Assembly: GCA_951406725.2 (NCBI GenBank)
Contig: OX597819.1
Location: 117,552,001-117,616,000 of the forward strand
DNA from: Octopus vulgaris
Taxonomy: Eukaryota
Length of the DNA: 64,000 nt
Direction: 5' to 3'
Shown: piece by piece, positions 1-64,000 of the stretch
Layout of the letters: every line of letters begins with the position of its first letter
Numbering within the stretch: the first letter of the stretch is position 1
Made by a program: the position numbers and the translations under genes
Notes under the pieces: model-generated
Told to the model about the DNA's origin: nothing
The model's input: only the letters and a program-made list of their open reading frames with translations
Databases searched by the model: none

Positions 1-328
1 CTGATCGAATCTATCGATCCGAATGTGTACTGATCTATTTTTCATGACCTATGAATCTGTTGAAAACAGAGACAGATGAGGTGAATTTCGTTGCTATATA
101 TCAATAGAATATTAGACTATGACACAGTACAATGCATACAGTATGCTGACACAATTCTATTCTTAACGGAAATAGTTATATCTAGATGTACTTTCCAGTG
201 TTGTACTTCGAGAGTCTCTGTATGTAATATAGAGTGAAACTAAAGTGGAATCATGGAATCAATTATAAATTCTTGTAAAAATATACGAAACAAACGAAAT
301 TTGTTGTATTATGATGAACTTAATTGTA

Positions 329-603
<275 letters not shown>

Positions 604-1163
604 CATCACATTGCATTGTAAGTGCTTCAAGCAATCTATATCGTATATCATTTACACGGAGACAGGTGATTTCAGTAAATATAGAAGACGCTTGTAGCTA
701 GGAAATTCATTTAAAATTTATTGAATATATTACAGAAATCTTAAGATACTTTAAGTAAATATATAAAAAAAAACAGATACAAGTTATTGTGTTACGTTCT
801 TAGATTTAATTAAGAATAGGCAATCTATATTGAATATTTGCATATCAGGAATATATTGAATATGTGCTTATTATTAGTGAAACCTAAGAAACCTTTCAAA
901 ATATTTAGTGCCGTCTCTTTTAGGGTTTCAGTTATAAAGCCGCTGGCATCAATACTGCCACCTTAATGAAATGAGTCCTGGTCACGTTATTAGTTTGGCT
1001 AAATCGACTACTACCATGATTTAAAATGGATGATATGTACGTATGTTATAGATCATCTTTCTTTCGTATTTACTTCATGGTAGGATATGTCTAAAGGAAA
1101 AGATTCATACATATTTAAATCCGGTCGAACAATTGACACTGTTTGCCGATATCGCCTTCCTTG

Positions 1164-1343
1164 TTAAGGCGGCGAGCTGTATTTCGGCTGCCGTTACGCC
1201 GAGGTCGACTTTGCTTTTCATCCTTTCGGGGTCGATAAATTAAGTACCAGTTATGCACTGGGGTCGATGTAATAGACTTAATACCTATGACTGTCCATGT
1301 TTGTCCCCTCTATGTTTAGCCCCTTGTGGGTAATAAAGAAATA
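1164..1343 (+). mobile_element. tRNA-SINE family A copy, internally deleted, with 16-bp TSD
   Basis: TSD GATATCGCCTTCCTTG at 1148-1163 and 1344-1359; body TTTCATCCTTTCGGGGTCGATAAATTAAGTACCAG. Confidence 0.88.
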
Positions 1344-2777
1344 GATATCGCCTTCCTTGATAATGTGTTACATATCACTGAGTGGTATGATGCGAATAGC
1401 AAAGCAGTTGATTTGTTCTGCGGCACCTTACGATTAATATTTTTGAGGACGATCGTGCATAACCATGTGAGAAATTAATATCATTCTTTCTGTTTCCTTT
1501 AACTATAATAAGTTTATTGGTAGAATAACTCAGAACACGTTCCTGCAGTTATTTATAGTGCGCGTTAATTTTTCTTCCTTTATAACCGCAATACTTTTCT
1601 TATCTGAATTGCAAAGACATATAGAAAACAAAATTTATGGAATATAACGTCGGATATGAAACTATATATGAAGTTAATAAACTTAAAGGCAAATTAATAC
1701 CAGCTGCATTGAAATAGCTAGTGCAAGAATATGGTGACTCAATATGGCCGGGAGTGCATGAATGATACGACTTTGTTACAGCCATGATAGTGTTCAAACT
1801 AAGTTTCTGTTTGAATAGAATTAGACGTTGACTGTAAGCTTACAAAGCGAAAATACTTGCGATAGGATATTAATACGAATCTTTTTTAATGCCTCCTATC
1901 ATCCGTAGCGAAATTGTAAAAGGGAAGTCAGTCACAAAGTAACAAAATTGCCACAATGTCCTTATATATGGAAGCGCGCACGCACACACTTACATGAACA
2001 CTTATCCAATATGCTATAAATTTCTTAAACATGGAGTTTGATTATATATATTCTGAACAATTTCTTTTCAATTTATATATAATTAAGAAGATTTATGCTC
2101 AATTTGAACTTTCTTACGATACTTCAATAATTATGGAATGATTATATTCATACGAGGATAGAGTAAAACTTTAAGGGTGCGTTCGGCTGTCATAAAACCA
2201 ATTCAAAAACGTGGGATTCACTTTAAAATGGCATGCTAACATCACATTAGATGTATTCTTCGTGGCTCTGTAATGGCTATTTTCTTCAGTTAATAAAGGC
2301 AGTTGTGTCTTAAGGGAACATAAAGAAAATAATGAAACAATTCATGCGACTGGAGGCTGAGAGATTCAATCATAATAAAATTCTTTATTACTGAGGAACT
2401 CCGAAATATACTGGCAACAATCTTTTGACCGCCTTCTGACGACATTTTATGACTGAAAATGCTATTGAATAGAGCGATATTGTGAAGTTAACTGAAGTAA
2501 ACCACGCTGAGATTGGTTTTATTTGCATGTGTCTTAATGTCACATTCTCTTTCTTCTATTTGGCTCTGTCTCTCCAATTCACTAGCTCTTTCAATTCTAA
2601 GTTTACTACCTACATGTTCGCCATTTATCATGCAAACACAATACATGTCTGTAAGTATATGTGAGTGTGGTATCGATGGTGCTATGTATATATTTGTAAG
2701 AATATATCAATATTCATGGACATATTAATCAGAATATATTTATATGAAAATCCGTATCCCACCTCAATACATACATA

Positions 2778-2942
<165 letters not shown>

Positions 2943-3681
2943 CATACGTATATAAATGTATACATCCTCACCCACATATATTTAGATGTGTATATTTAGT
3001 GTGTTCATTTCAGTTTGTTTCTTTAATTGTGTAGCTATTCGACAAAAGAGAAAGCGGATACTCGATGCAAATTGTAGACAAACTTCCTGGTATACTAACT
3101 AATGCGTTTGGATTTCCTCTTCGTCATTCACATTACAACGATTTTCAGACAACGCGTCTCACGTCTTGCTGGTGCTGATCGTCAGTACATTAGAGTAACG
3201 GTTATGCTACTCAAGCCTTATCGCCTATGTTGATTAGTTTTAAATTTGTGTAGCGGTTGACTACTTTTTCCAAAGTGCCGGTAGGTAATTGTATATTTGA
3301 TAATGTTTCCAAAGGATGCATCTTTGATTGCATCATCTGGTAGTATCATTTCTTATTCTTAATTTATTTTATGCTATTTCTTGTATTCTGTTAAGTACGT
3401 TTTATGAAACTTTTGCTATTTTCCCATTATTATAACACCTGTATTTTAGCAACGATTTTACTCAGCACAATGAATATACTTTATAACGTCTTTTTTATTT
3501 TGCTTCTTATTCTCTTTTGGCATTTGATACTTTTCCAATAAACAAATGACTGCTGTGTAAATTCTGCGTTTCCCATTCTAACTGATCCAACGTTTGGAAT
3601 GTCATCTTTGCGCTATATGGCCGAGCATTGAGGAATATATTTCGTCTTGGAAACAACGATGGTCATTTCTCTAAAAAATAA

Positions 3682-4899
3682 CAACTAAGTAATCAATAAT
3701 TTATTCCCCCTTGTCATATACAGCATCTTCCCAACGTTCAACAATATTTTCAATACCTCCTTGGTAGAAATAACCCGATTTCGACTCGAAAAATTGATCC
3801 AACCAAGCTCTCAATTCTGCATCAGTATTGAACGAAACACCGCGCATAGCATTTGATACAGATCGAAAGAGGTGAAAATCAGTTGATGCCAAATCAAGAG
3901 ATCACGACGGATGTGGCAGGACTTCCCATCCAACCGTTTGAATGGCTTCATTAGTCATATTGGCAATATGAGGACGGGTGTTGTAGTGCAGAAGAAATCC
4001 AGACTGACGATTAGGACTTTTCTCTTCAATAGCCGTGTTGAATCGTTCCATCTGTTGAACATAGAGTTCCGCGTTGACCGTTTGGTTCCGTTCATGCAAT
4101 TCGTAATGGATAATCCCTTCCCAGTCCCACCATACGCACAACATCGTTTTACGCGGATGAAGATCTTGTTTCACGCGCGGTGTTGCTTGTTTCCCGGGGC
4201 AAAGTCATTCCTTACGCTGCTTCATATTAATGTACAGACACGATTTTTCGTCGCTAGTGACGATTCGGTAAAGAAATCGTTGCTTGTGTCCATGAGTTGA
4301 ATGGTGACGAGCAAGCAACCAGCGGAGATTGAGGCTCGTTCATATTTGTTGTTATCAGTTAAAGGGTGCGGAATCCATGCTCCATACTTCTCAACCTTTC
4401 CCATCGAGGGAAGATTTTTCTCTATAGCAGTGTTGGAGGCATTTCATTTTCTGTGCCAGTTCCCTAGTCGTTTGACGAGAATTTTCGTGCAAAATTTGGT
4501 TTAATCGCTCTTCATCGAACTCAACTGGACGGCCAGAACGAGGTGCGACTTTGAGGTCAACATTTCCATTTTCGAACTTGGCATACCAATCACGAGCGGT
4601 TCTTTCAGCAATAGCATCCTCTTCATACACAGCATAAATGTCGCGAGCAGCTTTTGCAGCCTTAGAACCTTGATTAAATGCAAAATGATGGAGGTGTCGA
4701 AAATGCTCATTTTTCTTAACTTGGCATTCCATTTTAATGATTTTAAAATATACAAAAATTAAGTAAAATTAACTAGAGAAAAAATAGGTTCCAAAATGAT
4801 TCAAAAATAGAATTCTCGAAAATGATAGTTTCCAAAATTTAAAAACGCAATAAATTCTGAAATTAAAAATACGGCGGGAACTTAGTTGCCAACCCAATA
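3682..4899 (-). mobile_element. Mariner (DD34D) DNA transposon, decayed
   Basis: 5' TIR TA-TTGGGTTGGCAACTAAGTTCCCGCCG at 4899-4872 (minus). Only a possible remnant CAACTAAGT (~3682-3690) at the other end. Confidence 0.9.
3690..4732 (-). pseudogene. Mariner transposase pseudogene (frameshifted)
   Basis: ORF pieces 4391-4732, 4222-4404, 3902-4174 and 3701-3892 give the HTH (PRSGRP), WIPHPL (WVPHEL motif), MLCVWWD, HYNTRPH (HDNARPH motif) and DLASTDFHLF (YSPDLAPSD motif). Confidence 0.92.
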
Positions 4900-5084
4900 T
4901 TTAAAAGTTGAAAGTCGACTATTCTTAATTCTGGGTTGCCGGTGTTTCTCCTTTCACTGATCACTGTTTGCGACGCAGAATATTTTCCTCGACACCGGGT
5001 ACTATTCTGCCCAGAAAAGATTAATTCGTGAGACGTGACAGCAAAGAAGAGCACACATTCACTCTCTACGTGCGATTAGATTCC

Positions 5085-5577
5085 GATGGTTTGCTAGGAA
5101 TATTTTGTTCCACCCGGTCTTGCAGGACGTCCTCGTTGAGCTCTGCAGTTCTTCGTCGAGATCAACAGATCTTGCAAGATGTCCTCGTCGAGCTCTACAG
5201 CTCTTCTACAGATCTGCCATGACGTCCTTGTCGAACTCTACACATTTTCAAGGCTGTAGTTTTCGGCTTTGTAACCACCGTTGACACTGGCTTACGCTTA
5301 TTGTCCGATCTTCATACACTGTTTTAATTTTCCTCGCACATTAAGTTGCGTTGAGGCCTTTATTGAACTCATAAAGCAAGACATAGCGATTAAGCTCCTT
5401 TGTTACTTATTTTGTAGCTTTATAAAAATGGCTTTTAAAATCGATCTACAATCCGCGAAAGTTGTACTAAAAATATGCTACAATTACTACCTGCTGTTAT
5501 AGCAAATTATCCTGCCCCCACCTCCGACTTTTATTTCATACAACTGAAAAAGCGCATTACATATGGGATGACCCAAT

Positions 5578-5578
<1 letters not shown>
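5085..5578 (-). mobile_element. Second mariner 5' fragment (different TIR)
   Basis: TIR TATTGGGTCATCCCATATGTAATGCG at 5578-5553. Minus strand encodes ARKIKTVYEDRTISVSQCQRW..VEFDKDV, a mariner N-terminal HTH. Confidence 0.7.
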
Positions 5579-5608
<30 letters not shown>

Positions 5609-5962
5609 ATATTTTGGACATAAAATCGTAAAATTAAAAGTGTTGGATTTATAATTTATTTTAACAGATGGAAATATTAAAATTTTCTGACATAGGGCTT
5701 TTATTATGACAACTACCCCCTCACAGAAAATGTACTTCCTGTAGAATTTGATTTTTTGGTTTACTAATTCAGGTACCATGGCATCGAAAATGATTTGAGG
5801 AAGTATCCATAAAACATTTCTATGTCTATATCTCCCTGTATAATCTTAATCAATATTTCCCTGTGTTGCATAACCTGTCTTTCACTTCTTTCGTCGAAAT
5901 GATATTAATGGCCCACGTATATCGCAGTCCTGCATGAACCCACACTAATCTCATACTTGCAG

Positions 5963-5963
<1 letters not shown>

Positions 5964-6038
<75 letters not shown>

Positions 6039-6051
6039 ATATCTATCTATC

Positions 6052-6098
<47 letters not shown>

Positions 6099-6137
6099 CA
6101 TCCAGCCATCTATCTATCCATCTATCTATCTATATAT

Positions 6138-6169
<32 letters not shown>

Positions 6170-6214
6170 TTATTTATCTATCTATCTATCTGTCTGTCTG
6201 TCTGTCTATCTATC

Positions 6215-6261
<47 letters not shown>

Positions 6262-6263
6262 GT
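5964..6263. repeat. Compound (TA)n/(TCTA)n/(TG)n microsatellite
   Basis: Direct inspection. Confidence 0.97.
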
Positions 6264-6784
6264 AGAGTGGGAGTTTTGCGTGCGTGTCTGTTTATGTATG
6301 TATATGTCTCTAATGTAAACACTCGTTTTTGCTGGACGTGTGAGACATTCTACAATACTAGCAATTAAATTACATCTATCTGTGTACACTGTTTGAAAAC
6401 GTGAGAAAAGTGAACAATAGTAAATTTAAACACAAAGAACAAGTATACACTAATCGCATAGTGCACCTATTTAACTTTAGTATGACTATAGAATTACATT
6501 TATGGCAAAAATTCATATTCTACTCAAAAGTGCATCTGAATACTATACATACAACATACAGCATTGATAATGGGAATGTATTAACAGGATTTATCAACTT
6601 TTATGATCGGAATACATTATCACCAACATTTACGATGCTTTCTATATTCGACAATGCAATGAGAAATTGCTTCTCTAATTTCATTAATATTGGCATTTCA
6701 AATGTATCTGTAATATGAATGGATTATGCCGCCAATTATAAACAGAAAAATGTCAATAAAATATGCATAAGTAGGTAGCAGGCG

Positions 6785-7087
6785 TGGAGGTATAATGGCC
6801 CAGTGGTTAGGGTTGCGGACTCGCGGTCGGAGGATCGCGGTTTTGATTCCCAGACCGGGAGTTGTGTGTGTTTATTGAGCGAAAACACCTAAAAGCTCCG
6901 CGACGATCCGGTAGGGGTTGGTGGCGACCCTTGTTGTACTCTTTAGCCACAACATTTTCTCTCTCTCTCTCTTCTTGTTTCTTGAGTAACGCTGCGATGG
7001 ACTGGGGTCCCGTCCAGCTGGGGGGAAGACATACGCCACACAAACCGGAAAACCGGGCCCATGAGCCAGGCTACGCTTGAAAAGGGT
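6785..7087 (+). mobile_element. tRNA-SINE family C (tail type 1, V-domain-like)
   Basis: A box TGGCCCAGTGG, B box GGTTTTGATTCC; tail GCGATGGACTGGGGTCCCGTCCAG..AAACCGGGCCC. Confidence 0.8.
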
Positions 7088-7564
7088 ATCAAAAAACATA
7101 GCACACACCAACACACACTCACATGCACATACACACAGACACAGGCAACTATATAGATATTTATGTATGCAGGGACTTTGAAAATACACTACGTGACGAC
7201 CATGTCGACCGTGCCCTTCGCATTTACAAACGAGCTGCTCTTCCTCGAGGCACAGCACTCATTCCGCCGACACTGTGCCAGGTGTTTAGTGAAGTCATGA
7301 GGCTGGAGCACAGCGGGATATGAAGCGTTATCGAAAGAGTTCAATTGAGACAATGTTGCTTCTTACATTTATGCTGAGCGGAGTAACTCTTTAACGTCAG
7401 ATGTTAGAACCACCTGACTCTATCAAGGGAGTAACCTCAAAGCATCAATAGGTGTGGCGTCCATGGTTGTGTAGTCTTGTAATGAAATATACACTATGGC
7501 TCGACTCCCAATTCATATTCACAGTAATGAGATTGGATAGCAACAGAAAGTCTACGAAAGCAGC

Positions 7565-7628
<64 letters not shown>

Positions 7629-7651
7629 TGTATGTGTGTATATATATATAT

Positions 7652-7730
<79 letters not shown>

Positions 7731-8584
7731 CAATGGCATATGGAGGTTTTTGTATTGGGTTGTGGCAGCACACCCAACGCAGCCAAATTTTAAGGTTTTC
7801 ATTAATATTTGCGATTAAATTAATGAGTGACTTTAATATTTACATTAAACTTGGCATTTCTGAGATGTAACATTTCACTGACTTATCTATAATCTCCTTG
7901 GACAAAAGAGTAAATATATATAAGTACAGAATCAACCCGAAGCACAGACTAATCAGTTACGCGTGTAGAGTAATGAGTATCGGCGCCTTTCCCCGCCCCT
8001 GTTGTAGTATTAACCATAATGTCAAATGCCCAACGTGCATCAAAAACTTATCAAGTATATTTGTCATGATTTAATCATTCTATGTACATGTTATTGTGTG
8101 CCATCTGTACAGCAGATGTGCAACATTATTTCAGTAGAAATGTGATAAATATTTTTCTTTACGTAAAATACAGAAGTATGATTGCTTTAAATAATTGCTT
8201 CCATACTATTTACTTCAGCGTCTCAGCACATTATACAATTACTTAAATTACAATTACTCAAATTGCTTACTTTTCTGCACATTGTTTGATAAACAGGTTA
8301 TTTAATCTTCTAAGTGCAGAATCTGGGCAATTTCAGTCACAAATTAATTGTCTCCTGGCAAAGAAATAATTGAGAAATATATTTGCTTTGTTTTCGTCTG
8401 AAAGTGACCAAGAATTATAAGTGAATTAAAAATTAAGATTACAACTTTTATTTCAAATTATATGTAAGTACATAGTAGGTAATATAAAGAATTAAATATT
8501 TTGTCCCATCTTCACATTGTGTGCAGTAGTATGAATATATTATTTTATCCCAATCCTTATTGCATACAGGACATACTACATTAT

Positions 8585-10093
8585 CTGCGGCAAACATATG
8601 CAAAGAACGTGCAGAAATCATTGCTGGATTCTATGCCGACGTCTTTACTGTCGAAGACCAAAATGTTCCATCTTCATCACCACTGACACCGGACTCTATA
8701 TCTACTATGAAATTTACACCAGCAATGTTACAACGCCACCTTAAGAATAAACGCAACTATGCTTCTCCTGGTCTCGATGGTGATACATACCTACTTCTCA
8801 AACGCGGTGAGTACTTTCTTCTAAGCCAACTCTCACTATTCTTCCAATTCTGTCTTGACAATGGTGTTACTCCAGAGCAGTGGAAAACTGCCAGTGTTAT
8901 CCCTCAGTTCAAAAAAGGTGACCGCACATCACCTGTCAACTAGTCTTACTAGCTGCATCGCCAAACTGATGGAAACATGTGTCAGGGAAACCCTCTGGAA
9001 CTTCTGGAAGTCTCACAGCCTCATGAAGCCGTCACAATTCGGATTTATTCCTAACTCCAGCTGCTGTAATCAACTCATCGATTTTCTTGAGGACATTACT
9101 CAAATCACTGATCGCGGATCCTCGGTGGATGTTGTTTACCTGAACTCTGCTAAGGCTTTTAACTCTGTTCCACGCAAAATATTTATGGTGGCACTCTCTG
9201 CGTTGGGCGTAAAAGACGATCTCTATAACCGGTTGAAGTCCTTTCTTTTCGGCCGAAAAGAGGTTGTCACTGTTCAAGGACAGCACTCTTCACCCTATGA
9301 GATAACATCCGGTGTACCACAGGGATCTGTTCTTGGCCCCCTTTTATTTGTTGCCTATGTTAATGGCATAGATGCCAACTTAAAGAATGCCACAGTGCTG
9401 AAATATGCAGATGACATCAAGCTGTACCTCGAAAAGAAGAGGTCAGATCCTGTACACTATAGATATCTATTGCAATCAGACCTGGACACAATGCAGCAGT
9501 GGATCATGGAGTGGCAACTCAAGCTGGCTGTGGACAAATGTACCACCAAATATTTTGGGTGGAAAAACCCAGTGTCTACTTACTCCCTCCACAACATTAA
9601 TCTCAAGCAGTTTTCGTGTGAACGTGACTTGGGTGTTATTGTCGATAGTGATTTGCGTTGGACAAAACACATCGCTAAAATTGCCAAGAAGGCATCACTC
9701 ACCAAGTCCTTTGTAAGCCGCTCTCCGGCTATCTATCTGCGGCTTTTTATAGCTATGGTACGATCTCACCTGGAATTTGCATCACCGGTCTTGAACCCCT
9801 ATCTTGCTCAGGATATTAATCGTCTGGAAGCCGTTAAGTTACGTGAAACCAAGAGAATACCCTCCATCAGGCATTTGCCATATTCTGAACGCCTTACTTC
9901 CCTGGGCATGGGCACATTCAAACTCCGACGTCTGGCAGCTGACTTGGCAGACTCCCATAAAATTATTAACCATCTTACAAACAATAACTCTGAGCACCTT
10001 TTGAAACTCCACCTGTCTAACATCCGTGGACTTATTTACAAAGTCAGAAAACAGCACAGCTCCCATGAATTTCGGAAACTTTTTTCACGCTAA
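8585..10093 (+). pseudogene. CR1-type reverse transcriptase ORF2 fragment (frameshift at ~8940)
   Basis: SPGLDG, WKTASVIPQFKKGD, [YRPI deleted]SLTS, SQFGF, GVPQGSVLGPLLF, YADDIKL, ERDLGV, HLEFASPV. Confidence 0.92.
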
Positions 10094-10360
10094 GAGTTGC
10101 TGAAGCATGGAACAAACTGCCAGCATCAGTTGTTAGTTGTCGGAGCACTGCATCCTTCAAAACTTCCATGCTTCCTGAGATTCGCACACACTACACCCGA
10201 TATTCCTCCCTCCATTCACACACAAGCATGTAACTGACTCATACACTGCTCGCTTTCCAGACATTTGTACATTACTGCATACATTTTATACGCACTTTCT
10301 GACAAGTTGTGGTGCACCTGAGCACTGTATACAATAATTTCATTATTATTATTATTATTA
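8585..10360 (+). mobile_element. CR1-clade LINE, 5'-truncated, with 3' UTR and (TTA)n tail
   Basis: ORF2-like sequence 8585-~10180 followed by a UTR and an ATT-repeat tail at 10342-10360. Confidence 0.88.
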
Positions 10361-11766
10361 TGTACCTTCTCTGATGAAGTGTATGAAATATCATTATGAG
10401 ATACATCTCACGATTTTTGTCCGCAACATATTATATTTTATTGACTCACTTGGAAGATTACATATATTATCGACCGGTTGTTTAGCTACGCCATATCCGC
10501 CTATGAGTTAAACTGTACCGACGAATGGAAATGACCTTGAATCGGTGCGGTCCACTGATACTGCGTTGTGCTGGGTGGTGCGAGCTAACCTTCCCTGTTC
10601 GAAAACTTAAGGGAACAGATCATGTATCATATAGCCAGCTGGTGACGATGACTTTGTGGTTAAACAACAATAGCATTTACACATAAATGGGGCTGCCACA
10701 TTAGGTTGACCCCCAAATCGTTACGTTAAAGTGCTGATACTGCATATCTCTCCCTGAGAGATTCAGGAACAAAAATGTTTCTATTAATTTATATATGTAT
10801 CTATATATATACACTAGGTTTTTTTTTCCTTTCGTAATAGTGTCGCTTCATAATTATTAAGACTCAAGAATAGGAACGTTACATTTGCCTCTCGAATTAA
10901 AAAATGAACAACAACGTAAATATTACAAATAAAACAAGCTTATGAATCCTTGATTCTCTAATCTTCCATAATCGAAAATGTGGATTATTTCATTGCATAT
11001 TGTTTGAAGTTATATTTTTTATTATTACATTTCTTCTTTCTATTCTAATTCATGTTTTCGTTTCAGTATTTGATTTTGATCGTCAGTGTTTGGTGTTTGT
11101 TTTACCTTCCTACTTTTCATTCAACGTTATATGATTGGCAGTTTTCCAGAAAGTTTCTACGAAGATTAGAATTATTTTTGAAAGTCTTTAGTTATATTGA
11201 TTTTTTAACTTGTTCTGCTTAATGTAATTTCAATATCTGTCAGCTTCTATTCTCTCTCCAAATACGCCATTTTATTTCACTGCTTCACCTTCTATTAGAA
11301 CGTGTCTCCCTCCTTATATTTATCTATATCAATATTTCCTTCTATCTATCAATCTAACAATCTATCTATCTATTTATCTATCTATCTCTCTGTTTCTACT
11401 TTTGTCTCTCTCCATCCCTCATCCACTTCCTGCATATCTCTTCTTCCACTTTCCCCCTCTTTATCCATTTTTTAAACATGGATGGCATTGGCTGTAATTT
11501 AACTCTTACAAAACTGACGTGTACCTTTCTATTGTTACAATTTATTTACATTTTTTCTGATATACATTTTTATAGAAAAACAACTTGAAGAGACGCTTGT
11601 ATGTTCTTTTATATGACATTATACGAATAAATATATATAGTTGAATTGGACATTTGCTTCAAACATATATTATTTATAGCTTAAAATGGTATAAAATATA
11701 CATTAAATATAAATTTACACACATAGCTTACATTCCATGTTCCATGGAGTTGTATATTCATACATA

Positions 11767-11818
<52 letters not shown>

Positions 11819-11829
11819 CACATAAACTT

Positions 11830-12870
11830 AGATAAGCTTAGATATGTTTCGACCAAAGATTGGTCCAGGCCATGTCTAACTTAATAGCACCACCTGATAT
11901 GATTATCTAAATCCTGTTTAAGTCAAGTTTTGTTTATGGTCCATTCAAGTCGTGAGTTTTTGTTGGGTGAGTTTTATCCAATTATGATTGGCTTATCTGG
12001 TATTCCTTGAAGGAATCTATCCAGACTCCGTTTAAAGTTGATGGGATTATTTTCCTCTTTGATCACTTTCAGGACAATGTTAAATAGGGAAGGGCCTGTT
12101 GAAGAAAAGAAATTATGTTGCAGTGTACATATATGCTGTGATCATGAATTGGGCAGAGGACGTATGGCTCGTGGTCCCAGTGTTGGATGAACCTTGAAGC
12201 TAATGTTCAGGTCGTTTGGGCAAAGTTGGCGGCATATTCTCCACATCATATAAATGACGTACCGCTCACGGCGGCGCTAGAGAGAGTAGAGTTTCAAGGT
12301 TTTAAGGCGGTCCCAATAATCGAGCGCAGCCATGCCTTCAATTCGTTTAGTGAGTACCCTCTGGGGTGATTCAATCCTCGAGATGTTTTCTTTTGTATGG
12401 GGAGACCACAGTTGGCAGCAGTATTCGAGGTGTGACCGTACAAACGAGGAGAAAAGTGGTATGATGAGACCTTGTTCTCTGGAACGGAAGGTTCTTAAGA
12501 TCCAGGAAATCATCCTACAAGCTATATCGACCTTATTGTTGATGTGGGCACTCCGCGATTGTCATCAACATTTACGCCCAGGTCTTTGATATTGTTAGCC
12601 GCTGTGAGCGGTTCCCCTGAAGGAAGAGAGTATGGCTGTTTTAGTGTGGACTTTCTGTCAAAATGCATCAGCTCAAATTTTCCCTCGTTCAGTTGCATTT
12701 TCATTCTGTCAGCCCATTGACTCACAGCGTATAGATCAGACTGGAGTTGAGTTCGGTCTGCTTCTTCATTGATGATTTGCTGGAGCTTAGTGTCATCAGC
12801 AAATATTTTCACTTTGCAGTAATGTACGACACTGGAAATGTTGTTTATACAAATTATAAAGAGCTGAAAT
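11830..12870 (-). mobile_element. Second CR1-clade LINE 3' fragment (RT C-terminus and 3' UTR), decayed
   Basis: [27 protein letters not shown]; VRSHLEYCCQLWSP..RLKTLKLYSL*RRRERY; truncated at the (TA)n from ~12880. Confidence 0.88.
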
Positions 12871-12879
12871 TTATAGATA

Positions 12880-12882
<3 letters not shown>

Positions 12883-12926
<44 letters not shown>

Positions 12927-13072
12927 TGTATGTAAGTATGTATGTATGTATATATGCATGTGTCAATATATATATATATATATATATATATGTAATATAA
13001 ATATATATATATGTATATGTCAATGTTTAATATATATATATATTTATATATATATAAATGTGCATATGCCAA

Positions 13073-13120
<48 letters not shown>
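12883..13120. repeat. (TA)n-rich microsatellite
   Basis: Direct inspection. Confidence 0.95.
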
Positions 13121-13122
<2 letters not shown>

Positions 13123-13877
13123 TTGTAGAGGCATTATGCGCCTTCAGTCCTCTCAGTGTCGGACAAATCATCTATACTGCTGAACGCTATATAAGTGCGA
13201 AAACATTGGTCACTTTATGACCTTTAAATTGCGAAAAAATATACTACCACTCTAATGCTTTAGAGTCTTTCGGATATATGTACTACTGATGAATAGCAAG
13301 CTTGATGAGTTTTTTCAACACCGCAGATTTACACGGGAAAATATACGATATAAAATTAACTATATTCCATCTCAATAATGACATACGAACTTGTGGAAGA
13401 AGGCTGCGCTAGACGGTGTTCGACAATGATGGCACTTAAGACAATTATTGACATTGTAAATTTCCGTTGGGATTTCATCAAGTGTTCTTAATTATCTCTT
13501 TCGAAAAGTGCTACAAATGAGCATACTGAAAGCAAATCCGTTGTTCCTAGCCAACGATGATCATGGTATGAACATTTCTAACAGCAACACACATACTCGC
13601 AAACATGCATACACACACACACGCACGCACACACACAAAAACAAACACACGCAAACACACACATATGTAAACATTTAAGTGTCTTTCAGTCACGTGTATG
13701 AAGATCATTTTCTGACATCCTTTTGCATGTGTCAGTTTTCGAGATTGTAACGTAGAAACACTTATAGTTTATAACCTCATACACTCAGAATATCTTCACT
13801 GGAATACCAAGTGTAAGAAGTTCTATCATGTTAACAAGTAGATGTGCTATTTTAGATATAGTTATTTATTAAATTTG

Positions 13878-14291
13878 TTTACTCTTACTCTTTTACTATT
13901 TTACTTGTTTCAGTCATTTGACTGCGGCCATGCTGGAGCACGGCCTTTTAGTCGAGCAAATCGACTCCAAGACTTATTCCTTGTAAGCCCAGTACTTATT
14001 TTATCGGTCTCTTTTGCCGAACCGCTAAGTGACGGGGACATAAACACACCAGCATCGGTTGTCAAGCAATGCTAGGGGGACAAACACAGACACACAAACA
14101 TATATGCACACACACATATATATACATATATACGACGGGTTTCTTTCAGTTTCCGTCTACCAAATCCACTCACAAGGCTTTGGTCGTCCCGAGGCTATAG
14201 TAGAAGACACTTGCCCAAGGTGCCACTCAGTGGGACTGAACCCGGAACCATGTAGTTGGTAAACAAGCTACTTACCACACAGCCACTCCTG
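13878..14291 (-). mobile_element. tRNA-SINE family B
   Basis: Head GGAGTGGCTGTGTGGTAAG..GGTTCAGTCCC, body GGGCAAGTGTCTTCTACTATAGCC..GTAGACGGAAACTG, tail (GTAAAAGA)n. Confidence 0.88.
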
Positions 14292-14705
14292 TAAAATTCA
14301 ACATTAGTGATGTTATGTTATTCTCTTCGTTTTGTGCCTAGAATATTATTTTAGTAAATGGACAAATAAACTTTTAACGTAGTCTGACATTTTGAATGTT
14401 GTCTTATTTTGCTTTTAAGAAATATAGTGCCGTAAAAGTTAACGATATATGCATGCTCATCTTGATTTTTGTTATATAATTCTTCATTTTTCAAATTCTA
14501 ATTCTTATCTTGCAAAATAACAATTATTTTTATGGTTAGGAAATAATACATTCATGTTGTTCATGAGATCATCTTTTTTTTTAAGATAAACTTGAAGCTG
14601 TATTAAGATTTTTATTCGAGCTCTATACTTAAGAAATGAGGAATTATGTACATTATTTACATTATTTACGTTTGACGGATATTTGTCCATATCTTGTTTG
14701 TTGCT

Positions 14706-14751
14706 AACATAACGTTTCGGCTGATATACCCTCCAGCCTTCTTCAGGCACC
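14706..14751 (-). ncRNA. Minimal type I hammerhead motif (core intact, stem I decayed)
   Basis: Minus strand: GGTGC-CTGAAGA-a-GGCTG-gagggtatat-CAGCC-GAAA-CG-TT-ATGTT. Confidence 0.65.
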
Positions 14752-14798
14752 TTGGGGAAATTTCGAACCTGGGTTCTCATTCTTAAGGCATTTTTCGA

Positions 14799-14868
<70 letters not shown>

Positions 14869-15090
14869 TCTGTTGTTGTTGTTAGTGTTGAGGTCACTGC
14901 TTGGAATTGAACCCGTGGGCATATGGCGTAATGGTTAAGAGCGCAGGGTACTAACCCCAAGATTCCAAGTTCGATTCCAAGCAGTGACCTGAACACTAAT
15001 AATAATAATAATAATAATAGTAATAATAATAATAATAATGACATCGAAAATACCTTAGGATTGAGAACCCAGGTTCGAAATTTCCCCCAA

Positions 15091-15136
15091 GACACCTGAA
15101 GGTGGCTGGAATGTGTATCAGCCGAAACGTTGTGTT
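15091..15136 (+). ncRNA. Minimal type I hammerhead motif (A9 position is G in this copy)
   Basis: GACAC-CTGAAGG-t-GGCTG..CAGCC-GAAA-CG-TT-GTGTT; stem I GACAC/GTGTT; loopless palindromic stem III AACGTT as in Penelope-like element HHRs. Confidence 0.65.
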
Positions 15137-15960
15137 AACAACAAACAGGAGGACAAATATCTGTCGAAGTTTTTTTGTTGTTGTTGTTTTAAAGGAGGTC
15201 AGGATGTGATTCCAAGGGTAGCAGCTATCAGCAGAAATCAGATTGTATCAGTCCAAAACTAATATCTGTATTACAAACGTAAGGAAAACAGTCTGAGATA
15301 ACAAATGAGAAAAGTGGTGGTTTTCATCCCATTAGATCAGTAAAAACTATAATACATTTTGAATCGTTAAATTGAACAGACAAACTGATGTGCCTTTAAA
15401 CTCTAACAGAACTAGGCAGCAACAATATTTCTATGGATTTACACAATCTTTTACTTAAACCTCCCTCGCATGAGAGACTACTTTTTTTTGCAAAAGCAAA
15501 AGACGTTTTGGAAGATGGAGACTTCGAAATAAAAATAGAAGCAAGAGTTTTTCTTACAGGCTGGTGACCGCCCATCGTAGGAATACTGGAGTGTGACTGC
15601 GTTACAGTTTTTTAACTATAGAATAGACAATGTTAGTGTTATTTATCGAGGAACAAAAAACTTTAATTCGCGTTGAAGGAATGTGAGTGCATCATCAGTT
15701 CTCTGAGATGTCTCATTGGGATAATTAATTTTTGTTGTGGTTCGCAGATCTCTATATTCAGTGCATTTCAAATGTTATGACGTTTAATGAATTAGAAATT
15801 CGTGGATGTGCCCATTATTTTTTCTCTTCATATAAACCATGTATATAAATATCGTTTATATCATCTTGTGTAGTGTCACATTAATAGAAGACACTCTTCA
15901 ACCTTAATACGTCAAGTATGGCATGGGCCGCTTTAGTGTCAAAATATATACAAGAACCAA

Positions 15961-16184
15961 AGGTGGCGAGCTGGCAGAACCGTTAGCACGATGGGCGAAA
16001 TGCGTAGCCGTATTTCGTCTGCCGTTACGTTCTGAGTTCAAATTCCGCCGAGGTCGACTTTCATCCTTTGGGGTAGATAAATTAAGTACCAGTTACGCAC
16101 TGGGGTCGATGTAATCCACTAAATTCGTTTGTCTGTCCTTGTTTGTCCCCTCTATGTTTAGCCACTTGTGGGTGATAAAGAAAT
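15961..16184 (+). mobile_element. tRNA-SINE family A, full length
   Basis: tRNA-like head (TGGCAGAACCG..GTTCAAATTCC), family body and AAAGAAATA tail; flanked by repeated ATATATACAAGAA. Confidence 0.88.
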
Positions 16185-16549
16185 ATATATACAAGAAACA
16201 ATTCTGGGAAATTTTCACCAGTATATCATTTCAGGTATATTACCATTTGCATAAATCATATTCTTCCACAATTCAAAGATTTAGGATTTAAAGATTCCAT
16301 GAACCCCAATGCTGAAGTCTACCAAGTTTATTGTTTGACAAAACAGTTGAAGATGAATATTCAATTCCCGATGTATATTTAACATGGAACAGAGAAACGT
16401 TGATGAAAACTACCCAGAATCATACATTTCAATGTACTAAGACTATTGATATAAACTTCTTACTTAAGTGTAGATGTTCCTGTGATTGTCAAAGTACGTC
16501 TGTAGTATCGGCAGTTACGATGCTCAGTACACAGTTCCACGATAAGTTA

Positions 16550-16900
16550 CCAACAGAAGGTCCCTGTCAATCGTCTTGTGATGGTTCACCTTTATACGTT
16601 CCCTTCAACTTAATGACACCTTTTGTCGAGATTCTTAAAACATGTACTAACCACTTGCCTCGGCATTTGCAGATGGTTATGGGGAATTGGGCTTCATCTG
16701 CTCTTCTTTTGGGCTCATCGTTACTGATAATTTTGTTTTAGTTAATATGTAAGCATTTCAAGGAGTCATCTGCTGTTAACATGTTTTCTTGGCTACTTTT
16801 TCAGTACCTTGTTTTACAACTATATAGAATGATGCGACAAGAAAAATTCTCCACTTAGAAGGGTAAATATTTTATAGCATCTAGATGTCAGATTCTAACA
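16550..16900 (-). mobile_element. Probable RTE-clade LINE 3' remnant
   Basis: Minus strand IILYSCKT (LLYGCETW-like), CLHIN*NKIISNDE..KCRGKWLVHVLR (RRxxWxGHVxR-like); heavily decayed. Confidence 0.45.
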
Positions 16901-18449
16901 GTTCAGATTGATACCTGGTTACACTGAGCTACACAAAATAAACCTAGCGTCTGCAGACATACATATACGTTTTAACTCAATCTGTTATACATATACTCAT
17001 ATAAATGTGCACATGAGTGCATACACGCACATAGTCATACATTCACATGTAGATGAGTGTTCATATCGTAATGTAATACGCTTAGTATATTCCATTGAGA
17101 TGCAGTGCCATTGCCAAACTATTGACATTTTCTTTTGATTGGCGCCATATTTCTCGTAAAATATACGAAATAAATATACGTTAATAAATATACAAAAGTC
17201 ATACTTTTTTTAACTGTAAGAATTTTATTCCAAACCATAAATACTTAACTTTTGCTTTCTCGGTCGTTATTAAATATTCTCATGTTTCTATACTTGGAAT
17301 CGACCTATATATGGATCCTGGCAGTTTCTCAAGTGAAACCCAGTTTTAATAATATTCTGGTTTGAAGTATGTTAAAAGCGAATCATGATTTCACTGACTT
17401 CCAATGCAGCACAAATCTGTTCTGAAATCAACGCTTTCAGAAATTCTCATGGTTTGGTTGTGAATGGCTTTCATGAATTAAATGTACTTTTATCTTTTCA
17501 CTTCTTTCATGCTGTCATGAAACCGAATTCTGAATGCTCTTCAAATGAACCTTTTGAACAGGTTTTACTTTCAGTCATAAACGAAACTGTATTTCTACTT
17601 GAAAATAATCTGAGTGTTTCTTACGGATGTTGTGAGAAATGAGTGTCACTCTCAGCGAAAGCTTCAAACGCGAGTATATTAAATTACCGATGTGAAAATA
17701 CAAAGTCATCTCATAAAAAGAAAGCATGTCACTCTTTCAACATTTACAATAAACAGATTTCATGAAACTTCCCACAGACTATTGTGTTAGACTGCCAGAT
17801 ATTAACCCCGTTGAATAAGAATTATATATACAAGTTCTGAGTCTTTAATTCGTTTATACATAGAGTCATTAATAACAGACACTTGCTACATCCCAAGTCA
17901 TTAAAATTCCGTAATACTTCCTGAGTGTCAAATATTCATATCAACGTATTGATGCTTCGATATATCAAACACTATGGGTCTTAAGACACATTTGGTTACA
18001 GTTTCCTTTAATTATGTTTATCTGTATAGTTGAAGGAGAATATCAAATGAAAAATTATTCTTTTGCAAAAGCTTGTCTTCTTTCAAAGTCTATAAAAAAT
18101 AAGAATTGCTTCAAGTAAAGAGAAGTAAATACATCTTGAAAGATCCTTTGACATTTAAATTTGGAAAGGAACAAAAGGGCGGCAAGATGACTGAATGTAA
18201 AGAAAATTTACCGGATCTGAATATGTATAAAGCGTAAAATATGTAGGATCAAAACAGCAGACGTCAGTGTCGTTTCCAGCTTTTGATCAATAAATGGAGA
18301 ATACTAAAACATTGTCTGTTTCTTGGAGCGATTTTATAATTACACATATAGAAAAACACAGAGCTAAGCTTATAGTCACACTCACGTATACACATAAACA
18401 TAGATGAACTCGTATATATATATATACATGCATACATATGTATATATAC

Positions 18450-18490
<41 letters not shown>

Positions 18491-20299
18491 AGTGAGTTAT
18501 TTGATAAAGTGAACCACAAATATTAAGAAAGCAGAAATAAATATGCAAACAGATGTCAATAATCTATAATGCACATGAATGCGCATAAATGTGTTTATTA
18601 TTAAGGCAACAAGTTCAGAAAAACTACCTTCCTTTGCAGTATATGAATGTGTGTGTGTATGTGTGTGTGTGTGTGTGTGTGTTATTTCTGTGTTTGCGCA
18701 AGTGACTACTAGTGTGTGTAGGTGTATTTTAACGGTGTGTGAAATATGGTTGGATGGGTGTTTTTTTCTGCATCTGAAAGTTCAAAGAACTGGTTACAGA
18801 CGCGTATATATGTGTCTGTCTGTATATCGTTGTATTTATGCTTGTGTATGAAGCATACGTAAATATATATGTATTAGTGTGTGTGCGCGCACGAGTACGC
18901 ATGCATATTCGTGTACGACTGAAGAAATGCTTTTAACAGCTTATATCCATAAAATATACCTGTCAACTTATCTACAACATAGAAATGGTACCTGGAATTG
19001 TCAGCAGTTTTCTCATTTCGCACAAAAGTATCGCTCTGCTTATGACATGCAACATATTTTGGTATAGGGAGAACAAGCAATATTAATCAGTCATCAATTA
19101 CCACGTTAAGGATTCGTGTAATTATGAAGTTTTGAAACTGACGGGTTAAGCTTTTTTTTTTCATTTTAGTTAATTAGTACCTATTCAATTCGTTGTCAGG
19201 CAACTGTCGCTGTGGAGACCATTGAGAAATGAAGCAAAATATTTAGTGGGTTTTCGCAAAGAGAGACGAGGAATGAAATGAGACGGAGACGATATACGTA
19301 CTAATTAGTGACTGATCCTGACAAATAAATAGAAAGAGGTATATACCAGATCGGATTTTAGGGGACATTAGATTTTATATCGGTTAACATAACGTATTTG
19401 TAGACATAAACTTACGCGAGAAAAAGACAGCAAAGTAAAATATTGCAAGGCTTAAGTCTGGAGTAAGCAGAAAAATTAAAAGGAAACACAGGGTAGTGAT
19501 TTGAGTGTAGAGCGGAATAATTAAGGAAAATATGGATACGTAAGACGGAAGAGCAGATAGGATTCGTATGGATAACTCGGCAGAGCGTTACAGTGAGGGA
19601 GATGGAGGGAGAGACGGAAAGAGAGGACATGAGAAAGAAAGAGAAGAAAGAAGGATTGAAATTAAGATAGAGTGGTGAAGAAAGGAGGAGAGAGATAGGA
19701 ATGGAAGGACACTACTTATTTTATAAGAAATTTAACAACATTTGCATGGTGTATCGTCTCGATGTAGGTGTCGAGAGTAAGCTAAGACACTGACGACTAC
19801 AATTTTGATCCTCAACTTCTTTTGTTTTTCGTACAGCCGGTGTCATCGGCAGTCATGAAAACAAGAAATGGACATAAAGAATAAAAAACAGACGCACGCA
19901 CAAAAGTAAATGTCACCATAACCAGCTATCTACCTTAAAATTAGCGAATTTTAATGGTAAATGAGTCGGCAGCTATGACACTGCTCTGAACAGAACGATA
20001 CAGTGTCGGTTTAGGGCACACATCCAAAATATCTGAGAAATGAGGCTGTTTGTTGAATTCTAGATGCATTTTGAAAAATTATTTTGTGGAAACAACTGTT
20101 TCGAGGAGCATTAGAAATATCATATGTGACATTTCTGAAATTTCTCGGTAAGTTGATAAATTTTAGCGCAGATTGAACCACAAAATTAAAGTGGATAGAA
20201 TATAAAATATTTCATAGTAGATAATTTGCGACGAACTCAATTTCTCTATGTGGAAAGTTAAATTACTTCCTAGTAATTCACACAATACTGTGATTCACA

Positions 20300-20650
20300 G
20301 AATTTTTGGGGAGGAGGCAGTGGATTTGATCGATCCAAATACGCAACTGGTACTTAATTTATTGACCCAGAAAGCATGAAAGGCAAAGCCAACTCAGAAC
20401 GTAAAGATATACGAAATACCTCTTTCTTGACTACTCACAAGAGGTTAAACACAGAGGGGGCCAACAAGGACAGACAAACGGATTAAGTCAATTATACCGA
20501 CCCCAGTGCGTAACTGGTACTTATTTAATCGACCTCGAAAGGATGAAAAGCAAAGTCGACCTCGGCGGAATTTGAACTCAGAACGTAAAGGCAGACGAAA
20601 TACCGCTAAGCATTTCGCTCGGCGTGCTATCCTTTCTGTCAGATCGCCAC
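20300..20650 (-). mobile_element. tRNA-SINE family A dimer (full copy plus headless copy)
   Basis: Full copy ~20418-20649 followed on the minus strand by a second, headless body ~20320-20420. Confidence 0.8.
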
Positions 20651-22701
20651 ATTTACATTCAGAAACATATCAGTAAGCATTTAGTACGCGATATTCTTAT
20701 ATAGAATAAGCATTTTGTTCCTTATCTCCCTTCTCTGGGATATATTTTCTGTTAGAAATTTCAATTCCTCCCAACTGTCTAATATTCTTTGTTTCTTGAT
20801 ATTTAGTTCATTCACGAAGTATCATTGTCTGAATCTGCAAAGGAACATCATTCAGTTCCTTTACTACAACCGGCCAATGTCCGGCAATTTTCTTTTACGC
20901 TATGTATCTCGAGGAAGAGCCATACTTTCAAAGGATAACCAATCAAATGCTTCTTTATTATATCACAAAATTTATCAATATGTAATCTAGTCTAAATTTG
21001 TTGTGTTTTGAGCCCATACATTTTGAGTTAGTTGATAATATGCACAGCTAAAGTAAGAGACTTTTGAAAATGACGTAAGTCTACATGATCTTTTTTAAAA
21101 CATGTCAAACAGAAATCCATGTACATGCGATGCCCGCGTCAGTGTAAATGGCAATATAGTGAAATGACTCTTCGTAGTTACAGTCGTATGGAAATCGGGG
21201 ATAAACGGAAACATATGAAATATCATGAACATAATTACGCTCGATTTGTTTTATAAAATACTTAATAAATTTGCTCCAATGAACATAACGTTAAAAATGG
21301 ATATCAAATTCAAATGAGAGAAGAAAAAAAGATCTACTGCAATGTTTTTGGTTTAACTGCTTCACAATTATAAAGGAAAAAATATTTTTTCTTCAGAGAG
21401 ATAAATAACATTGCAAAACATCAAGTTCTGAGAAAACTGAGATAATATATAAGTACAATTGAAAGGAAAATATTCTTGAAAATAAAGTTAATTCATACAG
21501 TGAAACATATGAATCGTATATTCGACAACGTTGTCATGGCGAAATAACCATTTGTCATAGTGTTGTCGCAGTTTCAGCATTCTCTGTGCACATATTTTTT
21601 CAATCGCCTTAGTAAGTCGCTAAAATACTGTTCAGCTGAATGGAGAGAAATATCAATGATTAATGATTTTCATTGTCGCAAAAGAATATAACCGTTTTGT
21701 CACTACATTTCAGACATAACGAGATTGCTTTTTTCACTTTTCTTTTGCTTGATGATGGACTTTACGAGTCAAACGAAATATATTGTTTTGTTATGGCATT
21801 TTAATCGTAAGCGGTACTTTCATCCGCCGTGATCATACAGATGACGAAAGCAGGATCGCATTTTGCTTTTTCATGAAGTTCAAGACATACATAAAGAGAC
21901 CGCTACTTTGCCTATACGGCGATTCAAAAAGCAACAAAGGTCTGTATTTACAAATTGTTAGATTCACTATAATAGCAATATTCATAATAGATTAAAACAA
22001 ATCGAGCTTAAACAATTCGATAGCATGAAAAAAGCGTTGGCTAGAAGAATGTAGAGTGAGGTTAAATGTGGTCACGTGAAACGTCTCTTCACGGATGAAA
22101 TACTAAAATTAGAATAAGGAAAAGAAAAAAAGTGTAAAGTGGGGAACATAGTATGTGAATTACGATGAATAAGTTACGATGCAATGTCTCATGGACAGTA
22201 AGGAATCAATAAACTTTACGAAGGGAGCATCTGGTAAGTATCATGTAGGAGAGTTTGCTGTAATATAAGTTTTTGTTGCAATTTTATGTTTTCTTCAAGT
22301 ATGAGAGAAATTCACATTATACGACTTTTCATAGAATTATTATTCATTTCCTTTTTTTCTTAGCAATGAAATAGTATAACAAAGCTCTCCGGATCAAAAT
22401 AATTCAAGGTACCGTTTACATTAATCTTCCATTAATTTGTAAAATACAAACTTTGCACAATTTTGGGCCAAGTGATTTTCCAGCCTCCAAGGCCATAAAT
22501 TTAGTTGAAACAGATAGAATAGTCAATTACTAAAACGGAGTATGACTAAATACAGACGCACATACACACACACACACACAGACACAGTCACAGATACACA
22601 CACGTATATTTATACGCACATACAGAAACACACACACACACACACACACATATATGTATATATATATATTTATATACATATGCATGCAGACAGACATATA
22701 C

Positions 22702-22749
<48 letters not shown>

Positions 22750-23240
22750 CATGTATGTGTGTCTGTTTCTGTGTGTATTTTTATGTGTAATCTCACATCT
22801 ATTTGAACAAGCATGTGTATGTGTACTAATTTATGTGTGTTTATATGGTAAGGGATTCATGAGGTGAATTCGCTGTAACAAATCAAAATTTTCAAGAAGT
22901 ATGCCTATAAGCACAGTAAAAAAAAATACAATATTGAACACGTTTTAGCGAACTATATAAAAAACATACAAACGCATTAAGCGTAAATCTAGATATTCTG
23001 CATAGACATCAGGATTATATATGAAAGTAATGTACATTAAAAGCCTAATAACCCGCGGCTTAAAGAGTTTATAATGAAACATAAAACGAGGAAAAATTTG
23101 TGCACTTACACAGACACATAATTTTAGGTATACGCTTACACGAATAGATATAGGATATTTATATACGCATAAAAACACACAGAAAATCTAACACTCACAT
23201 ATACACACACACACACACACTCACATACACACACACACAA

Positions 23241-23285
<45 letters not shown>

Positions 23286-23762
23286 GATATATATATAGAT
23301 ATCCATGCATGCATATGTATATATTTAACTATAAAAATAACAGATTAATAGTAGGAAAAATATGTATATGATTCCTGGATACATATATATTCATTGATAT
23401 ACATATAGGTATATATACAGACGCACACACACAGACAGACAGACAGACGCACATACACATACATTAATATACATATAACTGATATATTCCTTTCCATATA
23501 AGCATTTCTGATTGTGATTGCCTGAAATTAATTGTATATTGCCCTACATAAAAATACAGTGAATTATATAAATTATATTGCAATTCTAAATTTTGAAATG
23601 TCGGAAAATTCTGCATTGCACAGAATAAAATATGTCTTACCAAACATTTAATGGAGAAATATGTTAATTAAACCTGCAATATTTTGCGCGAAATAACATA
23701 GCGTTTCTCTGTACAGCATCTCTCTCTCGCTCACTCATTCTCTCTCTCTCTTATGTTTATAC

Positions 23763-23807
<45 letters not shown>

Positions 23808-24046
23808 GTATATATATATATATATATATATATATGCATATATATGAGGTAAATATTGCTTAAAACATTAATATAAATACAAATTTTTAACTACAAACAC
23901 CTGAATGAAACTAAGATGTTTTTTTAATGCAAAATCAATGTGAATGCTTAATATAAGTCATCTATAATTTTGTCGCATTTCATACTGCAGGATAAAAATA
24001 TACGGAACATTTTAGACGAGATGAGTGCTGAAAATACATCAAGCGT

Positions 24047-24095
<49 letters not shown>

Positions 24096-24534
24096 TATGT
24101 GTAATGTGAGCATTGAATATGTTTGGGACAAATACATTCGCTTAAATATATGCACGCATATAACGCTGCTATTGCCATGCAAGGGAGATAATATCTCTTT
24201 GAACGGAAAATTTTATAGTGGAGAAATAAATGCGGATATCGACTACTTTTGTGTGGAATATTTCATTGAATTTTCTCAATCAGCCGAACGTAGAATTACG
24301 ATGCAAAATGGAGATACGTACTTTCCTATATATTACTAATACTAAAACTAAGAATACTAACACTTCTAATTATAGTCGTAATAATAAGCATACAGTATGA
24401 CGGGAAACGTAAGGGCAAATAATATGCCGCAGACAGTTTTTGTAACATTTGGCCCCTGAAAAATTTGGCTGTCTTAAAATAATAATCATAATAAGGAGAA
24501 AAGGAAGACGAAGAATCGCAAGAACAACAATAAA

Positions 24535-24612
24535 GTTAATAATAATATTAATATTAATATTAATAATATTAATAATAATAATATTAATAATATTAATAAT
24601 AATAATAATAAT

Positions 24613-24664
<52 letters not shown>

Positions 24665-24796
24665 GGTGAGAAATTCAAAAATTTCACAAGGTGAACATAT
24701 CTTCATCTTACTATTCCCAAAGTGGAAGAAGATGAAGGGCAAGAAAGGAAGAAGAAGAAGAAGAAGAAGAAGAAGAAGAAGAAGAAGAAGAAGAAG
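24535..24796. repeat. (AAT)n and (GAA)n microsatellites
   Basis: Direct inspection. Confidence 0.95.
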
Positions 24797-24799
24797 ACG

Positions 24800-25497
24800 T
24801 GTTCTGTAGGAACGCCGAATAACAAAGAAACAGAGTAAACAGCGATATCTTTAAATCAAGTTAAATCTAAATTTAAACTGGTACAATAAATCACCATGAT
24901 AAAACAATGGCAAAAAAAGAACTTACGTGGCAAATGATGAGATAATTTAAACAAAGAAGAAGTCCCAACAATAGTTGAGAAGCTCAGAACTGAAAGTAGA
25001 GATTGAAGAATTTTTCATTGCAGACCAAGATCAATTGCCTGCCCATCAGAAGCCAAGAGAAACACATAACGTGGCGATGGGAAAGAGTAATCGTCTCTGG
25101 CTGACCAGTTCTGGCTAAAAAGGAATATATCCACAGATATGACCGAATTGGGACCTAAATACTTTGGAAGCTACGCAAACACTATAGAATGTCTTCTACA
25201 GAAAAACAACTATATCTCAGAAAATGACCCAGCAACCCTACTCTGGAATATGTGATTACACACATATAGAGAGATGAAGGGTAAAATACCGGATATTGTT
25301 GGCAGAGATCATCAAGAATAATCATGCCTTATCGTCGAATCAATTCCAATAGATGCATATATATATCTGTAAATGAAAAGGAGAAATAATCAAAATACAA
25401 ATTCTGAACATGGAGATAACAGATGCAATGAGTATGATTAAAAAACTTACAGACAAATACATAACAAAAGCAACAGGGCACACGAATATATATATAT

Positions 25498-25543
<46 letters not shown>

Positions 25544-25790
25544 CCTATATACATATACCTATTTATCTAACTATCTATCAATCTATCGATATTTATATAT
25601 CACAGCAAATAGCACTACTATGCACTGAGGATATTCTACTTAAAATATTTTCAATACAGTAAAAATAACACCCCTAAAACGAATCATCGCACTGACACAA
25701 GGCACAGAGGGCTGCGCAGGGTAATGCAGTGTAAGCACGTGATAAAAGTAAGAATGCTGAATAAAAATACTGAATAATAATAATAATAAC
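24800..25790 (+). mobile_element. Decayed R4/Dong-type LINE 3' fragment
   Basis: ctggctaaaaaggaatatatccacagatatgac..ctctgg..ccggatattgtt..gacaaatacataacaaaa..caaggcacagag match the 41169/49889 family; ends in (AAT)n. Confidence 0.75.
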
Positions 25791-25792
25791 AA

Positions 25793-25862
<70 letters not shown>

Positions 25863-25879
25863 TAATAATAATAATAATA

Positions 25880-26750
25880 GTAAGGCATGGTTTTATTATA
25901 AAAGAGGCTTCCGACAGCATACCGCATTCATGGATATTGAAACCGCTGGATATCTTCAAAATTTCTCCTGTGATTTCAAACTTCCTGGAGTACGACATTT
26001 CAATGTGGAATACGAATCTCCAACTATTCTACTGTAGTGGAGTACTAATCACAAAATAATATTAACATCAACTGTGGCATCTTCCAAGATCACTAACTTC
26101 CAGCGTTAATTTTCTGCTTAGCCCTAACACCCCTTACAAGTGAACTTACCAGAAAAGTGTATGGTTATAAAATTGGCATCAAGAAAATAAGTCATGTTTT
26201 ATATGCATGACTTAAAATGGTAAAACAATAACGGCCTTGAAGGACTACTACGTAATGTGAAAGCATTCAGTGATGACATTGAGATGGGATTTGGTCTTCA
26301 TAAATGTGCCAAGGTGATTTACCAGAAATTGAACTCGAGGACCTCACATCCAGTGGAGTTTAATGTTGACACAGTCATAAAATAAATTAAGCAGTAACAA
26401 ACTTGCAAATACCTCGGAATAAATGAGGGCTCTCTCATTCAGCAATGAAGAAGATCAGGGTGGAGTGTTACAGGAGATTCAAGGATTCCTAAAATCCGAG
26501 TTAAATTAATATAACAAGGTCTTAGCTATAAATTCCTTAACAGTTCCCGCTGTTATTTACAGTTTCAATGTGCTGAACTGGAATATGACAGAAATGCAGA
26601 AGATTGGCAGGGAAATCCGTAAGCGTTTGACTTGCAATACGATGCAACACCCAAAGACAGGTGCAGATTATCTTTACCTACCCAGAGACCAAGGAGGTCA
26701 AGGCTTGATCCACTTGAAAATCTGCTACAATTATAGCAACAGTCGGCTGC
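25880..26750 (+). mobile_element. Decayed R4/Dong-type reverse transcriptase fragment
   Basis: CGIFQD..LIFCLALTPL, FSDDIEMGFGLHKCAKV, KYLGINEG, NKVLAINSLTVP..YSFNVLNW, LYLPRDQGGQGL. Confidence 0.78.
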
Positions 26751-28483
26751 GACTTGTACTGCTCCTGTGAGTATTCTACGTTTAGCTCCAATATCTTGGA
26801 AAGAGTTAAACTTACTTTAGTTTCTAGTAGCGGCCCTGGGGAACGAGGTGTCTTCGCAACCGGTCATAATCAATAGATTCAGCCACAAGTGTGGCAAAAG
26901 GACAGACATTTTGGTAAGAGTAAGGAAATTAAAAACAACCATTTTCTTAAAGAATTAAAATATGGTGTTGAAATTTTCGACGGCCCACCCTGCTTCTCCT
27001 GTCATTAGCCAAAGGACTACCAGCTCCATTATTGTTATTCCACATCTAGCAGATATAGAAACAGCAATAATTATAGGAAAGGAAACAACAATAACATTAT
27101 CAACGATAAATAAACGAAAGCGTGAAACAGTAACAGCGCCATTACATCTACTTAATCACAGGCAATATCTCTACAATAAATAGAAGTAGCGGGGGGACCT
27201 CAGATGGCCATGACCACAAACAAAAGCACAGCGACAACAAGGATATTAATAGTAAAATCTATAATAAGAAACAAAAAACGAGAGAAAAGATGAGGTTTTC
27301 ACGAAATTTATTAATATTTTTTTTGGTATAAACATTGCAAACTCATTCAGACTGGCTGTCACACATATTTATGCGACATGACTAAATTTTAAAATGGCTA
27401 AATGGAAAACAGAAAATCAAAATGCACAACAGAATGTACATTGAGAAAAAGAGGAAATCGATATTATAGTGAAGAATTAATAGAAAAAATTGTGCTGCAT
27501 ATTCTCTAATGAGAAAATAGAAATAGAGGAAAGTAACAACAATAATAACAAGCAACAAAAACAAAGTGGCAAATCTTACACTATTCCGAATATCGCAGCA
27601 CGAATACCGAGCAGTAGAGTGTTCGAAAAGTTAAAACCTCGAAAGAAAAAAAAAAATGGATTCGCGTTATTGTTTCTGCGTGTACGTTCTGTTATCAACC
27701 CCCACTGAGTCCATCTTTGACCTTTTCCTCGTTCCATTGTTGATAAATTGTGCATTTACTGACCTACAAATGTAAAAGTTACACAGAATATATTCGACAG
27801 CTCCACTAACCTAAGATATCTGGCCTTCTGCCAATGTTATAAGTTAATTTCGCCTCAACCACGGCCACCATAATCATCATAACGACGATGATAAGCACCA
27901 CTACCAACACTACCACGACTACCACCGGTACCATCATAAGTACTGTGAAACTCATATAACAAGTTGTGTGTCGTTTTCAAAATTTGTGTTCGTATTGCAC
28001 GCGACATTGATTTAGTAATTTCAACTATTTTCAAATAACATTCTTACATGTCATAAAGATAGGCGAAACTCATAACGGCACATATAATTTTTACAACAAT
28101 ATCAACTAAGTAAAGTAGATTTAAGGTAGTTATTATAAAGAGTACATTGAGAATATATCCTGGAACGATGGCTTTGATGGTATGGTTAACTCTATATGAA
28201 TGTTCCTGATAAACGAGAAAATAACACTCTGGTTAATAACTTTCATTTCCTCTTACGATATCAATTGATATAAAGGTTGTTTTTATTATTCTGGTAATTC
28301 AAATGAAAATCTATTCCGGTCTTCTTTGAAGTACTAGACAAAAGAATGCCCTCGATAAATAGGCGTAGACAACAGTAATGTACGCTTATTCGCAATCATT
28401 TAGTCTTTCGTTAACAAACATTGCATTTACAATTCCATAGACGCTACCTCAATTATGAATGCCAGAAGGCAAAACAGTTAAGC

Positions 28484-28694
28484 ACAGGTGTGACTGTATG
28501 GTAACTTACTTGCTTCCCGTCCTCCTGTTTCTGAGTTCAGTCTAACTTCACGGCACCTGGGAAAATGTCTTCACCTACCGCCTCGGGCCGACCAAAGGTT
28601 TTATATTGGTAGTTGGAAACTCAAAGAAGCTCGTCGTGTACACACACGCATATACACACACACACACACACTCACACACACATATATATATAAG

Positions 28695-28726
<32 letters not shown>

Positions 28727-28950
28727 TGTGTGTACACATACTCATGAGTCTGTGTTTGTTCCCCACCACCGCTTGACATCAGATGTTGGTGTGTTTACGT
28801 TCCTATAACTTGGCGGCTCACCAAAAGTGACCGATGAAATAAGCACGAGGCTTAAAAAAGTAAGTATTAGTGTCGTTTCTTTTGGCTGAAATTTCTTCAT
28901 GGCGGTGCCCCAGCATGGCCGCATTGTAATAGCTAAAACTATTAAAAGAA
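28484..28950 (+). mobile_element. tRNA-SINE family B, diverged
   Basis: Colinear with the 13878 and 55541 copies; internal microsatellite. Confidence 0.8.
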
Positions 28951-29739
28951 CAGAAAGTAAAATTGAAAGAAAATAATCGTATGCACTCTAAGCAAGACAG
29001 TCTTCTATTTGTTTTAGGCATAGTCTATCAAAGGCTGCACTACACAGTGTGACTTTTATGATTAAGACTGCATGGGGAGTTGTTTGACAATTGTACTTCA
29101 CGCCTTAGGCTGACCGACAGCATTTTTCATAAATCGATTACAAAAACGAAAATAGTTACTATTTAGCTACAATGAACATCAGTAGTCTTTTATTAAATGC
29201 CGTCAGTTATATTACTTCAATTTTCAGTGGCGTGCAACAGTCTGGAATGGACAATGTCTCTTTTACGATTTTCAATTAGGCTAATGGAAATAGCAGCAAT
29301 ACACAAACATTCGTATATGTTTGTTGTATGCCACTATAAGCATTATTTACACTCACAGAAACACACACACACATATATGTAAACGTAAACAGATGGCTGA
29401 ATAATTCATAGTGAGTTAGGTGAATGCAAAGACGTAGGTATACATAAATATTGTACGTTCTGCAACAAAATTGAAATTTCCATCATTAATGATTAATAGA
29501 TATCAAAATTTTTGGTAAAAGCGTTTAAGTTGCGAGCGTTCATGATTGATTTGAATTTTCGATGCTGATTCGACACCGTCACAAATAATTTTATAATAGC
29601 CCAAAATGTTACCATAAACTACTTAAATTTCACATCTAATCAGTCCATTTTAATTATTAGGGAAATACTTAGCATAGTTCTCTTAAAATATATTGGGCAG
29701 TTATTTGCTTGATTGATTTATTGTGTTCTCATCATATTA

Positions 29740-29928
29740 GGTTCAAATTTTGGCACAAGTCTACCAAGTTCGGGGAATGGGGCAAGAGGATTAAATCGAC
29801 CCAACTCCTCCTCTAGATATAAGCCGAAGTTGACCTTCGCGGCATTAGAAATTAGAATGTAAAGACGGATGAAGTGCCGCTAATCATTTTTCTCGGCGTG
29901 CTAATGTTTCTGCCAGCTTGCTGCCTTC
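29740..29928 (-). mobile_element. tRNA-SINE family A-related copy, decayed
   Basis: Head gcagcaagctggcagaaacattagcacgccg on minus; alternative tail ..ttgtgccaaaatttgaacc. Confidence 0.65.
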
Positions 29929-29945
29929 ATGCTTCCCATGATATT

Positions 29946-30222
29946 GTTTGCTTCTTCACGAGCCACGCCTGGTTGGTAAGGCCCGGTTTCCTTGGCGTAT
30001 AGGTTCCTCACCTTGACGGGACGCCGGTCCGTTGCAGGAGGAAAGAGTTAGAGAAACATGTGGCGAAAGAGTCAGCAGAAATTCGACATTACCTTCTGCC
30101 GGAGTCGCGTGGAGCTTAGGTGTTTCACTCATAAACACACATTTCACCCCGATCTGAGTTTCGAACTCGCGATACCTCGACCGCCAGTCCGCTGCTCTAA
30201 CCACTAAGCCATGTGCCTCCAC
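29946..30222 (-). mobile_element. tRNA-SINE family C (tail type 1) with ~12-bp TSD
   Basis: Homologous to 6785; TSD TCCCATGATATT 29934-45 / TCCCATTATATT 30223-34. Confidence 0.8.
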
Positions 30223-30511
30223 TCCCATTATATTACATTTAGTAATTCACTATAATTCTTTATGAACCTTATAGCTTATACAATGTAAACCATTTGATCA
30301 TGACTTTTCTGCAACACCCATATGTATTGTTGGTGAGGACCACCTATGGTTAACTTAACCTCAATGCTAAATTAGTAGATAATTTATGAAACTTGAGGAG
30401 TGTGTTTATGTTAAATTCAATCTCGGTGTGATCAGAACGGAGGACGTAGTGAACCACAACTAAATGTACTTTATTTGACGATTTTCCATTCTGCCATACA
30501 AACTTTGTATT

Positions 30512-31346
30512 TATTTCTGTATTTCCCACAGGGGTCTAAGCATAGCGGTGACGAAGAAGGACAACGGGATTAAGTCGATTACATCGACCCCACTGCGTAA
30601 CTGGTACTTAATTTATCGACCCCGAAAGGATGAAAGTCAAAGTCCACCTCGGCGGAATTTGAACTCAGAGCGTAGCGGCAAACGAAATACCTATTTCTTT
30701 GCTACGCACAAGGGTTTAAATACAGAGAGGACAAACAAGAACAGACAAATGGATTAAGTCAATTATATTGACTCCGGTGCGTAACTGGTACTTAATTTTT
30801 CGACCTCGAAAGGATGAAAGGCAAAGTCGATCTCGGCATAATTTGATCTCAGAACGTAGCGGCAGACGAAATACTGTCACGCATTTCGCCCGGCGTGCTA
30901 ACGGTTCTGTCAGCTCGCCACCCTATAATATCCTTGTATTTATTATCCACAGGGCCCTAAATATAGAGGGTACAGACAAAAAGACACAAAGGTATTAAGT
31001 CGATGACATCGACGTCAGTGCGTAACTGATACTTATTTAATCGTCCCCGAAAAGATGAAAGGCAAATCCAACCTCGGTGGAATTTGAACTCAGGACGTAA
31101 CGGCAGAAGAATTGTTCCTTTTCTTACTACCCACAAGGGGCTAAATTCAGAGAGGACAAACAAGGACAGACATACTGATTAAGTTGATTATATCGACTCC
31201 AGTGCGTAACAGGTACTTATTTAATCGACCCCGAAAGGATGAAAGGCAAAGTCGACCTCGGCGAAATTTGAACTCAGAACGTAACCGCAGAAGAAATACT
31301 GCTAAACATTTCGCCCGACGTGCTATCAATTTTGCAAACACGCCGC
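30512..31346 (-). mobile_element. Cluster of four family A SINE units (two dimers)
   Basis: Headless 30512-30690, full 30692-30921, headless 30941-31110, full 31115-31346. Confidence 0.85.
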
Positions 31347-32615
31347 TCTATGCAAACCTTGTATTATGAATGCGATATACAGTAATAATATATTGGGTTT
31401 ATTCCAATTTTTATCTGTATGTTCCAGATGTCTGTAATGAGAACCTTATTCAACAAGAAATAAACATGTTTTGATCTAAAAATAGCAAGTGCGAAGCTCT
31501 AATTCTACTGTAACAACACTTGTTACGGAATTTCCTCCTCTTCACCTTAATGCAAACATGATTGACAACTTTTTAATGAATGCTTCTTGTCAGGTTTAGA
31601 ATTAGTAATATTATTAGTTTCTGGAGAGATAACAAGAAATTAATTTGCACGTATTTAATTGACAACAAGATTATTACACCACATTTTATCACACATCTTT
31701 TCAAAACATTTAACCCACTAAACATCTGGTAAGCATTACACGCCCTTGCTTCATTTTCGTAATGAATTGTCTCTATCTCTCTCTATAGAGTTGACACCAG
31801 TTTGTGCTCTTCAATTCAACACATCCTCTGATCCCAATGATTATAGCACAACATAAATAACTTTAAACAAAAGTAACCAATATAGAGCTTAATCATGGCT
31901 GATTTGTAAAAACCCTCAAACAATGCATCAAACATTTTTCAACATTTATTTCTCAGATCTTCCAGTATCAGAAGATTCTCTCCACTGACTTTTATTTTTG
32001 ATCATACAAATAAATAAATGAATGAATAGTTAAATAAATTCTTATCCCATTCGTGGACATTGTTAGTAGTGTAGAAGCTGAAATAGTATTGGCCCCACTA
32101 CATGAAAAGCGAATTACAGAATAACAAATCTACCAGGGTCGATGTTAACTTTTATCATTTCAGAATAGATGAAATAATTATCCAGTATTTACTAGGGGGA
32201 ATTATATATATTAGGGTCGATTAATTTGTGGCAATGTGCCAATGTAAGAAATCAATAACATAGAGACTAATGATATATTTTGGAATCTTTACATAATTTG
32301 TTGCATTCATAATATTCTTAATTATCGATGCTCACAGTGCAGACATTAGTGAAAGACTATTAAGTGCGCTCCGTACTAATTAAAACTTATACACTTAAAC
32401 GTCTGGTATATTGATTGTTTCAGAATACATATTTGTGTCAAGAGACATTAAGTTACATGTATGCATATGAGTGTGAGCGCATGCATATGAATATATATAT
32501 ATACATATATATATATGTAGAGTAACATAAAAGTCTGCACGTACGCGTATATATATAAACGTGTGTGTGGAAGTCTGAATATATGTGTAGATACGTATGT
32601 GTACGCACAACAATT

Positions 32616-32660
<45 letters not shown>

Positions 32661-33704
32661 CGTGTGTGTGTGTGTGTATGTCGCAAGTTGTGTAAGATTT
32701 TCATTTCTCTGAATCACTCACATCACCATAAACTCCAGATTAAAATTTCTTATCAGAGTTCTTAATAGATCTGCTTTAGGAAAAAATTACTGCATAAGAA
32801 ACTTTAACATCGAATACCACCCATTTTAAATTTATTCTAACAGTGTGCGAATATTGTGCGACGTCTTTCTCTGCAGCATGTTTTCAATACAAGTTATGCA
32901 CGCAAACACATACAGTTATGCTTGCCAGAATTTACACTCTTATTACACATTGTCAAGCACTCACATTCATGTAGAAAGACACATAATAACTCAATCAATA
33001 AATCAGAAATTAAACTATAATACTTTTTATGCTCAAATATATACTATTTCTGAAGAATTATTTCTGTTAGTTATTGCAAAGCAACGTTTAAAAAACGCCA
33101 AGAGTAGCAACTAATAAACATCACAGGACTTTTTATACACGATAAAAAAACCCCCATCAAAACTGTGGGAGTGGCCGTTTAATGATGAATTTCAATGTAA
33201 ACGTGGATTCACAAAACAGAAGCAATTGCTGATATTCTCAAAGTGGGATGAATAATTCAGAAATTCCGGTAAGTAAATGAGTGTGTCAACTATACTAAGA
33301 ATTGCTCTATACTCTGGAAACTGTGAAAAGAGGTTCTGAAATCTAGAACCTTGTAATACTTTTACCTCTCTACACGTTTTAAAACAGTTGCATTTCACAT
33401 TTTTATTTCCAGCGTCTAAACTGTTTACTGTATTAGCTTTATATATTCAGCAACTAATGTTTCTGACAAGAAGACGATAATTGTCTGGTGAGTAATAGAG
33501 TAAGGTATTTCGTTGTGTTGTGGAATTTCTTTCTTTAGATCTCACGTGTTTTCTTTATTCATCTTTTTCACAGATTTTTATTGTTCATATTCCTTGAGCA
33601 TGAGCGAAAGCCTTTTTGCTTGAGTTGATTATTTGTTGTACATGAACAAAAGGACGGAAGAAGAGGAAAAGCAGGAATAAATGAATAAAGGAAATAATCG
33701 TTTT

Positions 33705-33905
33705 AAATGTTGGCAAAAGGTCCGCAATTTTAGGGGAGAGAACTTATGGTATAGGGTATCGATCTCAGGATTAGACAAGGTAGATTATTTCATCGAGCTT
33801 GAAAATGTGCAGACAGAACTGATTTAGACGTGATTTGAAATCAAACCTAAAAGAGCCAGGAGAAAAGCTGCAAAGTCTTTGAACTACGCGCTAAAGGTTC
33901 TAATA
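33705..33905 (-). mobile_element. Very old family A-related SINE
   Basis: ttggcaaaaggtccgcaattttaggggag..tattttcatcga..atttgaa..gcgctaa resembles the alternative-tail copies. Confidence 0.4.
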
Positions 33906-35147
33906 GCATCCGTGTGAAAAGACTGGAACAAAGTGCAAATGCAAATGACAATAAATGTGAAAATGCAAATGACCGATTCATATGAACAGAAATAAATGAG
34001 AGAAAGAATTTTGGTAGGAAAAAGCTCAGTTAAAACGTAGTTGAGACAATTGTTGACTTCGGAAAAAGGGAACCGGGTGTAAATAAGAAATGGAGATGAT
34101 CTACGAGCCAAGAACTTAGGAAAAATTAATCACAATGAAAATGGTTTTTGCTATATCCTGGACTAATATAACAATCTATGAATAAAAAATGTCAGGATAT
34201 CATTTTGAGTGGAAGGTTTTTTTCAGAATTATACGTTTTGCTACGAGTAGAAGGTAACACGACTCATATATAGTGTAAAACATAACACCACATATTTGCA
34301 CATATCAGATATATAAGCAGATGCCGTTAACATGTGCACTTGCATACATTTACATAAATTCGAAGAAATGCATCCTAAATTATCACGCTTTTCATCTATC
34401 CAACACTGCCTACAAGTGTGTGCATGCGTGTGTATGTGTGTGTTTGTGTGTATTAAGAAGTTTCAGAAGCTTCCGATGAGTAATTTTCTATAAGAAAAAA
34501 AGGAAGAAAATACTTTCAGAGCATTGTCATGGATATAAGAATGAAAACGTCTTATCTTTCCATCAATGTAAGCCAACGGTTTCAGTAGATTTCATTAACG
34601 CCATGATGTAAGAGTAGGGAAAGTCAATTGAAATAAATTAAATATTTCGTGATATCACTTTGGGACCTTCACATGCATTTCGTATGAAATTCACATACTG
34701 ATGGTTGATATTCTCTCTTTGATGGCCTCCTGGTGATAACAGAAGTTGAAAGGTTTTAGTAGTGTTAGTCGTCTTTCCTTCCTTACGGATTTTTGTATGC
34801 ATATTTGGGCTTCATATCTAGAAATCTATCCACACACACACACACACACTCACACACACACACACACTCACACACACACACACAAACACTCAAACACACC
34901 TATCCGTCTATCTCTCTGTCTGTCTATTTGTCTGCCTCTCTATATATATGTCTGTATGTATGTATGTATGTATGTATGTATATATATGTATAAATATAGT
35001 ATATATATTATATATATATATACGTATATATATCCGTATATATGTATATAGATATGTATACATACATATACACATATGTGTATATATATACGTATATATA
35101 CATGTATGTATATGCATATATATGCATACGCAAATATATATATATAA

Positions 35148-35215
<68 letters not shown>

Positions 35216-37300
35216 ATATATGTATTTTTGTTTGTGAAAGAAAGAGAGAGACACAGAGAAAGCGAGAATAAAAAGAATATTGGTCGTACACTTCATGAAT
35301 ATTTTGAATATCTTTCTAAAGTGGTAGGAGCGTGTTGAAATTTTTTTTAGCTGCTTTAACGTCAGAAATCTGATGCGGACGTTTACAAGTCGTTGGGGCC
35401 TGACATTTACAAAGTTTGCTTCCTACTGCATCTCAGAAATGAAATATTTCGAATTTCTACACTCATTATTTATTGAGAACTAGTGAGAGGTGTAAACCGG
35501 CAACGTTCTGAGTAAAAGAAGAACAAAAACTGGCTGTGAGTGAAGTTCCTATTGCAGCGTTCTACTCCTGACAAAAATCAATACATATTGTTAAATCCTT
35601 GAGCACGAGCTCAAATAGTGTTCAAGCATTTAAGAGAATTTGAACAACTCTTGTAGAGAATAAAACAGTTGCACCTATCTAATGAGTGTAGCATGAAGTT
35701 ACCTCACTGTCGGAAACGGTAAGCCAGTGCCTTTTATCTTTTCTATAGGTTACAAGTTCATTATTGTGTGTTCAATAAGAATGAAGATCAGCATTTTCCT
35801 TACAAAAGGTATCATGGATTTTTCAAAAGACTCTGTATTGATGGTGATGTACATATCCCGAGTGAATGATATTTTCTTTTCTTCTTTTGCCTTTGGATTA
35901 TTCAATAGCAGTTCGAAGTCCAAATTTTGGTAATTCAGCTAATTATACTCAAGAATGAATAGTGATCTTTGATTAACACTTGGAGACTATCTCTTCCATT
36001 AGTGACATTTTATTCTATTTTTATAATACTGTTTTTATCTTCCCTTTTCACACTATTCAACGTGTCCAGCATCGACGATGTATCCGTCTATTTCCCGTCG
36101 TCAGACGTTATTTTTGCAGACCAGAGGCTATAATAGAAAATACAAAACAATAACGTAATAATTCAGTTAACAATAAAATAGCGCACAAGAGAAATATTAG
36201 GGACGATAAAATTAGTACACCTCTCCTAAAATTCTGAACTGCCAACATCATCAACTTGAGCACCATCATAATTGTCGTGAACATCATCGCATTTCCTGTT
36301 TATAAGATTATTGTTGTTATATATTTTTACTGTCTTCTTTTCGAACTAATTTCATTAATGTCACTCCACCAATTAAAAGCGAATTGTTGACTTACATATT
36401 TAGTTATATGCTGTTTCTGTTGGTTCTTCGAAAACAGCATGTATATATAGAAGATGCCATTATTTTTTCCGGTTCCGGAATTTCAGCGACTTAGGAAGTT
36501 ATTTTCGACACAAATTATAATTATTATATAAGCAGCATTACAAATGGGATCGTGTGAAGTATAAAAGAGTTTTACGGAATATCACAGTGGCAGTGAAACC
36601 CCATGACACGCAATGTAACAGTATAAATCACAAACGACTGCCAAAAAAATGAAAACAACACCAACATTAAAAAAAGATTAACCAAACACTGACAAATCAG
36701 AATATGAGAAATTCGCAGCAAGAAAAAATATAGAAGCAGATTTAAAAAAAAATACAAAGAGAAAAAAATGTATATATACAGAAAGAAAAAAATTGATTCC
36801 ATCGCTTTCATAATATTAATGAAAACCAACTTTTATGCATTTACCCAGTAACTACAACTCGTAGAAGTGACTCTCTGTGTTAATCGGAAGCGGAATATTT
36901 CAAAATGGTCTTGATCTTGAGATATACTGATGACATTCCACGATGCAAATAGCAGTTATATTGTTTTGACATAAACTGTAACAAAGGTGGAACTTCAAAC
37001 CAGTCGCCAATTGGTCAATATCGACGGTACGGAAATATTTCTTAGAGATAATGAGTGCTGGAATCCCATATAAAACGGATACGAAAATACGAAAGCGTTG
37101 TTTAAAGTCCTTGCAATCGTCTTATGATAAATCAAACAAATAGACGCCTTGAAAGTCTTCTACAATTTCATGTGCCTACACGCATATTTATTAAGTTTCT
37201 ATTGTTCAAAAGAAAAGTCTATTAGACATATATACAGAGAGCTGCTTACCTGAATGCTACATTCCAGGTGTATTAGCTTATCTACATGGTAACTTATTTA

Positions 37301-39200
37301 AATGCTAGATAAAGTTATTGATCTGCTAGGTTAAAGATGTTTCTGTTAAAAGGAAGCTACTAGAGCAGAGGTATGATGTTGCAACAGAATATATTTAGAT
37401 AACAATAGATATAATGTTTGAACAAGTCAACAATTAAGAAGATACAATATGGAATGACGTGACTCGGGCATCTTAGCAGCGAATATCACAATCAAGAATG
37501 AGGGATATCTAATAGATGAGCTCTGGATGCAAACCCAACGTGCTTTGGCAAACCTTCAATATGATTATAAATATGTTTCGTGGCCATGTAGCATGCACTA
37601 TTTAAATTCTGATACAAGTGTATGGTTTAGAGGAACAGATAACGTTATTATGTTGAGAATGTGATACATTAGAGATCATAGATTTTGGGCCTTGCTCGAC
37701 AACCTTGCTACGATTGATGACTTGCAGTAAAAAAAGAAAAGGAACATTAAGGATAGTGGAGACATATCGTTCATCAATAGGGTTATCTTCCAAAGGGGTA
37801 TGGCATTTTAAATAAATCTGTCTACATTTTATGTTAACACCGTTACACCTATTTCTTCCATTCATCCTCTATTACGTTTGCGGCGCTCCTCGACAATACA
37901 CGTATTATTTGCACGTCTATTATTATTCATAGTAGTTTCCGAAAATCAAAACTTAATATAAATATGTATTTATACGAAACTGAATTTTTTCTTACTAATA
38001 TCATCGAGATCGTCTTTCATTCACAATTGCTAGCCACGAGTCAAAATTTGAATGCATTCTTATAATAAAAGGACGGGTGATTGTTTGGTAAAATGTTTAA
38101 GGATTCATACTAAATGCCATTTCACATTCATGTAAATTTTACTGGCTTTCTACGTTTGTAGATCAAATACCTCGGAGTTAAACATATCACACAATACCAG
38201 CGGGAAAATCTGCTGGAAGTAATCGACTAAGCATTTCCGTCAAAATATTTAGATTTGTGCTTAATTATTCAAAGTGGAGTCTCGAAGAATTTGCAGCATA
38301 GTAGACACTATTCTTCATAGCATTTAATATGTTACTTCAGTTTACGTTTAGAAGTTAACAGCCTTGGCTTCCATCCAATAGAGTATTATATTTCATTATC
38401 CAAGTGACTGTAAAATAATTAACTAAAACTTGATACTAATCAATGTAGCCAAGTATAACATTGCTCACGAGTTACCGCAGGTCTTTGACCTTAGTTTAAA
38501 TATTATGTTTAAAATAAACTACAACAACTCTCTGTTGACTTCAATATTCCGATATGATTGGAAATATATTCACACCAATCAAAGAAGTGTGTTTCATCCT
38601 ACTAAATATAAATTAAAGTGAATTGAAATATATTTGTGTGTTGATATTGTAGGAAACATAATTTGAGAGGGAAGAAAATAATGAAATGTCACAAAATTTG
38701 CACTCTAAATTATTCTATTTCAAAGAGAAAAATTACATATATATAGAAATCAATTACTTTCGTTTTTTTAATATTTTTGAACTATGTTATTTAATACATA
38801 TTCATTTGATATCTAGATAAATATGGATATGTCTGCATGTAACAGTGAAATTAAAAGAATGAAGTCAAGACAACACGCATATTTATATACATAGATCTAT
38901 CGGAATAAAATGGTAAACCAGGAAATAACATGCAATTTAACTAATTTCCAATGATACTACCAATATAAGAATACAATAGAAATATTGAGTGAAGTACGTT
39001 GGAACACACTCGATAGCAATTAAGGGAGAGCAAAATAATTACAATGCAAGCTAAAGTTATTGATCTGCAAGGTTAAATATGTTTCTGTTGAGAGGGAAGT
39101 ACTAGAGCAGAGGTATGATGTTGCAACAGAATATATTTAGATAACAATAGATATAATGTTTGAACATGACAACAATTAAGAAGGCACAATAAGGAATGTC
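37301..39200. repeat. ~155-bp direct repeat pair 1742 bp apart (37301-37458 and 39043-39200)
   Basis: Both copies share tactagagcagaggtatgatgttgcaacagaatatatttagataacaatagatataatgtttgaaca exactly. Confidence 0.85.
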
Positions 39201-41168
39201 TTAGTTGTAAGACAATTGTAGTGACAGTCTATGTCGAATTTCAATCACACTTTCATGAAACTAAACAATGTATACTCTCTAAAATGTGTTGGTAAATATT
39301 GCAATGATTTTTTATCAGGGCATATACTGACGTCTGTAAAGGTTTTCTTTTATTTTTGTTATATATTTCAACTTAATCTCATTTGAGAATGTGCCTGACA
39401 CCTGAGAATGTGGTGACAGTGAAAATATGGTAGCTGGTGAATGTGTTTTTCTGTAGCTAATATTTTATCATTTTTTTAGTTACAAATATATTTTCGGCCA
39501 GGCCACGCCATGCATTTTCTACTGAAGAGTTTGGAAAGAATGGTGAATGTGTGATAGCGTTGTATAATATGTTACGTATTCATTTAGTGCTAAATCGAAA
39601 TGGTGATGCTCCAGACATCTCTATCAATATCTATATTGCTAGTCTCTGAAGATTTCCTGAGTAGAGGTTCGGAGTTAAAAAAGAAGCTGCCTGGAAGTGT
39701 AGGAATGTTCCAGCGCCAGAAAATGTTCGAGCTCTAGAAATCGAGTACCACAATGTATGGCAATTACAGGCCAGCGTCCAGAGAATTTTCATTTTAAGAA
39801 CCAAATATAACACGTTGCACTGAAGTTAAAGCTGTTAAAATAGATTTCCATTGTTCCCCTGTAGAAATTGAAAGACATTGGTACTGCAGCTCGAATCATC
39901 AATATACAAAATGATTCGGAGCAATTTGCTGATATATACGTCACGTCTAAACCTTACGCTGTTTAGAATGTTGTCCTGGATCGAACCATAGAATTTTGGA
40001 ATGGTTATTCTATATCAACCCGGTTCTATCTACTCCTGGTCATATTCTACAACTGAATTTAGGCTGTTTAATCTTTTAGCCAGCATCAATAATTACAAAG
40101 GGAAAATAGAGATGGTTTATTTTTGAAGCAGACCGTATTAATAGATGACATGGAATAATTTGGATGAATAGCACAATTTTTAAAGGCATTGCCGAAATAT
40201 ATATAACCACAATATCATGAGATTATTTTCAATGATAGCGATTTCACATGCGTTTGCTATCCGTTTTGTCAATAGCACATCAATATCAATAACTCTCTTT
40301 GACTTCAAAATATCAATACCGACGAGGCGTTTCATGACGTTTTGTTACACATTTTACAATGTTGTACTGATGTGAAAGTCAATAATCAACTAGCAATTGG
40401 TTGCTGATAGTGACACTTATAATCTCATACAGCCGAATGTTTCCGCCTCATCGCGTATCTTCATGAAGTTTACTGATCTATTTAGATATATTATCCGCGC
40501 ATAAACAGAAAGTGATTTTTTTTGTGAGAAACGTGTGACCAAAATAAAATCGATAAATGCTCGAAGCGTTCAAAAACCATTTTGTCTAGATCTTCAAAGT
40601 TTAGAGATTCGACGTAGTAGTCAGGCATATATTTATGAATGATATGTGTATTAGCATAAACAGATCTCGTAAGAGACATCGTGTTAGCGATATGAAAATA
40701 CGAACACAAACTTTACATTTACTTATATGTATGTCTTAATGGTATTATCTCCTACAAAATTGTCAAAAACTTTTCTCGCATTTCTGTAACATGGTTATTG
40801 CATCTCCTCAATGTTCATCATTGGCTAGATTTAACTAGTCTTGGGTGTTCAGGCATATTTTTTATCATTTGTTTGTATTCATGTATTTGTTTCCCTAATT
40901 ATGTTATATTCATGTTGGGAATGGCTAATATATTTATTCGACAAAAACGACTTCTTTAATATTTTCTTTTTCTCATGTTCAGTTGTGCTTTGCTTGCGGG
41001 TGGAATAACTCTGCTTAAACAATCAGGTTGCGAGACCAATGGTGCTCTTACATTGAAATGCCTTTATTTATTATTCCTTCCCTACGAATCAATATTCCAA
41101 CTGCCAATATGTATTTATTTCATCATTATTATTATTATTATTATTAATAATAATAATAATAATAATAA

Positions 41169-41690
41169 GATGGTATAAGCACACACCAGAAAAGGTCACA
41201 GAAAACGAGAAAGCAACCATACTCTGGGATATGCCGATACACACAGACAGAGAAATTAAGGCCAACAGACCAGATATAGTTGTCAGAGACCATGAAGAAA
41301 AAAAATGCTTTCTAATTGATGTATCAGTACCGGCAGATGACAACGTGTCTCTAAAAGAAATGGAGAAACTCTCAAAATACAAAGACCTGGAAATAGAGGT
41401 AACTAGAATGTGGAATCTGAAAACAGAAACAATTCCTATCATAGTAGGTGCATTAGGCATGATAAAAAAATATTCAGACAAATACATAACAAAAACACCA
41501 GGACTTACAAACACATATAACATACAGAAAATTGCACTACTAGGCACTGCACACATCCTACGCAGAACACTTTCCATACAATAACCATCAGAGCATCACA
41601 ACAAATCACAGCACATACCCAAGGCACACAGAGCTGCGCTCGGTAGTGAAGTGAAAGCACGCTATAAAAATAAAAATAAAACTACTGAAT
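41169..41690 (+). mobile_element. R4/Dong-type LINE 3' end: restriction-like endonuclease domain and 3' UTR, in (AAT)n
   Basis: ILWDMPIHTDREIKANRPDIV..IDVSVP..KLSKYKDL..IIVGALG..RRTLSIQ*, a PD-(D/E)xK REL domain, open to the stop at 41584; flanked by AAT repeats. Confidence 0.88.
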
Positions 41691-41699
41691 AATAATAAT

Positions 41700-41897
41700 A
41701 AAAGCAGAAGACTTCGATTTTGTAGGGAGGCGGGCAGTAAATGACATCGACCCTAGTACTCAACTGCTACTTATTTTATTGAAATGATGATAGGGAAAGT
41801 CGAACTCGGGGGATTTTTGAACTACGAATGTGAAGACAGATTAAATACCGTTGAACATTACGTCCGGTGCGCTAACGATTCTGCCAGCTCGCTGTCT
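41700..41897 (-). mobile_element. Family A-related SINE, decayed
   Basis: atcgaccctagtactcaactgctacttatttt..aaagtcgaactcgg..gctaacgattctgccagctcg. Confidence 0.7.
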
Positions 41898-42579
41898 TAT
41901 TCGCTGCCTCAAGAATAGAGCTCTGGTCTAAATAGCACCATGGACGTAAACTAGGAAACTGCATCCACAAAATGAATTTAATGCAACAACAATAGTGAAA
42001 TTGAAGGGAAACTTCGCAATATATCTGCGAAAGAAATCTTTTAAAGCAATGTAACTAAAAAATTCGAAAGATTATCGTTAATTCTTTTTTTCTTTTATGC
42101 GCGGTTTCTCAATGTTACATGTGCAAAAGTTCGAAACCAACATCAGCCAAAAACAAACCAAATACACATTAATACAAATTAATCGATTACGAATACACTT
42201 AACTGTTTATGCATACATGCACACAGTTTAATATTTATAAACATCATGCACAACGCTCACACGACACAAGCACACATGTACACACAAGGAAAAAATGTCA
42301 CGGGTGAAGCTATAAAAACAAAAACTATGTAATTCTCCACGAACGAACACAAAAGAGTAGCAAATCAGTCACATCACTAGACAAATTCACTCTAAACTGT
42401 GTCTTGCGAAAAACAAAGATAAGATTAATTTCTATCTATACTCCTTATGCGCTTACGGTATGAAAAATATATCCACATAAAGAGCTCGGAAGCGTTGTCA
42501 TATCAAACCGCCCAGGTGTTGATAGCTTCAATATTATAAAAACTGTGCAAAAATTGGGGCGCAGCGAAAGGCAAGACGT

Positions 42580-42960
42580 GCTATGAGCATACACCGCATA
42601 GTGAAGCGGATTCGGAGACTAGCAAAATCCTCTGGGACTTCAGAATGCAAACAAATTAGGTGCTAGAGCATAACAGACCAGACTTGGTGGTGGTGGACAA
42701 GGCGCACAATATATGCTGTAGTGTTGATTCTGAATGCTCCTTTCACCTACGAATAATCAAGTAGGAAGTCAAGAGGCTAGATAAATACAACCCTCTTAAG
42801 TACGAAATAGTCGGGATATGGAAAATGATGACGGTGAAGAAAGAGGCGCGAAATGGGTATGGCACATCGTTAGCGAATACCTGAATTTGGCACAACGTTA
42901 TCACAAAATACGATATGGTAACGTGGCAAGAACGGATCCGTTGGAGCTCTGTAAAAATCA
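42580..42960 (+). mobile_element. Old R4/Dong-type REL-domain remnant
   Basis: YEHTP..SKILWDFRMQTN*VLEHNRPDLVVVDK. Confidence 0.65.
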
Positions 42961-43219
42961 CGGCCTATAAAGAGCAAATATGTGGTATGGGAAGATACCA
43001 GGAGTCACTGAGTATGACAACGTGTGTCAGGGGGAGGGGGCGATAAAATATGCTAATCAATTAGGAGGCTTAATATCATAGACTAATATCATCTCCGTTA
43101 TATTAGTTTTGCCCCAAAATTTAAAACAGATATTATAATGCAAATTACGAGAAGAGTAGAATGATGGAATCACTGGATATTTGGGCAATTCGCCTTACAC
43201 AATTTGGTTAAAATTATTA

Positions 43220-43610
43220 CTGGCTCTGTGGTAAGTAGGTGCAGGAGTAGCTGTCTGTAAAGTATCTTGGCCCCGGGTTCAGTCTCATTGCATGGCATCT
43301 TGGGCAAGTGTCTTCTACTATAGCCTCGGGCCGACCAAAGCCTTGTGAATGGATTCGGTAGACGGAAACTGAAATAAGCCCGTCGTATATATCTATATGT
43401 TTGTTTGTCTGTGTTTGTCCCCGCAACATCGCTTGACAACCGATGCTGGTGTGTTTACATCCCCGTCACTTAGCGGTTCGGCAAGATAGACCGATAGAAT
43501 AAGTACTAGGCTTACAAAGGATAAATCCTGGGGGCGATTTGCTCGACTAAATGCGGTGCTCCTTCATGGCCGCACTCATATGACTGAAACAAATAAAAGA
43601 ATAAAGAATA
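43220..43610 (+). mobile_element. tRNA-SINE family B
   Basis: Same body and tail; rearranged head. Confidence 0.85.
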
Positions 43611-44871
43611 CCAAGATTCTGACCTACTGAATTCTACTATACAGTTCTCCACACGGTCCTTTATAACATGAAGTAAATTCGAGTCATCAGGTCAATAAGA
43701 TGGTTTACATCATCCTTCAAATTATTGCTCTCATACCCAGGTAAGAAGGTGTAATTATTTTACTTGATAGTTTATGTATCGCACAATTCTTACTCCTACC
43801 AATAGGTTGAAAGTAGTTTGATTCATGACCAGTTAAAGTACATGCGTGAACATGCTGATATTTAGCATGAAGAAATAAAGAAGACCTAGTGTATGTGTTT
43901 CCTTATAATAGATTTTATGGTGCAATTGAATTAGTTTTCTAGTACGAACTCAAATGATATTCAATTGCAAAACTCTGAAATACATACACAAACAAACACA
44001 CACACACACACATACACGCACACATACGCATGCACACTACATCCTCTCACACACACTCACTCAGGCTCCGCATGCCCGCACGCCCAACACACGGGTTTGT
44101 GTTTCTCTCATTCCGTATGTATCTGTGTGCGCATAAATATTTATTCATTTGAGATGAGTTATTATAACATAGTTCATCTAACGCCAATTAAAAGATATCA
44201 TTCAATAAACACATGAAACAGAATTAAAGAACAAAGGGAAGAGGTGAAGGGCCAGTGAATCATAATTTGAAAAATTCGCATGAAAATAAACCTTGTGCCT
44301 AGGCAAGGGAGTCCTAGAGTCATATTTTTGTATACATAATCATATTATCTTACATAGATGAAGAGGGACCAAGGGTTTAGATATCATGCGCAGAAGATGC
44401 AAATCGTATTTGATGGGTCGTGTAGGGTTAGAATTATGTCAGATTGTTAACTTGAGATAAACAATATAATGTTGCTAGCTCGATAATTGGTGTGCTGCAG
44501 TTGTATCGATTTTAGAAGGAGAAGACAATGTAGTAATACTCTTCACAATAGCACGTTGTAAGTCGTTTCTCCCACTTTTGATACTCCTCTTGGTTTTAAA
44601 ATTTTGTTATGGGATTGGTCCTGGACACGCCTTCACCTCTGGAAGAAATCAATATCAGTGGGTAGCCTAATGCCTATAATATTAGCCGTATATGTCCTGG
44701 CCGAAGGGGGACTCTACCATAACTACTATGTATATTCACTCACACACACATATACGTATAGATATTTACAAACACAAGCACACATACACGTATATATATA
44801 CGTATACATATTTACACACTCACACACACACACAAACATATATATATATATATATAAATATATATATATAT

Positions 44872-45097
44872 ATTTCTTTACTGCCTACAAGGGGCTAAAC
44901 ATGGAGGGGACAAACAAGGACAGACAAAGGGATTAAGTCGATTACATCGATCCCAGTGCGTACTTAATATATCGATCCCGAAAGGATGAAAGGCAAAGTC
45001 AACCTCGGTGGAATTTGAACTCAGAACGTAACGGCAGACGAAATACCGCTAAGCATTTCGCCCGGCGCGCTAACGTTTCTGCCAGCTCGCTGCCTTA
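44872..45097 (-). mobile_element. tRNA-SINE family A, full length
   Basis: Reverse complement of the 15961 copy. Confidence 0.88.
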
Positions 45098-45124
45098 CAA
45101 AAACACACACACACACACACCTGT

Positions 45125-45325
45125 TGGACCGCTAGCTCCTACACGCATCTTTTTCTTTCCTTGTTTCTCTCCTTCTTTCTTTTCTGTTTATCTTTCTGTC
45201 GAAGAGCGTAGGCTCGAAAAACGTAAAAGACTTGTTTTATTTCTATTCCTGGGCGCCATATTAATACATTGTTTGTTTGTACTCCACCTGCCTTCGTCTT
45301 TTGTTTATTTTCGTAAAACTTCCAG

Positions 45326-45330
<5 letters not shown>
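45125..45330 (+). mobile_element. Penelope pLTR-like repeat with minimal hammerhead-like motif (45191-45230)
   Basis: TCTTT-CTGTCGA-a-GAGC-gtag-GCTC-GAAA(aa)CG-TA-AAAGA; ends in (TA)n; homologous to copies at 45690, 48330 and 61195. Confidence 0.65.
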
Positions 45331-45386
<56 letters not shown>

Positions 45387-45599
45387 GTACATATAAATAT
45401 ATATATATGTATATATATGTATGTATATGAGGTATGTATGTCAGTGTTTGTGTGCATAGATTGCTTAAATTGATGCACAGAGTATATATATAAAAAATGA
45501 GGGGAGTCGTGATTTGTAGAAACGTTATGTAGTTTGCGCCTTCGTCACTTTCGAGGATTCGTTATCGTGAATGATTTCATATAGAAAATGTTTACCTCC

Positions 45600-45684
<85 letters not shown>

Positions 45685-45689
45685 GTTCA

Positions 45690-45860
45690 AAATTATTAGT
45701 TTAACGCTCGGGAAGAAAGGAAAAGTCTCTTACATTTCGAGCCTACGCACTTCAGCAGAAAAGATTAAGATGAAAATAGAAACAAAAAAGAAGACAAACG
45801 GAGCGAAAACGAAAAAAGAAAAATAAATAAAACAAAACAGAAAGAAAAGAGAAAGCTAAA
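45690..45860 (-). mobile_element. Inverted copy of the same pLTR-like repeat (motif 45726-45764)
   Basis: Minus strand: TCTTTT-CTGCTGA-a-GTGC-gtag-GCTC-GAAA-TG-TA-AGAGA, followed by the family sequence ttcccgagcgttaaactaat. Confidence 0.6.
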
Positions 45861-46030
45861 CAAAATTTGTACGCATTAACATTTCAACAGCAGAAAATAG
45901 TTAGAAGAAAGATGCTGAATGAAATGGAGATAATAACGGTGGCCTGGACGAACTAAAGTGCACAGGCCTGTGTGTGTATGTGAGAATGGATTGTGTGAAT
46001 GCGTATTTTTGAATGGTAGCACGTCCGTGA

Positions 46031-46557
46031 GTACTCACACAGAAACACAGGCCACAAAAATTTAAGCTCCGCCACACGTACATACGCACACATATATATA
46101 TATATACATACATATACGCACACACATACACACGCTTATGCATGTGAAGTACTGAGTAGATAGACAATGTGCACACACGTAACACGCACATACACATGCA
46201 CATAGCCTCACATATATACTCGTCCATACAAATACACAAAACACACATCATTCTTAACAATGCACACTTTAGGTAACTTGTACTCACACAGATACACAGG
46301 CCACAAAAATTTAAGCTCCGCCTGGGTGTCTCTGTGGCCTGTGTATCTGTGTGAGTACAAGTAACCTAAAGTGGGCATTGTTAAGAATGATGTGTGTTTT
46401 GTGTATTTGTATGGACGAGTATATATGTGAGGCTATGTGCGTGTGTATGTGCGTGTTGCGCGTGTGCACATTGTCTATCTACTCAGTACTTCACATGCAT
46501 AAGCGTGTGTATGTGTGTGTATATGTATGTATATATATATATATATATGCGTGTATG
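46031..46557. repeat. ~225-bp inverted repeat with a 43-bp direct repeat
   Basis: Arms 46081-46305 and 46333-46557 with a 27-bp spacer; 46031-46073 recurs at 46280-46322. Confidence 0.9.
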
Positions 46558-46759
46558 TTGTTTGTATATATAAAGGTATATATGCATATATATATAGAGA
46601 GAGAGAAAGAGAGAGAGAGATGTGTGTGTGTGAGTGTGTCCTTAGATGTTGGAGGGAAGGTTTCTTCTGTGTGGTGAATGTATTTCCTTCATCTTGAATT
46701 GAAACGTGCGTATATATTTAAGTGTGTAGATTATGTGTATATGAGTCTATAACCATCTA

Positions 46760-47122
46760 TAGGGCAGCGGACTCGCGGTCGTAGGATCGCGGTTTCGATT
46801 CCCAGACCGGGCGTTGTGAGTGTTTATTGAGCGAAAACACCTAAAGCTCCACGAGGTTCCGGCAGGGATGGTGGTGATCCCGGCTGTACTCTTTCCCCAC
46901 AACTTTCTCTAACTCTTATTTCCTGTTTCTGTTGTACCTGTATTTCAAAAGGGCCGGCCTTGTCACTCTCTGTGTCACGCTGAATATCCCCGAGAACTAC
47001 GTTAAAGGTACACGTGTCTGTGGAGTGCTCAGCCACTTACACGTTAATTTCACGAGCAGGCTGTTCCGTGGATCGGATCAACCGGAACCCTCGTCGTCGT
47101 AACCGACGGAGTGTTTCCATCC
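46760..47122 (+). mobile_element. tRNA-SINE family C (tail type 2), 5'-truncated, 11-bp TSD
   Basis: TSD ATAACCATCTA 46749-59 / 47123-33; head and body match 6785, but the 3' half is unrelated. Confidence 0.85.
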
Positions 47123-47629
47123 ATAACCATCTACGTTGGAAGAATTTTAAATAAAACGAAAAAAGGAAAGACATGGTAACAAAGAAAGAAAGAAAGAAAG
47201 AATGGAGAAAAGAAAAAAGACAGAAGAAAGAAAGTCAGAAAGACAGAGGTTCTTACGTCGGATGATATAAATTTATGACAGTTGAAAGATATCATTGTTT
47301 TAAATATATTAATTACAATAAATTTCTTTAAGTTATTGTGTGAAAGACTCACATGCATATATAAGTTTTAAATTTCTCACCAGAAATCTCTCATGATGAA
47401 TCTCTGAAAGGGACGAAAGCGCTGTTTAAAAAGGATTTTAACCCAAACCTAAATACATTTCATTTTAGCATTATATATTTATATAGACATCGTATATATA
47501 TATATTTATTGGTGTCTGATTTTTGAAAGCATATAACAAAATTATTTTAACGCTTTTACTTCCGACACATTTCTTAATATATTATACAAAAAAATTTTCG
47601 TTAACCCGAAGTTTCTACCTTTCAAAACC

Positions 47630-48071
47630 AGGAGTTATTATTATTATTATTTTTATTATTATTACTTTTTTTCTTCTTCTTTCAAATTTGTTATCATTTC
47701 TTGCCGAGTGTCTTCCCGACTCCTAGGGCAAAGAAACTCATAGTATACATTGGTAGGCCATTAAACCAAACTCAGTAGTTCGTTCATTTTTTTTTTAAAA
47801 TTAAAATACATGAGCAGCAACAGTTCTCACATCGACAATGCTCTTCTCAATACGTGTGATGTACCAGTTAAGACAATCTTTTGCACTTCTTGCAGGGATG
47901 GTAAGCCAGGGGTCATTCTCATATAATTTTCGGTTCCCTTCCTGATCATTCCTAGTGCTCCTACGATCACTGGTATTGTAACCGCCTTGAGATGCCACAT
48001 TTTCTCAATTTCAATGAGTAGGTCTTTATATTTTCTGAGCTTGTCAAACTCTTTCGCTGAGATATTATGAT
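47630..48071 (-). mobile_element. R4/Dong-type LINE 3' end, second subfamily
   Basis: Minus strand KEFDKLRKYKDLLIEIEKMWHLKAVTIPVIVGALGMI..VLRRALSM*, bounded by ATT repeats. Confidence 0.82.
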
Positions 48072-48075
48072 CACT

Positions 48076-48077
48076 TA

Positions 48078-48141
<64 letters not shown>

Positions 48142-48149
48142 CCATTAAT

Positions 48150-48228
<79 letters not shown>

Positions 48229-48261
48229 TAATAATAATAATATTAATAATAATAATAATAA
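48076..48261. repeat. Fold-back (TTA)n-(AAT)n microsatellite
   Basis: Direct inspection. Confidence 0.95.
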
Positions 48262-48329
48262 TCACATCTCCCTTTCGTTCAGCCTCTGTTTTCTAGTCAT
48301 GTCGACATGTTGGACCTTTGAACTCTGCA

Positions 48330-48510
48330 CATCTTTTCACTTTTCCTTTTTTTTTCAATCTCTCTTTTATTTTTTCCTCTTAATCCTTTCTGTCGAAGTG
48401 CATAGCCTCGAAACGTAAAAGACTTTTCCATTTCCCCCGAGCGGTAACGTAATAGTTGCTCCTACACCTTTCTTCATCCTTTGTTTTCTGTTTATTTGAA
48501 CTTGATCTAT
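48330..48510 (+). mobile_element. Copy of the same pLTR-like repeat (motif 48386-48422)
   Basis: CTTT-CTGTCGA-a-GTGC-atag-CCTC-GAAA-CG-TA-AAAG, with downstream sequence shared with the 45125 and 61195 copies. Confidence 0.6.
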
Positions 48511-49828
48511 ATACATAATTATATTTATTATGACCCTTTAATTTCCAGCTAATTTTAGATTTCGTAGCTTCCCATTTCTTCTGGAACAACTATAATTCAA
48601 TTTGAACACGATAAATTTCACCTGTTAGTATTTTAAAATTTACATCTTCTACTTCATTTTATAGTTATTTGGATCAATTTGACATTTACTTTGCCATTAA
48701 TAATGTATTTCTCTTATGTTATTTCTTGTTGTTATTGCATTTGTCGATATTTTAATGTTAGACTTCAAGTCACTTCTGCATTTCGAGTTGCACATTTGTT
48801 GGTTATTCCACTTTTTCTGTTGTTCTTGTAGATGCTATTTATATAACTGTTGAGTTTGTCTTCGGCTTTCATGTCGCATCTTCATGTTTCTATCGTGGAA
48901 GTTGTTTGTGAACTTGACATTTCTTTTTGTTGTTTTATTTTCATTTTGAGGTAATTCTCATTGTTATCGCTTCAGGTTACTCTCTTGAGAAATTATTGGA
49001 AAACGATCCATGTATTTCTGCAGACCTTTAGTTTTTACCAGGAAGATTCATACCTGGCGTCATTTAGTTGTTGACACACATGCAAACACATCATTTATTA
49101 TCCAGCATCCAACGTATTTTTTCACATATATTTCTGTCAACTTTATTTTATTATGTTTGGTTCATTTCAAATATTTTTAAATATTTCCCAGAGTGTAAAG
49201 AGCGTTGATAGAAATTTAAAGATACTTGCTGTCAGTTTGATAAGAGAATTGCAGGCAAAATGTTTGATAACAATTCTTAATTTACTAAAATTGAATGAAA
49301 ATAAACACGAAGGATAGAAAACAATCAATAAACGAATACAGGAAAACAACGAGAAAAACAATGTGAGAATAGAAAATCCTACAAGATGGAGCAAATTAAC
49401 CTGTCAACTATTCCACTCATTTTGGAACGTATAAATATTCTTTGAAATAACTGAATTTGAAATATATTTTTCATTAATTTTGTTATCTTTAACATGAGAA
49501 CTGTTAACATAGAGAAATGCAGAACTGCGCTTGCTTGCTGAGTATATGTTCCTTTACTTTTTAAGTGTATAAATGTGCATACATATGGATTGTAGATTCT
49601 ATAGTAACTCCTTTGATAAAAAAAAACAGTCATGTATGGTTCCAATTGCTAAAGTTACATGATATTAATGTAAAAGTGGCCAACATATTAATAATGAACG
49701 TCAACTGAACGACTCGAATGGAATGTGCCAGAAACTGAGTGAGTACAAATCTGTACGAAATGCTGCATGTGATGGAAATTTGATGCTGTATGTAGAATTA
49801 TATGCCATTACACAACTATACATTTGGC

Positions 49829-49888
<60 letters not shown>

Positions 49889-49892
<4 letters not shown>

Positions 49893-50546
49893 TAGTTTTA
49901 TTTTTATATCGTGCTTTCACTTCACTACCGAGCGCAGCTCTGTGTGCCTTGGGTATGTGCTGTGATTTGTTGTGATGCTCTGAAGGGTATTGTATGGAAA
50001 ATGTTCTGCGTAGGATGTGTGCAGTGCCTAGTAGTGCAATTTTATGTATGTTATAAGTGTTTGTAAGTCCTGGTGTTTTTGTTATGTATTTGTCTGAATA
50101 TTTTTTTTATCATGCCTAATGAACCTACTATGATAGGAATTGTTTCTGTTTTCAGATTCAACATTCTAGTTACCTCTATTTCCAGGTCTTTGTATTTTGA
50201 GAGTTTCTCCATTTCTTTTAGAGACACGTTGTCATCAGCCGGTATTGATACATCAATTAGAAATCATTTTTTTCTTCATGGTCTCTGACAACTATATCTG
50301 GTCTGTTGGCCTTAATTTCTCTATCTGTGTGTATCGGCATATCCCAGAGTATGGTTGCTTTCTCGTTTTCTGTGACCTTTTCTGGTGTGTGCCTATACCA
50401 TCTGTTTTCTGTTGTTATTCCATAATGTCGGCATAGCTTCCAATGTATGTAGGTTCCAACTCTGTCATGTCTGTGAATATATTCCTTCTTAGCCAGGACT
50501 GGGCAGCTAGAGATAATATGATTTATTGTTTCTTGTCCATCTCCAC
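49889..50546 (-). mobile_element. R4/Dong-type LINE 3' end (zinc-knuckle remnant and REL), same family as 41169
   Basis: Minus strand ETINHIISSCPVLAKKEYIHRHDRVGTYIHW..RPDIV; near-identical to 41169-41690; (ATT)n on both sides. Confidence 0.88.
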
Positions 50547-50555
50547 ATTATTATA

Positions 50556-50614
<59 letters not shown>

Positions 50615-50965
50615 CAATATACTGATGCTGACCTAAAGCTTCGTCCTCACTTCACTGTTACAATCTACCTCTGTGTGTCTTTGTTCTCGTGTCTGTGTTT
50701 GTATATCTGTGTTCGTGTGTAGGTATGCGTTTGAATGAGCAAGCGTGCATGTGATTCTCTACGTATGTTGGTATGCATGGTTCAGAGGTCATCTGTGTTT
50801 CACTAATACTCCCGCATACGTCTAAGTAAACGTTTCGCCGTTCGGTTTCAAATTTCTACACACCTACTTGTGTACGTGTGTGTATTTACATATATATGCA
50901 TAACTATGCATGCACGTATATATAGATAAATAAATAAATAAATAAATAATATATATATATATATA

Positions 50966-50997
<32 letters not shown>

Positions 50998-51089
50998 AAT
51001 ATATATATGTTAATAAAATAGAACATATGCATATATATAAACATATATGTACGTACCTACCTCTACATGTACATATACACGCATATATG

Positions 51090-51703
51090 TGTACAGGACA
51101 CCAAAAAGACGTCGAACACATAGAGAGACGAAAAACATAGACACAAACCAAGGAACAAGACAAGCAAAAAAAGAGAGATACAAGACAATAAGCACAACGA
51201 AAAATCCCCTTCTTCAGTCGCTAAGGTTTCATCTACTAAACGTTTCGAAGGATAAAAGCGAGACGTATACTTCGAAGAAAACTTCCTTCCTGCGAAAAGC
51301 AAATCAATTAAAATTCTGAGATCTTTTCGCAGAGGGGTAAAAAAAGCAAGACGGTAACGACAGTACAAACATATAAACAGTAAAAAATATATATATAAAC
51401 AGTGGAAAAATAAATATATAACAGTGAGAGACAGGACAAGGAGAACAAGATAAGAAGGGCTGTTAACGCCAGACGAAAAAAGTATTGCAAACGCTGGATT
51501 ATAGTGGACGACGAGAGAGAAAGATGTCGACCAGTAGCCTTAGAAGGCGGGCGAGAAAAGACAGGATAGCAGTTACGACGGAAGTATCGTCGCAGATGGA
51601 CGACGGGAATGGGGGAGGAGGAGCAAGAGGAAGAGAGAGAAGAAGGGGAATGGTGCGAGGAGACCATGAAGAACGGTGAGGGGGAGAGAGAGAGGAAGAG
51701 ACA

Positions 51704-51795
<92 letters not shown>

Positions 51796-51990
51796 GTATG
51801 AATGGAGCAATCTCAACATTGATCAGCCGAAATTGCGAGGATGATCCGGTTCTTCTCTGAGGATAGAAAGCTTCGACTGACCCGTCCTTGTTTTATTTTA
51901 TCGTCTTTCTGGGTGTTTTGATGTCCCTTTTTGTATCCCTTAGTTGTCCGGATGTTTTGCGTTCTTGTGCCATTTTGTATTTTATATATA
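51090..51990. mobile_element. Related (TA)n-embedded repeats in opposite orientations around the (TA)n at 51703-51783
   Basis: 51090-51700 (minus) has CGAAACG..CTGAAGAAGGGG; 51800-51990 (plus) has CCGAAA..CTGAGGA. Both end in gtcc..tttgtatattttata-type tails. Confidence 0.4.
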
Positions 51991-52220
51991 CATATAAATA
52001 TATATATATATATATATGTATTTGTGTCTGTGTGTATGAATGTAATTGTATGTATATGTATGTGTATATATATATATGTGAGTGTGTGCATGTGTGTAGC
52101 TGTGTGTGAGTATAATATTGCCGTCAAAACAGAAATGACATCCGTGCGTAAATGAAAAATGTAGAAATTTCGTTTAAATCTATACATATAACGACTTGTA
52201 TATGAAAATCCCCACAGATA

Positions 52221-52287
<67 letters not shown>

Positions 52288-53104
52288 CTACATTTGTATG
52301 TGTTACTTCACATGAATTATGCATTTTTTTTCTTAAAGAATATTAGTAGAATTCTCATCGGTATAGATTCTTATACAGCAAAACTTAAGTTTAAATATAA
52401 CCGATATTCCTGCTGGATTACAGTTGACATATCGTATCCAATAGATTCTTTTCGCTCTGTTCCCATGAAAGCCGTGTATTTTCTGTAGTCATTTACTAGT
52501 TGAGCGTGTTTTGCATTCCCAAGTGGTAATTTGAACAGTCTTCAGCTCTTTGTCTGCTCGAGTATTTCCAAATATATATACGACGAAGTAGTAGTTGTTC
52601 TCAAAATACCAGCAGCAGTTGACAGTAGATCTAACTAAAAAAACTTCTATATTTTTATCTATAGAATTTATAACCTATAGCGTAGATGCATATCGTACGA
52701 GATTCAATTATATTTTTAATGGTTTTAGTGTTACAGGGTATGTTTCTTATATTGTTAGATATAAATTGATTTGTCTGATAAAAAAATAGTCTATCGATTC
52801 GATTTTTGTAGTAGAATGTGATTTACTGATTTATTTGGGCTACAACCATGTGAGCCAAGAATTTATCAGACAAGTGTTATGAGTGTAGTTTTTATTTTTA
52901 TGCTGCCAAGGGGACTATCTATTGCTTAACTTTCAACAACCTTTCCCTTTTCTAACATTACAAATCAATATTGTGTTTCATAGAAAACCAGTTTTATTTT
53001 TTTATACTTAAATTTTTTTTTTTAATATATGTTTTACATTTAAGGAAACAGTGAAATGGCAATTATAAAATCGTCATCCGAAATGGCATTTGCATAATAT
53101 TATT

Positions 53105-53325
53105 TGTTTCTTTATTGCACACAAGGGGCTAAACATAGAGGGGGACAAACAAGGACAGACAAAGGGATTAAGTCGATTACATCGACCCCAGTGCGTACTT
53201 AATTTATCGACCCCGAAAGAATGAAAGGCAAAGTCGACTTCGGCGGAATTTGAACTCAGAACGTAACGGCAGATGAAATACGGCTACGCATTTCTCCTGG
53301 CGTGCTAACGGTTCTGCCAGCTCAA
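53105..53325 (-). mobile_element. tRNA-SINE family A with 14-bp TSD
   Basis: TSD TGCATAATATTATT at 53091-53104 and 53338-53351. Confidence 0.88.
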
Positions 53326-53789
53326 CGCATTCACATGTGCATAATATTATTGTCAAAGTTTGATATATTTCACTGCAATGTGCAATGAAATCGTCGTGAA
53401 GTATTCGAATATATTGTTCCTTGTTAGAGTTTAAGCAAAGATGAAATTAAACACGCAGGCTAGAGATAAATACACTACATTTAACATTTGTCTATCTAAT
53501 ACAATGTATTATGAACTGTATAAGTATTGTTTCTCTGTTATAATATATATATATATATGTTTTTATATCGTCCATTATAAATATGATATGTTTTATATCA
53601 GACCAAAATATACCGCACTTTATAATAATATGCCATAGTACCAGTTGCTAACAGCGATATTAGAATAGCGACCTTCACAAAAACTAACATTGTCAATAGA
53701 ATATGAGAGTGCGTTTGTAAGATTTCAAAAAGTATTACATGTGCAAGAAAGGGTCATACAGTTCCTAAACTCTTCACATGATACTCAAT

Positions 53790-54360
53790 TGAAATTTTGG
53801 CACAAGGCCAGCAATTTCGAGTCTGCGAGTAGAACGATTACATTGACCCCAGGGTTCCACTGTTGATTATTTTATCAACCACAACAAGATAAAATCAAAG
53901 ACCACCTCGTCTTAATATCGATCTTAAATTTTTGCAAAAGGCCAGCAGTTACGGGCTACAGGGTATGTCAAGTGCATCGATCCCGATGGTCAAATGTTAC
54001 TTATTTTATCGACTCCGAAAGGATAATATACAAAGCTGATGTTGTCAGAATTTGAATTCAGAATTTCAAGACGGAGGAAATATCGTTAAGCATTACGTCC
54101 GGAGTGATAACAATTGTTCGGGGTTGCTCCCTTACACTTGGCAAAATATTGGTTTCAAATTTTGGCACAAAGCCTGCAATTTCAGGGGAGGTTTTAAGTC
54201 GGTTACAGCAACCACAGTGCTGAAGTGGTACTTAATTTATCGTTCCCGAACGATCAAATACAATTCCACTTCGGCGTAATTTGAACTCAGAACGCAAAGA
54301 GGGGCGAAATATCGTTAAGTAATTTCCCCGGCGTGAAAAAAGTCTTTGCTAGATCGGCGC
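53790..54360 (-). mobile_element. Three decayed tandem family A-related SINEs (alternative tail)
   Basis: ttttggcacaaggccagcaattt-like tail at ~53795, ~53930 and ~54160, each followed by the body. Confidence 0.65.
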
Positions 54361-54644
54361 TTTCTCTTGTAATGTGATTGTAATCAACATTTTACTATGG
54401 CTGCGGTACTTTAATCGAAAATAATGAACAAATGACTGAAATAATGCAATAGCATGTGATGCAGTATCACTTGCTAGTATTGACAGAGAGAAAATTTTTG
54501 GATATACTATATAGATAACATATTGTAAAAAAACACACTCTTTTTTAACTGGTGGTTTATTGTAACTGAATAGTTTGATACCGCTGAGAATTTAAAATTC
54601 ATGAAAGGCATTTGCTAAATACTGTGGGATTTTAATAGTATAGA

Positions 54645-55153
54645 TGCGCAGAAGTGGTTGTGTGGTAAGTAGCTTGCTTACTAAGCACATAGTTCCGAGT
54701 TCAGTCCCACTGCGTGCCACGTTGGGCAATTGTCTTTACATAATTTAGACGTAAGAGTGGCTATGTGGTAGGTAGCATGCTTACGAACCTCATGGTTCCG
54801 GGTTCAGTCCAACTGCGTGGCAACTTGGGCAAGTGTCTTCTACTATAGCCTCGGACCGACCAAAGCCTTGTGAGTTGATTTGGTCGACGGAAACTCAAAG
54901 AAGCCTGTCGTATATATGTATATATTCATATGGGTGTGTGTCTGTTTGTGTGACTTTGTCTGTTCCCCCAACATCGCTTGACAACCGATGCTTGTGTGTT
55001 TACGTCCTCGTAACCTAGCGGTTTGGCAAAAGTGAACGATAGAATAAGTACTAGGCTTCCAAAGAATTAGTCCTGGGGTCGATTTGCTCGATTAAAGGCA
55101 GTGCTCCAGCATGGTCACATTCAAATGACTGAAACAAGTAAAAGAGTAAAAGA
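54645..55153 (+). mobile_element. tRNA-SINE family B: head-only copy (54645-54738) and full copy (54748-55153)
   Basis: Duplicated tRNA head followed by a full body and (GTAAAAGA)n tail. Confidence 0.85.
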
Positions 55154-55540
55154 GCAAATACTTCTGATGTCATACTAATTCTAAACCTGTCTTTATTTTC
55201 ACTTGCAATAGTAATACCGTACTTATGATATCAACCTTACAACATATAAATATATACTTACCAGATTTTTCACTTACAAGAGTGTAAGAAGAACGAAATG
55301 GCTAATATAGTTCTTTTGAACTTTTTTAATGATTCGAAAACCTTGTTCATTTCAATCTGTCTAGGGCATATCTTAATGATTAGAATTGGTTTGTTGAAAG
55401 ACAACATAACAAGTCTTTTACATAGAGTAGAATGTTATATAGTTTTCACACGCAGATACATTAGAGTTGTTAGTGTCTATATCTCTGTATAACCATAATT
55501 ATTTACTAATGTGCTTTACAAAAAAGGAAAAAAAAATCTA

Positions 55541-55968
55541 GGCGCAGGGGTGGCTGTGTGGTAAGTAGCTTGCTAACCAGCCACATGGTTCTGGGTTCAG
55601 TCCCACTGCGCGGCATCTTGGGCAAGTGTCTTCTGCTATAGCCCCGGGCAGACCAATGCCTTGTGAGTGGATTTGGTAGACGGAAACTGAAACAAGCCTG
55701 TCGTATATATGTATATATATGTATATGTATGTGTGTGTGTTTGTGTGTCTGTGTTTGCCCCCCCCCCCCGCCGAACATCGCTTGACAACCGATGCTGGTG
55801 TGCTTACGTCCCCGTCACTTAGCGGTTCGGCAAAAAGAGACCGATAGAATAAGTACTAGGCTTACAATGAATAAGTCCCGGGGTCGATTTGCTCGACTAA
55901 AGGCGATGCTCCAGCATGGCTGCAGTCAAATGACTGAAAAAAGTAAAAGAGTAAAAGAGTAAAAGAGA
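55541..55968 (+). mobile_element. tRNA-SINE family B, full length
   Basis: GGCGCAGGGGTGGCTGTGTGG head, family body and three GTAAAAGA tail repeats. Confidence 0.88.
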
Positions 55969-57038
55969 GTACCGCTTCGAAAATGTGAATAACATTTGGA
56001 ATGCTTTATTTTATATTGTTTAATAATTTCCTAAAGAAATGTTAAAGTAACATTTGTTGACAACACTCTTGGGAAAATAATATTTGATTTGCTGGAAATT
56101 TAGATTTTTGTTGGATTCATTTTCCGTAGAAGTTAGAAAAAGTTTCTAATATATAGAAACAGTTAGTTATGTGTCTCCACGTCATTATGCAGCAGTCGTA
56201 GGAAGAATCTCAAATTTGATTGGATTTCTTCATTGATAACCTCCTTCAGAAGATATGTCATGTTTTATACATTTTATTTCATTAAGCTTCCTTTATTCTG
56301 TGAGATAAGAACGTCGGTCGGTGTCTTTTGGCACCAAGTTTGTTTAAATTAATTTATGATAAGCGGTATTTATTATCAAGAAAAAATATTGCATTGTAAA
56401 GGCAGCATGAGATCAAGAGGGTCACGACAACAACAGCAACAAAAACAAAAACAAGAACAACAACAGTCACTGCAACAACAAGAACAACAACAGCATCAAG
56501 AACACTAACAAAAAGAGCAACAGCAAAATTTAAAACAAAACCAATACCAAAAGCAAAATGTTTGCTTTTGGCACTTGGCCTGATAAAGACATTTTTGTCT
56601 ATTTACGTGATATCGGTGATCCAAGTTTTCTGACTTGATTAAAATCCCACGGCACGGACAATTCAAATAGATTAAAATAAACAAGATACAACAAGAGGAA
56701 TTTAGCAGCGGGGAGACATCTTGCAATCGATGGAAACAGATCAAAGCATTACAAAGAAGAATGATGTAGTCTTATATAGATTATATCATCCTGAAGCAGT
56801 CTTTCTGGCAATACATTACAAATAACGAGAACAAAAACAACATATATATTGAAAACACATAAATGTTTTATATGCAATGCGTCCATAGTTTTATATATAT
56901 ATATATATAAGAGAGAGAGAGAGAGAGATGCACACACACACACACAAACTCACACACATGTGTATATATATATATACAGGCGTAGGAGAGGCTGTGTGGT
57001 AACTAGCTTGCTTACTTCCGGTTACCCAGAATTTATTT

Positions 57039-57322
57039 GTTTTTTTTTTTTGTGACGGACGTTGGTTTTTGTTGCTGCGTTGAGAATCAATTTACTCAGA
57101 CCTTATCGGGTCTGAGTTATCTTAAGCGGAGGAGGAGCTCGTGAGGGTGGTTTTAAAGATGGATGGAATGTTGGAAAAGACAAGGAGTTTTGCAGAAGTC
57201 TCGGAGATGAAGCGAAGAGAGTTGGACTTGACTGATCTGAAAGTTTATGAGAAGATATAGCAGAAAGTGGGATGGGACGTGAGATTGTGCCCCCACCCAA
57301 GGGATTGTGGTTCACCGCCTTA
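57039..57322 (-). mobile_element. Poly(A)-tailed retroposed fragment with 3' hairpin, abutting a family B SINE head (56978-57022)
   Basis: GC-richer segment; 9-bp stem ACTCAGACC 57094-102 / GGTCTGAGT 57109-117; T run at 57039-57051. Confidence 0.45.
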
Positions 57323-59559
57323 TATATATATATATATTAAAAGCATAAATACATGTAAATACCCACAACGTCTCATGTATTTGTATGAACAATATGCTCT
57401 ATCGTTTCAGCTTCCGTAATTTTACGAAAACTCATAGATATTTCAGGAATGTTTACAATTTAAAAAAATATTTAAATATTATATCAAAGTGACTTTATGC
57501 TTCTAGATTATGCATTTTTAAAACTCTTTTAACGCTTTAATGTACCTCTGATGAGGGAAATGTTAACTGCTACGCTCTGTCATGTCCGCATTCGAATAAT
57601 TTAACCAATAGAATGTAAAATATAAGGTTTAAAAAATTATTGTTATCCTGAGAAATTGGAATTTATAACCAAAGATTTTAAATAATGAAAGGAATATTGA
57701 GTGTGTATGCCTTGAGACACAATCTTAAAAATTGTCACACAGTACTTACACTGGCTTCCATTCCTCCATTGAGCAAGCCAATTCTTTATCGTATTGATGG
57801 AGGTTCTAATCTCACCAATGTGCAGACATATTCTGATACTTGGAAGAAGAGATTGATTCTTCGTGTTTGAGTAACAATTGTTTAAGAAATGACAATGAAT
57901 AGTCGCCCATAAAACCATTTAGCACATAGAACGTAACGTGTAGTGTATCATTTGTCGTATTTATATAAACGTAGTTGCAATATAAACTTGAAGATAGCAA
58001 AGAAAGGTGCAATTTCTTGACAAGCAACCTGTAAGTAAGGAGACGGAAGAAACAAGTAGGTTTATTACATTACATTGAAAATTGTATAAGAATTTCAGTA
58101 TCTTGAAAGAGAGTAAGAAAAGGCAGGCCTGTCGACGCTGAGGGAAACCCGATATTTTCATGAAGGGATATATAACTAAAGAACTAGAATGAAATATAAA
58201 ATGAGTTGTGTAATGTGTAATCGTATTACAGGTTCTTTGAATGACACCAAGTAGATTTTGCTGGTGGAATAAATGAGATAGAAGCCATATTTAATGCTGT
58301 TGTTCACGGAGGAAAGTAGATTTTAAGATGTAAGATTCAAAAATGAAGAGGCCACAGTAGGAGTTTGGTAATACATGTTTCTTATAATTTAGAACTACAT
58401 CCGAAAGTGGGAACACGGTTCGGAAGTTCCAGAAGTTTTATGGAGTGTAGAACCAATTCAGTTCTAACGTCTACTCTTACTCAGTAATAACCACAGCTGA
58501 CAGCAAGCCAGCTTTGGGTTAAATGAAATGACACCACCTACGCTAGAGTACGGTGATATCATGCAAATGAACAAATAACAGCATTTCAACAAGTACTTTG
58601 AGCAAGCTACTGCGATCATCTCTAGCCATTGTGTGCGCAGACGAGATATTTGAGCTAGCGAAAGACCAATGAGAATGAAATCCAAGACAGGTGTCCGTCG
58701 TGCATCATTCGATAGTGATTTCTGGCGTGGCATACCGCCATATATCCGAGCCTGACCTGATACATTCACACATACACACATATGCATGCATACACGCGTG
58801 AAGTGTACACACACATATGCCCCACTCCACAGTAGATATATGCCAGAAAATGTCAAAACATATGAAAAATGAATACAGTTATTTAACTACATGGCATCCT
58901 TAAGTTAACAGCTGTTTCTCAGCTATCTTCATGTGGCAATAATTTCAACATGGATTGCAATTATGCCTAAATCTTTGAATTAACATGGTTTCCATATAGC
59001 ATACAATGCAGATTTATATTTACAAATCGATTCAGATAAAGAAAAGTAGTTCATTAGGTTATCGCAACATGAAGGTTGCACCACGGATTCAAACCAGATT
59101 TGAATCGTCGTGTAAACAATGATGTTTGAGGCAAATATGATGTGTAACCATAATTTCATTTTGACACTTAAATTTTTAACTTCACGGAGATGGATAGTAA
59201 AAGTTCGTAATTATAAGGATACGAAATGATGAGATAAATACAGTCATATTTCATACCTCCTGACATTTTATGATATACATATACATCATGAAGTAATTTT
59301 ATTGATCGGATCTTCTTGATTTCAGCTGTATACATAAGCACTCTGTTTTAAACTTCCATTTATTGATTTGAAAGTCCTGTCCGCCAGAGATAACTGTGAT
59401 AATCATACGGTTCCCTGAAACCACAACTTATGCAACACACAAATACACACACACACACACACACAAGCACACACACACACACACACTTATGTAATTGCTC
59501 CGCATTGTCACATCAATCTTCACTGTTTGATTTTTGATGTAATCTCATTTTGTTTTGCT

Positions 59560-59968
59560 TGAGTCTTGAATTTACTTTTCCCAGGCGATTCCGGATGTTT
59601 CGACTCGACTCCATACTCTGCACTTTAGATTCTATCCGCAAGTAATAAACCCAAATCTCTTCCCCTTGTATCTGTCGAGAAAGACTTAACATATCTCCAC
59701 AAAATTGCTTATATGCGCTTCAGTAAACTCTCTGGCACGTATTTCGCACAGACATTACTGCCATGATTTTGTATGAAGTATGACTTATTTGCAGGAAACA
59801 TGCCAACTCATTGAGGATCATTGGTCGGTTCGTGACGATCATATCACTAATATCTTGAACTGTCACATCAATGGTGAAGTTAGATCGGCCCCTGTCCGTC
59901 ACTTCGTGCTTCAGGCTTGTGCAGCCATTTTTGAACTTTTCACTTCGTTCATATGTGGTCATGTGGCC

Positions 59969-59970
<2 letters not shown>
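59560..59970 (-). pseudogene. Mariner transposase HTH remnant
   Basis: YERSEKFKNGCTSLKHE..GRS..ISDMIVTNRPMILNELACFLQISHTSYKI, then CAKYVP (WVP motif) in another frame. Confidence 0.6.
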
Positions 59971-60002
<32 letters not shown>

Positions 60003-60126
60003 CATCCCAATCAAGGAACGGCCATAATAGGCCATTCACCCACTAGAAATAACAGCCAAAGCTTCAACCGCAAAATAACATTAATTCCGTAAACCAGGAG
60101 AAAATTAAAAAAACATTTACCCTGTA

Positions 60127-60233
60127 ATTTCTTATACGATGCACCGTTTCATCTACTGTTTAATGGTAAACTAACCTGATTAAATTAAATCAACCCAATC
60201 TTCCATAGGCCCTTAGATTCGTCAGTAAGAAAT
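60127..60233 (-). ncRNA. Type I hammerhead ribozyme (copy 1)
   Basis: Same motif 488 bp from copy 2; TCGTCAG (CUGACGA on minus) at 60219-60225. Confidence 0.88.
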
Positions 60234-60614
60234 AGCCAGATCGGAACAGATATTTTCACGAGGCATTTCTGTCCCTGCCTCGGCAATATCTGACCTAAAA
60301 TTTTCAAATCATCGCACTTGCGCCAAATTTATCGGCAGCAAATAAATATAAGCCGCCGATTCCATTACGGAATTAACCAGAAAATTCATAATTAATCAAT
60401 ATAGGGTGGCAAAAAATTTTGTAGAATTTTTTTGCCACCAGCGGCCTAGTGGGAAAAAATTAAATAGTCATAGACCATTTTTAAGTTCAACATCACAATC
60501 AAGGAACGGCCATAATAGGCCATTCACCCACTAGAAATAACAGCCAAAGCTTCAACCGCAAAATAACATTAATTCCGTAAACCAGGAGAAAATTAAAAAA
60601 ACATTTACCCTGTA

Positions 60615-60721
60615 ATTTCTTATACGATGCACCGTTTCATCTACTGTTTAATGGTAAACTAACCTGATTAAATTAAATCAACCCAATCTTCCATAGGCCC
60701 TTAGATTCGTCAGTAAGAAAT
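60615..60721 (-). ncRNA. Type I hammerhead ribozyme (copy 2)
   Basis: Reverse complement of 60834-60940 with core and stems intact. Confidence 0.88.
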
Positions 60722-60833
60722 AGCCAGATCGGAACAGATATTTTCACGAGTGCGATGATTTGAAAATTTTAGGTCAGATATTGCCGAGGCAGGGACAGAA
60801 ATGCCTCGTGAAAATATCTGTTCCGATCTGGCT

Positions 60834-60940
60834 ATTTCTTACTGACGAATCTAAGGGCCTATGGAAGATTGGGTTGATTTAATTTAATCAGGTTAGTTTA
60901 CCATTAAACAGTAGATGAAACGGTGCATCGTATAAGAAAT
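60834..60940 (+). ncRNA. Type I hammerhead ribozyme (copy 3)
   Basis: Stem I ATTTCTTA 60834-41 / TAAGAAAT 60933-40; core CTGACGA 60842-48; stem II ATCTA 60849-53 / TAGAT 60912-16; GAAA 60917-20; stem III ACGG-tgca-TCGT; cleavage triplet GTA 60930-32. Confidence 0.88.
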
Positions 60941-61194
60941 TACAGGGTAAACGTTTTTTTAATTTTCTCCTGGTTTACAGAATTAATGTTATTTTGCGGT
61001 TGAAGCTTTGGCTGTTATTTCTAGTGGGTGAATGGCCTATTATGGCCGTTCCTTGATTGTGATGTTGAACTTAAAAATGGTCTAGGACTATTTAATTTTT
61101 TCCCACTAGGCCGGTGGCAAAAAAATTCTACAAAATTTTTTGCCACCCTATATTGATTAATTATATATATATATATATATATATTCGCTATGAT

Positions 61195-61381
61195 AGATCG
61201 CTAGCCACTACACATCCTTTATTTTCTCTCCTTGTTTCTTTCTGTGTTCCTTTCTGTGGAAGAGCGTAGGATCGAAACGTTAAAGACTTTTTCACTTCCC
61301 GAGCCTTACACTAATACATATCTGTTTGTAGTCTACACCACCTGTCTTCGTCTTTTGTTTTTTTCTTGTGAATTCTCCCTA
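61195..61381 (+). mobile_element. Copy of the same pLTR-like repeat (motif 61250-61286), between (TA)n runs
   Basis: CTTT-CTGTGGA-a-GAGC-gtag-GATC-GAAA-CG-TT-AAAG; colinear with 45125-45330. Confidence 0.65.
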
Positions 61382-61596
61382 TATATATATATATATATGT
61401 TGCCAAAAAAGGTAGGGTTACTTTTATTCAATTATCTCTCTTTCGCATTCATATATTAACAGTTTAGACCTTAATTATGAAAATATTATGAAAACGTTCT
61501 GTGCTAATTTAATTGATTTTGATTTTGTGAAGCTCTCTTTCCATGTTGTAATAATTATTATTTTCATTTTTTTACAGGTGCTGTAAACTGTGAGGC

Positions 61597-62090
61597 ATGG
61601 CAAACACTTTGAATCAGGAGCAAAGACAGTGGATACTGAAGCTGTATTAAAAGCCTGAAAATGCCGAACAGGTCCGCAAAGCATGACAAGAAGCCTTTGA
61701 CACTCCTCCACATTCACGAGAAACAATTTATCAGATAATAAATAATTTTGATACCACAGGCTCAGTGAGTAATGCACCAAAAGCTGGACACCCTAAGACT
61801 TCTGTGACTGAAATAAATTAGATGTTAGTGGCACTGACAGTTTTAAACAGTCCAAAGAATTCCACACAACGTGCGTCTCTAGAACTAACCTTACCAAGAA
61901 CATCATGGCAGCACCTAATGCATTAGCTGAAATTAAAACCTTTCCGTTTACGACTTGTACATGATCTTTAGGGAGACGACTGATATAGTCTGCTGCAATT
62001 CGGCGAAATGAGGCGTAATCAAATTACTAAAAAGCAACCACACTAAATGGATAAGATCATCTGGTCAAATGAGGCTTGCTTCATATTTAC
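61597..62090 (+). pseudogene. Tc1/mariner-superfamily transposase N-terminal remnant (DUF4817-type HTH)
   Basis: MANTLNQEQRQWILKLY*..PPHSRETIYQIINNFDTTGSV..PKAGHPKT..SPKNSTQRAS..LKLKPFRLRLVHDL..IIWSNEACF (WSDEA motif); several stops. Confidence 0.75.
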
Positions 62091-62119
62091 ATGTATACGT
62101 ATATACATATGCATATGTG

Positions 62120-62928
62120 GGCAGAGGACGTCACAAAATATATAGAGCAAAAAATACGAAGTACAACCACATGGAATATGGGCTTTTTTTTGGCAAGACA
62201 AGAAACACAAGGAACGACAGTTCATCAGTTGTCGGCTGTTTTTCTAGTCCGTATTTCGAGCAATTCAATACAAGATGCGTCCTCGATAAAACAGTTGCTC
62301 CCGCAAAGCAAAGGAAACATAATTTGCGATGTTGCAGAGGTTCAAGATTGGTAACAAAAAGAGGACAGTGAGAACACACAGGAAGGACTGCTAAGCCTAA
62401 ACGAGGTTGTGGTGGCGAACGCGAAGGAACACGGCTGGACAGGAGACAGAGAACAACACGTCTTCCTTCTTCAGCTGAAAAAGGAAGGAAAAAAGAAACA
62501 CAAGGTGGAGAATAGCTGATTGTCACGTGGGGGCCACGTGAGCAAAGAAGGCAGAGTGAAGGAGAACTGTAAATGGGAGAGGAAAAGATTTGGAGACACG
62601 ATAAAATAGAAAAGAGAAGAGAGAGAGAGGGAGAAGGGGAAGCAGGAGAAAGGAAGAGAGAAAACACAGGAGTAGAAGGATAGAAGAGAAGGAGAATGTG
62701 AAATAAAAGGATAAGAGAAAGGGAGAAAGAAAACGAGAGAATAAAACGTAGAATACTGGGAGAAGACGAGGTAAACGAATAAGAGAAAAGAACGGAGAAA
62801 TCGAAAGAGTAAAAAGATAGAATAGTGGGAGAAGAGAGAAAAAGCGAAAAGAATACAGAATAAAGAGTAGCATCGGAGTTATTAAGATAAAACTTACTTG
62901 GAAAAGGATGCGTGACGTTCAATCACAT

Positions 62929-62935
<7 letters not shown>
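62120..62935 (-). mobile_element. Non-autonomous (TA)n-associated repeat, probably Penelope-like
   Basis: 62130-62375 is homologous to both arms at 63309-63822, and 62860-62935 is the reverse complement of 63835-63910. The purine-rich middle explains the spurious 263-aa ORF. Confidence 0.55.
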
Positions 62936-63300
<365 letters not shown>

Positions 63301-63308
63301 CATATATA

Positions 63309-63822
63309 GGTACAATACATCACTAACCGTAAACAACATGAAATACGAAAATAATGAGAGAAATAAATGGAAAAGAAGACATGTAACACAAAGAACGACC
63401 CTTCATCAGTTGTTGGATGTCTGTATACTCCTTACTTCGAATATTAAACGACAAAATGAGTCTTCGAAGACAATTGTTCCCATAAGTACCAAAATAAAGT
63501 GTGGGATTTATGGAGGGTCAACGCTGGGCACAAAAACAGGACAGTGGAGACAGGCAAAGAACCTGTTCTCCTTTTGTCCCCAAATCTAACCTTCCATAAA
63601 TCCCAAATTTTATTTTGCTACTTATGGGAGCAACTGCCTTCGTAGGCTCATAGTGTCGTTCAAGGCTTGAAATGAAGAGTAGATAGACAGTCAACAACTG
63701 ATGAAGGGTTATTCTTCGTGTTACTTATCCTGCTTTCCATTAGTTTCTCTTCTTGTTTGCGTACTAAACTCATTTGTCTTCGTATTTCATGATTTTTACT
63801 TTTAGTAACGTCATGTACCTAT
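63309..63822. repeat. Diverged ~220-bp inverted repeat of the same family, between (TA)n runs
   Basis: e.g. acccttcatcagttgttg (63398) vs caacaactgatgaagggt (63692); ttcccataagta vs tacttatgggag; gggatttatggagg vs cttccataaatccc. Confidence 0.8.
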
Positions 63823-63831
63823 ATATATATA

Positions 63832-64000
63832 TTATTTATATTATCATTTGATTGAACGCCACGCATCCATTTCCAAGTATGGTTATCTTAATCTTCTTGA
63901 TGCGACTTTATACTGGTTTCTCCCCATCGATTTCTCTCCCATCCTTTTCTCTAATCCCTTTTTCTCCCCTTCACCGTTTTCTATCTCTCTCTCTCTCTCT
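63832..64000 (+). mobile_element. Start of another copy of the 62120-62935 family (runs off the window)
   Basis: gattgaacgccacgcatccatttccaagta..ttatcttaat matches the reverse complement of 62880-62924. Confidence 0.6.

Follow-up and report, generated by a model that had tools for sequence, protein, structure and literature searches.

An inverted hammerhead repeat in (TA)n

The window, that is, the whole 64,000-nt stretch of Octopus vulgaris DNA analysed, contains a repetitive element bordered by (TA)n on both sides (59972–60000 on the left, 61165–61185 on the right). It consists of a minus arm 1.5 units long (60750 to 60001) and a plus arm (60749–61164), which are joined head-to-head with an overlap of 2 nt (60749–60750). 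The minus arm comprises one full 488-nt unit, U (60263–60750), and a terminal partial unit (60001–60262, equivalent to unit 1–262), with the unit numbered such that unit position p = 60751 − window position; it ends against (TA)n at a fixed 3′ site designated A (~259). The plus arm comprises unit 433–488 followed by 1–363 and ends against (TA)n at a second fixed 3′ site, B (363); the “tail” of ~104 nt (unit 260–363; 61064–61164, plus strand) is terminal on this one arm only. A strong hairpin is predicted between sites A and B (60405–60439 on the minus strand, with the plus-arm copy at 61113–61147), and a conserved multibranch module of two stacked long-range helices encloses site A (60441–60560, minus strand).

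When both strands of the 64,000-base window were scanned with a descriptor, exactly three type I hammerheads with identical motifs were found: two on the minus strand, spaced 488 nt apart (60127–60233, predicted cut after 60135, and 60615–60721, predicted cut after 60623), and one on the plus strand (60834–60940, predicted cut after 60932); on the unit, cleavage is predicted after position 128. Each copy has an 8-bp stem I, CUGACGA, a 5-bp stem II, GAAA, a 4-bp stem III with a UGCA loop and a GUA site, and the scan arrived at the same coordinates, stems and cut sites as an earlier note on this DNA, which had described three complete type I hammerheads by inspection. From the hammerhead positions, a 488-nt monomer or circle would be self-excised from a minus-strand transcript (60135–60622). 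Also borne out was the description of the element as a 488-bp noncoding repeat within (TA)n, the copies of which differ at a handful of positions: there is one difference in the 262 positions shared within the minus arm, and three substitutions and a 3-nt deletion separate the plus arm from the minus unit across ~416 nt. The element is devoid of coding capacity, its longest stop-to-stop frame being 60 aa, and no open reading frame for a reverse transcriptase (RT) with a GIY-YIG domain was found within it or within the mapped copies. It is one copy of a young, protein-free, non-autonomous retrozyme family. Immediately to its right lies a short repeat (61190–61380, plus strand), the depth of which in assembled contigs far exceeds that of the element; elsewhere in the window, an open frame of 422 aa (8825–10093, plus strand) resembles, by eye, a fragment of a LINE reverse transcriptase.

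The Rfam search that the earlier note had proposed for the hammerhead came out negative: the element gave no match at gathering scores and no hammerhead family at E ≤ 5, the likely cause being the long loop 2 of 58 nt. MIR7504 and other Rfam hits were below gathering score, the top two spanning the inverted repeat, and were discarded. In the predicted minimum-energy fold, part of the hammerhead core pairs with stem III; the active fold lies above the predicted minimum by 2.1 kcal/mol locally and by 3.7 kcal/mol in the circle. The circular fold of the 488-nt unit amounts to −139.8 kcal/mol, compared to −110.3 ± 6.0 kcal/mol for 60 two-base-block shuffles. Self-cleavage of the unit as a monomer is predicted from the motif.

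An intact core was found in 250 of 252 units; the free position 7 of the core occurs with three alternative bases, fixed in 26 loci. One stem II pair is doubly changed from A-U to G-C in nine units of one subfamily, and two stem-end mismatches of the hammerhead are inherited. In the formal test, selection on the ribozyme received no statistical support: template-borne variants fell on 0 of 12 core sites (P about 0.13, not significant), and on 4 of 44 core-plus-stem sites versus 57 of 365 sites elsewhere (P 0.37, not significant). Other hammerhead types, canonical and minimal, are present in neighbouring repeats unrelated to unit U (L049:4700, L101:6730, L034:4779, L108:2633 and L139:5454 on the minus strand; L052:1224, L064:7090 and L077:45 on the plus strand; and L151).

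Copies, ends and relatives in the genome

When the genome (2.8 Gb in 227 contigs) was searched with the unit, 1317 first-look candidates were obtained, 40 of which were scored; full-length units are 97–100% identical and form arrays reaching about 14 units. A 27-nt word from the hammerhead matches the genome exactly at 689 places, its reversed control at none, so recurrence of the hammerhead is not due to chance. The unit is a dispersed repeat, its head-to-tail monomers being scattered over many loci and chromosomes. Eighty loci were mapped, namely the 40 scored ones (the window included) and 40 further loci taken from the first 100 of the 689 word matches listed, which lie on contig C1 and part of C2. 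In the 81 insertions contained therein, units abut one another directly, with no ORF sequence between them. The retrozyme reading of the earlier note agrees with such a dispersed tandem family in which the ORF is missing and the core is preserved. Words of the unit are also present in public runs from eight studies, and the unit is covered by assembled contigs of four runs, the kind of which was guessed to be RNA and the contigs of which are uninformative on strand, level and circle.

The 3′ ends of the arms are not scattered: 131 of 137 lie at site A (70, at ~259) or site B (61, at ~363), which are ~104 nt apart on the unit, and 126 of 137 adjoin (TA)n. Two-armed head-to-head insertions combine one end of each kind in 51 of 56 cases (A+B) and two like ends (A+A or B+B) in none; in the remaining five at least one end is degraded. 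Were the ends independent, 51 A+B combinations out of 51 would have a probability of about 1e-15. The 25 one-armed insertions end at A (17) or B (8). Head-to-head joints at other loci are mostly overlaps of 1–6 nt or short gaps, and a target-site duplication is indiscernible, the ends being in (TA)n. With regard to the limits of the element, the 488-nt unit of the earlier note stands, but its ends lie at two fixed sites inside the unit rather than where the ribozyme is predicted to cut; likewise, the copy on the plus strand is real, but it had been missed that both arms constitute one insertion event. Two fixed 3′ ends, a tail on one arm, an inverted arm and a (TA)n target make up an insertion signature of the Penelope type.

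Related families share this organisation. Family B has a period of about 488 nt, copies 83–90% alike and 2613 candidates, and is 60% identical to U (z 13); Family C is 56% identical to U. Family D (507 nt, 1437 candidates), the full-length copies of which are mostly 98–100% alike, can be aligned weakly to U (z 3.0) and better to B (z 7.6); it represents a second very young tandem family, likewise with the helix module, found at L174:30–740 (minus strand) and L270–L289. The older families B, C and E are found at L038:8050–8520 (minus strand), L069:5340–5760 (minus strand) and L290:1480–2370 (plus strand), respectively. Families B and D end in (TA)n at two sites equivalent to A and B, and among the nine two-armed D loci in which both ends are visible, eight clearly follow the A+B pattern, the A end of the ninth being shortened. 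The hammerhead-like cores of B, C and E are minimal, and their loop 3 is palindromic (identified by script in C and by eye in B and E); in B and C, core position 3 is U in place of C; Family D appears to have a longer stem III (by eye, the script having made no call).

Around site A, 94% of the pairs in the two stacked helices can form in 18 natural copies of four families, compared to 22–46% for slid controls, and 4 of 13 pairs are changed on both sides across the four families; the changes go back to a few inherited events and should not be read as 19 independent ones, and the helix structure was derived from the same sequences. A motif pattern for the module recovered 264 further copies in several subfamilies. 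The module is thus a candidate binding element for the reverse transcriptase.

Penelope-like elements and known retrozymes

Autonomous Penelope-like elements (PLEs) of the same genome, encoding RT and GIY-YIG, served as control. Of 20 pairs taken from the head-to-head pairs visible among 150 listed matches of the second of two PLE families, 19 are A+B and the other one is B+B. This family (L125:950–3180 and L190–L239), at least 150 copies of which are identical across 165 aa, several with 811-aa open frames, has a 41-nt tail and lies in (TA)n; in the first family, the two ends are about 30 nt apart. At L103:1244–6490, a young Neptune/Nematis-type PLE is found in which a 479-aa upstream frame overlaps a 781-aa RT + GIY-YIG frame; no canonical hammerhead was found in its pLTR by the descriptor.

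The idea that a Penelope-type RT mobilises the element in trans gains from the insertion signature and from the control, but a sequence-matched partner did not emerge. Although young PLE families reside in the same genome, neither these two nor the GIY-YIG loci have meaningful DNA similarity to U; among the PLE copies in the loci examined, the conserved module occurs in the own 3′ UTR of none of 136 PLE C-termini, and no pLTR sequence common to the unit and an autonomous partner was found. The class of the mobiliser is therefore well supported, since the control follows the same rule; mobilisation of the family by a Penelope-type enzyme is considered very likely. For P0001, an entry of the partner search, there was no solved relative. 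Two module copies 5.6 kb apart were also considered as a partner and rejected as a local duplication with no ORF; L290 (G000:C2:181369500–181379400) contains a 5.6-kb tandem duplication, ~99% identical, which may be real or a duplication of the assembly.

The class of element is already known. Animal non-LTR retrozymes have been described from coral, mussel and axolotl (PMC7229834, PMC7761336) and, as far as the accessible portions of these papers go, the octopus family resembles them in its tandem noncoding monomers with one type I hammerhead each, its low GC, its dispersed copies and its highly self-paired predicted circle. It differs from them in the length of the monomer (488 nt versus 150–450), in the two-armed A+B structure and in that no target-site duplication is discernible in (TA)n; further, it has a conserved structural module at its ends, whereas retrozyme repeats are described in PMC7761336 as lacking a motif that would point to the mobiliser. 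Expression and circles have been demonstrated for the animal retrozymes (PMC7229834, PMC7761336), whereas the octopus family is known from genomic sequence.

A link to Penelope is likewise in print. Mobilisation of retrozymes by PLEs was proposed in PMC7229834, and Li, Clavereau and Pollet 2026 (bioRxiv 10.64898/2026.07.22.740005) regard animal retrozymes as non-autonomous PLE derivatives, on the basis of co-occurrence and pLTR homology in frogs; of nine predicted frog retrozymes, one cleaved in vitro. The unit lengths reported there (51–972 bp) include the 488 nt of the octopus unit; the evidence presented here is instead the insertion signature, a homologous pLTR not having been found. The main text of that preprint contains no mention of octopus, cephalopod, mollusc or tail, and no end structure. 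PLE insertions are known to have inverted arms, to carry the tail at just one of their ends and to favour (TA)n (10.1101/2021.04.23.441226); an in vitro study showed that a PLE protein cleaves and extends each of the two strands, with starts at two internal positions on the RNA that delimit the tail (PMC11167929). With EN+ PLEs such as Neptune/Nematis and Naiad, as treated in the accessible parts of these two sources, the octopus family thus shares tandem and inverted insertions, the one-end tail, (TA)n and two internal RT starts; unlike them, it has no ORF, a tail of ~104 nt rather than 30–40 and a full stem III in place of a minimal hammerhead.

As to novelty, literature searches found no paper on a cephalopod retrozyme; repeat libraries or supplements could contain the unit. 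The available text of an octopus repeat annotation (PMC13282606) does not mention ribozyme, hammerhead or retrozyme, and its repeat library could hold the unit. The suggestion that the family is undescribed holds to that extent, but the connection between retrozymes and PLEs had already been argued (10.64898/2026.07.22.740005); what is absent from the compared papers, in the portions accessible, is evidence from an insertion signature. The mobilising enzyme and the circle as template are stated as open questions in PMC7229834, PMC7761336 and 10.64898/2026.07.22.740005. For the octopus family, priming sites are predicted exactly and a candidate cis-element shows covariation, and the same genome encodes two young, intact PLE proteins as candidates; with these, an in vitro assay of the kind described in PMC11167929 can address the mobiliser question directly.

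The RNA template and a proposed mechanism

Haplotypes were compared in 358 segments. The distance is 0.006 within an arm and equally 0.006 for segments of opposite arms, as against 0.023 for segments of different loci; when 21 polymorphic sites are considered, the respective values are 0.016, 0.013 and 0.267. Both arms of an insertion therefore carry one haplotype. Several loci have private variants on both arms, such as L158 and L148, in which four and two of them, respectively, are present in every unit that covers them, on both arms; in the window, all three hammerhead-bearing segments carry a variant absent from the family majority. The cut site is crossed by 120 of 131 arms and crossed twice by 68, and 91 arms are longer than one unit, so the template was continuous across the cut site, either as a circle or as an uncleaved multimer. 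Strings spanning unit junctions have the exact length in 270 of 271 cases, and the 5′ ends of arms are spread over the whole unit, with 0 of 135 within 5 nt of the cut site (unit 124–134). Priming at A or B on a linear monomer that had been cleaved would yield only 131 or 235 nt. Read-through and the single haplotype fit a circular template, and the template probably was circular.

It appears likely that an enzyme of a Neptune/Nematis-type PLE copies the predicted self-cleaved 488-nt circle from both strands of the cut DNA. Tandem copies would be transcribed and the RNA cut to monomers by successive hammerheads, as the motif predicts; a host ligase would close the monomer, by analogy to other animal retrozymes. 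The PLE protein may then attach to the conserved helix module and cleave (TA)n on both strands, whereupon one strand would prime at A and the other at B, which would leave the observed pattern of ends. Each strand would copy round the template for a variable length, and the two cDNAs would finally be joined 5′-to-5′ at short overlaps such as those seen at the junctions.

An uncleaved linear multimer could be copied by the same Penelope-type mobiliser, with arrays lengthening later by unequal exchange and the hammerhead being dispensable. In vitro, the hammerhead of an anole PLE is indeed dispensable and uncleaved RNA is the main template (PMC11167929); local amplification is invoked for retrozymes (10.64898/2026.07.22.740005), the constraint on the octopus hammerhead is not significant, and some arrays (L038, L041, L048, L057 and L064) are mosaics for which one monomer circle fails to account. 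After insertion, some of the arrays are probably altered by unequal exchange. However, the private variants fixed throughout both arms of L158 and L148 need a step from one unit to many, and the spread of arm 5′ ends over the entire unit as well as the retention of hammerhead-like cores in all sister families examined also speak against a multimer, which is regarded as unlikely. If, on the other hand, the RT jumped repeatedly from the 5′ end to the 3′ end of a cleaved linear monomer, the same single-haplotype tandem arrays would be produced, but such jumping is hard to reconcile with the exact length of virtually every junction or with the complete absence of arms stopping at the cut site, where about three would be expected if ends were uniform and more if jumping often failed; a linear monomer is thus very unlikely to have been the template.

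The units might also be merely truncated pLTRs of an autonomous PLE yet to be found. The end signature is the same as that of PLEs, the older sister families have minimal hammerheads of the PLE type, frog retrozymes resemble pLTRs (10.64898/2026.07.22.740005), and the loci examined are a part of the family; but in none of the 81 mapped insertions does ORF sequence intervene where units join, and the module is missing from all 136 PLE 3′ UTRs examined. Neither result agrees with a solo pLTR of a catalogued Penelope family, which the earlier note had envisaged as the less novel outcome, and truncated pLTRs are a highly improbable explanation. Ancestry of the family from a pLTR is likely, its present dependence on a linked ORF is not. 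Inverted repeats beside (TA)n are hard to assemble, and an artefact of the assembly had been considered from the outset. Folding back would give equal ends, which none of the 56 two-armed insertions has, and the adherence to the A+B rule therefore excludes it; moreover, the copies are dispersed on many chromosomes and the words of the unit recur in public runs of several studies. Arms produced by LINE twin priming should cover separate stretches of the template, but here both arms are often longer than one unit. Altogether, the chance that the element is a fold-back artefact, an ordinary satellite or a product of twin priming is negligible.

It is about an even bet that a PLE RT dimer grips one RNA circle via the module and rolls it from two fixed start sites at once, one per cut DNA strand, and that the ribozyme sets the unit which is copied, normally the monomer and, when one hammerhead is crippled, the dimer; a clan of 480–510-nt families would have kept the module while its hammerheads changed from the minimal to the full type, and no partner of matching sequence would survive. 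If circles are rolled from two sites in this manner, the insertions would document in the genome how an animal circular RNA is retrotransposed by a rolling-circle route. At a single locus, L066, two units alternate as XYXY; Y has a change that breaks stem III, raising the cost of the active fold to 4.0 kcal/mol versus 2.1 kcal/mol, and Y is present on the opposite arm too, a pattern that copying of a dimer would be expected to leave.
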